This document shows positions 1-64,000 of a stretch of 64,000 nt of DNA, in pieces; positions within the stretch are counted from its first letter, which is position 1, and every line of letters starts with the position of its first letter. Position numbers and translations under genes: made by a program. The DNA is from an uncultured Haloferula sp. (GTDB lineage Bacteria > Verrucomicrobiota > Verrucomicrobiia > Verrucomicrobiales > Akkermansiaceae). Under the pieces are notes generated by a model. That model saw only the letters and a list, made by a program, of their open reading frames with translations, did no database searches and had not been told where the DNA came from. The DNA lies in contig CBFGTS010000001.1 in the NCBI GenBank assembly GCA_965652295.1, forward strand, positions 416,001 through 480,000, in the 5' to 3' direction.

Positions 1-141
1 GGCCAGTATCCCGTGGAAGGCCATGAATTCCAGATCGTCCTGATGCGCGCCGATGCCGAGATGAGTGATGCGGGCGAGGGCGTCGGGCAACGGTGTGGCA
101 TCGGGAACGAAGACGTCCGCAGTTGGTTGATGGAATTTCAT
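1..141 (-). CDS. PIG-L/LmbE-family deacetylase, 5' part only (runs off window start)
   Basis: Manual translation from ATG at 141: MKFHQPTADVFVPDATPLPDALARITHLGIGAHQDDLEFMAFHGILA; AHQDD matches the PIG-L AHxDD metal-binding motif; starts 6 nt after the ROK stop. Not in the ORF track. Confidence 0.8.
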   Translation of the reverse strand, partial: MKFHQPTADVFVPDATPLPDALARITHLGIGAHQDDLEFMAFHGILA

Positions 142-147
142 GGCAGG

Positions 148-1527
148 TCAGGAAGTCGACTCGGGCAGGCTCGCAGCGGCGACAGCCTGACCGACGCGGC
201 GGGATTTTTCATCGGGAACATGCAGGGTGATTCGGTCGGCAAGTTCCGGGAACTCCATTGCGAGTACCTCGCGGGCTTTGTCGATGACGATCCCGCCGCC
301 GTCCCCGGTCGTCACCCGCCCGAGAACGAGCAGATGATCGAAATCATAGAAGTGGGCATAGTGAGGCAGGGTATAGCCGAGATAGACGCCGATGGTTTCA
401 TAGATGCGGGCCGCCCGTTCGTCACCTTCGGCCATGAGTTTCTGAACCTCCACGAGGCGCTCGGGCAGTCCCATTTTGGAAGGTAGAGTGATCTTTGCGG
501 CGGGAAGCAGCTTGTTGACGGCTTGCTGCGAGAAGTAGAGGGCACCGGTGCCGATGTCGCCCGACCATTCGTCGCGCGCGGCGTCGGGGTTGTAGTCGAC
601 CGCAGCAAAGGCAAGTTCGTTCAGCCAGCCGAGGATGCGTCCCTTCTTGTCCATGAAACCCGCGGCCTCACTGGAGCCCATGGCGATCCCGAGCATGCCG
701 ATTTTTTGAAGGGAAAGAGCACCGGCGAGCGCGGTGACATCGCCGTCGTTCATCACGACGAGCGGCACCTTCCATTCGTCCTGGATGCGTTTGAAAAGGT
801 TGGAAGCGACGGAGAAGGAGTCGCTCGGAATGGACCGGAGCAGTGAGGCGACGCGGATCTCGTTGTCGACGATCACCCCGGCAGAGCTGCCGCCGATGGC
901 ATCGACTCTGGGCATGGCGGCGGCGGCGCGATGCAGCGCGGCGGAGAGGTGATGATAGTGGTATTCCGGGTCGGCCTGAGCGGTCGGATCCCACGGGGTT
1001 TCCCAGGTGAAGACCGGCTCGCCATCGACCACGGCGGAGACCTTGTAGTCGCTGGCACCGAGATCGAAGCCGATCCGGCATCCTTTCAGGTGGCCGCCGA
1101 CTCCAGCCTGCATTTCCCGCTCGGACGGGGCGTGATCCGCGGTGGTGAGCTCGACTTCGAATGGCCGTCCATACGAGCGCTCCATCATGTCGCAGTCGAA
1201 GCGGCGGGCTCCATGGGACGAGTAGGTTTCCTTCAAATGCCGGCCGATCCGCTCGGGGCCGCCGACGATGAGCTTCCATCCGCCGCGCGACCAGAGGAGG
1301 AATTTCGCGAGTCGCTCCACGAAGTGCAGGGTCTCCGCATCGGGCGTAGATCGGACCATGGTCTCGTAGCGGGAAACGAGGCCGTTCTCGCGTTCCAGCG
1401 CGAGCACGAGCGGGACGGCATCGCCGGCGGATCGTGTGGCCGTGAGGTAGTTTCGATGAAAAAGCGCCGCGGGCAGGAAGCCTGGATCGAGCGGTGCGGG
1501 GATGGCGAGTGAGGTGGAATGGGTCAT
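148..1527 (-). CDS. ROK-family sugar kinase-like protein with N-terminal extension (459 aa)
   Basis: RIGFDLGASDYK, VMNDGDVTALAG, GIAMGSSEAAGF motifs; real start ATG 1527 overlaps the MFS stop (ATGA); the upstream part of the 800-aa track ORF is off-frame MFS sequence. Confidence 0.85.
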   Translation of the reverse strand: MTHSTSLAIPAPLDPGFLPAALFHRNYLTATRSAGDAVPLVLALERENGLVSRYETMVRSTPDAETLHFVERLAKFLLWSRGGWKLIVGGPERIGRHLKETYSSHGARRFDCDMMERSYGRPFEVELTTADHAPSEREMQAGVGGHLKGCRIGFDLGASDYKVSAVVDGEPVFTWETPWDPTAQADPEYHYHHLSAALHRAAAAMPRVDAIGGSSAGVIVDNEIRVASLLRSIPSDSFSVASNLFKRIQDEWKVPLVVMNDGDVTALAGALSLQKIGMLGIAMGSSEAAGFMDKKGRILGWLNELAFAAVDYNPDAARDEWSGDIGTGALYFSQQAVNKLLPAAKITLPSKMGLPERLVEVQKLMAEGDERAARIYETIGVYLGYTLPHYAHFYDFDHLLVLGRVTTGDGGGIVIDKAREVLAMEFPELADRITLHVPDEKSRRVGQAVAAASLPESTS

Positions 1528-3341
1528 GACGAATGGCGTTTGCGGCTCTTTCCGGTGAAGTGCTCTTCGATCTCTTCGAGGGTCTTGCCTTTGGTCTCCG
1601 GGAGGAAGAACGCGGCGGTCACGAAATAGACCACCGTGCAGGCGGCCCAGCCGAAGAACATCGTGGAGTATCCGAATTTTCCAACGGTTGGGAGGAAGGT
1701 TCCGGCGATGGCTGTGGAAACGGCCTGGTTCACGAGGAGGGCGACGGACATGCCGTTGGATCGGATGCGGGTGGGCATGAGCTCGGAAAGTGCCAGCCAC
1801 ACGCAGACACCCGGTCCGGAGGCGAAGGCGGCGATGAACAGGATGAAACAGCCGGCAACGAGCCAGCCGGTGGAGGGATTCGGCAAAGCTCCGTATTTCA
1901 CGCTGATGATTTCCAGAGGTTGGCTCTCCGCCGGTCGAAGATCCGTGAAAGGATTGAGGTGGAGCTTCCGGAAGAATGCGCCGATCGGCCCGTCCTTGAG
2001 ATCGGCCGCGGAGGGCGGTGTGATGTCGATCGTCGCCGGAGCGTGCGAGCCGACGAGGTCGCGCACATATTTCATCTGCGTGTACGGACCGTAGCGATAG
2101 GACACCAGCATCTGCGTTCCGTAAGGAGCGGAGTCGTGCGAAACCGCGGCGTGGAGAACCGGCTGAAGATCCGGATTGTCGAGATCGATATGAAAACTTC
2201 GAGCGGCAGCATCGATCGATTGCGATAACGCCGAAGATAGGTCGATCCGCTCCGACTCGATATGGCGGAAGGTCATCGCGGCTCCGACCAAGGCGACGAG
2301 GATGCCGGCGGTGCCCATTTTCAGAAGGAAGGTGCGGCCTTTCCGATCGACGAGGGCGACGGCCACCACGGTCATGAGGCAGTTGACGAGGGTGAGCAGA
2401 ACGTTGCCCTGATTGGCGACCGATCCTGTCAGGCCTGCCTGTTGGAAAATGTTGACGGCGTAGGCGAAGACCGAGTTGACCCCGGTGGCCTGGGTGCAGG
2501 CGAGGACCACGACGGCGAGGATGAAGGGGACGACGTATTTGCGTTGCCAAAGGCTGTCGCGGATGGCCTGGGTGGTGCGGGTGGACACGGCCTCGTTGCG
2601 CTCCATTTCATCGAGGACGACGCGGGCCTGATCGATGCCGGTGGATCGGGCCAAGGCAGCCAGCGCGGCGTCCTTGCGGCCCTTTCGAAAGAGCCAGCGA
2701 GGCGATTCTGAGACGGCCGCGGAGCCCGCGAAAAACAGGAGACCGGGAAAGAGCGACACCCAGAAGATCTGGCGCCACGCCTGGTCCTTTGCGGTGAGAA
2801 CAACGTCGGAGGTGGTGCCGGGTGTCGCCTCGAGTCGTCCAACCTTGTTGGCGAAGTAGAGCCCAATCAAGGCGGAGGCCACCAGGCCCACAGTGAGTAA
2901 AAGCTGGAACATGCCCGTCCCCTTGCCGCGCGACTTCGCGCCGAGGCACTCCGCCAGATAAAGAGGCACGACGACGCCGATAAGACCGCCGCTGATTCCC
3001 TGGAGGAGCCGCCCCGCGATGAGCACGTGGATCCCCTGGGAAAGGGTGATGATAGGAATGCTCAACACGAACAAGAGCGCACTGAGCATCATGATCTTCC
3101 GCCGCCCGAAAATGTCGGCCAGCAGTCCGGCCACGAGCGAAGAGAAGACACTCCCTAACAGCACGGCCGCGACTACGGTCGATAGCTGCGAGGGAGTGTA
3201 GCCGGAGGTCGCTTCAAGATAGGGAAGGGCGCCGGCGATGATGCCGACATCGATGCCGTAGAGCAGCCCGCCAAGGCCGGCCACGAGGAGGAGGAATCGG
3301 CCGTAAGTGGACGACGACCGAGGGACGGAAATCTCCGACAT
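1524..3341 (-). CDS. Sugar porter family MFS transporter with large loop insertion
   Basis: GGLLYGIDVG, DIFGRR, PLYLAE, ESPRWL, QATGVN, DRKGR, SELMP, PETKGKTLEEI sugar-porter signatures. Confidence 0.92.
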   Translation of the reverse strand: MSEISVPRSSSTYGRFLLLVAGLGGLLYGIDVGIIAGALPYLEATSGYTPSQLSTVVAAVLLGSVFSSLVAGLLADIFGRRKIMMLSALLFVLSIPIITLSQGIHVLIAGRLLQGISGGLIGVVVPLYLAECLGAKSRGKGTGMFQLLLTVGLVASALIGLYFANKVGRLEATPGTTSDVVLTAKDQAWRQIFWVSLFPGLLFFAGSAAVSESPRWLFRKGRKDAALAALARSTGIDQARVVLDEMERNEAVSTRTTQAIRDSLWQRKYVVPFILAVVVLACTQATGVNSVFAYAVNIFQQAGLTGSVANQGNVLLTLVNCLMTVVAVALVDRKGRTFLLKMGTAGILVALVGAAMTFRHIESERIDLSSALSQSIDAAARSFHIDLDNPDLQPVLHAAVSHDSAPYGTQMLVSYRYGPYTQMKYVRDLVGSHAPATIDITPPSAADLKDGPIGAFFRKLHLNPFTDLRPAESQPLEIISVKYGALPNPSTGWLVAGCFILFIAAFASGPGVCVWLALSELMPTRIRSNGMSVALLVNQAVSTAIAGTFLPTVGKFGYSTMFFGWAACTVVYFVTAAFFLPETKGKTLEEIEEHFTGKSRKRHSS

Positions 3342-3380
3342 GATGTAGGGCGAAAAGCAGGGGGGAAGCCGTGCGTGTCG

Positions 3381-5879
3381 TCAGGGTTGGACCGGTTCCG
3401 TGACGGAGAGGCGGGCGAAGCGCCGCGATCTGGTCGCGGGGATCGTCACGGTGACCTGCTCGGTCTCGGCATCGACCACTTCCACAGCAACTGTGACTCC
3501 GTCCACGTCGTTCACCGCAGTGGTCCAGCTTCCCTCCCTGAGATCGTCGGAGAACTCGACGCGATCGACGAAGCCCTCGGCCGAGGCCTCAAGTTCACGC
3601 TGATAAACCAGCACCAGTGTTTCATCGACTCGATCGACGGTTGGAAGATTGGAGCCGGCTCCGGAGACTGGGCTGGAACCCAGGACGAACTCGATCGAAT
3701 TGGCCAGACCGTCGCCATCCGGATCCGCCGTCGGACTGCCATTGCTTTCCGAGTCGAGACCGAAGCCCGCGGCCCATTCATCATAACCGGTGAGCTCGGG
3801 GGCAGCCTCGAAGAGATCGACGATGTTTCCGGTCGTCAGCTCGCGGCTGTAGATCCGGAGGTCATCGAGAAATCCCTCGAAACCCTCGAAGGCGGTCGAG
3901 CGGCCCAGCGCTCCAATGGCGAAACCGACGGTGCTCGCTTCATTGATCCCCGAGGTGTTGGTGTTCTGGGAGTGAACGAGGACGCCATCGACATAGAAGT
4001 CGACTCGGTTCACCGGGCTGTTCCGGAAGATATAAGAATAGTGACGCCATGATCCAGGCAGGGGTGTGGTGTCAGCCGGGCTCAGATAATCGTAGACTCC
4101 ATAGCTGGTTCCCACCATCTGACGGGTCGCGGAGCGTTGTCCCACTCCCCAACCTTCGGTGAGCGTGGCAGCGCCATTGGCATAGGCGGAAAAGAACCTC
4201 GTTCTCGCAGCTGTGGCGGTGGTTGGCACGCGCGCCCAGCAGGCGACGGTAAAGCCATCGCTGTCGGAGAGAAGACTCGTGGTGTAATCCACACCTGATG
4301 TAACTCCGAGGTCGACCAGGTCTCCCGTTCCATCGAGGAGCAAGGCTCCTGCGCCGACTCGTGCCATGGCGCTCCATTGGGCATCGCCCATCGGCGTGCC
4401 GTCGTTCGCAAAGGATCCGGTGTCCTCCCCAAGTTCGGCGGCATCATCGAAGGTAAAGAGGGACACGAGGCTTGCGTCCGGGTTGGCTACTTTAACCTCG
4501 GCCGTGACGGGAATCGAAAAGAGGAACTCGCCGTCGCTGTTGGTATCGATCACCAACGTGCCGGTGAAGGTGCCCTCGCTCCCGGGAGGAGGGCTGAATG
4601 TGACCTCCACGTCGACGCTTTGACCCGGAAGTACGGTGGAGGATGCGGGGTCGTTGGCTGTGAAGGCTGGGTCGCCGGTGAACTCGACGTCATAAAGGAT
4701 GAGATCATTTTCGGTGCCATTGTTGGTGATGGTGACGGTCTGCGTCTGAGAGGTCGGGCTTTCATCGAAGCTGCCGAAGTCGATCGAAAGAGGATCGACT
4801 GCGGCGACCGGATCCATGGCCTCGACGTTCACCATGACCTCGATCTCCTTAACCGGCTCCAGCGAGTCATTGGTGGCCACGGAAAGCGTGACGGTGTAGA
4901 GCCCGGAGATGTCCGGATCGAAGTTGAGCGTGATGACTCCGGAAGCGCCGGGAGCGAGATCGTCGTCATAGGATACCACCTCGAAGAAGCTGGCATCGAA
5001 GCCGCTGATGGTGATGGGATCGGGATCGGTGAGGCTGAGGGTTTGCGTGGCACCGAGGTTGGAGAATGGGACCTGGAGGGTCTGCGGGTCTCCGCCGGTA
5101 TCGAACGTGATGGCAGGCTCGAGCTGGAGGGACGGATCTCCCACAGGCAGGTCGGCGAGGATGGCGATTTCGCCGGAGAGGAGAACGGTGTCGTAGATGC
5201 GGAGCTCATCAATCGAGCCCTCGAAAGCGTCCGTGGGAGCACTGCGTCCGAGGCGACCGACTTCGAAATTGTTGAAAATTGAGGGCAAGGTCACCGCTGG
5301 GGTGCCTTCCGTTCGTGAGATGAGAGTTCCGTCGATGTAGAGCTGCGCGACGTCGTTTGCGGCGTCGAGAGTGTAAGCCACGTGGTGCCACTCTCCGTCA
5401 TTCAATGGCGAGGGCGGGAGAGGATTCAGATCGGAGAAGCCGGTGTTCACTCCATCGCGGATCCGACCGTAAATGCCGCCGGTACCGGAAGCGGTTCCGA
5501 CATCCAGGTAGCGGTTGCTGGCCGTGTCGTCCCCGAGGAAAATCGCGGAGTCTCGGGTGCCTCCGGCGGCCCACTTGAGCCACGCGGAAATGGTAAGCGT
5601 CTGGTTCGTGGAGATCGCACTGAAGAGCGGGCTGGCGTTCCCCATGTCGACGACGCCGTTCTGGCTCGCATCATTTTGAAAGGTGAAGGCGGTCCCGAAC
5701 TTGCCTGCCGTGCCGAGGATGACATTTGAACCGATCGTGCCATCGAGGCCTGCGGGTCCGCTATCGACGGCAGTGGTGCCGCTGGTTTCGTCAAAAGTAT
5801 AATGAGAGACCAAGTCGGCGTGGGCGTAAAGAAGCCCGAGACTTGATGCTGCGAAAATAGAAGTGAGTGAATGATTCAT
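3381..5879 (-). CDS. Secreted LamG - Ig-like x2 - LamG protein with Verrucomicrobia-type C-terminal domain
   Basis: Signal peptide from M at 5879; two LamG-like domains (WHHVAYT...LYIDG...FEGSIDELRIY; WRHYSY...FYVDG...LDDLRIY); two ASH/choice-of-anchor-D-like repeats; C-terminal YDEWA...DPDGDGLANSIEFVLGSSP...RRFARL. Confidence 0.8.
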   Translation of the reverse strand: MNHSLTSIFAASSLGLLYAHADLVSHYTFDETSGTTAVDSGPAGLDGTIGSNVILGTAGKFGTAFTFQNDASQNGVVDMGNASPLFSAISTNQTLTISAWLKWAAGGTRDSAIFLGDDTASNRYLDVGTASGTGGIYGRIRDGVNTGFSDLNPLPPSPLNDGEWHHVAYTLDAANDVAQLYIDGTLISRTEGTPAVTLPSIFNNFEVGRLGRSAPTDAFEGSIDELRIYDTVLLSGEIAILADLPVGDPSLQLEPAITFDTGGDPQTLQVPFSNLGATQTLSLTDPDPITISGFDASFFEVVSYDDDLAPGASGVITLNFDPDISGLYTVTLSVATNDSLEPVKEIEVMVNVEAMDPVAAVDPLSIDFGSFDESPTSQTQTVTITNNGTENDLILYDVEFTGDPAFTANDPASSTVLPGQSVDVEVTFSPPPGSEGTFTGTLVIDTNSDGEFLFSIPVTAEVKVANPDASLVSLFTFDDAAELGEDTGSFANDGTPMGDAQWSAMARVGAGALLLDGTGDLVDLGVTSGVDYTTSLLSDSDGFTVACWARVPTTATAARTRFFSAYANGAATLTEGWGVGQRSATRQMVGTSYGVYDYLSPADTTPLPGSWRHYSYIFRNSPVNRVDFYVDGVLVHSQNTNTSGINEASTVGFAIGALGRSTAFEGFEGFLDDLRIYSRELTTGNIVDLFEAAPELTGYDEWAAGFGLDSESNGSPTADPDGDGLANSIEFVLGSSPVSGAGSNLPTVDRVDETLVLVYQRELEASAEGFVDRVEFSDDLREGSWTTAVNDVDGVTVAVEVVDAETEQVTVTIPATRSRRFARLSVTEPVQP

Positions 5880-5973
5880 CTGGAGATAGCTATGATGTTG
5901 CCACGTGTTTCGAGCGCAGCCCCCTTTCAAGGAAGGGGCGTGGATTGACTGAGGATGCCGTTCAGCAGCGGGT

Positions 5974-6780
5974 TCAGCGGCGTCGCCGAAGGACGAGGCC
6001 GAGGGCTCCGAGAAGTCCGAGAGCCAGCGGGGTGGCGGGCTCGGGCACGGCCAAGGCCGCGATCTCGCTTTCTGTCAGGATGGTATCGTAGATGCGGAGT
6101 TCGTCCACAGAGCCTGTGAACGCATCCGTGGGAGCGCTCCGGCCGAGACGGCCGACTTCGAAGTTATTGAAGACGGATGGGAAGGTGACGGCGGGAATTG
6201 CCGTGCTTTCCGACACGAGTTGGCCATCGACGTAGAGGCGAGTCACTTCGTTGACAGCGTCCGCGGTGTAGGCGATGTGATGCCATCCGCCGTCATTCAG
6301 TGCCAGAGTCGGAGTCGGAGTGAGGTCGGGAAATCCGGAGTTCACTCCATCGCGAATCCGGCCGTAAACGCCGGTGGTGCCGGCCATGGTCCCGATGTCG
6401 AGATATCGGTTCGATGCAGTGTTGTCTCCAAGAAAGATGGCCGAATCCCGTACGCCTGGAGTGGTCCAACTCATCCAGACGGAAACCGTGATTGCCTGGC
6501 TGGTGGTGATCGCACTGAAGAGGTCGGTGGCATTTCCCATGTCGACGATGCCGTCCTGGCTGGCATCGTTGTTGAAGGTGAAGGCCGTGCCGAACACTCC
6601 GGGCGTGGCCAGGGTCACGTTTGAACCAATGACTCCATCGGCTCCTGCGGGGCCGCTGTCAACGGCGGTGCCGCCGGTCGACTCGTCAAAGGTGTAACGG
6701 GAAACCAAGGCCGCGCGGGCCGGAAGGAAGAGGGCGAGGACCAGCAAACTGTGCGCCGCGAGAAATGAGGGAGTCTTCAT
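5974..6780 (-). CDS. LamG-domain PEP-CTERM protein
   Basis: Signal peptide, LamG domain, C-terminal VPEP-hydrophobic-RRRR sorting signal. Confidence 0.9.
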   Translation of the reverse strand: MKTPSFLAAHSLLVLALFLPARAALVSRYTFDESTGGTAVDSGPAGADGVIGSNVTLATPGVFGTAFTFNNDASQDGIVDMGNATDLFSAITTSQAITVSVWMSWTTPGVRDSAIFLGDNTASNRYLDIGTMAGTTGVYGRIRDGVNSGFPDLTPTPTLALNDGGWHHIAYTADAVNEVTRLYVDGQLVSESTAIPAVTFPSVFNNFEVGRLGRSAPTDAFTGSVDELRIYDTILTESEIAALAVPEPATPLALGLLGALGLVLRRRR

Positions 6781-6914
6781 GATGGAACGGTTTGGGATAA
6801 GTCAGACGAGTGAAGAAGAAGGCCTGCTTCTTCATCGATCTCTGCCCGGCGGAGTTCGTTCCACTGGCTGACTTTCCTTCTATTCCCCGTTCCCAAAGAT
6901 GCTGACGGATTTTT

Positions 6915-8405
6915 TTACTCCACGGGTTCTTTGGTCGCGTTGTCGTACTGGTTGCTGGTGAAGATGAGCGTTTCCGGATCGCGCAGCACGTGGCGCTCGA
7001 TGAGATCCTTTTTGGGAAGCGTGACGTTCAGCACGCCGTTCTCCACCCACCACTGGCTTCGGGTCCAGGAGCTGTCGACGACTTCGCCGTTTTTCGTCAG
7101 GGACACCGTTCCATCGGGCCGGAATTCGCGGACGAAGAGATCGCCGAGATGGCGGTAAGCCCAGCGGCCGATGAACTGATCGGGGCGGGCGTTGGTGACG
7201 AGACCTTCTTCGAACTGGAGAATTCCACGGCTGTCGAGTGGCAGGTCCGAATCAGCAAGGGAGCCGCCCTCGCGGCTCAGGGTCTCAAGGGTGGCCACGA
7301 CCGTCCAGCGACCGCGGCTGTAGGAACCGGGTTCGACGTCCAGAGCGTAAATGTTGTCGGAAACATAGCGCAGCATGCCGGTGCTTCCCTTGTGGGCGTC
7401 CACCGCGACCGGCTCCCCGTCGTGAAGAAGCCGCACGTCGCGGATCACGACGGCATCGGGCCCGCTGATCCATTTGAAGATGGCCCGATACTTCGCGGGT
7501 TTCCAGACGAGGTGGGTGACATCGAAGGTGACTTCCCGCGATCCTGATGAGTCGACCTCCCAGCGGAAGTCCCTTGCCGGCAGCCGCGTCACGTATTTCT
7601 TGCGATCGAGCGGGATGGGCTGCAGCGGCTCACCGCCCACCGGGGACTGGACGAGCGATTGGTTTTCGTAAAGCAGGATGGAGTCCCGTCCGGCCGAGTG
7701 CAGTTTGATCATGCCGGAAAATACGCCGACTTCCGTACTTCCGTCGGGAAGCGCGTCCATCGCGAACTCGGTTCCGAGATCCTCGACGATGCCTCCCGAG
7801 TAGTGGATTTTGAATCCTTCGGCCCCTTTTGGCACGGTCGTGTAGAGCTTTCCCTGCTGCAGCCGTCCGGTCTCATGCCCGGCGACTTCGTAAACGGCGG
7901 GGCCTTCCAAGGTGACACACACGCCGCTGGCGTAGGTGACTTCGACGAGACCCGACTCGATGGATATTTCGCTGGAAGATGGATCCAACTCGATCCGGTG
8001 CGGGCTTTTTTCATCGGTCCACTCGACGCCCACCATGCCGGTGATGCGGGCGGGTGGCGAACTGGGGGGAGCGGCGGCGATGGAATCGGTGGACGGTGGT
8101 TCAAGGTTTCTGCCGAGCTGGAGTCCGAGGCCGAAAATCACGCAGGCAGCAACGAGAGAAGCGCCGATCGTGAGCGCGCGCGGAAATGAAACGACACGCG
8201 GTGGCTCCGCGGAGAAATCGTCCTCCTGCGGAACGACCGAGGCCATCAAGGCTTCCTGCTGGCTGGCCTCAAGGTAGTAGGCGAGGGCCGCATTGTCTTC
8301 CAACAGGTCCTCCAGCTCGGCCACTTCCGGCTTTGATAGTGGTGGCCCGTCGTGCAGGCGGTCGACCAGCCTTCGGAGTCTGGGATGAGGTGGACGGTTA
8401 TTCAT
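6915..8405 (-). CDS. FecR-like anti-sigma factor / transmembrane sensor
   Basis: N-terminal anti-sigma helix, TM segment, FecR core (GLVEVTYASGVCVTLEGPA...VEDLGTEFAM...VFSG); overlaps the ECF sigma stop. Confidence 0.85.
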   Translation of the reverse strand: MNNRPPHPRLRRLVDRLHDGPPLSKPEVAELEDLLEDNAALAYYLEASQQEALMASVVPQEDDFSAEPPRVVSFPRALTIGASLVAACVIFGLGLQLGRNLEPPSTDSIAAAPPSSPPARITGMVGVEWTDEKSPHRIELDPSSSEISIESGLVEVTYASGVCVTLEGPAVYEVAGHETGRLQQGKLYTTVPKGAEGFKIHYSGGIVEDLGTEFAMDALPDGSTEVGVFSGMIKLHSAGRDSILLYENQSLVQSPVGGEPLQPIPLDRKKYVTRLPARDFRWEVDSSGSREVTFDVTHLVWKPAKYRAIFKWISGPDAVVIRDVRLLHDGEPVAVDAHKGSTGMLRYVSDNIYALDVEPGSYSRGRWTVVATLETLSREGGSLADSDLPLDSRGILQFEEGLVTNARPDQFIGRWAYRHLGDLFVREFRPDGTVSLTKNGEVVDSSWTRSQWWVENGVLNVTLPKKDLIERHVLRDPETLIFTSNQYDNATKEPVE

Positions 8406-8952
8406 GGGTGGATGAAAGTCGGGACTCGATACAATGGCGGAGGGCGATCCGGATCCGCGACAGGCTCTTCTGGATTTGATTCGGCTTCACGCCAAGCTTC
8501 CGCGCGTGGGCTGCGAGCGAAAGGCGGTCATGATATTTCAACTGCAGCAGCTTTCGGCTATCCGCCGGGAGCTGGGACACGCAGTGCTGGAGCGCGGCGA
8601 GCCGGTGGTCCGCCTCGTCGGCCATGGCTTCAGCCGCCCGGGAGATGCGCTCAAGGACATCCTCGGAAAAACATACCAGCTTGCGACGCTGCATGTCGCG
8701 TCGGTGGGTCAGCACCTTGAACCACGCGGCTTTGAAGGCCCATGCCTTGAAGTTGGTGCCGGATTGGAACTCGGCCCGCCGGTCCCAGAGAAACAAACAA
8801 GTCTCCTGCACCACGTCATCGCAGGCATTGCGATCGGGCAGGAGGGAGAGGATGTATCCCCGCAGTGCAGGTCGCAGGTCTTCGATTTGCGAAGCGACAA
8901 GGCCGTCCCGATCGGAGGGATCGGGCTCGAATTGCGGCTCGGGACTCATCAT
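8398..8952 (-). CDS. ECF RNA polymerase sigma-70 factor
   Basis: LRGYILSLL..DDVVQET..LW..F..GTNFKAWAF region 2 and C-terminal LSRIRIALRHCIE region 4, typical of Planctomycete/Verrucomicrobial ECFs; start placed at MMSPEP. Confidence 0.9.
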   Translation of the reverse strand: MMSPEPQFEPDPSDRDGLVASQIEDLRPALRGYILSLLPDRNACDDVVQETCLFLWDRRAEFQSGTNFKAWAFKAAWFKVLTHRRDMQRRKLVCFSEDVLERISRAAEAMADEADHRLAALQHCVSQLPADSRKLLQLKYHDRLSLAAHARKLGVKPNQIQKSLSRIRIALRHCIESRLSSTHE

Positions 8953-8974
8953 CGGGTGGAACGTTGGAGGACGG

Positions 8975-11209
8975 CTATTCAAGGTCGTGAATTTCAAGCG
9001 GCTTGGTCGGGCCATCGACCTTCGCGGCGCTCGCAGCATATTTATCCCAGATCATCCGGGCCGCAGTGACGGGATCGCCTTCCGCCCCCTCGGCATAGGA
9101 TTTCCAGGAGTGAATCCATTTCTCGGTGAAGTCCCGGATCTCGTCATTCATCGAGAGCTTTTCTCCGCGGCGAATCGACTGATGGGCGGCATCGAGGAAA
9201 AGCTTCCACACCTCCAGATTGTAGTCGGCCATCAATCCGCCGTACTGCCGCTGGGCGTAGCCAAAGAGGGGGCTCTTTCGATCGCCCCAGAGCGTGATGA
9301 TGCGTCGGGCATTGCGCTCCCATCGGGCTTTGCCTTCGGTGGTCCGGCTGGCTCCCAGAGGATACTTCAAATAGTTCCCGAACTGGAAGATTGCATGAGT
9401 GCGCAGGAGCGTGTCGCAGTCGACGATGGCCTCGCAGTAGGCATCCGCCGCTCGTTTGAACCGGCGGGCGTCCTTGCTTTTGTAGGCTTCCCGCAGTTCG
9501 GTGTGAAGCTGCTGTTGGGCGATGTCCGACATCACCTGTCTGCCGACATCGACGAGATCGAAGTGATAGGTGTCGCGCCCGGCGAGCTCGGTGGAGGCTT
9601 CCAGCAGCAAACGGAATGCCTCGCGGACTTTGGAACTGTCATAGAAGATCGATCCGCGGACGAAGCCTTCGCCGTCCTTGGCGAGCGTGGGCGGCATGGC
9701 GAGGAAGTTGCCTTGCGGGCCGTGACGCTTGTCGTCGCACTCATAAACCGTTTCTGCCAGGATCTTCCATGCCGAGATGGCGGATTCGTTCCGGATGCCA
9801 TATCGTCCCCAGACGAATTCCTCAACCCATTCATCGAGATCCACGGGTTGATCCCGCCATGCCATTTCATAGATCTGCTCATAAACGATGGGATTGTTTT
9901 CTCCTCCTTCGTTCAGTGTGCCGATCCCTGACAAACGGCCTGCCTCGGGTTTGCCGAGCAGCTGCGGCATCTTCACGCCGACTTCGGTCAAGCGTCCATA
10001 CATGCCCTGCTTGCCGCCCCAGTTGTTGATGATGCACCAGAGCCAGGGTTTCCCGGCGAAAGCGCCGGTGTGGTCCCACTGGGGTTTACCGTCGGCGAAC
10101 AAATCGAGGAGGACCATCTGATCGTCGCCCACGCCGGAGAGCAGCGCTTCGATCCGCGGCTGGGTCCAGAAGCGGCTGTGGACAAACAACCAGCCTTGCA
10201 TGAACCAGATCGCTTCCGGGTCGGCCTCGGCCATGGATTGATAGACGGCCCGAGTCATGCCCCGGAGATAATCGGGATCATCGGTCGGAGGATCGACTTC
10301 ATTGAAGGTATCGGCCGAATAGAGATGGGCGGTGCCGTAGAGCTTGGTCGACTCGGTGACGAAGCGGGATCCGATCTTCCGGAACAGCGGATCGGAAGGA
10401 TCGAGCACGTGGATGCCGGGGAAGTTGCTCCAGTTCTTCAGCTTGGCGATCTTGGCCCCGGGGAACTTGTCCTTGAGGCCGGGCGGCACGTGGCCTCCGA
10501 AGGCCGGAAGTACCGGCTTCATGCCGAGCTCCATGGCGCGGGTCATGATGCTCTTTTGCAGCGATTCCTGGCGGTCATACCACTCGTCGGGATTCGGGCC
10601 ACCCCAGCCGTCGATGTTTCCCATGAGAAACCAGGGCAGGAAGGGTGGGGCGGCGATGAAGTCGTCGATGTCCTTCTGCGGCAGGCCGAGGTCACGATAG
10701 ACGTTGCGATAGACGACCTCGGCCCCCGTGGCCATGAGCGGCGTGTTGATGCCGTGCAGGGCCATCAGGTCGATTTCCCGTTCCCAGCGTGGTCCGTCCC
10801 AGAAGGCCATGGTGTAGCCGTAGGTGCAGTAGTTGAAGGCGTAGCGGTAGGGGTACGGGGACACCTTGCGGATCTTTTCCGACAGCTTCGGAAGGGGATC
10901 GGGAAGGGAGATCTGATCACCGCACCAGGAGATGTCACAGCGGCAGTGGTATTTTAGATACCAGTTCAGCGCCGAGGCCATCGAGACGGCGTTGTTGCCG
11001 CGGAGCACGATTTTCCCTCCGCGCGACTCGATCTCGAACACGTCGTTTCCGCCCTCCGCTGGGATCGTTTCGCAAACAAATCCGGCCGACTTGCCTGGGA
11101 GCACCCGCTGGATGAGGGCGGTGGCGGCTTCTTCGGGCGTGGGCGCGGCGATGGCGGGAAAAAAGCTGAAGGCGAGAAGGGCGATGAGAAGAGGTTTCAG
11201 GGATTTCAT
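8975..11209 (-). CDS. Alpha-N-acetylglucosaminidase (GH89)
   Basis: RYAFNYCTYGY, WEREIDLMALHGIN, WFLMGNIDGWGGP, DTFNE, MQGWLF, YAQRQYGGL motifs; signal peptide. Confidence 0.93.
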   Translation of the reverse strand: MKSLKPLLIALLAFSFFPAIAAPTPEEAATALIQRVLPGKSAGFVCETIPAEGGNDVFEIESRGGKIVLRGNNAVSMASALNWYLKYHCRCDISWCGDQISLPDPLPKLSEKIRKVSPYPYRYAFNYCTYGYTMAFWDGPRWEREIDLMALHGINTPLMATGAEVVYRNVYRDLGLPQKDIDDFIAAPPFLPWFLMGNIDGWGGPNPDEWYDRQESLQKSIMTRAMELGMKPVLPAFGGHVPPGLKDKFPGAKIAKLKNWSNFPGIHVLDPSDPLFRKIGSRFVTESTKLYGTAHLYSADTFNEVDPPTDDPDYLRGMTRAVYQSMAEADPEAIWFMQGWLFVHSRFWTQPRIEALLSGVGDDQMVLLDLFADGKPQWDHTGAFAGKPWLWCIINNWGGKQGMYGRLTEVGVKMPQLLGKPEAGRLSGIGTLNEGGENNPIVYEQIYEMAWRDQPVDLDEWVEEFVWGRYGIRNESAISAWKILAETVYECDDKRHGPQGNFLAMPPTLAKDGEGFVRGSIFYDSSKVREAFRLLLEASTELAGRDTYHFDLVDVGRQVMSDIAQQQLHTELREAYKSKDARRFKRAADAYCEAIVDCDTLLRTHAIFQFGNYLKYPLGASRTTEGKARWERNARRIITLWGDRKSPLFGYAQRQYGGLMADYNLEVWKLFLDAAHQSIRRGEKLSMNDEIRDFTEKWIHSWKSYAEGAEGDPVTAARMIWDKYAASAAKVDGPTKPLEIHDLE

Positions 11210-11372
11210 GGGCAAAGGAGGCGGGGCGCGTCAGTCGCGTCCGAAAGTTCGCGAGATCGCTCTATTCCAATCCGGATCGGAACCGGACAGGGATTACGTG
11301 GTATCACGAAAATAAGTTGAAGACAGCCCGTGGGCTTTCATTTCCGCAAGAGTCGGGGGTAGATCCGGTGGC

Positions 11373-12329
11373 ATGACGGACGGGGTGGAAATCGTGGGAG
11401 CCGGTTTGGCGGGGTGTTGCCTGGCGTGGCAGCTGCGGGCGCGCGGGGTGGAGGTGCGGCTGGTGGATGATGGCCGGCCGGGGGCGGCGTCGCGGGTGGC
11501 GGCGGGGTTGGTGAATCCGGTGACGGGAAAGAACTACGAGCCGAGCTGGCGGATCGCGGAGTTCCTGCCGGAGTCGGTGGCGTTTTTCGAAAAGATCGGG
11601 CGCGATCTGGGTCGGCCGCTTTGGTTTCCGCAGCCGGTGGTGAGGCTGGTCTCGGAAAAAGAATGGCCGAAGGCGGCAAGAAAACTGGAGCTGCCGGAGG
11701 TGGCGCGCTGGGTGGAGCGGGTGGAGGAGCACGTGGATGGCTGGCGGGCGAGGGTGACGTTGAAGGGCGGCGGGAGGGTGGACACGCGGGCTTTTTGTGA
11801 AGCGACGGAAGAGGAATTCGGAGTGCGGAGCGCGGAGTGCGGAATGGGAAGAAGGGTGAGATGCGGGGGTGCGTTTGATTTGATGACCGGGAGGCTGGGG
11901 GAGCATCGGTGCGCGAAGGGGGAGATCCTCACGGTGAGGCTTCCAGAATGGGACGGCTCGAAGATCCTGATCGGTGGTGGTGGCTGGTTGGTGCCGGTGG
12001 GAGACGGGCTTTTCAAATCGGGCGCGACCTATGAGTGGGACCAGCTCGATGGCACGCCGACGGCGGCGGGCCGGACGCGGGTGGAGGAGATTCTGCGGAA
12101 TCTGGGAGTCGGGGATTTCGAGGTGGTGAACCACGAGGCGGGCGTCCGCCCGATCGTGCGGCGTAGCATGCCCTTGATCGGGAAAACCGCGGAGGGTTGG
12201 GCGTTCAACGGGCTGGGATCAAAGGGCTCGCTCTACGCGCCGGGGGTGGCACGGAGGCTGGCGGAGGCGATGGTGGACGGGGTGGAGATCGAGGAGGAGC
12301 TGGACTTGGAGAAGTGGCTGGGAAGGTAG
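11373..12329 (+). CDS. FAD-dependent oxidoreductase (DAO/glycine oxidase-like)
   Basis: IVGAGLAG Rossmann motif, ASRVAAGLVNP, GATYEW, AGVRP, NGLGSKG. Confidence 0.88.
   Translation: MTDGVEIVGAGLAGCCLAWQLRARGVEVRLVDDGRPGAASRVAAGLVNPVTGKNYEPSWRIAEFLPESVAFFEKIGRDLGRPLWFPQPVVRLVSEKEWPKAARKLELPEVARWVERVEEHVDGWRARVTLKGGGRVDTRAFCEATEEEFGVRSAECGMGRRVRCGGAFDLMTGRLGEHRCAKGEILTVRLPEWDGSKILIGGGGWLVPVGDGLFKSGATYEWDQLDGTPTAAGRTRVEEILRNLGVGDFEVVNHEAGVRPIVRRSMPLIGKTAEGWAFNGLGSKGSLYAPGVARRLAEAMVDGVEIEEELDLEKWLGR
11813..11847 (+). repeat. Heptamer tandem repeat (GGAGTGC-like x5) inside coding sequence
   Basis: GGAATTC GGAGTGC GGAGCGC GGAGTGC GGAATGG, translated as EFGVRSAECGM. Confidence 0.75.
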
Positions 12330-12467
12330 CAAGTTCGCGGCGGGTCGCCGCGGCCACGGCCTGCCCCCGGGCCCTGGGCAGCCACGGTCCGGCGCGCCTC
12401 GGGGCTTGCCATGGAGCGGGAATGCGTCCATAGGGCCGCGGCAACTCCGCCGAAAGCCGCCGCAGCC

Positions 12468-14291
12468 ATGTCTTTGAAGATCCGAAATCTCGCCATTATC
12501 GCCCACGTCGACCACGGGAAGACCACCCTGGTCGACCAACTCCTGCAAGCTGGCGGCACCTACCGCGACAACCAGGAAAAGCAGGAGCGGGCGATGGACT
12601 CGATGGACCTCGAACGCGAGAAGGGCATCACCATCAAGGCGAAGAACACGTCCATTCACTGGGAAGGCTACACGATCAACATCGTCGATACGCCGGGCCA
12701 CGCCGATTTCGGCGCGGAGGTGGAGCGGGTGATGAAAATGGTCGATGGCGTGCTGCTGGTGGTCGATGCCACCGGCGGACCCCAGGCGCAGACGCGTTTC
12801 GTTTTGCGCAAGGCGCTGCAGGAGGGCCTGAAGCCGATCGTGGTGGTCAACAAGATCGACCGCGAGCTGGCGACGCCGGAAAAGGTCCACGACATGGTGC
12901 TGGAGCTTTTCCTCGATCTCGACGCGACCGAGGACCAGTTCGAGGCCCCCTTCCTGTATGGCTCGGCGCGCGACGGCTACTTCATGGACTCGCCGAATGA
13001 CGAGCGGGTCGACTGCATCCCGCTGCTGAAAAAGATCGTCGAATACGTGCCGGAACCGGCCGCCAAGGAAGACGCTCCGTTTTCCATGCTCGTTTCGAAC
13101 ATCAACTGGGACGACTACGTCGGCCGGGTGGCGATCGGCAAGGTGCTCGGCGGTTCGGTGAAAAAGGGCGACAACGTCTGGCTGCTGCGCAAGGACGGAA
13201 CCAAGCAGCGTTCAAAGGTGCTGAAGACCTTTTCCTACTCGGGTCTTGCGACGCACGACTCCGAAGGCGGCACCGCCGGCGGCATCGTGGGAATCGCGGC
13301 AGGCATCGAGGACATCGATATCGGCGACACGCTCGCGGCCAGCGAAGACGCCGAGTTGCTGCCTTTCGTGGCGATCGATCCGCCGACGGTGCAGATGGAG
13401 TTCTCGATCAATGACGGTCCGCTTGCCGGCAAGGACGGCAAGCATGTGACCTCCCGCGCGATCTGGGACCGCCTCCAGCGCGAGGTGAAGACGAACATCT
13501 CGATCATGGTCGAGGAAACCGGTCAGGCCGGTGTGTTCAAGGTTTCCGCGCGCGGTGCGATGCAGATCGCTGTGCTGGTGGAAACGATGCGTCGCGAGGG
13601 CTACGAGGTGCTCGTTTCGCGCCCAACGGTGATCTACCGGCGCGACGAAGGCGGGCAACTGCTGGAACCCTTTGAAACCCTCTACGTCGAGGCTCCAGAC
13701 GAATACTCGCAGGGCATTCTCAAGGCCCTCAACAACCGCAAGGGCATGCTGGAGAACATGGAAGTGGAGGCCAGCGGCCGCACACTGATCCAGGCCCACA
13801 TCCCGACCCGCGGCCTGATCGGCTTCGAGACCGAGCTGGTGAACCTGACCTCCGGCCACGGCATCATGAGCCACCTGTTCAAGGAATACGCGCCGCACGC
13901 CGGCGAGATCACCACGCGCATTACGGGAACCCTCGTATCGATGGAGAAGGGCGTGACCACCGCCTACTCGCTGCAAGCGCTGGAAGAGCGTGGCATCCTG
14001 TTTGTCGGTCCGGGCGCGGAGGTCTACACCGGCATGCTGGTGGGCGAAAACCCGCGCGCCGAGGACCTCATCGTGAACCCGGTGAAGGAGAAGCACCTCG
14101 ACAACATGCGTTCCTCCGGCAAGGACAAGGGCGGCAAGCTGAGCCCGCCGAAGAACTTCTCGCTCGAGCGCGCGATCGAATACATCGAGGCCGACGAACT
14201 GGTCGAGGCGACCCCGAACTTCCTCCGGCTGCGCAAGCGGATCCTCGATCCCAACGAACGCAAGCGGATGGCCAAGGCTTCGAAGGCTTGA
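12468..14291 (+). CDS. typA: Translational GTPase TypA/BipA
   Basis: IRNLAIIAHVDHGKTTLVD, EKGITI, DTPGHADFG, NKID, GVFKVSARG, C-terminal LERAIEYIEADELVEATP..RLRK. Confidence 0.97.
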   Translation: MSLKIRNLAIIAHVDHGKTTLVDQLLQAGGTYRDNQEKQERAMDSMDLEREKGITIKAKNTSIHWEGYTINIVDTPGHADFGAEVERVMKMVDGVLLVVDATGGPQAQTRFVLRKALQEGLKPIVVVNKIDRELATPEKVHDMVLELFLDLDATEDQFEAPFLYGSARDGYFMDSPNDERVDCIPLLKKIVEYVPEPAAKEDAPFSMLVSNINWDDYVGRVAIGKVLGGSVKKGDNVWLLRKDGTKQRSKVLKTFSYSGLATHDSEGGTAGGIVGIAAGIEDIDIGDTLAASEDAELLPFVAIDPPTVQMEFSINDGPLAGKDGKHVTSRAIWDRLQREVKTNISIMVEETGQAGVFKVSARGAMQIAVLVETMRREGYEVLVSRPTVIYRRDEGGQLLEPFETLYVEAPDEYSQGILKALNNRKGMLENMEVEASGRTLIQAHIPTRGLIGFETELVNLTSGHGIMSHLFKEYAPHAGEITTRITGTLVSMEKGVTTAYSLQALEERGILFVGPGAEVYTGMLVGENPRAEDLIVNPVKEKHLDNMRSSGKDKGGKLSPPKNFSLERAIEYIEADELVEATPNFLRLRKRILDPNERKRMAKASKA

Positions 14292-14311
14292 GGCCGCGAA
14301 GCGTTTTTCTG

Positions 14312-14345
14312 AAGGGGTGCAGGTGCTGGCCTGTGCCCCTTTTTT
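14312..14345 (+). terminator. Rho-independent terminator after typA
   Basis: AAGGGGTGCAGG/CCTGTGCCCCTT stem (with G-U pairs) followed by a T run. Confidence 0.7.
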
Positions 14346-14378
14346 ACGGCGCAGGCGAGCCGTCGACTTCCATCCCTG

Positions 14379-15000
14379 TCAGTGCTGTGTCGACCACTCC
14401 TCGCCGCGCTTGATGGCATCCGCGGCGATCTCGCGGTCGTCCTCGGGAAGCCGAGCTACCCACAGCGCCGCGCCCTTGGGATCGGCTTCGTGCCAGCGCA
14501 GTGCCACGTTCTGGAGGGCTTGGTTGCGCGGCCGGCCGGAAGGATACATTTCCAGCGCGGCGGCCGTGGCACCAGGATCGCGGAATGCGCGATTGGACAT
14601 GTCGTAGGTCCAGCGGCCGATGTCCTTGTCCGACATCACGCCGAGCTGCAGCGCTCTGGAAAAGACCACGTCCGCAACCTCCGGCGGCGGCCAGCCGGTG
14701 CGAATCAGCCGTGCGGAGACATTGCGAATCTGCTCGTCGGGGAGATCGCGGGCCCAGGCCACGGCTTCCTGCCGCCCGGCCCGCGTGCCCGAACGCACTT
14801 CATTCGGAAACGAAAGACCATAGGAGTCCGGATCGGCCGCAGCGCGATTGAGCAGCTCGGCGATGGTCGGCGGTCGCAACCTGAAACTCCCCGTCCGAAC
14901 GCCCGGCCGAGGGGCCGTGGATTGCCGGGTGAAGGGAGGACGGCGAGAGTTTCGAGAGTGGCTTTGGGATCGGGAAAGCCGCTTCCGTGGGAACGGTGGC
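14379..15000 (-). pseudogene. Probable remnant of a Verrucomicrobial helical-repeat hypothetical protein
   Basis: 3' part encodes AVAWARDLPD...DPGATAAALE...WHEADPKGAALWVARLP repeats; 5' part of that ORF is not protein-like, while a similar motif (DPKATLETLAVLP) is in another frame; 5' boundary approximate. Confidence 0.45.
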
Positions 15001-15123
15001 GGAGTTTGTCTGACCTCGAAGCGGCTGGGTCGGGAGAACGGCTGCAAGCGCTCTGTCCGGCGGTCGATGCCCGCCGCTCCTGCGGGGCTTGCAGGAAAAG
15101 ACGTGAGTTGCTCGAATGCGGCC

Positions 15124-15831
15124 ATGGATTCCAGCACGCCTCCTCCTTCTCCGCCTCCGGTTCCCGTGGCACCCCAACGTTCGGGCTTGGCCTTGGCGAG
15201 CCTGCTTTGCGGGATCGGAGGACTCTTGACCTGCGGAATCAGTTCGCTGGTCGGGGTGATCTTGGGTCACCTGGCACTTTCGGATATCAAGAAGACGGGG
15301 AAAGAAGGCAAGGGTCTTGCCGTGGGCGGACTGGTGACGAGCTATGTGCTGATGATGCTGGTGGGCGTCGCGGCGTTGGCGGGGCTTTCCGCTCCAATGG
15401 TGCTGAGGCAAAGGCATGCGGCGGACAGGACGCAGATGATTTCCAACATGAAGCAGATCTCGCTCTATCTGCTCGAATTCGATCAGGAATTCGGAGCGTA
15501 CCCAAATCGGCAGACCAAGCAGGCAGTGCAGGAGGCGACTGAAATCGAGTTGTCCCTCGCGGGGATCGAGCCGTTCGAGCAACTCGAAGCCTTTGGAGCG
15601 GTCGGCTTGCAGGAGATGCTCAAGGTGCCGAAGTCGGCTACGGGCGATTGGATTTACTATACCTATGAAGGATCGGCACCGCCGCCTGACCAACCGGTGC
15701 TGGTTTCTCCTGCGGTAGGCCGGAAACGGCTCATTCTCCGGGGAGATGCCTCGGTCGAGGTGGTTCCCAGCGATGTGGGTCTGCCGGCGTCCGAGGGCGA
15801 TATGGAAGCGATTCCAGCGCCCAGGGGGTAG
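15124..15831 (+). CDS. DUF4190-domain membrane protein
   Basis: Pro-rich N-terminus, SGLALASLLCGI...GVILGHLALSDIKK..GKGLAVGGLVTSY, followed by a pilin-like ISNMKQI segment. Confidence 0.8.
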   Translation: MDSSTPPPSPPPVPVAPQRSGLALASLLCGIGGLLTCGISSLVGVILGHLALSDIKKTGKEGKGLAVGGLVTSYVLMMLVGVAALAGLSAPMVLRQRHAADRTQMISNMKQISLYLLEFDQEFGAYPNRQTKQAVQEATEIELSLAGIEPFEQLEAFGAVGLQEMLKVPKSATGDWIYYTYEGSAPPPDQPVLVSPAVGRKRLILRGDASVEVVPSDVGLPASEGDMEAIPAPRG

Positions 15832-15858
15832 GCGGCGCCGGATGGAAACCCACTCTCC

Positions 15859-16842
15859 TCAACCCATCCATTTCCAAGGCTCCGCGTGCCAGCGGTAGCC
15901 GGGTTCGGCGTGGACGATGTGGCCGAGGCCGGGCCAGGGGAGGTGGAATCCGTAGCAGCGGGTGCGTTTTCCAGCAGCCTCTGACCAGAAACGCTTGCGG
16001 GTGGCGATGGCGGTTTGCGGGTCGTGGTCGAAGGCGATGGTCCATTCGGGATCGGCGAACATCAGCAGGTGATGGTGGGCGAGGTCCATCAGGTGGAGGA
16101 GTTCGTCGTTTCCGGAACGGATGCGGAAACAGGCGTGGCCATCGGTGTGGCCGGGAGCGGCATGGACGGTGACAAGGCCGTCGAAAAGAGTCTCACCGTC
16201 TTTCACCGTCCGGGTGTTCGGGGCGAGGATGTTGAAGTTCCCTCGCGCCTCTTCGATCATCCCGGGGATCGGGCGTTTGTCGCGCTTGGACTTGGAAAAA
16301 TCCGGCTGCTTGCCGCGCCAGAAGGCGAGTTCCTCGGGCAGCAGATGGAAGGTGGCGTTGGGAAAGGCCGGTTGGCCGTTGTCGACGAAGCCGTTCAGGT
16401 GGTCGGCGTGAGCGTGGCTGAGGAAACCGGCCGTGACGTGGTCGGGGGTGATGCCGATCTGCCGGAGGCCCGCTTGCAGCCAGCCGAGGCGCGGATTGTC
16501 GCTGCGTCCGAACCCGGCGTCGAAGAGGACGATGTCCTTTCCGCGGCGGAGGACGAGGACGTTGACGTAGAGTGGCAGGGCACCGGTGGGCTCACCGTGG
16601 GTTTCCATCACTTGCTTCATCCGCGGATGCGCTTCGCGCGGCCACATGAGGTCGAGACCTTCGCCCAGTTCGAGGTTGGCGTCGGAAATCGACCACGCTT
16701 CCACCTCACCGATGCGGAAAGGGTAGACGAACGGCCGGGCGGGAGCGCTGGCGGGGACTTCCGCAGCGGATACCCGTGCGCCGAAGGCGGCGGCGAGGGT
16801 GACGGCGGAGGTTCCGAGGAAGGTGCGGCGGGAGGCGTGCAT
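15859..16842 (-). CDS. Tat-exported MBL-fold metallo-hydrolase
   Basis: SRRTFL twin-arginine signal; SHAHADH, PGHTDGH, GFHLPWPGLG. Confidence 0.9.
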   Translation of the reverse strand: MHASRRTFLGTSAVTLAAAFGARVSAAEVPASAPARPFVYPFRIGEVEAWSISDANLELGEGLDLMWPREAHPRMKQVMETHGEPTGALPLYVNVLVLRRGKDIVLFDAGFGRSDNPRLGWLQAGLRQIGITPDHVTAGFLSHAHADHLNGFVDNGQPAFPNATFHLLPEELAFWRGKQPDFSKSKRDKRPIPGMIEEARGNFNILAPNTRTVKDGETLFDGLVTVHAAPGHTDGHACFRIRSGNDELLHLMDLAHHHLLMFADPEWTIAFDHDPQTAIATRKRFWSEAAGKRTRCYGFHLPWPGLGHIVHAEPGYRWHAEPWKWMG

Positions 16843-16872
16843 GATGGATGAACGCGGCTGGAAGCCGCGGGT

Positions 16873-17229
16873 TTACTTCGCGATGTAGTCGAAGACGAAG
16901 ACGTCGTCGATGAGGCCGGCGAGCTTCGAGCCGAACTCCTTGTGCGCCGGGTGCGGGAGGTAGGCGTCGAGTCCGGCCTGGTCCTTGAAGGTGAGCTGGA
17001 AGCCGTGGGTGAAGCCCTTGTCCTTCTGTTCCTTGCTGATGTTCGTGCCCCACTCGAAGGCGGTGATGGTGTCGATCTTGTCGGGTAGCTCGGCGAAGGC
17101 TTTCTCGACCATGGCGATCTTTTCCGGCGTGGCCTGGTCGGAAAACTTGAAGAAAACGAGGTGGCGGAGTTCGCCTCCGGCGAGGGTGCTGAGGGTGGTC
17201 ATGAGGAGGGCAAGGAAGACGGTTTTCAT
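16873..17229 (-). CDS. Dabb (stress-responsive A/B barrel) protein
   Basis: LRHLVFFKF...FEWGTNIS..GFTHGFQLTF..YLPHPAH..FDY; signal peptide. Confidence 0.9.
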   Translation of the reverse strand: MKTVFLALLMTTLSTLAGGELRHLVFFKFSDQATPEKIAMVEKAFAELPDKIDTITAFEWGTNISKEQKDKGFTHGFQLTFKDQAGLDAYLPHPAHKEFGSKLAGLIDDVFVFDYIAK

Positions 17230-17329
17230 GGAGCTGGCCATTACGGTTCGTGCCGCGTTTTCATTTCAGGTTCCAAACGGCCTTTGGATTTCCCATGGCA
17301 GGACCGCGCCGGATCGCGATGATGCCTTC

Positions 17330-17719
17330 ATGCAAAAGACGCACAGCAAGACAATCGGCTACCTGCTCTGGATCTTCGGATTCTTCGGTGCGCACCGGTT
17401 CTACTATGGGCGTAAGATTTCAGGAACGATCTGGTTCTTCACCTTCGGCCTGTTCCTCGTCGGCTGGATCGTGGACCTGTTCCTGATTCCTTCGATGGAT
17501 CGCAAGGCGGCGGTGAGGTATCAGGCCGGCCGCTGCGACTACTCGATCGCCTGGATTCTCCAGACCTTCCTGGGCATATTCGGCATCCACCGGTTCTACA
17601 TGGGCAAGGTGATCACCGGGATCATCTGGCTGCTGACCGGCGGGCTTTTCCTGATCGGATATGTCTACGACTACCTGACGCTGAACGAGCAGGTGGATGA
17701 GGTGAACCGGCGGGGATAG
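17330..17719 (+). CDS. TM2-domain (NINE) membrane protein
   Basis: Two TM2 repeats: GFFGAHRFYYG and GIFGIHRFYMG. Confidence 0.9.
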   Translation: MQKTHSKTIGYLLWIFGFFGAHRFYYGRKISGTIWFFTFGLFLVGWIVDLFLIPSMDRKAAVRYQAGRCDYSIAWILQTFLGIFGIHRFYMGKVITGIIWLLTGGLFLIGYVYDYLTLNEQVDEVNRRG

Positions 17720-17790
17720 AATTGGAGCGCTCGTTGTGAAACCGGTATCTTCCGAACCGCCGCTGAGGCCGATTTCATTATCGGTAATCC

Positions 17791-17828
17791 GAAAAAAAGG
17801 CGGCCCCGGAATCGGAGCCGCCTTTTTC
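17791..17828. terminator. Bidirectional terminator between convergent TM2 gene and gnd
   Basis: GAAAAAAAGGCGGCCCCGG-AAT-CGGAGCCGCCTTTTTC: GC stem flanked by A and T runs. Confidence 0.8.
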
Positions 17829-17846
17829 GAAATTGAAGCGTCAGCC

Positions 17847-19280
17847 TCAGCCGATGAGCTCGGGCCAGTCTTCGGTGTGGAAGAACTCGCCTTCGGGCTT
17901 GTCGAGGCGCTCGTAGGTGTGGGCGCCGAAGAAGTCGCGCTGGGCTTGCAGCAGGTTCGCGGGCAGGCGCTCGGCACGGTAGCTGTCGTAGTAGGCCAAT
18001 GAGCCGGAGAACGACGGCACCGGGATGCCGTTGACACAGGCGAGGGCGACGACCTTGCGCCAGTTTTGCTGCGACTGGTTGAGGACGTCGGTGAAGAATG
18101 GCGCGAGCATCAGGTTGCTCGGCTTTTCAGCCCCTTCGTAGGCCTCGGTGATGCGGTTGAGGAACTTCGCGCGGATGATGCAGCCGCCGCGCCAGATGCG
18201 GGCGATGGCTCCGAGGTCGAGATCCCAGCCCTTGTCCTCGCCGACCTTGGAAATGAGGTCGAGCCCTTGGGCGTAGGAGACGATCTTGGAGGCGTAGAGG
18301 GCGTCGCGGACCATGCTGACGAGCTCTTCCTTGCTGAGTTCGCCCAGGTCGAAGCCGGTGTTCGAGGGGCCTTGCAGGACCTTCGAGGCGGCGAGGCGCT
18401 GGGTGCGCATGGAGGAAAGGATGCGGGCCTCGACGGAGGAGGCGACGGTCGAAAGCGGCACGGCCTGCTCGACGGCACCCATGACGGTCCAGCGGCCGGT
18501 GCCCTTCTGGCCGGCCTTGTCGACGATGAGATCGACGATGTCCTTGCCGGTCTCCGGGTCCTTCTGCTTGAAGATATTGGCGGTGATTTCGATGAGGAAG
18601 GACTCAAGGTCGCCCGAGTTCCAGTCGGCGAAGATCCCGGCGAGTTCCTCGTTGGAGAAACCCGCGGCCTTGAAGATGTTGTAGGCTTCGCAGATGAGCT
18701 GCATGTCGCCGTACTCGATGCCGTTGTGGACCATCTTGACGAAGTGGCCGGCACCGCCGGGGCCGATGTGGGTCACGCAGGGCACACCGTCCACCTTGGC
18801 GGCGATGCTTTCGAAGATCGGCTTCATGACCTCCCAGGTGCTGGCGGGGCCGCCGGGCATGATGGAGGGGCCTTTGCGGGCACCTTCCTCACCGCCGGAA
18901 ACGCCCGCGCCGATGAAGCGGAGGTCGTGCTCCTTGCACCAGGCGTCGCGGCGCTCGGTGTCGGTGTAGAGCGAGTTGCCGCCGTCGATGATGATGTCGT
19001 CCTTGTCGAGGAGCGGGATGAGGCTCTCGATCACCGCATCGACCGGTCCACCGGCCTTGACCATGATCATGACCTTGCGCGGGGTGGCGAGGGATTGAAC
19101 GAATTCCTCAAGGGACTTCGTGCCGACGATTTTCTTGTCGGGGTGCTCCGCGACGAATGCCTCGGTGACCGAGGTGGTGCGGTTGTAAACGGAGACCTGG
19201 AAACCGCGGGATTCCACGTTCAGGACGAGATTCTGGCCCATGACGGCCAGGCCGATCAGGCCGAAGTCACTGTTGCTCAT
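17847..19280 (-). CDS. gnd: NADP-dependent 6-phosphogluconate dehydrogenase (decarboxylating)
   Basis: GLIGLAVMGQN, YNRT, IDGGNS, VSGGEEGA, KMVHNGIEYGDMQ, QAQRDFFGAHTY. Confidence 0.97.
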   Translation of the reverse strand: MSNSDFGLIGLAVMGQNLVLNVESRGFQVSVYNRTTSVTEAFVAEHPDKKIVGTKSLEEFVQSLATPRKVMIMVKAGGPVDAVIESLIPLLDKDDIIIDGGNSLYTDTERRDAWCKEHDLRFIGAGVSGGEEGARKGPSIMPGGPASTWEVMKPIFESIAAKVDGVPCVTHIGPGGAGHFVKMVHNGIEYGDMQLICEAYNIFKAAGFSNEELAGIFADWNSGDLESFLIEITANIFKQKDPETGKDIVDLIVDKAGQKGTGRWTVMGAVEQAVPLSTVASSVEARILSSMRTQRLAASKVLQGPSNTGFDLGELSKEELVSMVRDALYASKIVSYAQGLDLISKVGEDKGWDLDLGAIARIWRGGCIIRAKFLNRITEAYEGAEKPSNLMLAPFFTDVLNQSQQNWRKVVALACVNGIPVPSFSGSLAYYDSYRAERLPANLLQAQRDFFGAHTYERLDKPEGEFFHTEDWPELIG

Positions 19281-19381
19281 GATAAAAGAGGCTCGGTCGA
19301 GAGCGAGGCTCCTGTAAGGAAGGCGAAAGCTTCACGCAACCCCTAGTTGCCAGCCCGCCATCGATTCCACACACTCCTCAC

Positions 19382-19966
19382 GTGAATCTGCCTAATGCGA
19401 TCACCCTGTCCCGCCTCGTCCTGGCCGCGATCTTCGTCGCAGCCATGAGCTTTCCCGGCTTTGCGGGCTATGGGATCGCGCTGGTGTCGTTCTCGGTCGC
19501 CGCGGCGACGGACTGGCTCGATGGCTATCTGGCGCGGAAAATGGGGTTGGTGACCCCGCTCGGAAAGCTGCTCGACCCGCTGGCGGACAAGATCCTCGTC
19601 TGCGCGGCCTTCGTTTTCATGTCGAAGCTGGGCTTTGCCCCGGTGTGGGTGACCTGCGTGATCATCGGGCGTGAGTTCCTCGTCACCGGCCTGCGTCAGA
19701 TCGCAATTGAGGCGGGGCAGGTGCTGGCGGCGGACCGTTTGGGAAAATGGAAGACGACCTTCCAGCTGACCTTCGTGATCACAGCGCTGGTGTGGCTTTC
19801 GTTTTCGGAAATCGAGGACCGCGGGGTGCTGGCGGACCTGCTTTGGAAACTCGCGGACCCGGCCGGCTGGCTGATGCCCGTCGCGATGTGGGGCGCGCTG
19901 GCACTGACGGCGATCTCCGGTTGGAACTACATGTGGAGCAGCCGGAACCTGTTGAAGGCGGATTAG
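19382..19966 (+). CDS. pgsA: CDP-diacylglycerol--glycerol-3-phosphate 3-phosphatidyltransferase
   Basis: MNLPNAITLSR, TDWLDGYLARK, GKLLDPLADK, REFLVTGLR, GKWKT. Confidence 0.93.
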   Translation: MNLPNAITLSRLVLAAIFVAAMSFPGFAGYGIALVSFSVAAATDWLDGYLARKMGLVTPLGKLLDPLADKILVCAAFVFMSKLGFAPVWVTCVIIGREFLVTGLRQIAIEAGQVLAADRLGKWKTTFQLTFVITALVWLSFSEIEDRGVLADLLWKLADPAGWLMPVAMWGALALTAISGWNYMWSSRNLLKAD

Positions 19967-20016
19967 TTCACCCGTGGTCGCGGGGCCCCTGGCAGGCGGG
20001 GGGATCATGAGTCACG

Positions 20017-21147
20017 ATGAAAGTCCGGATCGAGAACGCGCATCTGATTTCGCCCGGATGGGAGATCCCGGACGGCGAACTGTGGATCGAGGACGGCCGG
20101 ATCGTCGCTGCTTCAACGGATCGGGCGGATGAAATCATCGACGCCGGAGGGCGGATCGTGGTGCCGGGGTTCATCGACATCCACAGCCACGGCGCGGATG
20201 GCCGCGACGTAGGCGATGACGACCTGGAAGCCATCCGCCACATCGCGCGGCGCAAGCTTCAGGAGGGCGTGACGACCTGGCTGCCGACGACGCTGACCCA
20301 GTCGCGCGAAAAGCTGCGGAGCATCGCGGCAAAAGTGGCAGCCTACGCGGCGAGTCCGGATTTCACCCGTTGCCCGGGCCTCCACGTCGAGGGTCCGTTC
20401 ATTTCCCGTGAAATGGCCGGGGCGCAGAATCCGGAGTTCGTGCGCCTTCCAGATGTGGAGGAGCTGCGCGAGCTGCTGGAAACCTGCCCGGTAAGCGTGC
20501 TCTCGTTGGCTCCGGAGCTGCCGGGAGCGCTGGAAATGATCCGCTGGGCGAGCGAGCGGGGAATCGTCTGTTCGGCCGCGCATACCCGGGCCGGCTTCGC
20601 CGACATCGAGGCGGCGCGGCAGGCGGGGTTGCGGCATTTGACCCATTTCGCGAATGCGATGACGCCGCTGCACCACCGCGAGATCGGGGTGGTCGGGGCC
20701 GGCTTGCTCAACGAGGGGCTGATGCTCGAATTCATTCCCGACGGTGTCCACCTGAGCCCGGAGATGCTGCGGTTGCTCGTCAAGGTGGTGCCGATCGAGC
20801 GGCTGATGATGATCACCGATTCGATGGCGGGTTCGTGGATCGGCGAGGGCGAGGTGAAGCTCGGCGGTCTCGACGTGGTGGTGAAAGACGGCACCGCGCG
20901 CCTCAAGGAAGGCGGGGCGCTGGCCGGGTCCGTGCTGCGTTTCAACGAGGGCCTGCGGATCCTGGCGACGACGACTGGATTGCCGCTTTCTCGGCTGGTC
21001 GCGGCGACGTCCTGGAATCAGGCGCGATCGCTCGGCTTGGCTGACTTTGGGAAACTGGAGTCCGGTTTCCATGCCGACCTGGTAATTCTGAACGACGACT
21101 TGTCCGTGTGGAGGACCTTGGTGGGAGGAAAGGTGGCGGTGGAATGA
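20017..21147 (+). CDS. nagA: N-acetylglucosamine-6-phosphate deacetylase
   Basis: PGFIDIHSHG, HVEGPF, THFANAM, DGVH, ITDS, LAGS. Confidence 0.93.
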   Translation: MKVRIENAHLISPGWEIPDGELWIEDGRIVAASTDRADEIIDAGGRIVVPGFIDIHSHGADGRDVGDDDLEAIRHIARRKLQEGVTTWLPTTLTQSREKLRSIAAKVAAYAASPDFTRCPGLHVEGPFISREMAGAQNPEFVRLPDVEELRELLETCPVSVLSLAPELPGALEMIRWASERGIVCSAAHTRAGFADIEAARQAGLRHLTHFANAMTPLHHREIGVVGAGLLNEGLMLEFIPDGVHLSPEMLRLLVKVVPIERLMMITDSMAGSWIGEGEVKLGGLDVVVKDGTARLKEGGALAGSVLRFNEGLRILATTTGLPLSRLVAATSWNQARSLGLADFGKLESGFHADLVILNDDLSVWRTLVGGKVAVE

Positions 21148-21178
21148 CGGCGGCCTGGCGGATGGAATCCGCCGCCAC
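21133..21178. repeat. GTGG-type REP-like palindrome (possible degenerate doublet) at the nagA 3' end
   Basis: 21157-21178 reads on the minus strand GTGG-C-GGCGGA-TTCCA-TCCGCC; a degenerate inverted copy GTGGCGGTGGAAT starts at 21133. Confidence 0.45.
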
Positions 21179-21222
21179 GGAGACTTGCACGCGGGCGCTT
21201 CGCCGCCACACTCCGCCGCGAA

Positions 21223-22722
21223 GTGAATCCCATCCCGATCGAACCGTCGTTCGAGGAGTTCGCGGAGTTGGCCAGGCAGGGCAATGTCGTTCCTGTCTAC
21301 ACCCAGCTCGCCGCGGATTTCGAAACGCCGCTGTCCGCGTACCTCAAGGTGCGCGATGGACGGCATTCGTTCCTCCTGGAGAGTGCCGAGAGCACCGACA
21401 AGAGCGGACGATGGTCGATCCTTGGCAGCGGCCCGCGCCGGGTGATCGAGGCGCGTGGCAAGGAAATCACCATCCGCGAAGGCGAGCACACGACCACCGA
21501 GACCGTGGCCGATGACGTGCTCGCCGCACTGGAACGCCACATGGCACCTTACCAGCCGGTGCTTCACGGCAGCCTGCCGCCCTTTTGCGGAGGGCTCGTC
21601 GGTTACCTCGCCTACGATGCCGTGCGTCAGTTCGAGCCGACCGTTTGCCATCCGCCGCCCGACGCTCTGGGCATCCCGGATGCGGTTTTCGTGCTGGCGG
21701 ACACGCTGATCGTCTTCGACCAGAAGCTCCACCGCGTGCTGGTCATCGCCAACGCGCTGCTCGATGAGCACGACGATCCCGAGGCCGCCTATGTGGCCGC
21801 GCGGGAAAAGATCGCCGCGATGGTGGAAATGCTCGCCCGCCCGCTCCACGTGCCGGCGCTGAACGGTCTCGCCGAGGCCCCGCCGATCGAGGCGGAAAGC
21901 AACACGACGCAGGCTGAATACGAGGACATGGTCCGCCGCGGAAAAGAATACGTGGCCGCCGGGGACGTGTTCCAGTTCGTGCCCAGCCAGCGTTTCAAGA
22001 CACCCTTCGGCCGCTCGCCGGTGGATCTCTACCGCGCGCTGCGCCACGTGAACCCCTCGCCCTACATGTTCGTGCTGGAGCTGGAAGGCTTCGCGCTCGT
22101 CGGCAGCTCGCCTGAGGTCCACGTGCGCTCCGTGGCGGGTCGCATCGATATCCGCCCGATCGCCGGCACCCGCTGGAGGGGCAAGACGCAGGAGGAGGAC
22201 GACGCGCTCGCCGCCGAGCTGTTGGCCGATCCCAAGGAACGCGCCGAGCACCTGATGCTCGTCGATCTCGCCCGCAATGACGTTGGCCGCATCGCCAAAC
22301 ACGGTAGCGTGAAGGTCGATGATTTCATGATCATCGAGCGCTACAGTCACGTCATGCACATCGTCTCGAACGTCACCGGCACGCTCTCTCCCGAGCACAG
22401 CGCGTATGACGTGCTGCGTGCGACCTTTCCCGCCGGCACCGTTTCCGGCGCGCCGAAAATCCGGGCCATGCAGATCCTCGACGAGCTGGAGAAAAACAAG
22501 CGCTGCGCTTACGCCGGCGCGGTCGGCTGGTTCGGCTTCGATGGCTCGCACGATTCCTGCATCACCCTGCGCACCTGCCTTCTCAAGGACGGCCAGGCCT
22601 ACGTGCAGGCGGGTGCCGGGGTCGTCGCGGACTCGGACCCCACCTACGAATACAACGAAACCGTCAACAAGGCGAAGGGCATGCTCCGCGCCATCGCCCT
22701 GGCCCGAACCCTCCAACCCTGA
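21223..22722 (+). CDS. trpE: Anthranilate synthase component I
   Basis: FLLESAE, GYLAYD, NPSPYM, GSSPE, PIAGTR, EHLMLVDLARND, FPAGTVSGAPK, QAGAGVV. Confidence 0.95.
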   Translation: MNPIPIEPSFEEFAELARQGNVVPVYTQLAADFETPLSAYLKVRDGRHSFLLESAESTDKSGRWSILGSGPRRVIEARGKEITIREGEHTTTETVADDVLAALERHMAPYQPVLHGSLPPFCGGLVGYLAYDAVRQFEPTVCHPPPDALGIPDAVFVLADTLIVFDQKLHRVLVIANALLDEHDDPEAAYVAAREKIAAMVEMLARPLHVPALNGLAEAPPIEAESNTTQAEYEDMVRRGKEYVAAGDVFQFVPSQRFKTPFGRSPVDLYRALRHVNPSPYMFVLELEGFALVGSSPEVHVRSVAGRIDIRPIAGTRWRGKTQEEDDALAAELLADPKERAEHLMLVDLARNDVGRIAKHGSVKVDDFMIIERYSHVMHIVSNVTGTLSPEHSAYDVLRATFPAGTVSGAPKIRAMQILDELEKNKRCAYAGAVGWFGFDGSHDSCITLRTCLLKDGQAYVQAGAGVVADSDPTYEYNETVNKAKGMLRAIALARTLQP

Positions 22723-22728
22723 CGGACC

Positions 22729-23292
22729 ATGCTGCTCGTCATCGATAACTACGACTCCTTCACCTACAACCTCGTCCAGTATTTCGGCGAGCTGGGGGTG
22801 GAGATGAAAATCATCCGCAACGACGATGCCACCGTGGAGGAAATCCGCGCGATGAAGCCCACGCGGATCTGCGTTTCCCCCGGCCCCTGCACGCCGAACG
22901 AAGCGGGGGTTTCACTCGATGTCATCCGCGAGTTCGGCAAGGAAATGCCGGTGCTTGGCGTGTGTCTCGGGCATCAATCGATCGGCCAGGTCTACGGTGG
23001 CGAGGTCGTCCGCGCCGACCGCCTGATGCATGGAAAAACCTCACCGATCCTGCACGCCGGCCATAGCGTCTTCGCCGGGCTGCCGAATCCGTTCGAGGCG
23101 ACGCGTTACCACTCGCTCATCGTGAAACGCGACACGCTCCCGGATTGCCTGGAGATCACCGCGTGGACCGCCGAGGGCGAAATCATGGGCCTGCAGCACA
23201 AGGAGTTGCCCGTCCACGGCGTGCAGTTCCACCCCGAATCGATCCTCACCGAGCACGGCAAGACGATGCTGAAGACCTTCCTTGAATTCTGA
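22729..23292 (+). CDS. trpG: Anthranilate synthase / aminodeoxychorismate synthase component II (glutamine amidotransferase)
   Basis: [34 protein letters not shown]; adjacent to trpE. Confidence 0.93.
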
Positions 23293-23324
23293 GGCAGGAC
23301 GGGCGTTCCGTCCAACCCCCTCCC

Positions 23325-23828
23325 TCACTCCACGACCGTTACGGCGAGGTCTTCGCCGAGGTTTTCGATCGATTCCGTCAATGCTCCCGGGGCCACGCCG
23401 GCGGGGAGCGAGACGGTGACCATGGCGTGGAAAAGCGGGTGACCTGCCATCGGCGCGCTTTCCAACTGGGTTTGCAGGTCTTCGAGATTCGCACCGACCT
23501 CCGCGACCGCCGCGGAAAGCTGCCTCACGATGCCGGGCCGGTCATTGCCGACCACATCCAGATGCACCAAGTCACGATGGGTGTCCTCGGGAGCGGTTTC
23601 GCGGCTGGTATGGATCGACAACCCTTCCAGGGCCTCAAGAGCGGCGACGAGGTCATCGACTTTTTCGGGAGCGCATTCAACCCGCAGGATACCGGCGAAC
23701 TGCCCCGCCAGCCGGGCCATCCGGCTTTCCAGCCAGTTCCCTCCGTAGTCCGCCACGGTTTCGGAAATCGATTTCACGATGCCGGTGCGGTCGGCCGCGA
23801 GGACCGTCATGACGACGCAGGTTTTCAT
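23325..23828 (-). CDS. GcvR-like double ACT-domain protein
   Basis: DRTGIV...GNWLESRMARLAGQFAG and GNDRPGIV ACT repeats. Confidence 0.88.
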   Translation of the reverse strand: MKTCVVMTVLAADRTGIVKSISETVADYGGNWLESRMARLAGQFAGILRVECAPEKVDDLVAALEALEGLSIHTSRETAPEDTHRDLVHLDVVGNDRPGIVRQLSAAVAEVGANLEDLQTQLESAPMAGHPLFHAMVTVSLPAGVAPGALTESIENLGEDLAVTVVE

Positions 23829-23966
23829 GCCCTCTTATCAACCACACGAGTGTCGGGGATGCGACCCGATTTTGCGCCTGAGCTAGGTTTACATTTAAGA
23901 GAAATTGATAATTGACCTCCTCGGGGTAATGAGTGGATACTGCCGCCAATCGTTTTGAATTTGACC

Positions 23967-24509
23967 ATGATTCTGCCTGATACGCTTGCCCCTCTCCCGG
24001 TGGCGGAGGACGCCGTGAAAGCCGGAGAGACCGAGGACTTCGTTTCGGAATCGGCGATCCGGCAGTTGCTGGTGGGCCCGATGGCCGTTGTCGCGTCGGG
24101 GATGAGAGGAGACGTGGTGGACTTCGCCGGTCGGCCCGATCTCGGAGAGGAGATGCTTTTTTCCATCCCCCGCGAGGCACGCGCGGAGGCCAAGCCCATG
24201 GCTCGCCGCCCGCATCCTGCCTTCGTTCCGGGCGAGCGCCGGGCCGCGCCTCCCGTGCCGCGCAGCCGCGCCGGCAGTGACGCCCGGCCAACGTCGATGA
24301 AGGGGATCGCCGTCGTGATCGGCACCGGCCTTGCGGCATCCATTCTGATGACCTGGGGATGGTTCCTCGCTTTTCCCGAACGGGAGCATGGGGCATTCAC
24401 GATTCCTGCGGTGCGAACGGAGAAGGCGGCGGAGCCCGGGCTCCTCCCCGGCGAAGAGGCGGCAGGCCCCTTGTTGGTCAGACGCCAGTGGGACATTGGC
24501 GCGCCCTGA
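23967..24509 (+). CDS. Hypothetical protein with one C-proximal TM segment
   Basis: ORF filling the gap before purU; hydrophobic IAVVIGTGLAASILMTWGWFLAF; start uncertain. Confidence 0.5.
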   Translation: MILPDTLAPLPVAEDAVKAGETEDFVSESAIRQLLVGPMAVVASGMRGDVVDFAGRPDLGEEMLFSIPREARAEAKPMARRPHPAFVPGERRAAPPVPRSRAGSDARPTSMKGIAVVIGTGLAASILMTWGWFLAFPEREHGAFTIPAVRTEKAAEPGLLPGEEAAGPLLVRRQWDIGAP

Positions 24510-24549
24510 GCTTGTCTTCGGTGGCGCGGAACGCTTCCGTCCGGGCAGC

Positions 24550-25410
24550 ATGACGCGTCCTGGCCTGATTCTCAAACTCCGCTGCCCCGACCAGCCCGGT
24601 ATCGTGGCCAAGATCTCGGGCTACGTCGCGGGCTATTCGGCGAACCTGATCGAGTTCGCGCAGTTCACCGACAAGCAGAGCGGAAAGTTCTTCTCCCGCC
24701 TGGAGATCGAAACGAGCGGCCTGGAGGTGGAGGTCGATGATTTCATCGAAGGCTTCGGCACCCTCGGCCGCGCCCTGAGGGCGGAGTGGCACTTCCGGCG
24801 GCTGCCCTACAAGATGCGCACCGCGGTGCTGGTCACCCGGACCGACCATTGCCTGAACGAGGTTCTCTGGCGCACGCGTCTCGGCGAGCTGCCAGTCGAG
24901 ATCACCTCGGTCATCGGCAACCGCGACGACTGCCGGCAAATCGCCGAGCAGGCCGGGCTGCCGTTTCATCTGGTGGAGATGGAGGGCGGGGAAAAAGCCT
25001 CCGGCTTCGCCCGGATCCGCTCGATTCTGGAGGAGGAGTCCGTCGAGCTGGTCGTACTCGCCCGTTTCATGCAGATCCTGCCGGACGACTTCTGCCGGGC
25101 GTACGAGGGGCGGATCATCAACATCCATCACAGTTTCCTACCCGCGTTCATCGGAGCGAATCCCTATCGCCAGGCCTACGAGAGGGGGGTGAAATTGATC
25201 GGTGCCACCTGTCACTACGTCACCGCCGATCTCGATGCCGGACCGATCATCGAGCAGCAGGTCGAGCGGGTTCAGCACTTCCACACCCCTCAGGATCTGG
25301 CGCGGCTCGGACGCGATTGCGAGCGGGCGGCCTTGGCGCGAGGCATCCGCTACCACGTCCACGACCGGACGATCATCGACGGTCACCGGGCGATCGTTTT
25401 TCCCGATTGA
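24550..25410 (+). CDS. purU: Formyltetrahydrofolate deformylase
   Basis: N-terminal ACT domain (CPDQPGIVA), VLARFMQIL, INIHHSFLPAF, GVKLIGATCHYVT..LDAGPIIEQ. Confidence 0.95.
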   Translation: MTRPGLILKLRCPDQPGIVAKISGYVAGYSANLIEFAQFTDKQSGKFFSRLEIETSGLEVEVDDFIEGFGTLGRALRAEWHFRRLPYKMRTAVLVTRTDHCLNEVLWRTRLGELPVEITSVIGNRDDCRQIAEQAGLPFHLVEMEGGEKASGFARIRSILEEESVELVVLARFMQILPDDFCRAYEGRIINIHHSFLPAFIGANPYRQAYERGVKLIGATCHYVTADLDAGPIIEQQVERVQHFHTPQDLARLGRDCERAALARGIRYHVHDRTIIDGHRAIVFPD

Positions 25411-25481
25411 GGACGGATCGAATCGAGGGCTTTACAAGACGGCGGGTGCTGCTAAAAACCGCGCCCCGTCAAACGGGTCAC

Positions 25482-25573
25482 GGAGAGATGGCTGAGCTTG
25501 GTTTAAGGCACACGACTCGAAATCGTGCGTAGGGTTAAACCTACCGTGGGTTCGAATCCCACTCTCTCCGCCA
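25482..25573 (+). tRNA. tRNA-Ser (anticodon CGA)
   Basis: GGAGAGA/TCTCTCC acceptor stem, CACGA-CT-CGA-AA-TCGTG anticodon arm, long variable arm, GGTTCGAATCC T-loop, encoded CCA. Confidence 0.96.
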
Positions 25574-25706
25574 CCGCCCCTGCCCGGCTTGCCCGGGCAG
25601 GGGCGGTGGCGTTTTGAGGTGGGTGGAGAACGCTGCCGAGCGCAGCGAACGAAACAGGTTTGGGGTGAGGAGCGCAGCGACGAGGACAATCCCACTCCCT
25701 CCGCGA
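25574..25706 (+). repeat. tRNA-linked structured repeat ending in a degenerate copy of the tRNA 3' end
   Basis: Long hairpin, then a 38-nt core shared with the second tRNA-Ser locus (33/38 identical), then AATCCCACTCCCTCCGCGA resembling the tRNA end AATCCCACTCTCTCCGCCA. Confidence 0.75.
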
Positions 25707-25770
25707 CGGCCGCTTACTTCCTCATCCGGTTTGGCAGAGCGATTCCGTTCCCGTAGGCTTTGACGGCAGA

Positions 25771-27156
25771 GTGATGAATTTTCGCAGATCGCATCGGCCG
25801 GGGTGGATGGTCTTCGTGGCGTTGGTGGGCTTGCTGTTGCAAGCACCGGCCGATCCGGAGGTCGAGCCCGGGGTATTCCGAGAGCCCGAAGTGGGCGGGT
25901 GGATTTGGACGGATGAGACCGCGGACCGCCAGGAATGCCGGCTGGTGAGGGCCTTCGAGATCCCCGATGGGGCGAAGGTGGACTCCGCTTTGATGCGGGT
26001 GACGGCGGACAACTATTACGAGATCTTCCTTGATGGTCAGCTGATCGGCCGGGGCGGAGACTGGAGGGTGCTGACGGAGTACAACGTCAAGAGCCTGCTG
26101 GATCCAGGCAGGCACGGGCTGGCGGTGCGGGTCCTGAACGACTTCGACTATGCGGGGCTCGTTTTCGGCTTCCGCATTGTGCTGGGCGACGGCCGGGTGA
26201 TCGAGATCGTCTCCGACGAGTCCTGGAAGATCGCCCCGAGCGAGGGCGACGCGTGGAAGAAGCCGAGCCGGGAGTGGGAAAAGTGGCCGGAGGCGACGAT
26301 CGTGCGGCCCTTCCGTCCGGTCCACCCGCCGCTGGTGTATCAGGCCATGCCGTCGGAACCGGTGGTGCTGTCGATCTGGGAAAGACGCTGGTTCCAGGTG
26401 ACGGTGCTGGTGATCGTCGGGGCGAGCCTGGCGGCAGGGGTGGTTCTCGGGAGCAGGCTCTTCCTGCAGTCGCAGATGGAGACGCTCGTGAGGCGGGAAC
26501 GGTCGCGCATCGCGATCGACCTGCATGACGACCTCGGCGGCGGGCTCACCCAGCTGGTGCTGCTCGGCGAGTCGTCGCGGCGGGATCTGCCGGAGGATTC
26601 ATCGACGGGTCAGGCGCTGGCTCGCTTGTGCGACCAGTCACGCGGATTGGTGCGGCGCATGAACGAGACGGTTTGGTTGATCAATTCGGAGCGGGACAAC
26701 CTCCGCGACTTTGCGTCGTACGTGGTGAAGTACGCCGAGAGTTTCTTTCAAACGTCGCCGGTGCGGAGTCGTTTCGACATCGAGGGAGATCTGCCGCCCC
26801 TGCCGTTCGACCTGGGGATTCGCCGCAATCTGTTCCTCGCCGTCAAGGAAGCCTGCAACAACATCGTCCGCCACTCCGGAGCGTCCAGGGCCACGATTTC
26901 CGTCCACCGCCAACGCCAGGAGCTGGTGATCTCCGTCCGCGACAATGGCCGCGGATTCGATCCCCAAGCGAAAGTGACGGGGAACGGTTTACGGAACATG
27001 CGTCAGCGGGTGACGGAGGTCGGCGGACGGTTCAAGCTGAGCCAGCGGCCGGAGGGAGGCACGCTGGTGGAGTTCCGGATTCCGCTCCAAGCTCAGGCGC
27101 GGTTGAGGCTCGCCCGGATTTTGCCTTGGAGAAAACGGGGCACCTCCGCTGAATGA
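25771..27156 (+). CDS. Sensor histidine kinase (HisKA_3 type) with extracellular beta-sandwich sensor
   Basis: ERSRIAIDLHDDLG H-box, EACNNIVRHS, DNGRGF, GNGLRNM; N-terminal TADNYYEIFLDG resembles the rhamnosidase N-terminal domain; start may be 25807. Confidence 0.9.
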   Translation: MMNFRRSHRPGWMVFVALVGLLLQAPADPEVEPGVFREPEVGGWIWTDETADRQECRLVRAFEIPDGAKVDSALMRVTADNYYEIFLDGQLIGRGGDWRVLTEYNVKSLLDPGRHGLAVRVLNDFDYAGLVFGFRIVLGDGRVIEIVSDESWKIAPSEGDAWKKPSREWEKWPEATIVRPFRPVHPPLVYQAMPSEPVVLSIWERRWFQVTVLVIVGASLAAGVVLGSRLFLQSQMETLVRRERSRIAIDLHDDLGGGLTQLVLLGESSRRDLPEDSSTGQALARLCDQSRGLVRRMNETVWLINSERDNLRDFASYVVKYAESFFQTSPVRSRFDIEGDLPPLPFDLGIRRNLFLAVKEACNNIVRHSGASRATISVHRQRQELVISVRDNGRGFDPQAKVTGNGLRNMRQRVTEVGGRFKLSQRPEGGTLVEFRIPLQAQARLRLARILPWRKRGTSAE

Positions 27157-27833
27157 GTGCACCGATGTCCAAGCCAGCCACCGCCGCCATTCATCGTGTG
27201 GCTCTCGTCGAGGACCGGCGGGACGTCCGTGAGCAGTGGGCGGAACTGATCGATTCCTTCCCCGGCTTCTGTTGTATCCGGGCCTGTGCTTCGGGTGAGG
27301 CGGCGTTGGAAAGTCTTCCGGCCCTCCAGCCGGAGATCATCCTGATGGATATCTTCCTGCCCGGGATGTCGGGCATCGAGTGCACCGTACGCCTGAAGGA
27401 GGCGTGGCCTCAAGGCCGGGTGCTGATTCTGACGGCTTCGGACGACGAAGAAATGGTGTTTCCCGCTCTGGAGGCGGGAGCCGATGGTTACCTCCTCAAG
27501 CATTCCACGCCCGACGAGCTGCATGGAGCCTTGCTCGACGTTCTTCAGGGCGGGGTGCCGATGACCAGCGGCATTGCGCGGCGCGTGGCGGAGTATTTCC
27601 GGAAGCGGGGAGATGCCCGGGGGAGGGTCGAGCGACTCAGTCCGCGGGAAACGGAGGTGCTTGAGCTGCTGGCCAAGGGCTACATCAACAAGGAGATCGC
27701 GGACAAACTCGCACTGAGCGTCGAAACGATCCGCAGCTACCTGAAGAACATCTACGAGAAGATGCACGTCCACTCCCGATCCGAGGCGGTGGCGAAGTAC
27801 ATCACGGGCTCGGGCCGATCTACCCTCACTTGA
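27153..27833 (+). CDS. NarL/LuxR-family response regulator
   Basis: LVED, LMDIFLPGMSG, GYLLK receiver domain; LSPRETEVLELLAKG..NKEIA HTH. Confidence 0.93.
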   Translation: MSAPMSKPATAAIHRVALVEDRRDVREQWAELIDSFPGFCCIRACASGEAALESLPALQPEIILMDIFLPGMSGIECTVRLKEAWPQGRVLILTASDDEEMVFPALEAGADGYLLKHSTPDELHGALLDVLQGGVPMTSGIARRVAEYFRKRGDARGRVERLSPRETEVLELLAKGYINKEIADKLALSVETIRSYLKNIYEKMHVHSRSEAVAKYITGSGRSTLT

Positions 27834-27954
27834 GGGTATTGGGTGCGGAAACGGGCGGATGCTAGCTTTTCGGTCCGTGTCAGCCATGATGCGGTCCGCG
27901 ATGCCGCCTCTTGGCGCGGTCGCTTATAGCCCTGCCCCAAACCCTGCCGCTTCC

Positions 27955-30342
27955 GTGAACGTCCATTCTCCATTCTTTCCACCTCATTTCATGATCGCCG
28001 CAGCGTTGGCGGCGTCGCCGGTCTCGGCGGATGAGGCCGTCGTTTCGATCGATGTCGATCAACCCGGCCACGAGGTTTCTCCGCTGCTCTGGGGCATCTT
28101 TTTCGAGGACATCAACCTTTCCGCCGACGGCGGACTCTATCCCGAGCTCGTCCGCAACCGCTCGTTCGAAGGCAGCGACGAGTTGCGCTTCTGGGAAATG
28201 GAATCCACCGGGGGATCGTGGGTCGTCGGCGAGCATCGTCCGCTGAACGCCTTCAACCGTCGGTCGCTCCGCGTGACTCCCGCTGGCGACTGTGTGCTGG
28301 AGAATGAAGGCTACTGGGGAATGAATTTCGTCGCCGGTGAGGACTACCGTTTCCAGCTTACCGCCCACGGTAGCGACGACTTCGACGGAAACCTCACCGT
28401 CCAGCTTTGCGACGAGGCCGGCACGATCCTCGATTCCGGCCGGATTTCGGGCGTCGGGGCCGACTGGGAAAACCACGAACTGACCCTCAAGCCGTCGAAG
28501 TCCGATCCGAAGGGAAAGCTCCGGATCGCCATTGCCGGGAGCGGCTCCGTGTTTCTCGACATGATTTCGCTCATGCCCGCCAAGACGTGGAAGAACCACG
28601 GTCTGCGGATCGATTTGGCAGAGTCCATGGACGCTCTCAAGCCGGCGTTCTTCCGTTTTCCCGGCGGCTGCTGGGTGGAAGGCGACGACATGGCGCACGC
28701 CTACCGCTGGAAGGAGACGATCGGCGGGGTCGAGGAGCGGACGCCGCTTTACAACGTCTGGAATTACAATGCCACGCACGGCATCGGCTATCACGAGTAT
28801 CTCCAGCTTGCGGAGGACCTCGGTGCGGAGCCGCTTTTCTGCATCAACGTCGGCATGTCGCACACCGACTCCGTTCCCATGGGCCGGATGGGGGAGTGGG
28901 TGGAGGACGCGCTGGATGCCATCGAGTATGCGAACGGACCGGTCGATTCCGTCTGGGGTGCCCTGCGTGCGAAGAACGGCCATCCGGAGCCTTTCAACCT
29001 CCGCTACATCGAGATCGGCAATGAAAACGGTGGGCCCAAGTACGCCGAGCGCTGGCCGCTTTTCGTGAAGGCGATCAAGGCGAAGTATCCGGAGATCACG
29101 CTCATTGCGAACTACTGGGAGGGCGACTACCCGAATGAACCCATGCCGGAAATCGTGGACGAGCATTACTACGAACCCCCCGAGGCATTCATGCGCAAGG
29201 CCACGCTTTACGACGACCGCAACCGCGAGGGCCCCAGGATTTTCGTCGGCGAGTATGCGGCGACCAAGCGCGCCGGCCGGGGTAACCTGCGCGCCGCGAT
29301 CGGTGAAGCCGCCTTCATGACGGGCCTCGAGCGGAACTCCGACGTGGTGGCGATGGCCGCTTACGCCCCCTTGTTCACCAACGTGAACCACCGGGCGTGG
29401 AATCCCGACCTGATCAATTTCGACAGCGCCGGCTGGTATGGCATCCCGAGTTACTACGTGCAGCAGATGTTCAGTCTGAATGCCGGAGATGTCACCTTGC
29501 CGGTCGCGGTGGAAAGCGCGGAAATCCCCCAGCCGGAGCCGCACGGCATGATCGGCGTCGGCACTTGGAATACCCAGGCCGAGTTCAAGGACATCAAGGT
29601 CACCGCGCCGGACGGCGAAGTTCTCTTCAAATCGGATTTCAGCAAGAGTCCCGACAGTTGGGCTTTCGTGGGGCCCGGTGAGTGGAGTGTCGAAAAGGGA
29701 GCATTGCGTCAATCGGCCGAGTTGCCCCGCGTGCGCGCCTTGATCGGCGACAAGTTCTGGAAGGACTACACGATCGAACTGAAGGCGCGGAAAATCAGCG
29801 GTCGCGAGGGTTTCATCGTGATGTTCCACATCCAGGACGAGGAGGACCGTACCTCCTGGAACCTTGGCGGATGGGACAATAAATATTCCGGACTCGGCCT
29901 CGGCGACACCGAGGAACGCAAGGATCTGAGCATGGAAACCGGGCGGTGGTATGATGTCCGCGTGCAACTGGATGGCGACCACGTGCGCTGCTGGCTCGAT
30001 GGCGAGCTGATGCACGACTACCAACGTCCCAAGCTGACGATCCAGACGATCTATGCCAGTGCCACGCGGGAGAAGGAGAGCGGGGACGTGATCGTCAAGG
30101 TCGTCAACACCGCTGCCGGAGCGACCGAAACCACGATCGACCTCAAAGGCATCAACGGAGTTTCCGGAGACGCGGAGGCGATCGTCCTGACATCCGCCGA
30201 TCCCACGGATGAGAACACGCTCGAAGAGCCGACGAAAGTTTCCCCGACGACGGAGACCTTCAGCGTCACCGACGCCAGATTCACCCGCTCGTTTCCAGGG
30301 AACTCGTTCACCGTTCTCAGAATTCCGGCTACCAAAGAATGA
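27955..30342 (+). CDS. Alpha-L-arabinofuranosidase (GH51) with inserted beta-sandwich domain
   Basis: GIFFEDIN, RFPGGCWVEG, IEIGNEN, DEHYY, GEYA, YAPL; C-terminal IVKVVN...DENTLEEP...SFTVLR; start GTG 27955 or ATG 27991. Confidence 0.92.
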   Translation: MNVHSPFFPPHFMIAAALAASPVSADEAVVSIDVDQPGHEVSPLLWGIFFEDINLSADGGLYPELVRNRSFEGSDELRFWEMESTGGSWVVGEHRPLNAFNRRSLRVTPAGDCVLENEGYWGMNFVAGEDYRFQLTAHGSDDFDGNLTVQLCDEAGTILDSGRISGVGADWENHELTLKPSKSDPKGKLRIAIAGSGSVFLDMISLMPAKTWKNHGLRIDLAESMDALKPAFFRFPGGCWVEGDDMAHAYRWKETIGGVEERTPLYNVWNYNATHGIGYHEYLQLAEDLGAEPLFCINVGMSHTDSVPMGRMGEWVEDALDAIEYANGPVDSVWGALRAKNGHPEPFNLRYIEIGNENGGPKYAERWPLFVKAIKAKYPEITLIANYWEGDYPNEPMPEIVDEHYYEPPEAFMRKATLYDDRNREGPRIFVGEYAATKRAGRGNLRAAIGEAAFMTGLERNSDVVAMAAYAPLFTNVNHRAWNPDLINFDSAGWYGIPSYYVQQMFSLNAGDVTLPVAVESAEIPQPEPHGMIGVGTWNTQAEFKDIKVTAPDGEVLFKSDFSKSPDSWAFVGPGEWSVEKGALRQSAELPRVRALIGDKFWKDYTIELKARKISGREGFIVMFHIQDEEDRTSWNLGGWDNKYSGLGLGDTEERKDLSMETGRWYDVRVQLDGDHVRCWLDGELMHDYQRPKLTIQTIYASATREKESGDVIVKVVNTAAGATETTIDLKGINGVSGDAEAIVLTSADPTDENTLEEPTKVSPTTETFSVTDARFTRSFPGNSFTVLRIPATKE

Positions 30343-30396
30343 GGATCTCGACCCTCTGTTCGCTCGACTCTTTCCCTTGTTCCTCGCTCTGACGTC

Positions 30397-32646
30397 ATGA
30401 CCCGCGCAAGAATTTCACGCTGCTTTCTTCTCGCTCTGTTCGTCGGCCTGATGTCGTCGGCTTCTGCCCGCGAGTTCGTCCATCCCGGTGGCCTCCATAC
30501 CCAGGAGGACCTCGATCGAATGAAGGAAAAGGTTGCCGCGAAGGCTCACCCATGGATCGACGGCTGGGAGGCACTCATCGAAGATCCGAAGGCCCAAAGT
30601 GATTATCGGCCGAAGCCGCAGCGTCACATGATAAGCCGGCAGCAGGCCCAGAACGACGCCACCGCTGCGTATCTGAATGCTCTGCGGTGGTACATCTCCG
30701 GGGAGGAATCCCACGCGAAGTGCGCGATGCGCATTCTTAACGCTTGGGCGGACACCGTGAACGAGGTGCCGCGCGGACCGGATCAGCCCGGTCTCAGTGG
30801 CATTCCCATTGGCAGCTTCGCCCTCGCCGCGGAAGTGCTTCGCACCTGTCCGGGCTGGTCGGACGAGGACCAGGCGAAGTTCAAGGAAATGCTCATCAAG
30901 TATTTCTATCCCGTGTGCCATGATTTCCTCGCGAACCACAATGGCGCGGCCGACGACAAATGGTGGGCGAACTGGGATACCTGCAACATGCTCGCGCTCA
31001 TCGCCATCGGCGTCTATTGCGACCACGAGGAGATCTTCGACGAGGCGATCGAGTATTTCAAAAACGGCAAGGGCCGCGGCAGCATCATGAACGCCGTGCC
31101 CTTTGTTTACGAGGGCGGCCTCGGTCAATGGCAGGAAAGCGGCCGGGATCAGGCGCACGTGATGGGCGGCATGGGCCTGCTCGCGGAAATGTGCCAGGTG
31201 GCTTGGAACCAAGGCGTCGACCTCTTCGGATACGCTGACAACCGGCTGCTCGCCGGTGCTGAATACACGGCGCAATACACCCTCTGGAAAGGTGTTCCCT
31301 ATACGTATTACACGAACTCGGACCGGGCGAACCAATACTATATCTCGGAGAACTACCACGGCCGCCTCGATGCCTCGCATTTCGAGATGCTCTACAATCA
31401 CTACGTGGTGCGTCAGGGTCTCGAGGCTCCCAGCGTCCAGCAGCTCGCGGAGCTTCGCCGGCCCGAGCCCGGGGAGATCGATGTCTTCGGTTATGGCACG
31501 CTGACCTTCACGCTCGATGCGGAGAAGTCGCCTTATCCCGCGATGTCGGCTCCGCCCACGCCGCTCGACCTCCGTGCGATGGCCGGTGTGGATCGTGTGG
31601 ACCTGAAGTGGTCGCCGTCCGGTGCCTACACCACGCACGGTCACGAGATCTTCCGCGCCACCTCGGCCCGCGGTCCCTACAAGAGCATCCACTCGACCCG
31701 GAGGTGGACGACACCCTCGTTCACCGATACCGATGTCAAAGCGGGTAAAACCTACTTCTACAAGGTCGCCGCCCTCAACAACTCGGGTGAGAGCGAGCCT
31801 TCCGCGCCGGTGAGCGCGAAACCGCTTGCTGGAGGTGCTCTGCCAAAGGGTTGGACGGCCGGGAAGGCGGGCGCGTGGTTCTCGGAGGCGGCCGGCAAAA
31901 CCTTCGTCGTTCATGCCGCACCGGGCGACGAGAGTTATACCTACTGCGAAATCAGCGGGGATTTCACGCTCACCGCCCGGCTGATCGACCGGCGTGGAAA
32001 GATCAAGATGGCGGGCATCATGATGCGCGAGAGCGTGGGTGAGGATGCCTGCTTCGCCGCCCTGACCACAGGCGAATACGGCGGACGTCAGGCGCGTTTC
32101 CGGACCCGCTCGGAGACGGATGGTCGCACGACCACCCACTACGGCTGCGACTACACCTGGCCGCCTGTTTGGTTCCGCATCCAGCGCAGCGGCGATGTTT
32201 TCAGCGGTTTCCAATCCATCGATGGCATCGAGTGGTTCGAGATCGGCGAGAGTGAGATCGCGATGCCCTCGAAGATGCTCGTCGGTTTCCTGGTGGCGGG
32301 CGAAGACGATGATCGCGAGGAATCGGTCGCCACGTTCTGTGAGGCCAGCGGTGAAGCAAGCCCTCCGTCACCACCCGCCGCACCGGAGGGACTTTCCGCG
32401 GAAGCGGGTGACGGCCGCGTCGAGCTTGCCTGGCAGCATCCCGGTGAGGACGGGGTTGCCGGATTCAAGGTCGAAGCCTCCATCGACGGTGCTCCTTTCC
32501 ACGAAATCTCCGACCTGCCTTCGGACTCGCGGGGTTTCATCAACACGGGGCGGAAAGAGCCGTCCACCATCCGCTACCGGGTCCGCGCCTACAATCGCGG
32601 CGGCTACTCCGGGTATTCCAGTGTCGCTTCGCAAGAAGGACGATGA
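30397..32646 (+). CDS. Alginate-lyase-family (PF05426-like) protein with FN3 domains
   Basis: FVHPGGLHT, WWANWD, GQWQESGRDQAH, NRLLAGAEY; two FN3-like repeats; signal peptide. Confidence 0.8.
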   Translation: MTRARISRCFLLALFVGLMSSASAREFVHPGGLHTQEDLDRMKEKVAAKAHPWIDGWEALIEDPKAQSDYRPKPQRHMISRQQAQNDATAAYLNALRWYISGEESHAKCAMRILNAWADTVNEVPRGPDQPGLSGIPIGSFALAAEVLRTCPGWSDEDQAKFKEMLIKYFYPVCHDFLANHNGAADDKWWANWDTCNMLALIAIGVYCDHEEIFDEAIEYFKNGKGRGSIMNAVPFVYEGGLGQWQESGRDQAHVMGGMGLLAEMCQVAWNQGVDLFGYADNRLLAGAEYTAQYTLWKGVPYTYYTNSDRANQYYISENYHGRLDASHFEMLYNHYVVRQGLEAPSVQQLAELRRPEPGEIDVFGYGTLTFTLDAEKSPYPAMSAPPTPLDLRAMAGVDRVDLKWSPSGAYTTHGHEIFRATSARGPYKSIHSTRRWTTPSFTDTDVKAGKTYFYKVAALNNSGESEPSAPVSAKPLAGGALPKGWTAGKAGAWFSEAAGKTFVVHAAPGDESYTYCEISGDFTLTARLIDRRGKIKMAGIMMRESVGEDACFAALTTGEYGGRQARFRTRSETDGRTTTHYGCDYTWPPVWFRIQRSGDVFSGFQSIDGIEWFEIGESEIAMPSKMLVGFLVAGEDDDREESVATFCEASGEASPPSPPAAPEGLSAEAGDGRVELAWQHPGEDGVAGFKVEASIDGAPFHEISDLPSDSRGFINTGRKEPSTIRYRVRAYNRGGYSGYSSVASQEGR

Positions 32647-32880
32647 AGATCCCAAGGGCATGGCACCGCCAAACCGACGGAGCGTTTTCACGTCCGCGGT
32701 GGTCGTCGCCGGCGCTGTGACCCCCTGATCGCCGTTTGTCAGGGCGACGGAGGGGGTGGGATTTCGATATGGAGTGGTGCATCCCCTGACGGTGGGGAAC
32801 CTTGCTCGTAGGGGGGAGCGGGTTTCTGATGGGAGGCGCGGACGGGCTCGAAAGCTCCGGCCGCCACCCATCCACGTTCC

Positions 32881-35472
32881 ATGAAGATCCTGATCACTTC
32901 CGCCGCCGCGCTGACTCTTGCGGCCGGTTCTGCCTCCGGACGCGAGGCCCCGGCGGATCCCAATGCTCTCATTCCGCCCGCAACGCCACTCATCGCCTGC
33001 GACCCGTATTTCAGCATCTGGTCGCCGGCCGACCATTTGTCCGACGTCGAGACGTCCCACTGGACCGGCCGCCGCCATCAGCTCAGCAGCCTCGTCAAGA
33101 TCGATGGCGAGACCTTCCGGCTGATGGGTTCCTCTCCCGCGTCCGTCCCCGCTCTGGAGCAGACGGCGCTGACGGTCATGCCCACGCGCACCCTGTATTC
33201 CTTCGAGGGCGGCGGGGTGAAGATCGACCTGACCTTCACCACTCCCGCGTTGCCCGACGACATGGCGCTGCTTTCCCGCCCGGTCACCTACCTTACCTAC
33301 GAAGCGCGGGCGACGGATGGCAAGGAGCACACCGTTTCGATCTTCTTCGGTGCTTCGGGAGAACTCACCGTCAATGACGTCGGTCAGGCCGTGCAGTGGC
33401 AGGGTGGGGTGAAGGATGGCCTCTCGATCCTGAAAATGGGCTCGAAGGAGCAGCGCATTCTCGGGAAAAAGGGCGACGATCTGCGGATCGACTGGGGCTA
33501 CCTCTACGTCGCCGCGCCACAGTCGTCCACGGAGTCGACCACCTTCGGCCGGGTGACCGATCTCGCTTTCTCGTTCGCCGCGTCGGATCTCGAAAAATCC
33601 GCTGACTCGGGCGAGGCGGACAAGGCCGATCAGACCGGCGCGGGCCTCGTGCTCAAGCCTCTGAAAGTCGGTTCCGAGCCGGTTTCGAGCTGGCTGATGG
33701 TCGCCTATGACGACCTGTTTTCGATCCAATACAACCACGCCAACCTCCGCCCCTACTGGCGCAAGGACGGGTGGGAAGCGCAGGACCTGCTCAAGGCATC
33801 GGCGGAGGAATACGACGCGCTCATGAAGCGCTGCGAAGACTTCGACAACGAACTCTTCGCCGACCTCGAGAAAATGGGCGGCGTCCAATATGCGAAAATC
33901 TGCGCGCTGGCCTACCGTCAGTGCTTCGCCGCGGGCAAGTTCGTGGCGGACAAGAACGGCCAGCCGCTCCAGTTCTCGAAGGAGAACCATTCGAACGGCT
34001 GCATTGCCACCTCGGATGTCTTCTACCCGATGGCACCGCAGTTTCTGTTGATGGGCCCGACGGTGGCGAAGTCGTTCATCGTGCCCTTCATGGAATATGC
34101 CATGAGCGAGCGCTGGAAGTTCCCCTTCGCTCCCCACGATCTCGGTACCTACCCGCTCGCCAACGGGCAGGTCTATGGCGGAGGCGAGACCAGTGAGGAG
34201 AACCAGATGCCTGTCGAGGAGTGCGGAAACCTCCTCATCCTCATGGCTGCGGTCGCGGAAATGGAGGGTAATGCCAAGTTCTCCGAACCCTACTGGAGCC
34301 GCCTTGAGGAATGGGCGAACTACCTGAAGAAGGAAGGCTTCGACCCGCCGAACCAGCTCTGCACCGACGATTTCGCCGGTCACCTCGCCCACAACGTGAA
34401 CCTCAGCGCCAAGGCGATCTGTGGACTGGCATCCTTCGCCAAACTCTGCGAGCTGCGCGGAGATGAGGCCAAGGCCGCGGATTTCCGCGCCACCGCCAAG
34501 CGCTTCGCCGAGCGCTGGATCGAGGAAGCCGACGATGGTGATCACTACCGCCTCGCCTTTGACCGGGAAAACACCTGGAGCCAGAAATACAACCTCGTCT
34601 GGGACCGCATCTTCAACTTCGGGCTTTTCCCCGAAAAGGTTTTCGAAACCGAGATGACCTATTACCGCAAGGTGCAGAACAAGTATGGCCTGCCTCTCGA
34701 CAACCGCTCGGACTACACCAAGCTCGACTGGATCCTGTGGACCGCCACGCTGACCGAAAAGCCCGAGGACTTCGACGCTCTCGTCTCGCCGGTGTTCCTT
34801 TTCCTCAACGAAACGCCGGACCGGTCGCCGATGACCGACTGGTATTTCACCTCCACCGCCGAGAAGCGCGGATTCACCGCCCGCCCGGTGGTGGGAGGCG
34901 TGTTCCTCCGCGCGCTTTACGACAAGGACGTGTGGAAAAAGTACGCCTCCCGCGACAAGACGAAGGCGGCGAACTGGGCACCGATGCCCGACTACGTCCC
35001 GCCGGTGGTGACGCCGGTGGTCGAGGCCGGCGACAAGAAGTCGAACATCCAGTGGGCTTACACGTTCGAGCGCCCTGCGGATGGCTGGATGAAGCCAGGT
35101 TTCGATGACAGCGACTGGAAGACCGGAACTGCCGGCTTCGGCAGCGACGGCACACCCAACGCCAAGAACCGCACCCAGTGGACCGGCAGCGATATCTGGA
35201 TCCGCCGCGAATTCGACCTGAAAACCGGTGCCTCCGACGACCTCAAGCTGTGGGTTTTCCACGACGAGGATGCGGACATCTACCTCAACGGCGTTCCGGC
35301 AGCGACCCTCGGTGGTTTCACCACCGGCTACGAGATTTTCGAGATTTCCTCCGAAGCGAAAGCCGCCCTCAAGCGAGGGAAGAACGTCATCGCCGTCCAC
35401 TGCCATCAGGAGCAGGGCGGGCAGTACATCGACGTCGGCCTCGTGGAGGTGAAGCCCGGCAAGAAGAAGTGA
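32881..35472 (+). CDS. Glutaminase GtaA-like (DUF5127/DUF4965/DUF1793) secreted protein with C-terminal sugar-binding-type domain
   Basis: PATPLIACDPYFSIWS, FSKENHSNG, APHDLGTYP, MPVEECGN, QLCTDDFAG, WSQKYNLVWD, ARPVVGG; C-terminal WIRREF..HDED..YLNG..GKNVIAVHC. Confidence 0.85.
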   Translation: MKILITSAAALTLAAGSASGREAPADPNALIPPATPLIACDPYFSIWSPADHLSDVETSHWTGRRHQLSSLVKIDGETFRLMGSSPASVPALEQTALTVMPTRTLYSFEGGGVKIDLTFTTPALPDDMALLSRPVTYLTYEARATDGKEHTVSIFFGASGELTVNDVGQAVQWQGGVKDGLSILKMGSKEQRILGKKGDDLRIDWGYLYVAAPQSSTESTTFGRVTDLAFSFAASDLEKSADSGEADKADQTGAGLVLKPLKVGSEPVSSWLMVAYDDLFSIQYNHANLRPYWRKDGWEAQDLLKASAEEYDALMKRCEDFDNELFADLEKMGGVQYAKICALAYRQCFAAGKFVADKNGQPLQFSKENHSNGCIATSDVFYPMAPQFLLMGPTVAKSFIVPFMEYAMSERWKFPFAPHDLGTYPLANGQVYGGGETSEENQMPVEECGNLLILMAAVAEMEGNAKFSEPYWSRLEEWANYLKKEGFDPPNQLCTDDFAGHLAHNVNLSAKAICGLASFAKLCELRGDEAKAADFRATAKRFAERWIEEADDGDHYRLAFDRENTWSQKYNLVWDRIFNFGLFPEKVFETEMTYYRKVQNKYGLPLDNRSDYTKLDWILWTATLTEKPEDFDALVSPVFLFLNETPDRSPMTDWYFTSTAEKRGFTARPVVGGVFLRALYDKDVWKKYASRDKTKAANWAPMPDYVPPVVTPVVEAGDKKSNIQWAYTFERPADGWMKPGFDDSDWKTGTAGFGSDGTPNAKNRTQWTGSDIWIRREFDLKTGASDDLKLWVFHDEDADIYLNGVPAATLGGFTTGYEIFEISSEAKAALKRGKNVIAVHCHQEQGGQYIDVGLVEVKPGKKK

Positions 35473-35666
35473 TGCCCGGCTGAGAAGCCATTTTGTCATC
35501 AACCCAAGACGCAGCTGCGGGTCATGGACATCGTCCATGGCCCGCACGTTGTTTGCGGCGTCTCATGCGCCCGCAGCCCCGGTAGAACAAGGGATGGCGA
35601 GGTTCGCGCGGTTTCTTCAGGGACCTTTCCATTGTCGGCTGCCTGATCGCTGCTAGGTTGAAGGCG

Positions 35667-36437
35667 ATGGAGGAAAGCAAAGCCGTCAGGCTGATTTGTT
35701 CGGATATCGATGGCACCCTGCTGGGTGACGCCGGTGCCACCCGCGATCTTCGTTCCACTTGGGATGCGTTGCCTGAAACCAGGCCGGTGTTGGTGTTCAG
35801 CACCGGCCGTTTGCTGGGAGACGCGATTGAGACGGCGGAGGTCAATGGCCTGCCGCGGCCCGATTTCGTGATCGGCGGAGTGGGCACGATGGTTTTCAAC
35901 GGCCGCTCCGGCTCGCGGCTCGATGAGTTTTCAAAGGTCCTCGACGAGAACTGGGACCGGGCCGCGGTGGACCGGATCGTCCGGGATTTCGCCGGCATCA
36001 CGCCGCAGCCGCCGGAGCAGCAGCACGAGTGGAAGAGCAGTTGGTTCTGGCACGAGGCGGCCCCTGATCGGATCCGGGAACTGGAGGAGGCGCTGCGCTC
36101 GGCCGGAGTCGGTGCGCAGGTGATCTATTCCTCGGCGCGGGATCTCGATGTGCTGCCGTTGGCCGCCAACAAGGGCAATGCGTTGCGGTGGCTGTGCGGA
36201 CATCTGGGCATCGGCCTCGATGAGGCGGTCACGGCGGGCGACACCGGCAACGATGTTTCCATGCTGCTCGCGCCCGGCGTGAGAGGCATCGCCGTCGGAA
36301 ATTCCGAGCCGGAGCTGCTGGATGCCATCCGGGGCAGCTCCGTTTACTTTGCTCGCGCCCGCTGTGCGGCGGGCGTCCTCGAGGGTCTTGTTCACTACGG
36401 CGTCATCCGGGAGACCGTCCCGGCCACCAAGGCATGA
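35667..36437 (+). CDS. HAD-IIB hydrolase, sucrose-phosphate phosphatase-like
   Basis: SDIDGTL, STGR, NKGNAL, AGDTGND HAD motifs; overlaps the SPS start (ATGA). Confidence 0.85.
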   Translation: MEESKAVRLICSDIDGTLLGDAGATRDLRSTWDALPETRPVLVFSTGRLLGDAIETAEVNGLPRPDFVIGGVGTMVFNGRSGSRLDEFSKVLDENWDRAAVDRIVRDFAGITPQPPEQQHEWKSSWFWHEAAPDRIRELEEALRSAGVGAQVIYSSARDLDVLPLAANKGNALRWLCGHLGIGLDEAVTAGDTGNDVSMLLAPGVRGIAVGNSEPELLDAIRGSSVYFARARCAAGVLEGLVHYGVIRETVPATKA

Positions 36438-38632
36438 AGAGCAAACTCGACATTCTCCATTTTTCGATCCACGGGCTGATCCGCGGAGCCAAGCTGGAAC
36501 TCGGCCGCGATCCCGACACGGGAGGCCAGTGCCTCTACGTGCTGGAGCTGGTGAAGGCGCTCGCCCGCCGCGAGGAGGTCGGCCGCGTCTCGCTGGTCAC
36601 GCGCAAGGTGTTCGATCGTCATGTCTCCGCCGACTACGCGCAGGAGCGAGAGCTGCTCGGTGGTGCGGGCGATATCTGCCGCATCGAGGCCGGCCCGCGG
36701 AGGTATCTGCGGAAGGAAGTGCTGTGGAGGCATCTCGACAGTTTCATCGATGGCACGCTGGCCTGGCTGCGGCGCGAGAAGCGGGTGCCCGATCTCGTCC
36801 ACGCGCACTACGCGGATGCCGGTTACGTCGGGCGTCAGGTCGCGGCGGTGCTCGGTTGCCCCTTCGTTTTCACCGGCCACTCGCTGGGCCGGGTGAAACG
36901 CGAGCGACTCATTGAGGGCGGGGCTTCCGCGGAGGAAATCGAAAAGCGCTACAATCTCGCTGCGAGGATCGAGGCCGAGGAGCTGAGCCTCGACGCCGCC
37001 TCGATGGTCTGCACCAGCACCCGGCAGGAGGTCGAGGAGCAGTATGCGATGTACGACCAGTATGCGGCCAGCCGGATGAAGGTGATCCCGCCGGGGGTGG
37101 ACCTGACCCGCTTCGATGGCGAAGGCGATCCGGAGGTGATGGCCTCGGTCGACGCGAAGATCAGCCGCTTTCTCGCCGATCCGTCGAAGCCCGCGGTGTT
37201 GGCGATCGCCCGGGCCGATGAACGGAAGAATCTCACCGGTCTGGTTCGCGCCTTCGCCGGCAACCCTTGGCTGCGGGACAACGCCAATCTCATCGTGATC
37301 GGCGGCAACCGCAGCACTCTGGGCGAGCTGCCTCCGGGCGGCCGGAAGGTGTGGATCTCGCTGTTGAGGCTGATTGACGATTTTGACCTCTACGGCGTCT
37401 GTGCGATTCCCAAAAAGCATGAGTCCAATGAGGTGGCGGGCTTTTACCGCTGGGCGGCGGACCGCGGCGGCGTGTTCGTCAATCCTGCTTTCACCGAGCC
37501 TTTCGGGTTAACCCTGCTGGAGGCCTCCGCGGCCGGCATGCCGCTGGTGGCGACGCATGACGGCGGGCCGCGCGACATCCTGGCGAATTGCGAGAATGGC
37601 GAATTGGTGGATCCTCTGAAGCCGGATGAGATCGGCAATGCCATCGAGAGCATCCTTTCCGATCCCGCACGCCACCGTGAGCTGGCCAGCCGCGGACATG
37701 CGCGGGTGCGTGAGCACTACTCGTGGGACGCGCATGTGGACCACTACCTGCGCGAGCTGGAAACGGTGCTGCCCTCCAACCCGCGCGAATGGCACCAGGG
37801 AACCCGCCAGGTACTGGCCAAGGCCGACCACTGGGTGGTGATGGACCTGCCACCGCAGCTGGAGGACGAGTCGCGTGATCATCTCGAACGCTGGCGCCAG
37901 TTGTTCGAACCGAAAGGGGCCTCGGTGAGGCTCGGTTTCGGCATCGCCACCGGCCTTTCCTACGAGGATGCCTGGGCGGCGATCGAGCGGCTCGACATGC
38001 CGAAACCTTCCTTCGTGATCGCCGGTCTCGGGGCCACGATCCATTACGGCAAGGCCCGGGTGCGCGACGAAGTCTGGGAAAAGCAGGTCAGGCACCGCTG
38101 GAGCCGCGCCGGGGTGCTGGAGGCGCTGGAAGGATTCGAAGGCCTCGAACTCCAGCCGGAGTCGTGCCAGCACGAGCTGAAGGTGTCGTTTTTCCGGGAT
38201 ATCAAGTCCGGCCCGACCACCGCCGAGGTGGTCTCGCACCTGCGGGAAAAGGGTGTTTCCGGCAAGGTGATGATGACGGCGAACAGCTATCTCGATGTGG
38301 TGCCGGTCCGCTCCGGCAAGGATGTCGCCCTGCGTTACCTCGAATACAAGTGGGGCATCGATCCGGCGCGGATCTACTGCTACGGGATGTATGGTAATGA
38401 CGTCTCGGTCGTCCGCGGGCGGAACCTTTCGGCGATCGCCGCCGATGCCGACGAAGTTCTGCGGCGGCTGAGATCCCGACCACGCCTTTTCAAATGCAAG
38501 CAGCCGGGACTGGCGGGGCTGTTCGAGGGGCTCGATCACTACGGGGTGCTCGAGGGCGAGCCGCCGCCGCTCCCCGGCCAGGGGGCGACGAGCGATGACG
38601 AGGCGGTGTCCGATATCGAGCTGCTGACCTGA
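36434..38632 (+). CDS. Sucrose-phosphate synthase (GT4 plus degenerate HAD-like domain)
   Basis: SIHGLIRG..LELGRDPDTGGQ, HAHYADAG, FTGHSLGR, VFVNPAFTEPFGLTLLEA, GGPRDI. Confidence 0.92.
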   Translation: MKSKLDILHFSIHGLIRGAKLELGRDPDTGGQCLYVLELVKALARREEVGRVSLVTRKVFDRHVSADYAQERELLGGAGDICRIEAGPRRYLRKEVLWRHLDSFIDGTLAWLRREKRVPDLVHAHYADAGYVGRQVAAVLGCPFVFTGHSLGRVKRERLIEGGASAEEIEKRYNLAARIEAEELSLDAASMVCTSTRQEVEEQYAMYDQYAASRMKVIPPGVDLTRFDGEGDPEVMASVDAKISRFLADPSKPAVLAIARADERKNLTGLVRAFAGNPWLRDNANLIVIGGNRSTLGELPPGGRKVWISLLRLIDDFDLYGVCAIPKKHESNEVAGFYRWAADRGGVFVNPAFTEPFGLTLLEASAAGMPLVATHDGGPRDILANCENGELVDPLKPDEIGNAIESILSDPARHRELASRGHARVREHYSWDAHVDHYLRELETVLPSNPREWHQGTRQVLAKADHWVVMDLPPQLEDESRDHLERWRQLFEPKGASVRLGFGIATGLSYEDAWAAIERLDMPKPSFVIAGLGATIHYGKARVRDEVWEKQVRHRWSRAGVLEALEGFEGLELQPESCQHELKVSFFRDIKSGPTTAEVVSHLREKGVSGKVMMTANSYLDVVPVRSGKDVALRYLEYKWGIDPARIYCYGMYGNDVSVVRGRNLSAIAADADEVLRRLRSRPRLFKCKQPGLAGLFEGLDHYGVLEGEPPPLPGQGATSDDEAVSDIELLT

Positions 38633-38686
38633 TCCGTCGTCATTCGTCGCTTGAGCGGAAATGCGCGGGCTGCCTAGCCTCCGCGC

Positions 38687-39250
38687 ATGGCAAAGGGCTT
38701 CAAGGAATGGCAGGTGGTGTGCGACGCGTTGGCGTCCGGCCGCCAGGCCATCATTCTGCGCAAGGGCGGCATCCACGAAGGGCGCCAGGGATTCAGTTTC
38801 GGCGAGGAGTCGTTCTTCCTTTTTTCCACGCGTTTCCACAATCAGGCGCAGTTCGTCCGCGAGGGCGAGGTGAGCGTGGCTCCGGAGTGGGAGGTGGGCG
38901 ACACCGTAAGGATCGAGCACTTTTGTGAAGTGCCGTGGGCCCGAACCCTGACCTCGTGGGACGAAGTGGCGGCCCTGGCCGGCGAGCACATCTGGACGGA
39001 GGAGACGGTGCGCCAGCGTTTCGACTGGGAAGGCAAGGGCATGAGTGCTGGCAGCATCCATGTGGCGCTGGTCCGCGCCTTCCGCCTGGCCCGTCCATGG
39101 GAGTTCGCCTACGAAAAGAAATACGGTGGATGTCGTAGCTGGGTTGATCTGCCGGAGCCGCCGGAGGGTTGGCGCGAGGGCATGACGCCGGTGCTGGATG
39201 ACGCGGCCTTCGAGCGGCTTGCGGAGAAGCTCGAAAATTCCGCCGCGTGA
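38687..39250 (+). CDS. DUF1802-family protein
   Basis: FKEWQVVCDALASGRQAIILRKGGIHE, YGGCRSWV. Confidence 0.88.
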   Translation: MAKGFKEWQVVCDALASGRQAIILRKGGIHEGRQGFSFGEESFFLFSTRFHNQAQFVREGEVSVAPEWEVGDTVRIEHFCEVPWARTLTSWDEVAALAGEHIWTEETVRQRFDWEGKGMSAGSIHVALVRAFRLARPWEFAYEKKYGGCRSWVDLPEPPEGWREGMTPVLDDAAFERLAEKLENSAA

Positions 39251-40173
39251 GCGGGGATGGGCGGTCGCGGTGGAGGCGTGCGGGGGTCTTCGGGGACCTG
39301 CCGACGCGGCTTCTGATGCGAGCCCTGCGTTCGGTTCCGTGGTTCTGCGAACCGGTCTTGCTCTGGGGGTGGACGGCCTTGTTTTTCGGCGTAGCCGGGG
39401 TCCAGCGCCGGGCGGTGATGACGAACCTCGGCGCGATGTTCCCCTGTTGGAATTGGGTCCGGAGGTTCGCCGGAGCCTATCGGGTCTTCTGGAACTTCGC
39501 TGCGACCTACGTCGACGCCCTGCGGGTGGAAACGGGGACCGGCGAGGTCGATTGGGCGATCGATGGGATCGCGGATTTCGAGGAAATGGCGGCCTCGCCC
39601 GCGGGCTGCATCCTGCTCACCGCCCACATGGGCAACTACGACATGGCGGCCTCGCTTTTTTCCGAGCAGTTCGGTCGGACGGTGTGGGCGGTGCGGGCAC
39701 CGGAGCGGGAGCCGGAAATGCAGGCGATCAAGGAGGCGGAGCTGCGTCGCAAGGAGGAGCGGCACCCGCATTTCCGCACGCTCTACAATCAGGGAGGCGA
39801 GATGCTCGGCGTGGAGCTGGCGCGCATCCTCCGCCAGGGCGAGGTGGTGGCGATCCAGGGGGATCGGGTGGTGTTCGAGGTTTCCGGGATGGAGGTGGAG
39901 GTGGAGCCGGGTTTGCGGATGAAGCTGCCGCGCGGACCGCTGATGCTGGCACGGATCACGGGCGCGCCGGTGTATCCGCTCTTCATCGTGCGCGATGGCT
40001 GGCGGCGCTACCGGGTGAAGGTTTTTCCGCGGCTGGACCTGCCGCCGCGGCAACGGGGCAGTGAGCCTGCCGCCGAGCCGTGGGCGCGGGCGCTCTATGG
40101 TGTGGGAAAGGAGCACTGGCCGCAGTGGTCGGTGTTCGAGGGCGTTTTTCAGCGCAAGGGAGGTGGCGCGTGA
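39247..40173 (+). CDS. Lipid A lauroyl/lysophospholipid acyltransferase-family protein
   Basis: LLTAHMGNYD (HxxxxD-type) and AIQGDR motifs. Confidence 0.85.
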   Translation: MSGDGRSRWRRAGVFGDLPTRLLMRALRSVPWFCEPVLLWGWTALFFGVAGVQRRAVMTNLGAMFPCWNWVRRFAGAYRVFWNFAATYVDALRVETGTGEVDWAIDGIADFEEMAASPAGCILLTAHMGNYDMAASLFSEQFGRTVWAVRAPEREPEMQAIKEAELRRKEERHPHFRTLYNQGGEMLGVELARILRQGEVVAIQGDRVVFEVSGMEVEVEPGLRMKLPRGPLMLARITGAPVYPLFIVRDGWRRYRVKVFPRLDLPPRQRGSEPAAEPWARALYGVGKEHWPQWSVFEGVFQRKGGGA

Positions 40174-41339
40174 GATCGACCGTGCCGGAAACGACGCGTG
40201 CCGCGACGCCGCTTTTCCGCCGGATCGGCGATGCTCGGCAGCCCGGCGACCGCACCCGTCCGGCTGCGGCGGCGGGGATGAACCGGGTGGAGTTCGCCGT
40301 GATTTCGGTGCTGGTGCCGGCGGCGATCGCGGTGGCGGTGTTCGACGGGCTGTGGCGGTTTGGTGGCACCTGGCTGGCGTGGGCCGCGGTGCTTCCGGTC
40401 TTCTGGTTGATCATTCACGGTCTGGCATTTGCGCTTGGTGTCTCGAAACCCAAACCCGCCTTCTGGCTCTGGGCCGTGGTGCTTTCGGCCTGGGCTGCTT
40501 GGCGGGTCGGCGGGGGTGGTTGGGCCGCGGCGGTGGCCGGGGCTTGGCTTGGCTTTATCGCCTTGCAGGTGGTCGCGGGCGGTCTCGCGTTCCTGTGGCG
40601 GCGGGCGATGGCGGTGCGCGGCTGGCCGGGTATCGGAGTGCGTGCTCTGGCCTGCGTGCTGCTGCACGTGCCGGCGCTCGTCCTTTGCTGGAAGTATGGC
40701 TGCGGCTGGGAACTTCTGGCGATCTTCGCCACCGGCTTGCTCTGGGTCTGGGGAACCTTCGTTCCCGGCTCCCAGCTTTTCGGGCCCGTAGCCCGCCGGG
40801 TCGAGGGCGAGGGGGTGCTGATCACCATCGACGACGGACCGGATCCGCACGACACGCCCCGGCTTCTCGACCTGCTCGACCAGCATGGCCGCAAGGCGGT
40901 GTTCTTTGTGATCGGGGAGAAAGTACGACGTTACCCGGAGTTGGCCCGCGAGATCGTCGCGCGCGGTCACGAGCTGGGGAACCACACGATGACGCATCCG
41001 CAGGCCACGATGTGGTGTCTCGGCCCGTGGCGGACCCGGCGGGAGATCCGCGGATGCCAGCAGGTGATCGTGGAGGTGACCGGCTTCAAACCCCGCTGGT
41101 ATCGGGCTCCGGTCGGTCACCGCAACTACTTCACCCATCCTTTCGCCGCCGAGCTGGGTCTTGAAGTCGTGGCCTGGACCCGACGCGGTTTCGACGCGGT
41201 CGAGCGGGATGTGGAGAAAATCCTGTCGGCTCTTTGTGACCGGGCGGGCGAGGGCGACATCCTCCTGCTTCACGAAAGTACACCTGTGGCGGAAGAGGTG
41301 CTGCGCGGCGTGCTGGAGCGGACGGACGGGCGCGGGTGA
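40170..41339 (+). CDS. Membrane-anchored polysaccharide deacetylase (CE4)
   Basis: N-terminal TM helices; ITIDDGP, HELGNHTMTH, YRAPVG, ILLLHE; start 40170 (GTG) or 40278. Confidence 0.85.
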   Translation: MRSTVPETTRAATPLFRRIGDARQPGDRTRPAAAAGMNRVEFAVISVLVPAAIAVAVFDGLWRFGGTWLAWAAVLPVFWLIIHGLAFALGVSKPKPAFWLWAVVLSAWAAWRVGGGGWAAAVAGAWLGFIALQVVAGGLAFLWRRAMAVRGWPGIGVRALACVLLHVPALVLCWKYGCGWELLAIFATGLLWVWGTFVPGSQLFGPVARRVEGEGVLITIDDGPDPHDTPRLLDLLDQHGRKAVFFVIGEKVRRYPELAREIVARGHELGNHTMTHPQATMWCLGPWRTRREIRGCQQVIVEVTGFKPRWYRAPVGHRNYFTHPFAAELGLEVVAWTRRGFDAVERDVEKILSALCDRAGEGDILLLHESTPVAEEVLRGVLERTDGRG

Positions 41340-41425
41340 AAGACAGGATTTTGCGGATTTTCCCGCGGCTTGCCATTTGACCGCCGCGGATCGCGGAGGC
41401 TTGGTGCACGATCCTGTCTACTGCC

Positions 41426-42727
41426 ATGATTCCGCTCCGTTCCCAGCCCATCTCCGCCTCGTCGTTGTCTTTCCTCCTTGTCTGCTGCGTCCACGGCGAG
41501 CAGGCGAGGGACAATGGGGAAGAGGTCATGGAAAAGCTCTCGAAGTCGGACCCGGTGACGGTGGAGACCGCGGTCGGCCCGTTGACGCTGCCGCCGCCTT
41601 ATCATTCCGAATCCGCGCGCAACGCGACCCGTCAGGTCGATTGGCCGGAAGAAGAGACGCCGAAGGCACCGCCCGGCTTCCAGGTCAGCCGCTATGCCGA
41701 TGGGTTGCAGCATCCGCGCCGCGCTTATGTGGCACCGAACAAGGACGTCTTCGTGGTCGAGTCCGACACCCGTGACAGCGCGAACCGGATCACACTGCTG
41801 CGCGATGCCGACCAGGATGGTACACCGGACGAGCGCACCGTGTTTCTGAAGGACCTCAAGCAACCTTACGGGATGCTGATCCTCGACGGGTTCTTCTACG
41901 TGGCGAACACCGGCGGACTATTGCGGTATCCGTATGAAGAGGGCGCGACGAAGATCGAGGCCGAGGGCGAAAAGATCCTCGGGCTACCGGCCGGCGGCTA
42001 CAACCACCACTGGACCCGCAATCTGATTGCCGGGCAGGACGGAGAAAAGATCTACGTTTCGGTCGGCTCGGCGAGCAACGTGGGGGAGTACGGGATGGAG
42101 CACGAGGAACGGCGGGCCGCGATTCTGGAAATCAATCCGGATGGCACGGGCGAGCGGATCTATGCCTCGGGACTGCGCAACCCGGTCGGCATGGACTTCA
42201 ATCCGGTGACCGGCGAGCTGTGGACGGCGGTGAACGAACGGGACAAGCTGGGGGATCGCCTCGTCCCCGACTACCTGACGAGCGTGAAGGAGGGGGGCTG
42301 GTATGGGTGGCCGTATTCCTACTTCGGCCAGATCCGGGACCCGCGGTGGCGCCACGATCCTCATGAGGAGATGGTCGAGAAGGCGATCGTGCCGGATGTC
42401 CCGCTTGGAAACCACACCGCGAGCCTCGGGCTGGTTTTTTACACCGGTGAGGCCTTTCCGGAGAAATACCGGAACGGTGCTTTCGTCGGTCAGCATGGAT
42501 CGTGGAACCGGACGACGCTGGCGGGCTACAAGGTGGTGTTCGTGCCTTTTGATGAGGAGGGGCGTCCGGAACCGGCGGAGGATTTCCTGACCGACTTCAT
42601 CGCGGACGAGGAGGAAAGCAAGGTTTACGGCCGCCCGGTGGGCGTGGCGATGCTGCCGGACGGGTCGCTGCTCGTGTGCGACGATGCGGCCGGTATCGTG
42701 TGGCGGGTGACGGCGGAAGGCGCGTGA
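41426..42727 (+). CDS. PQQ-dependent glucose/sorbosone dehydrogenase-family protein
   Basis: YNHHWTR, GLRNPVG, VNERD, HTASLG, QHGSWNR, GRPVGV. Confidence 0.9.
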   Translation: MIPLRSQPISASSLSFLLVCCVHGEQARDNGEEVMEKLSKSDPVTVETAVGPLTLPPPYHSESARNATRQVDWPEEETPKAPPGFQVSRYADGLQHPRRAYVAPNKDVFVVESDTRDSANRITLLRDADQDGTPDERTVFLKDLKQPYGMLILDGFFYVANTGGLLRYPYEEGATKIEAEGEKILGLPAGGYNHHWTRNLIAGQDGEKIYVSVGSASNVGEYGMEHEERRAAILEINPDGTGERIYASGLRNPVGMDFNPVTGELWTAVNERDKLGDRLVPDYLTSVKEGGWYGWPYSYFGQIRDPRWRHDPHEEMVEKAIVPDVPLGNHTASLGLVFYTGEAFPEKYRNGAFVGQHGSWNRTTLAGYKVVFVPFDEEGRPEPAEDFLTDFIADEEESKVYGRPVGVAMLPDGSLLVCDDAAGIVWRVTAEGA

Positions 42728-42795
42728 CGAGCGGTCGGTCTGCGGGCTCGGGAAACCGATTGCATGGGAGCGCTTCGCGGGCACCTTGATTGATC

Positions 42796-43113
42796 ATGAA
42801 AGCCCTTCTTTTACCTTCTCTGATCGTCGCGATGCTGGCCGGGTCCCTGAGTGCGCAGGAACCCGTGACGGCGGATCTGGAGGAGCGCGCCGCAGTGCTG
42901 GTGCGGCTCGTTTCCTCGCTGGAAAGCGCCGCGACCCGCATCGATGTGGTGCTGGTGCGGGGCGAGGTCCGGATGGACATCACGAACGTCACAGGCGTCC
43001 GGTCGGACGGGCGGATGCTGATCTTCGACTACGAAAAGGAGGGTGCCGCCACGCCTCTCCGCGCGGTCTGCGATGCGTCCGACGTGCTGGCCATTTTGGA
43101 AAACCCGCGCTGA
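42796..43113 (+). CDS. Small secreted hypothetical protein
   Basis: Clear signal peptide MKALLLPSLIVAMLAGSLSA; fills the gap between flanking genes. Confidence 0.65.
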   Translation: MKALLLPSLIVAMLAGSLSAQEPVTADLEERAAVLVRLVSSLESAATRIDVVLVRGEVRMDITNVTGVRSDGRMLIFDYEKEGAATPLRAVCDASDVLAILENPR

Positions 43114-43121
43114 TTCGGTGC

Positions 43122-44519
43122 TTAGGCTGAGGCGACCGAGAGGGCCTTGAGCAGGAGCGGATGGGCATCGATGTTCCGCATGAAGGCCGGGAACAGGTGG
43201 CTGCCGGGGCCGTAGGCGCAGAATTCCACCAGATCGGCGGTGTGGTTGGCGCTGGTCCAGCGGATGCCGTGGTGGTCGCCGAAGAGGTGGCCGAGGTCGA
43301 TGCTCTTGAGACCCTGCGCCCGCTTCAGCTCGTCCTTGCCGAGCTTCAGGCCGGTGTGTTGTTCGATGAACTCGCTGAGCGGGGGACCGCTGAGGCCGCC
43401 GCCCTGGTTGCGCAGCCATTCGAGCGATTGTTTGAACGGACGGACGTGGTCGAAGCAGAGCGTCGTTCCGTTGTAGATGCCGGGAGCCATCTTCTGGTCC
43501 GGACGCGCGTTCATGCCATTGAGCTGGATGCCGCCGCAGCCGTGATCGGTGGTCACGACCAGCAGCGTGTCGTCGCGCTTCGAGACATATTCGAGCATTG
43601 CGGCGATGGTTTCGTCGAAATCGAGCTGCTCGTGGATGCTCGCCACGGCGTCGTTGGCGTGGCCGCAGTGGTCGATGCGCGCGCCTTCGACCATGAGGAA
43701 CCAGCGGTCGCTCGCCAGCGAATCGAGCCGCGTCACGGCGAGGTCCGCCATTTCCTTCAGTGAAGGGCGCTTGCGGGTCTCCTCCTTGCTGGCGCGGCGG
43801 TCGATGGCATAAGGCATGTAGCCGGAGGCGAAGATGCCGAGCAGCGGGCGGTCATCGGTTGCGCGAGTGCCGAGCAGATCGTCGCGGTATTCGAGGATCT
43901 CATAGCCCGCCTCGGTGTATTTCTCCTTCAGGTCCTTCGAGAAAAACCTCCGTCCGCCGCCGAGGGCGACCTGCACGCCGCGGGCGAGGTACTGGCGTGC
44001 GATCTCTTCCTCGTTTCCACGGTCCTGGACATTGGCGGCGAAGCCCGCCGGGGTGGCGTGGGTAATCGATGCGGTGGAGACGAGCCCAGTCGGGATGCCA
44101 TGCTCGCGGAGCTGCGCTTGGAGGGGCTTGTGCATCCGCCCTTCCGGCGAAATGTTGATGGTGCCGTTGTTGACCCGCTGGCCGCCGCCCCAGGCGCTGG
44201 CCGCCGCGGCCGAATCGGTGACCAGGCTGTTGGCGGAGGAGGTTTCGACCAGGCTGCGGACGACCGGCAGCTCGCGGTACATGTTCATCCACGCCGTGGA
44301 TTTACCGTCGAAATGGCTGAGGTAGTGCTGCGCCAGCGAGAGCGCGCCGTGGTTCATGCCATCGCTGACCATGAAGATGATCTTCTTCGGCAGCCCGGAG
44401 TTTTCCTTGGAGCGACGGGTTTCCTGGGCGTGTAGCGAGGCTTCCGCCCCGAAGGCGGCGGTGGCGGCGGATGCGGCTTTGAGGAAATGGCGGCGCGATG
44501 TGGCGGACGGATGACTCAT
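43122..44519 (-). CDS. Alkaline phosphatase (PhoA-type) with Tat signal
   Basis: SRRHFL; MVSDGM, VTDSAAA (catalytic Ser), THATPA, VEGARIDHCGH, TTDHG. Confidence 0.9.
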   Translation of the reverse strand: MSHPSATSRRHFLKAASAATAAFGAEASLHAQETRRSKENSGLPKKIIFMVSDGMNHGALSLAQHYLSHFDGKSTAWMNMYRELPVVRSLVETSSANSLVTDSAAAASAWGGGQRVNNGTINISPEGRMHKPLQAQLREHGIPTGLVSTASITHATPAGFAANVQDRGNEEEIARQYLARGVQVALGGGRRFFSKDLKEKYTEAGYEILEYRDDLLGTRATDDRPLLGIFASGYMPYAIDRRASKEETRKRPSLKEMADLAVTRLDSLASDRWFLMVEGARIDHCGHANDAVASIHEQLDFDETIAAMLEYVSKRDDTLLVVTTDHGCGGIQLNGMNARPDQKMAPGIYNGTTLCFDHVRPFKQSLEWLRNQGGGLSGPPLSEFIEQHTGLKLGKDELKRAQGLKSIDLGHLFGDHHGIRWTSANHTADLVEFCAYGPGSHLFPAFMRNIDAHPLLLKALSVASA

Positions 44520-44654
44520 GGCGGGACGGAAGGAAACGGGCGGAGGAAGCCGGGGCTTTCATGACCGGCGCTGACCTTTGCCCTTACCATGGCCGAAGCG
44601 GCCGCCGGATGCCGAGCGGGAATTTTGCCGGTTGTTCCTCGTTGGCGATCTCGG

Positions 44655-44745
44655 GCGGTACTGGCGACGGGCAGCCCATTCATGATCGGGATGCGCCGCG
44701 CCGACCAGCACGTGGCCAACTTCATGCGGAATGATATTCAAGGCT
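44655..44745 (-). pseudogene. Orphan relic of an HExxH metallopeptidase tip paralogous to the C-terminus of 45677-48580
   Basis: 44679-44726 encodes HEVGHVLVGAAHPDHE versus HEIGHVLVGPGHPDHE at 45821-45868; similarity decays on both sides. Confidence 0.75.
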
Positions 44746-44766
44746 CCGGATGATGAAGCCGGACCC

Positions 44767-45684
44767 TCATCGCTTCGCATTGGTTCTGCGGAGCTTTCGC
44801 CAGACCAAGAGAATGACTGCCACCAGTCCGAGCCCTCCGCCAACCATCCACCAATGATTCGCCCCTTGCGCCGGATCATCTGCGGAGTCCTCGCTTCCCG
44901 CAGCTTCGCGGTTCTGCGTCGTTCGCCTCCGATGGTTCTCTGGATCTGCGTTGTCAGCACCCGGTCTCAGCTCTCGTTCCGCCGGGCCTTCCAGCGTGTA
45001 GGGTTGCGGATCGCCTTTGAAGCGGAAGGTCCGGGTGCCGGCTTTCACTTGCTCAAACCAGAGCTGCCACGTCTTGAGATCGTCCTCGCGAATATGAAGA
45101 GGAACTGATTGTCTTCCATCAGCCGGGGGATCATCCAGAAGAACCGTCAAGGCCTCTTGCGCGTATATCGGGTTTTCTGGCGGTGACGAAGTTCCTGGAT
45201 CCTCGCCGTGGGGATAAGGCACGCCGGAGTCGTCGCTCAATAGCTCTCCCAGAACCCGGACTGATTCCAGCGAGGGAATCACTTCGAATGTGTGGATAAT
45301 GCGAAGCCTCACATCATCATATCGATGAGCTTTCCCGCTTTGCCAAGCCTCTCGCTCTTTATCAATTATTGCCTGCAAATAATCCCCGTGGCGAGGGATC
45401 GAAATAATGGAATTCACAACCTCTTGCCGGACATCAAATCGCTCCTCAAGTGGATAAATGCTTTTCTGTCCAAGTTTCCAAACTCCCAGAGCCAAACGCT
45501 CGATTTTTTCCGCGCTGGGATCTGTTTCGGCCTCCTTGGCAAGTGCCCTCCAGGATTCGAAGGCTCGATGGACTCTTTCCAATTTTTGGTGGTCTATGTC
45601 GAACTTGCTTGTGTCTCCATAGGTAGAGATAATTGCAAACAAAATCCACACCCACGCCCACGCTCCAATTCTTTTATTACTCAT
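44767..45684 (-). CDS. Hypothetical exported protein with C-terminal membrane anchor (candidate partner/immunity protein)
   Basis: N-terminal hydrophobic signal, WQLWFEQVKAGTRTFRF motif, C-terminal WWMVGGGLGLVAVILLVWRK; start overlaps the upstream stop (ATGAGTAA). Confidence 0.75.
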   Translation of the reverse strand: MSNKRIGAWAWVWILFAIISTYGDTSKFDIDHQKLERVHRAFESWRALAKEAETDPSAEKIERLALGVWKLGQKSIYPLEERFDVRQEVVNSIISIPRHGDYLQAIIDKEREAWQSGKAHRYDDVRLRIIHTFEVIPSLESVRVLGELLSDDSGVPYPHGEDPGTSSPPENPIYAQEALTVLLDDPPADGRQSVPLHIREDDLKTWQLWFEQVKAGTRTFRFKGDPQPYTLEGPAERELRPGADNADPENHRRRTTQNREAAGSEDSADDPAQGANHWWMVGGGLGLVAVILLVWRKLRRTNAKR

Positions 45685-48580
45685 CAATAATTTCACTTAG
45701 TTTCTCCTCGCACGCATCCCACTCGCCCTTCACCAAGAGGATTCCGTCAGACTGGCTGATTAAACCCGAGCACATCAAACGACGGGTCCGATCCGTTCCA
45801 GGCAAGGGGCATGGGCCCGATTCATGATCAGGATGGCCTGGGCCAACCAGCACGTGCCCAATCTCATGCGCCATCGTACTGAGCACGGCGGTCGTTGCGC
45901 CAGAGCCCGCGACTAGCCAACAATGTCGTCTGTCAATGTCGGTCTTTCCAGAGAAGCCACTGGACCCAGCCGCCGGGTGGGTCACGCCGTCCACAACACC
46001 TCCGAGAAGAAATATCTCAATAGCCGCCGTCGATCCCTGGAGATTCGCACTGAGCGCATCTCTGACCGATGTCGCTTCGATCCCGAACTGATTGGTCGTG
46101 TCAAACGCGCCTTCGCCACCGACATTGGGAGGATTTTCCTCATAGCCCTGGTCCTCCGGAGTGGAGGAATCGAATTCGACCGTTACGGGAATCACAGTGG
46201 CATCAAAATCAGCATTGATCTGATTGAGATAAACATCATTGAGATAATCGTCGATCTGTTGTTTGGTAAGCGCTATGGGAGGCGCGGAGACGCCGGATGT
46301 TCCCATATTTGGATAGAATGAAGAGACGCGCCACACGTTCACCTTCACCGTCCTCCTCTTCATCACCTTAACCCCCAGCGGCTTGGAGAGTGCGGTGGCG
46401 TCACCACTCTTGATGGTGACGGCGTGGTCAGCCGAAATGGCGGTGGCTGGCGCGGAGATCGTCACGGTGTTGTCGAAGGAGTCCAACGGATGCTCGGCAC
46501 TACCCCCGAACACAAAGCCGCCCGGCGACTCCAAGGTCAGCTCGGAGCCGGGGCCCGCGGTTGTCTGGAGGTGGAACGTATTGCTGCCGCCGGCCGGTGC
46601 CATCACCCACAGGCGGTCCTCGCAGGCATCTCCGGGTTCGCTGCTCGTTACCGAGACGGCATCGACTCCGGTGGCGAACTCGTCGTCGCTTATAACGAGC
46701 GGGATCCCCAATGCGTAATCGAATCCACCCTGGGATCTGGGTTTCTGCATGACGAGGGCTCCCGAGTTACTCAAGTTGGTGAGTTTCACATCGGCGCCCG
46801 CCCAATTTCCGGAGATCTCGGGCGCAGCGTCCTTCAACGAAGAAGACAGTCCGTTGAACCACAGCGGCTCGGATGTCGATGGCACAATCGCCCAACCGAG
46901 AGCGCAAATGTCCCGACATTTCGGCAAACTTCCAGCTGCCATCCAATCCACACCGGGGCCACTGATCTGAATCGCTTCTTCCGATGTAGGAACCGCCGCC
47001 AAACCACCTTCAGGAAGGGGAACGAACTCACGAATTCTCGTATCAAACTCTTTCAAGCCGGAGTCCGCAGTCTGCAGCGTGGTCTTGTCAATGCCTTCAT
47101 GCCACCAATATCGGGAGATATCGAGCAGCCCATCTGCTCTGACAGATGACGAGTCGTAGGTGGCATTTCCTGCCATTGCAGGCAGTGACCAGATCCGCTC
47201 TCCTTTGCTGGTGATGGTGTCTTCTCCGTTTTCACCGGTCGAGGCTTCGAACAATTCGGCTATGAACTTCCGGTCATTCGTGAGCGCCTGTCGATAATTG
47301 CCTGGGGTTTGAAGCATCTGAGGAGAAACGCCCGCCCACTCCGAGTCGTTGTCCAGCAATCGTTGCGGAGCGGCGTCGGGAGAGACCCACCAGCACATCT
47401 CGGCTCTGGATTTTTCATAGGGGGTGACCTGGCTGATATGGTTTCCCCAGCCAAGAATCTGTCCGTATGCGTTCATGGAAAGTGGCACACAGTATTTCAT
47501 ACCCACGCCGAACGAACGGGCGAGATTCAATCCGTGATAGGCCCCTTCCTTCCAAACTCCGGAGCTATAAAGAACCGCCCCACCATCCGTGGCCACGATA
47601 GGGCTTTCCTCTTGTCCGTAGGGGTCGATTGCTCCATTCAGGGGGAAAACGGCGTATTTCGGAGCCGAGGAGCGTGCCCAGTAAATCGCTCTGTCGCTAT
47701 GGACGGCATCCTCGATATCCGGAGTTCCATCGCCGTCGAAATCGAGATCCAGCCCGTCGGGCAGGCCGTCGTCGTCCGTGTCGGGATTGAAAGGATTGCC
47801 GACCGGACCGTCCGGGGCGTTGGGATCGGGCTCGTAGGCGAATTCCATCCAGTCCGGCGTGCCGTCGTGGTCGGAGTCCACGTCTCCATCGGCCCGCACC
47901 CGGAGGAACCGCAATGCCCCGGGGTCGGGCGGGGCGGCCGGAGGCGCGGCGAGAGCCAGCTGGTAGTTCGCCGCCACTTCCTGATTCATCTCCGGCAGGG
48001 CATCGACCAAGGCCGCCCACATGAGCGCATCGGCTCCCACAAGCTCGGACTCATCCTCGGGCACGGGAGCGTCGGCCATCTGATGCATGATGAAGAACGT
48101 GTGATTGCCGAATTTCTGAAAATACAGCGGCACCATCGTCCAGGCTGGGTCGAGAGAGATCTCCGCGTGGCGGGACAGGAGCGATTGGTTTTCGAGCGAG
48201 CGCCACGTGGCGACGACCCCGCCTCCCGCGGCGGGGCTCACGACCAGGGTGGCATGCACGGGTTCCGGCTCCGGGTCCGGTGGATCGCCTCCCGGGGGTT
48301 CGGGCGGCGGCGGTGCCACGGCGGTTTCCAACAAGGCGCAAGCATGCTCGTGACCCAGCGCGTAGAACGGATCCCCCACCGGCGACCAGTTCAGCAAATC
48401 ATCCGAAGCCTCGAATTGGTAGAGGACTCCGGGCAGGGACTTGAACACCAGCGAGGTCTGGGTGGAGCCATCCGTCGCAGTCAGGGATTGGAGGGAGAAC
48501 GGAGGCACCAGCAGATCCTGGCCGAAAGCCAGGGAAGCGGATGCCAAGGCACAACAAAGCAGGGGGAACGGACGTTGCAT
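45677..48580 (-). CDS. Large secreted protein with Asp-rich Ca-binding-type repeats and C-terminal zinc metallopeptidase motif (967 aa)
   Basis: Signal peptide from M48580; Pro-rich linkers; DSDHDGTPDWME / DTDDDGLPD / DFDGDGTPD repeats; HEIGHVLVGPGH followed by RLMCSG. Confidence 0.8.
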   Translation of the reverse strand: MQRPFPLLCCALASASLAFGQDLLVPPFSLQSLTATDGSTQTSLVFKSLPGVLYQFEASDDLLNWSPVGDPFYALGHEHACALLETAVAPPPPEPPGGDPPDPEPEPVHATLVVSPAAGGGVVATWRSLENQSLLSRHAEISLDPAWTMVPLYFQKFGNHTFFIMHQMADAPVPEDESELVGADALMWAALVDALPEMNQEVAANYQLALAAPPAAPPDPGALRFLRVRADGDVDSDHDGTPDWMEFAYEPDPNAPDGPVGNPFNPDTDDDGLPDGLDLDFDGDGTPDIEDAVHSDRAIYWARSSAPKYAVFPLNGAIDPYGQEESPIVATDGGAVLYSSGVWKEGAYHGLNLARSFGVGMKYCVPLSMNAYGQILGWGNHISQVTPYEKSRAEMCWWVSPDAAPQRLLDNDSEWAGVSPQMLQTPGNYRQALTNDRKFIAELFEASTGENGEDTITSKGERIWSLPAMAGNATYDSSSVRADGLLDISRYWWHEGIDKTTLQTADSGLKEFDTRIREFVPLPEGGLAAVPTSEEAIQISGPGVDWMAAGSLPKCRDICALGWAIVPSTSEPLWFNGLSSSLKDAAPEISGNWAGADVKLTNLSNSGALVMQKPRSQGGFDYALGIPLVISDDEFATGVDAVSVTSSEPGDACEDRLWVMAPAGGSNTFHLQTTAGPGSELTLESPGGFVFGGSAEHPLDSFDNTVTISAPATAISADHAVTIKSGDATALSKPLGVKVMKRRTVKVNVWRVSSFYPNMGTSGVSAPPIALTKQQIDDYLNDVYLNQINADFDATVIPVTVEFDSSTPEDQGYEENPPNVGGEGAFDTTNQFGIEATSVRDALSANLQGSTAAIEIFLLGGVVDGVTHPAAGSSGFSGKTDIDRRHCWLVAGSGATTAVLSTMAHEIGHVLVGPGHPDHESGPCPLPGTDRTRRLMCSGLISQSDGILLVKGEWDACEEKLSEIIDE

Positions 48581-49134
48581 GATAGGATCAGGTTCGAATC
48601 TGACGTCCGTTCCGGTGGACGGGGAGTGAATAAGCCGCACACAGTCGGCCGCAACGGCCTTTAGCCGTTCTCCCCGAAGGAAGGCGGCCTGGACATGCGC
48701 CGCCGCCTCCCCGGCCATTTCGGTCGGTTTGGCGGCATCGTTCGCGGTCGATGCCGACCGCTGTGTGGGAGGTTATTCAGACCTCGTCCGCTGGAGCGGA
48801 CATGAGCACCCTGTGAAGCGGTTGTTATCATGACAAGCTCAAAGAGTCTCAAACGCCCGTACCACAGGGGTGGGCGAGGGCGGAAATGGGGCCGGGCATA
48901 GGGATGATGGTTTCGGAGGAGCGGATGCCCAACGAAAAAGGCGCGGCGAACTGTTTCATTCACCGCGCCTCGCAACCATCACCATTCAAAAGGCTTCTGT
49001 GTTCCCCCAAACGATTTGTACCGAAGTCTTCTGACCGGTGATGCTGAAACGTCGGGAAGGGCTTTCCCGAGCCGTGACAAGGACACACGAAATGTTAGAG
49101 TACGTCACTGCCGCGATCGCGTAGCCCCGGCGGG

Positions 49135-49392
49135 CTGCCGGGCGGGTCGGATGTCTGTTAGGAACCGGCCGTGCCGGAGCAGGGTGGGAAGGGCCTCAAC
49201 GTCTGGACGCTGCCGCGGTCCTGGAGCAGCAGCAGCGCGGCGGGCGGCATGGCCTCCGCGCCGGGTGCATCGATCGCGCGGCGCGGGGCGAGGCGGGCGA
49301 CGAAGACATCGCTGCCCAAGCGCCCGAAGAGGTAGCCCTCGCGTAGCAGCGCCAGCGAGCTGTCGAACGCACCGTCGGAGGGGGGCGCTCAT
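49135..49392 (-). pseudogene. Collapsed cytochrome P450 fatty-acid peroxygenase (CYP152-like) pseudogene
   Basis: After a frameshift behind ATG 49392 it reads PSDGAFDSSLALLREGYLFGRLGSDVFVARL...GAEAMPPAALLLLQDRGSVQTL, then in another frame LPTLLRHGRFLTDIRPA, matching the N- and C-termini of CYP152 enzymes as recalled. Confidence 0.7.
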
Positions 49393-49398
49393 GCCGTG

Positions 49399-49947
49399 TC
49401 AGTTCCGTCCCGATGCGGAAATCGCATCCTGCACCGAATCCGGGCGCTTCGCATCGCCTGCGTCGTCAGGCAGAGGAAGGCGCTGGGAGAGTTCGACGAG
49501 TTCCTGGATCGCGGCCCGCTCCTCCTCGAGGGACTTGGTGAGGCGGGCGGCGTCGTCGTCCAAGCCGAGACGACGGGCGAGGCTGGCGACGAAACGATAG
49601 CCGGCGATTTCGTAATGTTTCACCCGCACGCAGTGGGCGACCACGAGGAGATCGCGGACGCGGGCATTGCCTGTGGCGGCGATGTGCTGGTTGCCGCCGT
49701 GGATGAGGCCGAGCATCGCCTGGCAGGTATCGCCGGTGGGTTCGCTGCCGTAGCGCTCGAAGATGTCACGGATGCGGTCCTTTTGCCGGCTGGTGAGATC
49801 CTCGGCCTGCCTCAGCAGTTTCCGCAGGGCGTCGGAACTCACCGCCTCGGCGAGGGAGCCGAGGGTGAGGGCGACCTGCGATTCGGCGCTGAAAAGATCG
49901 CGGAGCTGGTCGAGATAAAGATCGGTTCGGGTTTCAATGGTTTTCAT
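49399..49947 (-). CDS. DUF892 / YciF ferritin-like stress protein
   Basis: LYLDQLRDLFSAESQ, CQAMLGLI, VKHYEIAGY, SLEEE. Confidence 0.85.
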   Translation of the reverse strand: MKTIETRTDLYLDQLRDLFSAESQVALTLGSLAEAVSSDALRKLLRQAEDLTSRQKDRIRDIFERYGSEPTGDTCQAMLGLIHGGNQHIAATGNARVRDLLVVAHCVRVKHYEIAGYRFVASLARRLGLDDDAARLTKSLEEERAAIQELVELSQRLPLPDDAGDAKRPDSVQDAISASGRN

Positions 49948-50104
49948 CAACCCTCTCCTTGGCAGGAAGCATGCCTGCCTTCCCCGGCTGCTTCGCGGGC
50001 TCGTCAGCGTCGGTTGGAAAGATTGTCCTCCGCGTTTTTGGCTTTGCCGTTTCCAGCGGAAAACCTTCTGCGTAGGCTCCGCCGCCATCGTCTCAACGAT
50101 CCGT

Positions 50105-51169
50105 ATGTCGATCCTCCATCCACCCAAGCAGCGCCTCTGGATCTGGTTTCTCTGGCTGGCGGCGTTCTACGGGACGTGGCTTTTTCTTGTCGCCGTCCAG
50201 GGCTGGTGGGGTGAGGCGAAGGCGCATTGGCCGATGGCGGTGGCGATGACGGCGGGGAGCTACGCGGCGGGCTCGACGCCCATGGGCGGAGGCACGGTGG
50301 GTTTTCCCATCCTGGTGCTGCTCTTCAATCAACCCGCCGAGTTGGGGCGCGACTTCAGTTTCGCGATCCAGTCGATCGGCATGACCAGTGCCTCGATTTT
50401 CATCTTCGCCCGTCGCCAGCCGGTGGCGGGGGCGATGCTCAAGGGCGCGGTGATTGGTGCGACCTTCGGCGTGCCGCTGGGGATTTTCCTGGTGGCTCCG
50501 TGGGTGCCCGCCTTGTGGATCAAGGTGATCTTCGCGGTCGTCTGGGGAAGCTTCGGCATTCTTCACCTGTGGCGGATCCGGGAGATCGCGGGCCACGAAG
50601 GGATGACTGACTTCGATGAGCGTTGGGATATCAAGGTGGGCTTGATCATCGGCCTGTTGTCCGGAGCGACGGTGGTTTCGGTCTCGGGCGTGGGCATCGA
50701 CATGGTGCTCTACACGGTGCTGGTGTTGGTTTGCCGGGCGGATCTGAAGATCTCCATTCCGACCTCGGTGGTGATCATGGCGTACTGCTCGGTGATCGGG
50801 ATCCTGACGAAGATTTTCTTCACCGGAGTCCAGCCGCAGGTCTTTGAAAACTGGCTGGCGGCGGCCCCTGTCGTGGCGCTGGGCGCGCCTCTCGGCGTGT
50901 TCATCGTGGGCCTGATCGGGCGCAAGCCAACGCTCTTGGTCGTCGCCGCGCTTTGCGTCGGGCAGTTGGTGTGGACGCTGGTCCGCGAGCGCACGGCCTT
51001 GGGTGGAGCCGGCATCGCTCTCTCGCTGCTGGCGGTGGGGCTCTGCTTGCTGGGCTTCGAGCGCCTGCGGAGATTCGGCGCGGTGCTGGTCGGGGAGATT
51101 CAGAAAAAGCGGCGGCTGGCCGAGGAACCGAACCGCTGCGAGACTCCGGCGCTGCCGGCGCAGGATTGA
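50105..51169 (+). CDS. Sulfite exporter TauE/SafE-family membrane protein
   Basis: AGSTPMGGGTVGFP, IQSIGMTSA, multiple TM helices. Confidence 0.85.
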   Translation: MSILHPPKQRLWIWFLWLAAFYGTWLFLVAVQGWWGEAKAHWPMAVAMTAGSYAAGSTPMGGGTVGFPILVLLFNQPAELGRDFSFAIQSIGMTSASIFIFARRQPVAGAMLKGAVIGATFGVPLGIFLVAPWVPALWIKVIFAVVWGSFGILHLWRIREIAGHEGMTDFDERWDIKVGLIIGLLSGATVVSVSGVGIDMVLYTVLVLVCRADLKISIPTSVVIMAYCSVIGILTKIFFTGVQPQVFENWLAAAPVVALGAPLGVFIVGLIGRKPTLLVVAALCVGQLVWTLVRERTALGGAGIALSLLAVGLCLLGFERLRRFGAVLVGEIQKKRRLAEEPNRCETPALPAQD

Positions 51170-51241
51170 CGGGCGGAGGAGGGGATGAACGGAGAGCCGG
51201 GTTTGGATTGCCGGCGGCCGGACGCTGGCTAAGTTCCGCGC

Positions 51242-52363
51242 ATGCCCATCGCCGAATTCGCCAACGCCTTCGTGTGCGACCTGCACGCCTACGAGCCGGG
51301 CAAGCCGATCGATGAAACCGCGCGCGAGCTGGGGCTCGATCCGGCTTCGATCATCAAGCTCGCCTCGAACGAGAACCCGCTGGGGCCCTCGCCCAAGGCG
51401 AAGGAGGCGATGCGGGAGGCGATCGACGGCATCCACATCTATCCGGATGGGGGCGGCTACCGGCTGCGCGAGGCGATCGCCCGCCGGCAGGGGTTGGAAA
51501 TCGACAACATCGTACTGGGCAACGGCTCGAACGAGATCATCGAACTCCTATGTCATTCGTTCCTGAACCCACGGGCGGAGTTGATCGCTGCCGAGCACGC
51601 ATTCGTGGTTTACAAACTGATGGCGACGCTCTTCGGAGCGAGATATGTCGAAGTGCCGGACCCGGGATTCGTCCACGATCTGGATGCGATGGCGGAGGCG
51701 ATCACGCCGGACACGCGGCTGGTTTTCATCGCGAACCCGAACAATCCGACCGGGACGATGGTCGATGAGGCGGCGATCGACCGCTTCATGAGCCGCGTAC
51801 CGGAGCAGGTGGTGGTGTGCTTCGACGAGGCGTATTTTGAATTCGTCGAGGATCCGCCGGACACGGTGAAGTATGTGCGGGAGGGCCGGAATGTCTGCGT
51901 GCTGCGGACCTGCTCGAAGATCCACGGTCTGGCGGGTCTGCGGATCGGCTACGGTCTCGCCTCGAAGGAGGTGGCGACGATTTTGCAGAAGGCGCGGCAG
52001 CCGTTCAATGCGAACGCCATGGCCCAGGCCGCGGCGCTGGCCGCGCTGGAAGACGACGAGCACATGTTGAAGACGCGGCGGCTCAACGACGAGGGGCTCG
52101 CCTTCTGGCAGGGCGCGTTCGAGGAGCGCGGGCTGAAGTACGTGCCGAGCCTGGCGAACTTCGTGCTGGTGGAGGTGGGCGATGGCGATGCCTTGTTCCG
52201 CGAAATGCTGCACCGCGGGGTGATCGTGCGTGCCATGCGCAGCTACAAGCTGCCGGGCTGGGTGAGGATTTCCACGGGCACCGCGGAGCAGAACCTGCGG
52301 GCCTTGCAGGTCTTTGATGAAGCCCTGCAGGTCGTCCGCTTGGCCGCCGGGATGCCTGCTTGA
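51242..52363 (+). CDS. hisC: Histidinol-phosphate aminotransferase
   Basis: KLASNENPLG, GNGSNE, NPNNPTG, DEAY, RTCSKIHGLAGLRIGY. Confidence 0.93.
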   Translation: MPIAEFANAFVCDLHAYEPGKPIDETARELGLDPASIIKLASNENPLGPSPKAKEAMREAIDGIHIYPDGGGYRLREAIARRQGLEIDNIVLGNGSNEIIELLCHSFLNPRAELIAAEHAFVVYKLMATLFGARYVEVPDPGFVHDLDAMAEAITPDTRLVFIANPNNPTGTMVDEAAIDRFMSRVPEQVVVCFDEAYFEFVEDPPDTVKYVREGRNVCVLRTCSKIHGLAGLRIGYGLASKEVATILQKARQPFNANAMAQAAALAALEDDEHMLKTRRLNDEGLAFWQGAFEERGLKYVPSLANFVLVEVGDGDALFREMLHRGVIVRAMRSYKLPGWVRISTGTAEQNLRALQVFDEALQVVRLAAGMPA

Positions 52364-52395
52364 GGTCGGAGCGGGATTCAAACAAGGTAACCACG

Positions 52396-53751
52396 ATGTC
52401 GAACGACTCCATTCCGCCGGGCCAGCGCGAGTTCCGCTGCGAGCACTGCCACGGCAAGATCCTGATTCCGGTGGATTTCCCGCCGACCACGGGTCCGTGC
52501 CCGCATTGTGCGCAGGTGGTCACCTCGCCGCCACCGGAGTCGCCCCTGCCCGTGGCTCCCGCGCCGCCGGTGGAGCCGACTCCGGTTCCGGTCGAGCGAA
52601 CGCCCGCGCCGGTGGAGCCAACACCCGCGCCGGTGGAGCCAACACCCGCCCCGGTGGAACGCCGGATGCCGCCGGTGAATCCGGTCGAGCGGCCGGTGAA
52701 GCCCGAGTCGGTGGCGGGTCCGGAACCCAAAGCCGCGCCGGTCGCGGCACCGGTCGCGGAGCCGACGGCGGATGGGGGCAAACGCAGCATCAGGACTGCG
52801 GTGGTGATCGTGCTGACCTTGCTGCTGCTGGGCGGTTGGACGGCGTTTTTCCTGTTGAATCCGGGATCCATGGAGGCTCCGCCGGCGATGAAGGGAAGTC
52901 CGAGCCCCGAGATGCAGGAGGCCTATTATCTGGACAAGGGCTGGGAGGCCGATGCCCGCGAGGTGCTGGCGAATTTCCTGGCGGCGGATACGCCGATGGA
53001 GCGGGCGCGGTACTCGATCCGGGGCGATGAGCTTCTGCCCGAAATGGAGGAGTTTTACGCGGAGCGGTCGATGGACGATTCGGACACGCCAGCGGAGGCA
53101 TTCTCGGTCTACCAGTTGCCGATCGAGGACCGGAAGCGCGGGATTTTCATGCTGGTCTACGATCAGCCGCCGGCCTTCGAGATGAGTGAATTCTTCGTGC
53201 CGGTGGTGCCGCTGGCGGTGCAGTACAAGGTGGAGGAGCCGGATCTGCTGGCGGCGACGCTGGGGCGGGCGGGGAACTTCGCCTCGGAGCCGATCAAGGT
53301 GCAGGCCCTGTTCAAGCGGACGAGCGAGGGGCTGAAGGTGGATTGGGAGGCTTTCGTGCAGTCGAAACACCGGAAGTTCCGCGATTTTCTGGAGCTTCCG
53401 GAATCGGGAAAAACGGAGGTTTTCCGCGTGCTCGTGGTGGAAACGGTGCCGGAGAACCGCGAGGTGCCGGCGGGCCATCGGGTGTATCTGGTGATCGATC
53501 CGGCCTACCGGAACGAGGACATGGCGCGGACCGTGGTGCCGGTGGACTCGGAGATCGGCCGGGCGCTTTCGATCCTCAACTGGCGCGGCACCAATGGCGG
53601 TCGGGCGACCGTGCGGTCGGCGACTCTGGAGTTGGGGTGGTCGGACGAGGCGACTCCCCAGTTGGAAATCGAGCGGTTCATTTGCTGGGAATTCCTGGGC
53701 GTGGGCGGCGAAGCCCTGCCCGGAGGAGGGGCGCGGAATGGTGGAGAATGA
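52396..53751 (+). CDS. Hypothetical membrane protein with Zn-ribbon and Pro-rich linker
   Basis: CEHC...CPHC N-terminus, PVEPTPA repeats, one TM helix, KVDWEAFVQ motif. Confidence 0.8.
   Translation: MSNDSIPPGQREFRCEHCHGKILIPVDFPPTTGPCPHCAQVVTSPPPESPLPVAPAPPVEPTPVPVERTPAPVEPTPAPVEPTPAPVERRMPPVNPVERPVKPESVAGPEPKAAPVAAPVAEPTADGGKRSIRTAVVIVLTLLLLGGWTAFFLLNPGSMEAPPAMKGSPSPEMQEAYYLDKGWEADAREVLANFLAADTPMERARYSIRGDELLPEMEEFYAERSMDDSDTPAEAFSVYQLPIEDRKRGIFMLVYDQPPAFEMSEFFVPVVPLAVQYKVEEPDLLAATLGRAGNFASEPIKVQALFKRTSEGLKVDWEAFVQSKHRKFRDFLELPESGKTEVFRVLVVETVPENREVPAGHRVYLVIDPAYRNEDMARTVVPVDSEIGRALSILNWRGTNGGRATVRSATLELGWSDEATPQLEIERFICWEFLGVGGEALPGGGARNGGE
52567..52659 (+). repeat. 21-bp coding tandem repeat (about 4.4 units, PVEPTPA)
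   Basis: CCGGTGGAGCCAACACCCGCG-like units starting at 52567, 52588, 52609, 52630, and a partial unit at 52651. Confidence 0.85.
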
Positions 53752-55075
53752 TACCATTGCCGCGCTGGCCACGCCGGGCGGCACGGGCGCGGTGGCGCTG
53801 ATCCGCGTGTCCGGCCCGCGGGCGTGGGAGCTGGTGGAAACGGCCTGCGGTCGGCCGCTTGACGCGCCCAGGACGGCGGCGTTGAGGTCGGTGCGGGACG
53901 CGGCCGGCCGGGTGCTCGACCAGGTGCTGGTGACTCCTTTCCGCGGACCGGCGAGCTACACCGGCGAGGACGTGGTGGAGGTGGCGACCCATGGCGGCCG
54001 GCTGATCACGCGGCGGGTGCTGGAGCGTCTGTTGGAATGCGGCGCCCGGCCAGCGGGACCGGGCGAATTCACCGAGCGGGCGTTTTTCCACGGCAAGCTG
54101 GATCTGACGCAGGCCGAGGCGGTGATGGATCTGATCTCGGCGCAGAGTGATCTGGCGATCCGGGCGGCGCACGAGCAGCTCGAAGGCCGGTTGGGCCGGC
54201 GGACCGAAGCGCTGCGGCACGAGGTGCTGGGCGTGGTGGCGCAAGTCGAGGCGTGGATCGATTTCCCGGAGGAGGACATCGATCCGGAAACCGGGGCGGC
54301 GCTGGACGCGCACATTGCCGTGGTGGCGGAGGGCATCCGCGGGCTGCTGGCCACGGCGGACCAGGGGCGGATCCTGCGCGAGGGTTTGCGGACGGTGATC
54401 TGCGGGCTGCCGAACGCGGGGAAATCGAGTTTGCTGAACCAATTGCTGGGCGAGGAACGGGCCATCGTCAGCCGGACTGCGGGCACCACCCGGGATACGA
54501 TCGAGGAAGCCTTGGTGGTCGATGGCGTCCCTCTGCGATTGGTGGACACGGCAGGGCTGCGGCAGTCGGGCGACGAGATCGAGGAGGAAGGCATCCGCCG
54601 GACGCGCCGCGAGGCGGGGCGGGCGGACCTTTTGATCGTGGTGGCGGATGCCTCGCTGCCGCCGGCCGAAGCGCTGCCGGACGAGCTGCCGTCGGTGTCG
54701 CGGGTGCTGCATGTTTTGAACAAAACGGACCTCGGCGAGCACGCGGGCTGGCGCGGCCGGGAGGCGGTGCGCGTGTCGTGCGCGGACGGCCGCGGGCTGG
54801 AAGCACTGCGCGGGCGGATCCGCGAGCTGGCGGAGCTGGGTGAGGCGGATTGGGGCGAGCATTCGGTGGCGATCAACGCGCGCCACCGTGGCTGTCTGCG
54901 CACCGCCGGCGACGCGCTGGAGCGGGGCCGGGCGGCACTTTCCGAAGGCATGGCGGCGGAAATGGCGGCGCTGGAGCTGCGGGAAGCGCTGGATGCGCTG
55001 GGCGAAATTGCAGGGCGGGTGGACACGGAAGAGATTCTGGGCGAGATCTTCAGCCGCTTTTGCATCGGGAAATGA
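53738..55075 (+). CDS. mnmE: tRNA modification GTPase MnmE
   Basis: DTIAALATP, SYTGEDVVE, GEFTERAF, GLPNAGKSS, GTTRD, DTAG, NKTD, FCIGK. Confidence 0.96.
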   Translation: MVENDTIAALATPGGTGAVALIRVSGPRAWELVETACGRPLDAPRTAALRSVRDAAGRVLDQVLVTPFRGPASYTGEDVVEVATHGGRLITRRVLERLLECGARPAGPGEFTERAFFHGKLDLTQAEAVMDLISAQSDLAIRAAHEQLEGRLGRRTEALRHEVLGVVAQVEAWIDFPEEDIDPETGAALDAHIAVVAEGIRGLLATADQGRILREGLRTVICGLPNAGKSSLLNQLLGEERAIVSRTAGTTRDTIEEALVVDGVPLRLVDTAGLRQSGDEIEEEGIRRTRREAGRADLLIVVADASLPPAEALPDELPSVSRVLHVLNKTDLGEHAGWRGREAVRVSCADGRGLEALRGRIRELAELGEADWGEHSVAINARHRGCLRTAGDALERGRAALSEGMAAEMAALELREALDALGEIAGRVDTEEILGEIFSRFCIGK

Positions 55076-55794
55076 ACATTGTCGTGCTCACCGGTGCCGG
55101 GATTTCCGCGGAATCGGGCATCCCGGTTTTTCGCGGCACGGACGGGCTGTGGGAAGGACACCGGGTCGAGGACGTGGCCACGCCGGAGGGCTTCAAGCGC
55201 GACCCGCAGCAGGTTCACGAGTTCTACAACGGCCGCCGCGCGAAGCTGCTCGAATGCGCTCCGAACGACGCCCACCGCGCGCTGGCCCGGCTGGCGCAGG
55301 GCTGGCGGCAGGGCAGCTTCACGCTGGTCACCCAGAACATCGATGACCTCCACGAACGGGGCGGTGCGCCGGAGGCGATCCACATGCATGGCGAGCTGCT
55401 GAAGTCCCGTTGCACGTCCTGCGGCGTCGTCAGCGAGTGCCGCGAGGACCTTTCCCGCGCGTCGATCTGCCAGGTCTGCGGATGCATCGACTGCCTGCGG
55501 CCGCACGTGGTGTGGTTCGGTGAAATCCCATTCCACCTCGGACGGATCGAGCGCGAGCTGGACCGCGCGAACCTGTTCGTGGCGATCGGGACCTCGGGCC
55601 GCGTTTATCCCGCGGCGGGCTTCGTCCATGCCGCGCGAGCGGCGGGTGCGCGGACCTTGGAGATCAACCTGGAACCGGGAGGCACCTCGGCGGAATTCGA
55701 TGAACATCGGGCCGGTCCCGCCGGGCTGCTGGTGCCGGCGTGGGTGGACGAACTCCTCTCCAGCGACGCAGGTCCGGGCGGATTCCGCGTTTGA
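55072..55794 (+). CDS. cobB: NAD-dependent protein deacylase (sirtuin)
   Basis: LTGAGISAESG, TQNIDDLHE, HMHG, CxxC pairs, RPHVVWFGE, IGTSG. Confidence 0.93.
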   Translation: MNIVVLTGAGISAESGIPVFRGTDGLWEGHRVEDVATPEGFKRDPQQVHEFYNGRRAKLLECAPNDAHRALARLAQGWRQGSFTLVTQNIDDLHERGGAPEAIHMHGELLKSRCTSCGVVSECREDLSRASICQVCGCIDCLRPHVVWFGEIPFHLGRIERELDRANLFVAIGTSGRVYPAAGFVHAARAAGARTLEINLEPGGTSAEFDEHRAGPAGLLVPAWVDELLSSDAGPGGFRV

Positions 55795-55828
55795 TTTCCG
55801 CCGGATATCTCCAAAGCTTCCGCTACTG

Positions 55829-58507
55829 ATGAAACTCCGCTCCGTGCCGTTGCTGATCCTGGCCTGCGCGTCCGCCCACGCAGCGGACGAGAACCGCGCC
55901 GCGCCGGTGGATACGGCCACGCTGATGGCGGACCTCGACAACGAGTCCTACCCGGTGCGGGTGACCGCGACCCACGAGTTGTGGAGCCGGGGAAAGAAAG
56001 TCCTGCCGCTGCTCGAAAAGGCGGCGGTGGCGGACAGCCCGGAGAGCTCGGCACGGGCACGGGATCTGGTGCGCAAGATCCGGCTGGGCCTCACCCCCGA
56101 AAGCAAGCCGGAGTGGATCGGCTACATCGAGGCCTACGACGCGGCCAGCCCGCGCGAGCGGCGGGAAATCGTCTCCACCCTGAAGCGTGACGAGGCCTAC
56201 ATGCTGCTCCTGCGTCTCTACGAATTCGAGACGGATGAAGCGACCTTGGCGGTGCTGGCACCGGAGATGGAAGGCGTGGCGGTGGCGGCGGCGCGCGAGC
56301 TGCTTTTCAAAGGAGACGTCAAACCGGAGCGCATCCTGGAGGTGCTGGAACTCGGTCGCCCCGAGCCGGCGCAATGGATGGCGCTGGCCGATTTCCACCG
56401 GGTCCACGGGAGCTTGGAAAAGGAACTGAAAGAAGCCCGCGCGGACCGGACCCCGGATGGCTTCCTGTGGCGGGCGTGCCTGCACGCGGCGGCGGGTCGT
56501 CCGCTGGAAGCCGCGCGTGAGGCGGATGCCGGAGGGTTTCCCGATGCGGTGGCGCGCTGGCGGCTGCTCGGCGGCGACCCGGTGCCGTGGATCCTGCGGG
56601 CCGAGGCACCGCAGCACGAGATCGTTCCTGAATCTCTGGAGGCCTATCGCGACGCCGTCCGCGGCCTTTGGGAGGGCCGGCCGGTGCCGAATGCATTGGT
56701 CGATGAGCTGGCGGGCACCGTGTCCGGGGCCATGGATGACGAAAGCTGGCACTCGGTGGCGGTGCTCTACGCGCTGGGGGCGCGGGAGGAGGGAGACGAG
56801 GGTTTTCGGAAAATCTCGCCGACCGCCGCGTTCAACCACTTCGACAGCAGCGAGCGGATCGACGAGGCGCTGCAGCTGCTGGGACTCGATCCCGCCGAGC
56901 CTGACTTCGCCGCCTGGATCCGGCCGCGTTTCGACCGCATGCTGCGGGAGGCCGACGATGCCGAGGTGGCCCGCGAGGAGCTGAAAACCCTCGGTGGCTT
57001 CATGGAGCGGCGCGGTCTCGTCGAAGAAGCGGCGGCCTTGTTCGTTCCGCCACTGCTGGAGATTGCCGCGAAGGACCCCGAGTGGTTCTGCGATCTTTTG
57101 GCGGACTTTTTCCTTTCCGACTCGATCGATCATCAGGACCGACTGACGGAGGCGGTCCTGCAAGCCGGAGCGGCCTTCGCCGGTGGGGATCAGGGACGCC
57201 TCTCGATGGTGCGGGCCTCGCTGTTGGGTGAGGAACTGCTGAGCTCGGAACTCTGGAGCCAACTGGAGCGGGAGCAGGGCGATCGGCCGGCGGTCGACCG
57301 TCTGCGATTGGCGGCGACGCTGCTCGGCAAGCTTTCGGATTCGTCCGGCGAAGCGGATCAATGGTGGGCCGCGCAGCTCGCCGATCAGCCGAAGAAGGGC
57401 GATCGCACCGACGAGCTGCGCTGGGCCCTCCTGCTGCGTCTTGCGGGAGGCGACTCCAATGCGGCGCGGTTTCTGGAAATCGAGGACATCCTCGAGAAGA
57501 CCGGCGTGAGCCTTGATCCCGTCGACGCCCTTCTCGAAGACATCCAGCTGGAGGCGGTCCGGTTGCAGAACCTCGAGCTGGCGGGCCGGTGGAGCGAGGT
57601 GCTGGCGGAATACCGGAAGCATTTCGAGAGCACCCCGCGCTCCGCCCCGCGCCTCGCCGCCATGGCCGCCGTTTCCCGCCTCGCGGGGGATCCGGACGAG
57701 GCCGCGCGGCTGGAGAAACGCATGGAGGCGATCATCCTCGGTGATACCTCACTCATGATCCAGGTATCCCGCGTCTATGCCGGCAAAGGCGACCATGCCC
57801 GCTCCAGGGAGTGGATCCGGAGGGCGGCGATGATGTCCACGAAAAGCGACGAAGTCTTTCTCCTGTGCTGCAACGACGTGGGCAACGAGGCGAAGTACAC
57901 GGAAGACTGGCCATTGGCCGCCTCCCTGGGCGAGGTCATCATGCTTTCGGCCGTGATGCGCGGGGACACCGCTTTTGACGATCCTTCCGTGCTGCTGCGC
58001 GGGCGGGCGTCGATCGAACTGTGCCGCGCGCTCGCGGACATCGAGGCGGGGCGGCGGGACGAAGGCATGGCCTACCTCGAACGCTGGCGCGATGCGGTGT
58101 ACGACGCTCCCGAGATGGCGGATCACTACTTCGCGGCCTTCCGCAAAGCGGGGCTGACCGCGATGCACGACGCGTGGTTCGAAGCGACCTGGAAGCGCCT
58201 CAGTGGAGTGCTGGCGGATTATCCTCGCAGCGCCAATACGCTCAACACCGCCGCCTGGGTGGCCGGCCGCGCGAGCCGGCGGCTGAAGGAAGCCCACGAC
58301 TGCGCCACGCGGGCGCTGGCGATCGAGCCGCACCAATGGAGCTATCTCGACACCATGGCCGAGGTCTGGTTCGCCCGTCGTGACCGCGCGCAGGCGATCG
58401 AGTGGGGGGACCGGGCGCGGAATCACTTCTTCGGCCAGACCGCAAGCCTGACTGAAATGCTGCGGCAGAACCGACGCTTTCACCGGGGTGGGTTTCCGCC
58501 TCCCTGA
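55829..58507 (+). CDS. Large secreted alpha-helical/TPR-like hypothetical protein
   Basis: Signal peptide; C-terminal TPR-like LNTAAW...YLDTMAEVWF. Confidence 0.8.
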   Translation: MKLRSVPLLILACASAHAADENRAAPVDTATLMADLDNESYPVRVTATHELWSRGKKVLPLLEKAAVADSPESSARARDLVRKIRLGLTPESKPEWIGYIEAYDAASPRERREIVSTLKRDEAYMLLLRLYEFETDEATLAVLAPEMEGVAVAAARELLFKGDVKPERILEVLELGRPEPAQWMALADFHRVHGSLEKELKEARADRTPDGFLWRACLHAAAGRPLEAAREADAGGFPDAVARWRLLGGDPVPWILRAEAPQHEIVPESLEAYRDAVRGLWEGRPVPNALVDELAGTVSGAMDDESWHSVAVLYALGAREEGDEGFRKISPTAAFNHFDSSERIDEALQLLGLDPAEPDFAAWIRPRFDRMLREADDAEVAREELKTLGGFMERRGLVEEAAALFVPPLLEIAAKDPEWFCDLLADFFLSDSIDHQDRLTEAVLQAGAAFAGGDQGRLSMVRASLLGEELLSSELWSQLEREQGDRPAVDRLRLAATLLGKLSDSSGEADQWWAAQLADQPKKGDRTDELRWALLLRLAGGDSNAARFLEIEDILEKTGVSLDPVDALLEDIQLEAVRLQNLELAGRWSEVLAEYRKHFESTPRSAPRLAAMAAVSRLAGDPDEAARLEKRMEAIILGDTSLMIQVSRVYAGKGDHARSREWIRRAAMMSTKSDEVFLLCCNDVGNEAKYTEDWPLAASLGEVIMLSAVMRGDTAFDDPSVLLRGRASIELCRALADIEAGRRDEGMAYLERWRDAVYDAPEMADHYFAAFRKAGLTAMHDAWFEATWKRLSGVLADYPRSANTLNTAAWVAGRASRRLKEAHDCATRALAIEPHQWSYLDTMAEVWFARRDRAQAIEWGDRARNHFFGQTASLTEMLRQNRRFHRGGFPPP

Positions 58508-58556
58508 TTCCGGGCTTGCCCGCCGGGGTCATGCGAGGGCATATCCCGGGCCGAAC

Positions 58557-58644
58557 GGAGGGGTGGCAGAGTGGTCGAATGCGCCGGTCTTGAAAACCGG
58601 AGACGGGAAACTGTCCGTGGGTTCGAATCCCACCCCCTCCGCCA
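58557..58644 (+). tRNA. tRNA-Ser (anticodon TGA)
   Basis: GGAGGGG/CCCCTCC acceptor stem, CCGGT-CT-TGA-AA-ACCGG anticodon arm, long variable arm, GGTTCGAATCC, CCA. Confidence 0.96.
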
Positions 58645-58870
58645 CGACCCGACTCCAGCTTGCTGGAGTCGGGTCGTGGCGTATGCGGAGGGAGGCAATC
58701 CCTCCCGGAGCGGAGCGCAGGAGGGTTTGAAAACAGGAAGCTGATGTTATCGGCGGCATTCCTCGGCGAGCATAGCGAGCGAAACCGGTTTGGTGTGAGG
58801 AGCGGCTTGTCCGCCGTAGCTCTAAGAGCGAAGGAGGAAGCGTCGCCCTGATTTCTCCCGCTCCGCCGAC
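58645..58870 (+). repeat. tRNA-linked structured repeat with nested REP-like palindrome
   Basis: Long hairpin, GGAGGGA-GGCAA-TCCCTCC hairpin, 38-nt core shared with 25637-25674, nested GCTTGTCCGCCGTAGCTCTAAGAGCGAAGGAGGAAGC, weak tRNA-end-like CTCCGCC near 58861. Confidence 0.7.
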
Positions 58871-59160
58871 GACCAGTGAAGCAGAAAGATAGGCCGACAA
58901 AACGCTGGCTTGTCCTGGCATGGCCGAAATCCCTAAGTTGCGACGGCTAACAGCCGCCGCCTTTTTCTTTCCCATGCACTGGACCGAACCCGCCTCCGCC
59001 GAAGACTCGCATTCCGAACTCGAGAAACAGCTCTGGGGCGCGGCGAACCAAATGTGGGCGAATGCCGACCTCAAGCCGTCCGAGTTCTCGCCCGTCGTCC
59101 TCGGCCTAATCTTTCTGCGCTATGCCGATGTCCGCTTCGCTGCCGTGGAGGCGGATATGG

Positions 59161-59185
59161 GTAGGGACGATCGGCCCGATCGTCC
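59161..59185 (+). repeat. GTAG-type REP palindrome inside hsdM
   Basis: GTAG followed by GGACGATCGG-C-CCGATCGTCC (perfect 10-bp inverted repeat). Confidence 0.8.
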
Positions 59186-59525
59186 GACTTCCCGCCGCAG
59201 ACGCACCATCGGCCCCGCGGACTACCACGCCGCGGGGGTGATCTATTTGCCGAAGAAAGCGCGGTTCGCCTACCTGCTGTCCCTGCCCGAGGGGCTGAAT
59301 GTGGGTCATGAGATCAACGAGGCCATGCGCGCCGTCGAGAAGGAGAACCCGGACCTCGCCGACGTCCTGCCGAAGACCTACCAGATCCTCGAGAACCGCA
59401 CGCTCGCCGAGCTGCTCAAGGTCATGGCCTCCATCCCCATGGACAAGGGCGGCGACACCTTCGGCCTCATCTACGAATACTTCCTCGGCAAGTTCGCCAT
59501 GTCCGAAGGGCAGAAGGGCGGCGAA

Positions 59526-59588
59526 TGGAGCGGAGCGACATGGACGACCATAGGGAGCCCGGAGGGTTGGCGCGGGGGCGCCAATCAA
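59526..59588 (+). mobile_element. 63-nt in-frame multi-hairpin insertion in GGE^FYTP
   Basis: Adds [21 protein letters not shown]; hairpins ATGG/CCAT, GCCC-GGA-GGGT, TTGGCGC/GCGCCAA; ends AATCAA. Confidence 0.8.
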
Positions 59589-59687
59589 TTCTACACGCCC
59601 ACCTCCATCGTCCGCCTCATCGTCGAGATCCTCGAGCCCTACCACGGGCGCATCTACGATCCCGCCTGCGGTTCCGGCGGCATGTTT

Positions 59688-59753
59688 GCCTCCTACCGTC
59701 GGCCATGCGGGATCCGCTTCGCGGGCAGGAGACGCGCAAGCGCGAGGGGCATT
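59688..59753 (+). mobile_element. 66-nt in-frame structured insertion in GSGGMF^VQS
   Basis: Adds [25 protein letters not shown] direct repeat at the junctions; internal hairpins CCGC-TTC-GCGG and CGC-GCAA-GCG. Confidence 0.75.
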
Positions 59754-59824
59754 GTCCAGTCCGCCCGCTTCGTGGAGAACCACCACAAGAACCCGATCTC
59801 GGAAATCTCCTGCCACGGCCAGGA

Positions 59825-59902
59825 CAAATGGGCGTGGGGTGCCCATTTGAGACGTGCGCAGCGCGCCCGCAGGGTGAGGCAGCGGCGGAAGCTGCCGAAT
59901 CA
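59825..59902 (+). mobile_element. 78-nt in-frame multi-hairpin insertion splitting the Glu codon of GQE
   Basis: GA[CAAATGGGC..GCCCATTTG ... GCCC-GCA-GGGT ... GGCAGC..GCTGCC-GAATCA]A; removal restores GAA and [11 protein letters not shown]. Confidence 0.8.
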
Positions 59903-60346
59903 ACGGGTCACCGAGACCAGCCGCCTCGCCCGGCTCAACCTCGCCGTCCACGGCCTCAGCGGCGACATCCGCCAGGGAAACACCTATTACGAGGACCTCC
60001 ACGACTCCGTCGGCCGCTTCGACTTCGTCCTCGCCAATCCGCCCTTCAACGTCAGCAAGATCGACAAGGAGCGCCTCGCCGACGACCCGCGCTACGCCTT
60101 CGGCCTGCCGCGCACCGACAATGGCAACTACCTCTGGATCCAGCACTTCCACGCCGCGCTGAATGCCACCGGCCGGGCCGGCTTCGTGATGGCGAACTCC
60201 GCCGCCGACGCCCGCGCCTCCGAGCAGGAGATCCGGGAAAAGCTGATCAAGAGCGGCCACGTCGACGTGATGATCTCCATCGGGCCAAAGGGAGATTCAA
60301 CTTGTCGTGTTCTCGCCGGTGCTATCCACATCGAAACCCTTAAATC

Positions 60347-63300
60347 ATGAAGATCAAAGTTCTTAATCCGGACGGAGTGCATGCCCGGGAGATTAAAGGC
60401 CTCGCAGCCCTCAAGGAAGCACTCCCCAACGAATGGTACGGGTATGCCTCTCTTGAGTTGGTCGGCGAGAACGGAGGGGAAATTGACCTCGTGATCTGCG
60501 CTGAGGATCGCCTGATTGCGGTCGAAATCAAAGATTGGAACGGAAAGATTGAAGACCTCGGTCCGTATTGGCGAACGAGCGGGCGAGAACAGAAGTCACC
60601 CGTAGTCACGATTGCGGAAAAGTCGAAGAAGCTGGCAAGTAAGCTTAAGACCTTCCTTGCGCCAGAGCATCAAGCTCCATGGGTGGACCACTGCGTGCTG
60701 CTCACCGGTAAATCGCGAAGAAATGACCTGAGCGAAGACAGCAAAGACAAGACATTTGAGCTCGAGTTTTTCAAACGGATAGGCAATAAGGAGGTCTTCC
60801 GGGAGTGCTTTACTCACGAAGCCTGGTGTCGCACGCCGATTCACGACCTTAAGCCGAAACTCGACGTGTTTTTCGCTGGACCTCGTGTTCGCCCGTTAAG
60901 TTGTTCATACAACGGGTATAAGGCAAATGATGATCCGTGCTACACTCACCCGAAGCGGATCTACTCGGAGTATTTCGCAGAAAAGGAAGGAGCCAAAGGT
61001 TTCAAAGCGCTCTTGCGCCGCTGGGACTTCCATGAGCTAGGCAACGTCGATGCAACCTACCTGAACAAAGAGAATCGGACGACTCTCGCCCTAAGGGAAG
61101 AGAATGCAATCGGCTATCTTAGAGACGCAAAGCCTGAACTCGTAGGCCGAAACGTGTTCCTTGCGCCAATCTCGAATGAAGGGCGAGAGTCGGTCACCGA
61201 AAATTTTTTCGAACTTTACGACCTGCCCCGGGACTTGAGCCGTCTGAAAGAATCTTTGCGCCGCTATGGAGACTCGCTCAAGGACGATAATCGCATTTCA
61301 ATCGCACGTCTTCTTCTCCATCACCTCTCTGAACTTCACGAGCTTGAGGTCGCCCACAGGGATATTGGCGAGCATTGCATCTGGATCAGCGTTCCCGACA
61401 AAGTTTCGCTTTCAGGCTTTGCGACCAGTTCGTTCCCCGAACAGAAAACAGTGGCTCAGATCCGAGAAACAATCCGTGGCGGAGGGGAGCGGATCCCCGA
61501 AGAGTTACTGGACCTGAAGTCCAACAATTTTCGGAAGGATGTCTTTCTCCTAGGCTCGGTCGTCCACCAAATCTTGTTCGGAACCAAGCCGAGACTTGTC
61601 GATGGGGTTCCGACGTGGCACCCGCCAACGAATGGCAAGTTCGATCAATTCTGGGGATGGTTTGATCGGGCCTTAGAGCTCGATCCTGCGAAGCGTTTCT
61701 CGAACGCAACCTCGGCATTCGACGAGTTCCAGCGGTGCAGCAAGACATCCGAGTGCTTGGAATTCGATGAGAAGGATTTCCGTGAATTTGAGAAGTCGAT
61801 TCCGCCAATGCCAAGACTACCAGGTGACACAGTCCTCAGGCAGGATTCGGGTGGCTTGGTCTTTCATTCCGAATGCGGAGGAGGAGATGCTTGTCTTAAC
61901 AAGGTTTGGCCAGATGCCAAGTTCAAGCCCGGCGCTGTGGCCGAGAACTTCCATTTGCTAAGTTTTCTGGAGCGGATCCAACGTCTACAGATGGCCGACC
62001 TAGAATGCCAACAGCGGGTCCTTGATTTCGGGATAACAAGCTTCGGTTCCTACGTCGTCCTGAAGTGGGAAGGCGGGCAATGTCTTGAGGAGTTTGAAGG
62101 GGAGAGTTTCGACGACGAGGCCGGGCTGGCTTTCGTCCGAGCTCTTGTGCAGGCGGTGGCGGATCTCCACCGATGCCAAATCTTCCATGGGGATCTCAAA
62201 CCCGGGAACATTCTCTATGCACTAGGCGAGGAAGGTGAGACGACGATCCGCCTCATCGATCTCGTGGATTTCGCACCGGCAGGAACGGAACGGCGGTCAT
62301 CCGCTTACCTTCCCCCGGAAGGTGAGGAGGCTACCACGCCTGGGTGCGACGGCTATGCGTTGAAAAAGATCGTCACCGATTTCGTCCTACCTCGCATGCC
62401 CGGAATGTCCAAAGCACTTGCGGAGCGGATCACCGCAATCTTGGGCGATATGGTGGACCCCGATGGGGGTATTCCGGATGTGAAAGGTGCTTTGGATGAG
62501 CTGGCAAACCCTTTTGATGCCGATGATGAATCCTCATCGGGATCCCGAGAAGAGCTTGTTATTTCTATGGGGGGGATTGAGAGAGAGATCCTCATGATGC
62601 CGGATGACCGGGGGCTTCCGGTTACGATTTCACGCGACCGAGACGATCCTGAAAGCTTCGTCGTCCGAGTCACTGATTCCGCTCATTGTCTGGGGCTGCT
62701 AGTCAACGCTCCGCGGAAGGCGATAACTAAGATATGGCAGCAGCCGGCGACGATCATGGATCTGGCCCAGAACCTCCGATGGAAGGCCTCCCTGCTTGAA
62801 AGGCCGCTACGTATTCTGCGGAGTCAGGCAGACGACCTCACGGCCTTAAATGAGCTTCTGGATGAGCTGGCCATCTTTTCCGAGCTGGATAAACTATATC
62901 GCAAGGAAGTACAGGCCACGCGGGAGGAAGAGACGCTAGCAAGTCAAGTCGGCCACGATTTCAATGAAGCCGGTTCAGATGAATCCGATCAGGCACCCAG
63001 CCAAACGCCTGAAACTCCGCTCGTCGATGTTCCCCTCGATCTCTTCTGGGAAGCTCTGCTTGATGCCGAGGCCAGGATCGTCCCAGTTATGGCTGTCACT
63101 GACGAACCTGTGGAAATCCGATCTTCAGGGATACTTGTTCTTCCGGTCGGAGAGCCATCAGCGCCATTCGACCCCCAAGATGATGAGCCAGTAGAAGTCC
63201 AGACACAGGATCCTGCAGGGGAGTGGCGCTACTTTGGTAATCTCGACAACCGGAGGAGCCAAAATGGGCGGCTTGCTGTGGTTCCCAAGGCCAGGGGCAC

Positions 63301-64000
63301 CTTCCGACCGCGAACGGGCACGGCACTCCGACTGGAGAACAAAGCATCACGTGCCTCGTATTTGAAGCGGCTTGCCGCAGTTCAGCGGATCGTAGGCCGG
63401 GATTCCGTGTGCCCCGAGCTTTTCGATTACTTCGGCGGGGACGGCTGCCTTGACTCTCTGCCCGGTCGCTTTGCAGGCAAGTTGGACGGGCTCGACGCAT
63501 ACGGCCTCAATCCGGTGCAAAGAGATGCGCTGGAGACAGCATTGAAATGTTCTCCCCTTGCTATGATCCAAGGCCCACCGGGTACTGGAAAGACCGGGGT
63601 TATTTCGGCTGCGGCGCACTACATCGCGACGAACTTCCCCACCGCCAAGATTCTCGTGGTCAGTCAGTCTCACGAAGCAATCGACCACGCTACTGAACAG
63701 ATCGTGAAGCGTTTTCGCAAGCAAGGCGATGAGCCTTCTCTGGTTCGTGTGGGACGGCGGGCTGCGATCAGTGACAATCTGATTTCGTTCCACTCAGAGT
63801 CCCTGCAGGGGGAGTATCGCGAACGGTTCCGGCTATCCCTTACCCAACGAATTCTACCGCTGGGCAGTCGGCTGGGATTGAGCGAGGCGTTCGCGGAAAG
63901 CCTCGCAGTGATAAGAGCGCGGTTGGTTCCGCTTCTACAGCAGCTTGGTCCAGAGCCGTCCGGAGAGGAGGCGGAAATTGATCCGGCCCTGCGACGGCAC
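60347..64000 (+). CDS. NERD nuclease - kinase-like - Ser/Thr kinase - SF1 (UPF1/DNA2-like) helicase fusion, >1218 aa, runs off window; candidate anti-phage protein (Mokosh MkoA-like)
   Basis: Manual translation of sampled segments, all in one frame: [15 protein letters not shown] (NERD), AHRDIGEH (about 61355), [17 protein letters not shown] (about 62186), [10 protein letters not shown] (63572-63595), [12 protein letters not shown]; absent from the ORF track, consistent with no stop inside the window. Confidence 0.88.

Follow-up and report, generated by a model that had tools for sequence, protein, structure and literature searches.

The window, the whole 64,000-nt stretch of DNA from an uncultured Haloferula sp. 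that was analysed, carries a remnant of hsdM, the methylase gene of a Type I restriction-modification (R-M) system, which starts about 330 nt downstream of tRNA-Ser(tga) (Table 1), just past the tRNA gene and at a site typical of island integration. Orthologues start at MHWTEP, and alignments place this start at the ATG that opens the remnant, inside a listed open frame of 58920-60350. The aligned product has motifs X (FYTP), I (DPACGSGG), II (GQE/D) and IV (NPPF), which identify it as HsdM. Homology stops after ...DVMISIGP(K), near 60285-60290, leaving the gene without about its last 200 residues (the C-terminal third), and the GC content, 0.64-0.67 up to about 60200, is 0.51-0.58 beyond that point. 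The lower-GC gene that adjoins the truncated hsdM combines NERD, protein-kinase-like and AAA_11 domains and continues past the end of the window; it is a marker of the break in hsdM and is separate from the elements described below. Because its 3' end has been cut off by this lower-GC DNA, the hsdM of the window is a dead remnant. The terminal branch leading to it has a dN/dS of about 0.22, like its relatives (pairwise 0.20-0.245 versus 0.17-0.29), and relaxed selection on the window lineage was not found by this measure, which is silent on the period after insertion since the inserts are younger than the branch.

Table 1. Features at the hsdM locus, with positions counted from the first letter of the window.
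Feature	Position	Strand	Basis
tRNA-Ser(tga)	58557..58644	+	ARAGORN; Rfam tRNA, 64.7 bits
hsdM remnant (Type I R-M methylase)	58974..60290	+	Pfam HsdM_N + N6_Mtase; alignments; GC drop
ins0, 25-nt GTAG-tagged REP-type hairpin	59161..59185	+	fold; same unit in L003, L004
ins1, 63-nt family-1 element in GGCGA^ATTC (GGE^FYTP, motif X)	59525..59587	+	empty sites; model R1
ins2, 66-nt insert after ...CGSGGMF (motif I)	59687..59752	+	empty sites; related copies in four loci
ins3, 78-nt family-3 element in CAGGA^A (Glu codon of GQE, motif II)	59825..59902	+	empty sites; family copies; covariation
Lower-GC gene with NERD, protein-kinase-like and AAA_11 helicase domains	60347..64000	+	ORF list, Pfam, composition

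The initial annotation of this DNA described four palindromic inserts in hsdM, three of which, of 63, 66 and 78 nt, were placed in conserved motifs whose HsdM sequence would return on their removal. Compared with insert-free orthologues these three are indeed clean insertions, with empty sites at the protein and the DNA level in the orthologue alignment that had been proposed as a check, and taking them out leaves the HsdM motifs uninterrupted again. In a protein alignment of 14 orthologues, four carry an insert at the ins1 site, one at the ins3 site and none at the ins2 site, and ins1, ins2 and ins3 are carried by none of seven same-genus loci. Among 120 proteins including that of the window, inserts at the three sites number 5, 1 and 2, respectively. 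Nucleotide comparison defines the empty sites as GGCGG(G/C)GA^ATTCTAC for ins1 (boundary ambiguous by one base), ATGTT(C/T)^GTCCAG for ins2 and CAGGA^(G)CGGGTC for ins3 (net 78 nt), yielding the limits in Table 1. At the ins3 site all empty alleles seen have G and the occupied allele has A; the GQE motif bearing ins3 retains an acidic residue, Asp, encoded by GAC.

The palindromic character ascribed to all four segments holds for ins0, ins1 and ins3 but not for ins2, whose DNA fold has a z score of +0.09 against shuffled sequences, compared with -2.06, -1.89 and -2.54 for the others. The ins0 hairpin (-9.9 kcal/mol, z -2.06) consists of GTAG and a stem of 9-10 bp, and adds the in-frame peptide GRDDRPDRP to a variable loop of the N-terminal domain. 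As its GTAG adjoins a stem within the 5-13 bp range of GTAG-tagged REPs, it qualifies as one. L003 and L004 have the same unit, its stem altered by compensating changes, and L005-L007 lack it; the window genome contains five GTAGGGAC..GTCC hairpins, ins0 counted, as well as RAYT-like genes. Relatives of ins2 occur in L035, L036, L072 and L077, representing two distinct sequences, as L077 equals L035 and L072 equals L036 letter for letter, and a second HsdM subfamily has an ins2-related insert of about 69 nt at the same site. A BLAST search of 301 genomes returned no close DNA copy of ins2, giving partial matches of 21-39 nt only. The grouping of ins2 with the other inserts is weaker, since it has neither DNA relatives outside hsdM nor a clear structure. 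These two properties of ins2, together with the truncation of the window hsdM, are what would be expected if the segments were local templated or slipped insertions in a decaying dead gene, or ordinary variable loops, and belonged to no element family.

Such decay is already contradicted for ins0, ins1 and ins3, making it a very improbable account of the locus: relatives of ins1 and ins3 are found by the tens in other genomes, with compensatory changes, and the dN/dS of the window branch is like that of its relatives. A layout common to ins1 and ins3, comprising GCCCGNAGGGT, a terminal hairpin and AATCA, had been noted from the window alone, and it recurs in both of the families to which these inserts belong. 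In order, ins1 consists of a 5' GAGCGGAGCGA block, hairpin A, CCCGNAGGG, hairpin C and ATCA, and ins3 of hairpin 1, a middle hairpin, CCCGCAGGG, hairpin 3 and GAATCA. In families 1 (ins1) and 3 (ins3), which are related, a 5' block is combined with two or three hairpins, the CCCGNAGGG mini-hairpin is invariant and the end is ...ATCA; the family-1 covariance model, R1, scores ins1 at 82.2 bits and makes a weak partial match on ins3 (17.3 bits, E 0.05). In 401 Verrucomicrobiales genomes, a BLAST search with ins1 led to 31 confirmed copies in 30 retrieved loci. In 21 aligned family-1 copies, 8 of 15 pairs have changed on both sides, pairing holds in 94.3% of cells versus 35-41% with slid partners, and none of 500 shuffles reaches the observed score. 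The covariance-model search that had been suggested recovers R1 matches in other genomes, at least 24 in G145, 9 in G383, 43 in G056, 33 in G247, 36 in G117 and 42 in G253, all of which are lower bounds from 150 candidates scored per genome. The matches listed for family 3 lie, the window copy not counted, at 30 places spread over 27 genomes (28 of the 401 genomes matched, including that of the window), and in the 3' hairpin of this family four of six pairs have changed on both sides, with 99.1% of cells paired. The proposal of a non-autonomous structured element family is borne out by these copies and their covarying hairpins.

Family 1 shows signs of mobility: in G253 one copy is nested inside another, a sign of activity, and ins1 is identical at 63 of 64 positions across two HsdM subfamilies whose flanks share 97 of 150 and 104 of 150 positions, pointing to an element whose movement does not depend on that of its host gene. 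Hosts beyond hsdM include hsdR, sulfatase, PSCyt, GT2 and DUF7133 genes, and there are intergenic copies too. With dispersed copies, in-frame interruption of genes and empty sites in homologues, the elements have the marks of RPE-like, intragenic palindromic repeats. The GC-rich subfamilies measure 63/66 nt and 78/81 nt and are mostly stop-free. In G253, every one of the 18 full copies is 63 nt long whatever its context, and a length divisible by three is therefore a property of the family and no proof of selection in hsdM. The absence of stops that had been pointed out in the inserts is real, but it is weak as a sign of coding adaptation: at 64-67% GC shuffled copies keep about 60% of frames open, and the real open frames are modestly above that expectation. 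In the window genome, R1 finds ins1 alone besides its weak partial match on ins3, and blastn-short finds no further copies of any insert. The lack of other copies in this genome, the neighbouring tRNA-Ser and the 3' loss together suggest that the inserts arrived with a gene that was probably acquired horizontally and is now dead. In the window, the elements are passengers.

The insertion target is short. Across 71 copies, the base just before the insertion point (-1) is A in 70 and the one preceding it (-2) is G or C in 69, giving [G/C]A^A(T), with family 1 using mostly SA^AT(T/A)C; insertion at GA^A, as first read from ins1 and ins3, can now be stated as GA^A or CA^A. A target duplication was not found on comparing empty with occupied sites, and the alignment of family-1 copies shows that ATGGAGCGG... 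at one end and ...AATCA at the other do not form inverted repeats. A classical MITE was rejected on these grounds, namely the lack of terminal inverted repeats and of a target-site duplication. The hsdM of an insert-free orthologue (L002) has exactly two top-strand SAATWC sites, LIYE^YFL and GGE^FYT, and these are the two sites recurrently used by family 1. In total the family occupies at least six different hsdM sites, all of which match the short target, indicating that conserved motifs are hit because the target sequence coincides with them and not through homing.

Of the 24 GC-rich family-1 copies among the best BLAST matches, hsdM harbours 18 and hsdR one, with hosts called by Pfam for the window, L022, L026 and L039 only and most other hsdM hosts recognized by eye from motif strings. 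This enrichment in hsdM is beyond what the short target alone predicts. As no HsdM is among the 22 scanned ORFs that span copies in the 20 best regions of G253, a copy-rich genome, the enrichment is tentatively put down to mobile R-M genes, which would bring copies into genomes otherwise free of the family. The same concentration, 19 of 24 copies in hsdM or hsdR, could also be produced by homing-type elements on Type I R-M genes, in which a nuclease (e.g., DUF559/Vsr-like) cuts the motif DNA and repair copies the element, the short inserts being nuclease-less derivatives. Homing would account for the finding that one family interrupts a shared motif in two HsdM subfamilies, where identity is 98% across the element and 65-69% across its flanks, and for the in-frame DUF559 domains found in hsdM (L005, P0003, P0018, P0089) and hsdR, as well as for orthologues that have, at one hsdM site, what appears to be the shell of a DUF559 cassette with its ORF missing. 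It would also fit the base 3' of the insert, which at the ins3 site and one REP site is G when empty and A when occupied, as co-conversion gives. However, the hairpins on either side of the DUF559 cassettes (CCCTCTCC..GGAGAGGG) are different ones, belonging to neither family 1 nor family 3. Many copies of both families lie outside R-M genes, between genes or in unrelated ones, one copy has entered another copy, and the number of hsdM sites used by family 1, all fitting the short target, likewise speaks against homing, which is consequently considered unlikely.

A transposase or other mobilising enzyme for families 1 and 3 was not found in the window or in RAYT and Y1 searches. Co-occurrence with RAYT genes, which the initial annotation had proposed to look for, was seen in G117, where a RAYT gene (NF047646, 80.9 bits) has inverted R1 matches on both sides. 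These flanking copies are secondary insertions into another REP, one that flanks the homologues of this gene: the five closest homologues, 80-88% identical, have no R1 matches in their flanks, and of six closely related RAYT loci (L159-L164) only one has them. RAYT was thus rejected as the family-1 mobiliser. The RAYT of G145 is flanked by yet another REP, and a conserved GTAG or CGTC tag is absent from the 21 aligned family-1 copies. At one locus (L046), two family-1 copies in inverted orientation surround a gene, presumably RhuM-like and not a transposase. When G145 was searched for longer elements with the same 5' block, 21 matches emerged, of which about 19 coincide with full short copies and two, near 254092 and 1273730, have three mismatches each; no autonomous form was seen in this search. 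The architecture, the lack of a duplication and the short target fit an IS200/IS605-type element, whereas both flanks of the target appear conserved and a cognate Y1 transposase was not found.

Alleles at least 95% alike from other metagenomes reveal recent presence/absence polymorphism. Run X3 contains a near-identical allele without ins1; ins2 is present and absent in X3; and X5 has ins2 but not ins3. Alleles without ins3 occur in X3 and X14 as well. Near-identical alleles that lack single inserts indicate that gain or precise loss is recent. They also fit the switch or mini-intron originally suggested for the methylase, in which excisable elements would be removed precisely from DNA or RNA, since the inserts interrupt catalytic motifs and their absence from near-identical alleles is precise. 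IS200/IS605 elements move by single-strand "peel and paste", and the lack of a target duplication might permit precise loss if the elements were of this type. Against a switch, the source run contains the fully occupied contig alone, and the sole RNA-library contig lacking ins3 has, at this site, the G seen in the empty alleles from DNA and is therefore itself an empty allele, so that neither the source-run nor the RNA-library contigs give any sign of DNA or RNA excision. Rfam found nothing on 58400-60500 besides the tRNA and chance matches, and nothing on L192 or L197. At 63-78 nt the inserts are far below the size of any known self-splicing intron, their open frames and lengths divisible by three suit read-through, and the window copy lies in a truncated gene. 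Excision is, accordingly, a highly unlikely role for these elements. The RNA runs (X14-X19) cover small shares of the stretch, and X14, with 16 of 30 bins, does so with contigs of relatives; the runs therefore give nothing on expression or splicing in the source organism.

The host enzyme may tolerate the inserts or may be disabled by them. In G295, a 99% identical copy of ins3 lies in an intact operon of hsdM (with ins3), hsdS, three further genes and hsdR, in which every frame is open, and this one operon suggests that an insert-bearing HsdM may still work. Four of the five proteins with an insert at GGE^FYTP (P0001, P0003, P0005, P0016) are visibly degraded. AlphaFold2 models have a mean pLDDT of 58.1 for the window HsdM, with residues 197-364 mostly below 50, and of 56.1 for P0014 (686 residues), with residues 201-385 mostly below 50; the SAM-binding half is modelled with low confidence in both, and the two models, taken alone, say nothing firm about tolerance.

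The segments are probably small, non-autonomous, hairpin-rich selfish repeats of the same kind as intragenic REPs and the palindromic elements of Rickettsia (RPEs). Families 1 and 3 would be inserted into short targets by an enzyme acting in trans, by a form of transposition that needs neither inverted ends nor a target duplication. A copy landing in a gene would be translated along with it, adding 21-27 residues, its length being a multiple of three with few stops. Glu-Phe and Glu-Tyr codon pairs (GAA TTC, GAA TAC) would recreate the target, leading to repeated insertion at GGE^FYTP and LIYE^YFL of HsdM. It is rather unlikely that families 1 and 3 go further than this and constitute a distinct undescribed class, tagless, with three hairpins, multiple-of-three read-through lengths, a target of about six nucleotides (SA^ATWC) and a new transposase, that repeatedly lands in the Glu-Phe/Glu-Tyr pairs of methylase motifs, preferentially remodels or disables Type I systems and rides on them between genomes.

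As selfish repeats of the REP/RPE kind, the elements explain an odd hsdM without a new mechanism, a short target on conserved codon pairs mimicking an aim at catalytic motifs. Two related repeat families are defined, with a usable covariance model. Predicted proteins of Verrucomicrobiales are enlarged and broken up by such families, and recombination between copies can delete gene segments. If insert-bearing methylases such as that of G295 are active, they offer a measure of the tolerance of motifs X and II of a SAM-dependent methylase; if inactive, the repeats are a recurrent route to the loss of restriction.

Several known systems resemble these elements in part. The palindromic elements of Rickettsia are reportedly selfish palindromic repeats that lie in frame in genes and also between them. 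The elements described here share this selfish palindromic character, the in-frame position in protein-coding genes, read-through lengths and intergenic copies, but come from another phylum, differ in sequence and are shorter, at 63-81 nt. With REPIN/RAYT systems and palindrome-associated elements derived from IS200/IS605, families 1 and 3 share asymmetric ends, subterminal hairpins, the lack of inverted terminal repeats and target duplication, a short specific target and dispersed non-autonomous copies; unlike them, families 1 and 3 were not found to flank a cognate Y1 transposase gene, and both target flanks appear conserved. Like inteins and homing-endonuclease insertions, the elements occur in frame in the most conserved motifs and in empty and occupied alleles. 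In contrast to these, 21-26 residues offer no coding capacity for a nuclease or splicing domain, and the bias toward motifs comes from the short target.

The supposition that the inserts are of an undescribed kind is not supported. In-frame intragenic GTAG/CGTC REPs are known from published work, and the verrucomicrobium Opitutus terrae has the most of them (Di Nocera et al. 2013, PMC3733652). They contribute about 20-30 residues as dimers or groups and favour genes of DNA metabolism, and the published list includes one in an N-6 DNA methylase, Oter_3011 (supplementary file 3). The segments described here are likewise small, GC-rich, palindromic and in frame in known genes, and ins0 is GTAG-tagged. 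Families 1 and 3 differ from those REPs in lacking a conserved tag, in their asymmetric three-hairpin units with a 5' block and ATCA end, in occurring in catalytic motifs and not in loops only, and in that a link to RAYT was not found. A literature search, judged mostly from search listings, found no paper on families 1 and 3 or on repeats in hsdM motifs. Families 1 and 3 are new families, whose behaviour as in-frame intragenic repeats has already been described in Verrucomicrobia.

The in-frame extra segments that the initial annotation had reported in hsdM are confirmed by protein and DNA alignments with HsdM orthologues, which show clean empty sites for ins1, ins2 and ins3 at the motif X (GGE^FYTP), motif I (CGSGGMF^) and motif II (GQE) sites, respectively. 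No target duplication was seen at these three sites when empty and occupied DNA were compared, and at the motif II end the acidic residue is preserved (GAC or GAA) in the presence of ins3. Occupied sites are rare. In a protein alignment of 14 database orthologues, the ins1 site is occupied in four, the ins2 site in none and the ins3 site in one; among seven same-genus genomic loci each is occupied in 0/7, and among 120 proteins, the window's included, the counts are 5, 1 and 2. All four segments had been described as palindromic, which holds for ins0, ins1 and ins3 (fold z against shuffled sequences of -2.06, -1.89 and -2.54 for these three) and fails for ins2 (+0.09). Their frames are indeed free of stops, an argument of little weight, since open frames come cheaply in such GC-rich DNA.

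Features of the hsdM region, in window coordinates
Feature	Coordinates	Strand	Length	Remarks
tRNA-Ser(tga)	58557-58644			~330 nt upstream of hsdM
hsdM open frame	58920-60350	+		Type I restriction-modification methylase; Pfam HsdM_N, N6_Mtase
ins0	59161-59185		25 nt	GTAG-tagged hairpin; also in two related loci (L003, L004), with compensating stem changes
ins1	59525-59587		63 nt	empty site GGCGG(G/C)GA^ATTCTAC
ins2	59687-59752		66 nt	empty site ATGTT(C/T)^GTCCAG
ins3	59825-59902		78 nt net	empty site CAGGA^(G)CGGGTC
Giant ORF	60347-64000, off window end			adjoins truncated hsdM; lower GC (0.51-0.58); NERD, protein-kinase-like and AAA_11/UvrD-like helicase domains

The gene that carries these segments is a remnant. 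The orthologue start, MHWTEP, corresponds to the ATG at 58974, and homology ends after ...DVMISIGP(K), near 60285-60290, where GC drops from 0.64-0.67 to 0.51-0.58 shortly before a large gene begins; roughly the last third of hsdM has thus been lost. Neither hsdS nor hsdR was found downstream within the window, and the giant ORF looks like a defence-type gene in place of the remaining R-M operon. The genome itself (4.37 Mb, 35 contigs, 63.5% GC) yielded no further copies of any insert by blastn-short.

The proposal that a dispersed family of structured elements lies behind the inserts is borne out for ins1 and ins3, whose relatives (families 1 and 3) occur in other genomes with covarying hairpins. 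BLAST with ins1 against 401 Verrucomicrobiales genomes gave many related copies; 30 loci were fetched and 31 copies confirmed. An alignment of 21 full copies (67 columns) shows a conserved order of parts: GAGCGGAGCGA as the 5' block, then hairpin A, CCCGNAGGG without variation, hairpin C and a terminal ATCAA. In its three-helix structure both sides have changed in 8 of 15 pairs, 94.3% of cells are paired (35-41% with slid partners), and none of 500 shuffles reached the covariation score. The family-1 covariance model, R1, scores ins1 at 82.2 bits in the window's own genome and matches ins3 partially (17.3 bits, E 0.05). In seven other genomes it has from at least 9 to at least 43 matches each (G383, at least 9; G145, 24; G216, 27; G247, 33; G117, 36; G253, 42; G056, 43), all lower bounds because 150 candidates per genome were scored. 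BLAST with ins3 gave, apart from the window's own copy, 30 matching places spread over 27 genomes, so that 28 of the 401 genomes match, the window's included. The family-3 hairpins covary, the 3' hairpin having both sides changed in 4 of 6 pairs and 99.1% of cells paired, and the family has family 1's GCCCGNAGGGTGAG-hairpin-GAATCA module. The common layout noted for ins1 and ins3 is real. No close DNA relative of ins2 was found in 301 genomes; in a second HsdM subfamily the CGSGG^ site holds a related insert of ~69 nt, present at four loci as two distinct sequences (L077 equals L035, and L072 equals L036, letter for letter). No insert has an Rfam family. Beside the window's hsdM, a long perfect hairpin (~58645-58680) directly follows the tRNA-Ser gene, and the 240-nt spacer after it has GGAGCGGAGCG, the same 11-mer as the family-1 5' block; despite this, R1 has no match in 58645-58920.

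Family-1 copies differ in setting from genome to genome. Those of G145 are intergenic and measure 67-70 nt, a length not divisible by three, and those of G056 (L097-L115) form a module inside a ~260-nt MITE with 20-nt inverted ends (TAGCCCGCATTTCTCATACC...), aligned over its full length in at least 14 copies. G253 is rich in copies of the 63-nt form: each of the 18 full copies examined there has this length, and most lie within heptamer arrays such as (TCCGCAA)n; of 22 spanning ORFs, five match a Pfam family (PSCyt1/2, GT2, Y2_Tnp, DUF1552, DUF7133) and none matches HsdM. Copies in G253 (L189-L208), genus g12 (L032-L045) and G145 (L046-L064) are often embedded in short arrays of tandem heptamers, (TCCGCAA)n, (AATGACG)n or AATGAAC-like, and two variable loops of HsdM orthologues are filled by similar heptamer-encoded peptides (NRQSAIGN, PPLITDHSALIT). 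One G253 locus (L192, G253:C158:5382-12094) consists of a series of small ORFs, 120-300 aa long, separated by repeated 83-192-nt units in which family-1 copies occur, some complete and some partial, with one nested inside another; the arrangement is reminiscent of a cassette array, and Rfam gave no match on it. The best BLAST matches to ins1 give a different picture: of 24 GC-rich copies among them, 18 are in hsdM of two subfamilies, one is in hsdR and one in a sulfatase gene, and four have no assignment, the hsdM hosts being mostly recognised by eye from motif strings, with Pfam run only on the window, L022, L026 and L039. We infer, and this is the weakest point of the account, that mobile R-M genes may carry copies into genomes otherwise without the family, the window's included.

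The sites of insertion share a short target. Across 71 copies in four sets, A directly precedes the insert in 70, and one position further upstream G or C is present in 69; on the other side the insert is followed by A, next mostly by T, and two bases beyond that by C. The empty orthologue L002 has exactly two top-strand SAATWC sites in hsdM, TACGA^ATACTTC (LIYE^YFL) and GGGGA^ATTCTAC (GGE^FYT), and these are the sites of recurrent family-1 copies in orthologues. Copies in hsdM contributed to this consensus; the G253 set contains no hsdM and gives SA^ATCC, similar to but not identical with SAATWC. The originally proposed insertion at GA^A is supported, in the wider form GA^A or CA^A; family-3 copies have GA^A in common. 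Movement of the element is independent of the host gene: the window's ins1 is identical at 63 of 64 positions to that in a different HsdM subfamily (L017, L018), with flanks identical at 97/150 and 104/150. In three hsdM loci (L019, L038, L040) two family-1 sites are fused through a single element, with the left flank (..NMDAAE) coming from one and the right flank (FYTPSCVV) from the other; recombination between two copies in the same hsdM has deleted ~170 codons.

Occupancy also varies among close alleles, so that gain or precise loss of the inserts is recent. Contigs of other metagenomes, with alleles at least 95% alike, differ in it, a comparison that records presence and not frequencies: ins1 is absent from run X3 (63 nt skipped, side 70), ins2 is both present and absent in X3 and present in X5, and ins3 is absent, with G at the site, from X3, X5 and the RNA-library run X14. 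The idea that the inserts act as a switch or mini-intron finds no support. Contigs of run X1, which may be the source, have the occupied form only, and X14 offers no evidence of splicing because its contig is indistinguishable from an empty allele.

No mobilising enzyme was found for families 1 and 3. A RAYT gene in G117 (NF047646, 80.9 bits, cut-off 80) has inverted R1 matches on both flanks, and was rejected as the mobiliser: the five homologues nearest to it (80-88% identity) lack R1 matches and have a different REP on their flanks. The search for co-occurring RAYT or transposase genes, suggested at the outset, led here to a secondary insertion, in G117, of family 1 into the REP that flanks these RAYT homologues. 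Both RAYT-flanking REPs (L142/L159, G117:C4) carry the insertion at the same position (GGA^), and the following base is A, compared with G in homologous empty REPs; the ins3 site shows this G-to-A difference too. A RAYT of G145 has its own GTAG REP on the flanks. Each of the five genomes checked has Y1-type genes, and one of the five is the window's, which has no extra copies. Also in G145, a 341-aa gene (L046:327-1352), which we take to be RhuM-like, lies between two inverted family-1 copies 1.4 kb apart. In their asymmetry, their many hairpins and the lack of target duplication, the elements of families 1 and 3 resemble those of single-strand HUH-type transposition.

The evidence on whether host proteins tolerate the inserts points both ways. 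G295 has an hsdM with a 99% identical ins3 in an operon of hsdM, hsdS (overlapping start), three further genes and hsdR (1215 residues), all frames being open, and dN/dS of the window gene against seven orthologues (0.20-0.245) lies within the range of other pairs (0.17-0.29); both may count for tolerance. Of the five proteins in which GGE^FYTP is occupied, four are degraded, by truncation, a C-terminal frameshift, an internal deletion and a change of NPPF to NPSF, which, with the deletions in L019, L038 and L040, may count against it. In two AlphaFold2 models the SAM-binding half scored low, a result uninterpretable for tolerance without an insert-free control. For the window the question is moot, since its hsdM is truncated. 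The hsdR of G295 (L209:12055-15702) also contains an in-frame DUF559/Vsr-like nuclease domain; such a domain recurs in the L005 hsdM, bracketed by CCCTCTCC..GGAGAGGG hairpins, and at a different hsdM site several orthologues have these hairpins but no nuclease.

The rickettsial RPEs are the classical parallel to in-frame intragenic repeats. Our literature search found no account of these particular repeat families; the kind of element, which had been put forward as possibly undescribed, is already known. Di Nocera et al. (2013, PMC3733652), who cite the RPEs, report GTAG- and CGTC-tagged REPs inside known genes, intragenic dimers encoding 20-30 residues, and the highest intragenic numbers in a verrucomicrobium, Opitutus terrae. 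DNA-metabolism genes are over-represented among the REP hosts in that paper, one row being an N-6 DNA methylase; in its main text the words "restriction" and "methyl" are absent. New in detail are the present families, the target that they use and, as its result, the impression that methylase motifs are aimed at.

Follow-up and report, generated by a model that had tools for sequence, protein, structure and literature searches.

The 64,000-nt stretch of DNA analyzed here, referred to as the window, carries on its forward strand a frame for the methyltransferase of a type I restriction-modification system (hsdM, 58920..60350; homologues begin at the Met codon at 58974), in which both the HsdM_N and the N6_Mtase domains find a match. 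Similarity to hsdM stops near 60285, leaving the gene truncated with its C-terminal third (~165 residues) absent, and on its 3′ side a NERD-kinase-helicase gene stands in place of hsdS; within 60285-64000, this following gene looks lower in GC. The nearest homologous loci are from Verrucomicrobia. Relative to 120 homologous proteins, the host frame holds three in-frame inserts, which sit within conserved methyltransferase motifs. Insert 1 (59524..59588, plus strand) has 65 bases, stands in for an AA pair (2 bp) belonging to the GGE/FYTP Glu codon for a net gain of 63 bp in frame, and reads in order terminal A, P1 (a 3-bp outer stem plus GAGC-GNA-GCGA), a GAC linker, P2, P3 (CCC-GNA-GGG), P4, AATCA and a second terminal A. 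That it is a real insertion, as the initial annotation had it, is borne out twice: the protein alignment places 21 extra residues here, and a contig from run X4, a study separate from both possible source runs of this genome, lacks exactly these 63 nt and shows 5 differences in 304 bases (~98% identity).

Insert 3 (59824..59903, plus strand; net +78 bp, in frame) is of the same type as insert 1, called type A below, with a different and longer first hairpin; locus L005 has it at the identical site, where the empty allele in X4 reads AG. Insert 2 (59686..59753; net +66 bp, in frame) is a probable type B element (ATGC ... GCATGG ... GGAGGCA) lying on the minus strand, antisense to hsdM, and the X4 empty allele reads GA there on that strand. 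In a contig from run X5, 501 nt spanning all three insert sites are missing, which we note only as a further eroded hsdM allele. The insert 1 peptide recurs at the identical site in 4 of 118 other HsdM homologues, with akin peptides at different sites in homologues P0015, P0016 and P0117. Other in-frame repeats were seen among homologues P0002-P0120, namely heptamer tracts and palindromes of the PSPxPSPxGRG type, a DUF559 domain being present in some of the latter, and hsdM seems to be a general sink for repeat insertions. In the N-terminal region of the gene in the window, a short, partly palindromic extra stretch (59150-59205) that varies among homologues may be another small insert of repeat type, the fourth in this gene. 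Folding inserts and flanks one sequence at a time gave z values from -2.7 to +1.0 and was uninformative save for insert 3.

Two serine tRNA genes on the plus strand of the window are followed by repeat units. Behind tRNA-Ser(CGA) (25482..25573), a tRNA-linked repeat unit (25574..25704, plus strand) consists of a hairpin, a T-arm mimic, a T-loop insert and a tRNA 3′-end duplicate (25689-25704); the A-bounded T-loop insert (25629-25689) is of subtype C, with two GAGCGNAGCGA modules and without P3. The unit behind tRNA-Ser(TGA) (58557..58644) is decayed (58645..58869, plus strand), with a hairpin, an inverted T-arm copy capped by a motif at 58707-58718, a subtype B/C T-loop insert from ~58730 and a degenerate tRNA 3′-end copy (58852-58869). 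Nested within this T-loop insert, at 58805-58840, is a GTCCGCCGTAG...GCGAAGGAGG repeat, and like nesting occurs in L341. PMC8144298 describes tRNA-linked repeats (TLRs) as known since 1978, of unknown function and carrying an 18-19 bp repeat; their layout, downstream of a tRNA gene and ending in its last 18-19 bases, is present at Ser(CGA) and degenerate at Ser(TGA). Six tRNA 3′-end duplicates were found at five tRNA loci of this genome (Ser(CGA) and four others), each running from the T-loop onward.

The initial annotation had joined these two settings through a short motif at the start of insert 1 that recurs behind both tRNA-Ser genes, and had proposed one element family at tRNA 3′ flanks and coding sites. 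Both genes are confirmed, and the motifs lie at or within one base of where it placed them: GGAGCGGAGCGAC at 59527-59539 (its start shifted inward by a single base), GGAGCGCAGCGAC at 25669-25681 behind Ser(CGA), and GGAGCGGAGCGC at 58707-58718 behind Ser(TGA). Genome-wide counts were near chance under an order-5 Markov model (GAGCGNAGCGA, 33 observed vs 20.9 expected; GCCCGNAGGGT, 28 vs 22.2; the 13-mer, 3 vs 1.6), and bare motif counts were rejected as proof of a family for that reason; behind tRNA genes, however, GAGCGNAGCGA occurred within 400 nt downstream of 4 out of 41 (0.06 expected; Poisson p 4e-7), compared to 0.14% of 20,000 random windows, and still of 3 out of 40 (p 3e-5) when the locus that prompted the idea was removed. 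The 41 genes are 47 ARAGORN calls minus the tmRNA and five calls judged spurious. In insert 1 the motif forms the 5′ hairpin; at Ser(CGA) it lies where the T-loop insert ends on its 3′ side, and at Ser(TGA) it is not part of the T-loop insert at all. The hairpin that it caps in these flanks is thus not the one that it caps in insert 1, and it also tops GTAG-type REPs. Local alignments of insert 1 with the Ser(CGA) and Ser(TGA) flanks were non-significant (p 0.05 and 0.12), and pairwise comparison of the three inserts with eight tRNA-flank inserts gave a best p of 0.017 in 24 tests, non-significant once corrected. Judged from sequence, the 13-mer is a hairpin-cap module common to the elements, with no collinear homology between insert 1 and the Ser flanks.

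Insert 1 is nonetheless almost certainly a free-standing copy of the four-hairpin core found at the T-loop position of TLR/RtT units, and a member of the same family. A three-part pattern drawn from insert 1 matched at least 119 metagenome stretches, among them T-loop duplicates and hsdM; 16 of the stretches listed have a tRNA gene in the fetched flank, and of 20 loci picked by hand, 10 exceed the gathering score of Rfam RtT. The type A core also falls within a feature annotated RtT on an E. coli chromosome. We used two covariance-type comparisons of different make-up, whose E-values are inflated and for which GC-rich background scores up to 13-17 bits. Model R1, built from 43 rows chosen by eye (none from this genome, four hsdM-borne, two flank bases per side), gave insert 1 65.6 bits, insert 3 25.3 bits, and the Ser flanks 9.6 and 5.7 bits, at background level. 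Model R2, trained on nothing but 14 tRNA-flank cores (T-loop inserts taken from repeats of the E. coli RtT type), ranked insert 1 first in the window (33.7 bits) and insert 3 second (24.3 bits), with the next match at 15.6 bits; it scored the Ser(TGA) flank at 11.3 bits and returned nothing at the other. Inserts 1 and 3 have hairpins collinear with the RtT core, which the Ser flanks do not, and it is this collinear four-hairpin architecture together with the same ends that links insert 1 to RtT cores. The proposal of one family at tRNA 3′ flanks and coding sites stands at the level of the family: type A is the RtT/TLR core in other genomes, and type B, which forms the core behind the tRNAs of this genome, likewise has free-standing copies in relatives. 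The more specific tie of insert 1 to the window's own tRNA-Ser flanks through the 13-mer reduces to a shared module. Insert 1 was not recovered by a sequence-only HMM from the tRNA set, in which one of 15 training rows was misoriented, and was missed by a genome-wide R2 search in which 150 of 5278 candidates were scored. Another type A-like copy (L213), near a contig end at C18:90-150 of this genome (G000), reached 30.9 bits with R2.

Paired positions agree with the proposed fold. The outer P1 pair was complementary in 40 of 44 copies, compared to 15.2 under permutation, and in 70 of 72 copies in relatives; stem covariation was 0.282, versus 0.093 in shuffled and at most 0.108 in slid alignments. 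The P3 loop is GNA in 62 of 68 copies, and GNA triloops and tandem GA pairs favor DNA hairpins.

E. coli TLRs and Rfam RtT (RF00391) share core architecture and ends with type A, and their layout with a duplicated tRNA 3′ end is seen also in the window's tRNA flanks. Those flanks do not match RF00391, unlike RtT proper: neither insert 1 nor the Ser(TGA) flank had a match up to E 10, a genome-wide scan with 150 of its 461 candidates scored gave none up to E 1, and both insert 1 and the flanks of the window fall short of the gathering threshold (45 bits for the 130-position full model). Rfam RtT membership of the window's tRNA flanks was rejected on this lack of a match, and the free-standing copies are homologous to the RtT core without being full RtT. 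In the parts of the sources available to us, TLR and RtT are described as tRNA- or rRNA-linked or as small RNAs, whereas here the core is free-standing in coding DNA and other repeats; the current version of PMC10542128 has no passage on RtT. No description of free-standing TLR cores was found in the full-text literature searched, though older work may mention them.

The tRNA flanks of this genome and insert 2 look like a sister subtype to type A. Model R3, for type B, was made from seven tRNA-flank cores of five other genomes; its eight best matches in this genome are eight tRNA-flank sites, including the Ser(TGA) flank, its best match in the window (19.0 bits). It did not recover insert 1, and scored insert 2 at 13.7 bits against a background of 12.9. 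Insert 2 has both ends in common with this subtype, and a post-hoc type B pattern, many of whose matches in relatives are chance, hit insert 2 and three tRNA-flank units in this genome compared to none for the reversed control. From these sequence features, insert 2 likely belongs to type B. Among 25 type B copies inspected in relatives, 18 lie in a T-loop context and the others in heptamer tracts and other repeats; a pattern search brought up two more, one situated in an intron loop and the other in frame in an IS91-like gene, both recognized by reading. Subtype C, the Ser type, had all six of its matches across 61 genomes in tRNA-type repeats and none outside. Type B copies are clustered on one contig of genome G321 (L414-L417, C16), and in G308 they stand in tandem with an 80-bp period within heptamer tracts (L418-L420).

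Type A copies are widespread and mostly remote from tRNA genes. R1 matches (rough E 1e-6) were found in 45 of 61 related genomes, 293 in all, and we examined 73 copies from these, namely 78 listed rows minus three duplicates and the two weakest; only two of 60 R1 loci scanned have a tRNA nearby. Twelve of the 73 lie in hsdM and one in hsdR. Others are found in transposase genes (RAYT, IS3, IS630, IS66 and IS91), in domain V loops of group II introns, in heptamer tracts or repeats of other kinds, in a kinase gene and in uvrA (L240); the intron loops, the repeat classes and several of the RAYT genes were recognized by reading. Elements also nest in one another (L278, L450). Five matches came from viral contigs, every one in heptamer tracts, phylum-wide searches with exact patterns gave matches in 4 of 301 and 0 of 251 genomes, and BLAST against plasmids returned nothing useful. 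We regard it as almost certain that the type A core is mobile, because it is found at numerous unrelated sites, its ends there are sharp and invariant, and empty alleles exist. In the one E. coli chromosome searched, 11 of 12 R2 matches were TLR-type and free copies are not evident; in E. coli a REP-like unit also breaks into the second RtT copy (L209:700-750), and a weak R2 match (L445, 26.1 bits) has no tRNA link. In G354 (C49:45700-50900; L261, L281), several remnants that look like domain V of group II introns each carry a type A element and lie ~1.1-1.4 kb apart, resembling a cassette array, and an in-frame type A copy (L309:1501-1567) lies near the end of an apparent thiC gene (by reading), a housekeeping host.

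The bias toward hsdM is also seen with the tRNA-only model: 3 of 30 R2 loci are in hsdM, compared to ~0.02 expected on a rough genome share of 0.064%. All 15 hsdM copies have a length divisible by three, compared to 4 of the 13 copies in transposase-type genes and, at the remaining sites, 27 of 63, which points to persistence of only frame-preserving hsdM copies and thus, as far as sequence can tell, to selection on the translated protein. Three hsdM relics (L247, L248, L249) contain one element that joins two distant target sites.

The ends of the element are well defined. Among the 73 copies, the left end is A in 72, the right end is A in 67, and the preceding base is G or C in 72; for ends with unconstrained flanks, the counts are 37/44, 34/43 and 42/44. 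The closest empty sites (n=37) read AA in 19 cases and otherwise AG (7), TG (7), GA (2), AT (1) or TT (1), so 18 are not AA, although the AG and GA cases are possibly synonymous drift and every case of TG, TC or TT replacement is of type B and belongs to a single genome, G321, with two registers. The AG at site 3 and the GA at site 2 in X4 are the majority alleles among homologues, and in heptamer tracts free of A in one genome TG is replaced by the element. Base 59 of the tRNA is other than A in 8 of 18 cases, and the duplicate still begins with A in seven of these eight; one tRNA case (L394) kept its T. Very probably, then, the element bears an A at each end and replaces two target bases without duplication, nearly always after G or C. 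Since both terminal A's belong to the element and 2 bp are replaced, the best boundaries of insert 1 are 59524-59588. For this junction, the initial annotation had offered two readings. Duplication of an AAT target was rejected, as the bases that open the core differ from site to site and pair inside P1, which makes the AAT a chance microhomology. A simple insertion at GA^A accounts for the net length but misassigns both A's, and it was rejected on the X4 alleles, the tRNA duplicates and the empty-site dinucleotides. The element was also compared with a MITE of a DDE insertion sequence, a picture it does not fit: its ends are asymmetric, and target bases are replaced rather than duplicated.

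Several known systems resemble this element in part, and in its way of working it is akin to the REP, SDR and Rickettsia palindromic mini-elements. REPs have in-frame copies in DNA repair and RAYT genes, according to PMC3733652 and 10.1101/279083. Like the REP/REPIN-RAYT system, the elements described here are small hairpin repeats with in-frame genic copies and have the cap and P3 modules in common with it, but they consist of four hairpins in single oriented units rather than inverted dimers, replace 2 bp of target, and have no flanked transposase that we could find. The GTAG-like foot or GTAG-CGTC tag of REPs is absent from alignments A1, A2 and A4. The cyanobacterial SDR elements of Elhai et al. 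(2008) are reportedly tiny and structured and lie inside genes, heptamer tracts and their own copies. These and the Rickettsia palindromic elements are described with another length and sequence, and neither is known to have a tie to TLR cores. What they share with type A is being tiny structured elements within genes (for Rickettsia, PMC3733652). IS200/IS605 elements and their derivatives have in common with it the lack of target duplication, oriented insertion and hairpin ends. The right end of IS608 reads TCAA, as does that of type A. IS200/IS605 elements insert 3′ of a fixed tetra- or pentanucleotide and lose no target bases, whereas here target choice is far looser, with a constraint on just a single preceding base (G/C), the target loses two bases, and no autonomous partner was found.

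Our best explanation as a whole, held tentatively and with a little less than even confidence, is that a mobile TLR/RtT core is moved in trans with replacement of 2 bp. The element would be non-autonomous, mobilized by an enzyme that recognizes folded single-stranded DNA. A TLR unit would arise if an event at T-loop bases 58-59 went together with a doubling of the tRNA 3′ end, and an entry at these bases would explain the 18-19 nt repeat length of TLRs; events away from T-loops would survive chiefly in dispensable or repeated DNA, and recombination between two hsdM copies could then delete the middle of the gene. This suggests that TLRs are footprints of a tiny mobile element that exchanges itself for two target bases. 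If the core is such a module entering at bases 58-59, the origin of TLRs becomes testable with defined ends and targets, and because a footprint of 2 bp replaced and nothing duplicated is unusual, it should reveal what class of enzyme is at work. From their concentration in hsdM, the elements may offer restriction systems a way to gain peptide loops or to decay.

As mobilizer, a Y1/RAYT-type HUH transposase would be the candidate narrowly ahead, an assignment we make only provisionally, since its probability too is somewhat under one half. One RAYT is described as cleaving at CA (PMC8266576). The genome has twelve Y1 matches, two of them with P3-bearing arms around them; arms with a P3 module lie beside 2 of 10 checked GIY-YIG/Y1 matches, and whole elements beside none. 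No autonomous copy or flanked enzyme gene turned up in a search with element halves in five element-rich genomes (16 regions, 61 of 164 ORFs). HUH strand transfer, as in IS608, costs no target bases, and a RAYT/HUH enzyme therefore leaves the 2-bp replacement unexplained. A wider claim would trace TLRs across bacteria, E. coli RtT among them, to one superfamily of A-bounded hairpin elements 55-85 nt long, which a small nuclease moves in trans through an undescribed reaction that replaces two bases, with type I hsdM genes as a hot spot. It strikes us as rather doubtful; were it true, the hsdM elements would add peptides and seed deletions that wear down anti-phage defence.

Other routes to the same pattern were weighed against movement of the core in trans. 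The same element might instead be moved by a stand-alone GIY-YIG or similar nuclease, through a double-strand cut with 2-nt 3′ overhangs whose bases are lost as the A-bounded element is patched in. The 2-bp replacement fits the 3′ overhang of 2 nt that PMC2761285 describes as a hallmark of GIY-YIG enzymes, and an 88-aa gene of this kind lies in this genome between the 3′ end of tRNA-Met and a decayed copy thereof; that gene, however, has no flanking type A or B module, and ligation of a non-homologous patch has no explanation. T4 SegB likewise cuts both ways (PMC2330249), for it recognizes a tRNA T-arm motif but cleaves after CCAR, outside the T-loop. On balance movement by such a nuclease is unlikely. 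Host repair or template switching might equally have captured the hairpin at breaks with no dedicated enzyme, and recombination of repeats and hsdM alleles spread it, as the concentration of copies in repeats and mobile or defence DNA, the identical insert at one hsdM site in 4 of 118 other homologues, and the deletions joining two target sites (L247, L248, L249) would allow; constant ends, the G or C preceding 72 of 73 copies, and constant 2-bp replacement over unrelated targets suggest a specific reaction, and make capture by repair improbable.

We give a similarly low probability to an RNA route, in which TLR transcripts cut from tRNA precursors are reverse-transcribed in trans into nicked DNA and a little of the target is lost. 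Transcription and processing are described for the TLRs of E. coli (PMC8144298), copies sit in T-loops as well as in the domain V loops of group II introns, and the 15 hsdM and 13 transposase-type copies are all in the sense orientation of the host, for which stop codons give no reason (open per frame, antisense 86/22/75 of 88 versus 56/55/55 in sense). Insert 2 is antisense, though, and a displaced non-template DNA strand accounts for the orientation equally well; both ends are sharp, poly(A) tails and 5′ truncations are absent, and the GNA triloops and tandem GA pairs speak for DNA. That the hsdM inserts are spliced out or bypassed in RNA so that an intact protein is made would suit their position within conserved methyltransferase motifs, but the frame preservation of all 15 hsdM copies, versus 4 of 13 in transposase-type genes, indicates that they are translated through, the host gene is truncated regardless, and the joined forms come from runs taken as DNA; we find this scarcely credible. 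Just as remote is a convergence of unrelated hairpin repeats on one stable cap motif. A motif near chance genome-wide that also caps GTAG-type REPs, and an insert 1 that does not align with the Ser flanks, are what coincidence predicts, and for the 13-mer link within the window it is the correct reading. For type A it is contradicted by the scores of the tRNA-only model R2 (33.7 and 24.3 bits), and the collinear four-hairpin architecture and same ends tie insert 1 to RtT cores.

Sequences of GIY-YIG type were seen next to tRNA-Met. The stand-alone 88-aa gene makes up an ORF-bearing tRNA-linked unit at the end of contig C3 of G000 (tRNA-Met 314109-314183) and C9:1-330, where the decayed tRNA-Met copy beside it holds a hairpin, and a GIY-YIG-like fragment, recognized by reading, follows tRNA-Met at C2:260051.
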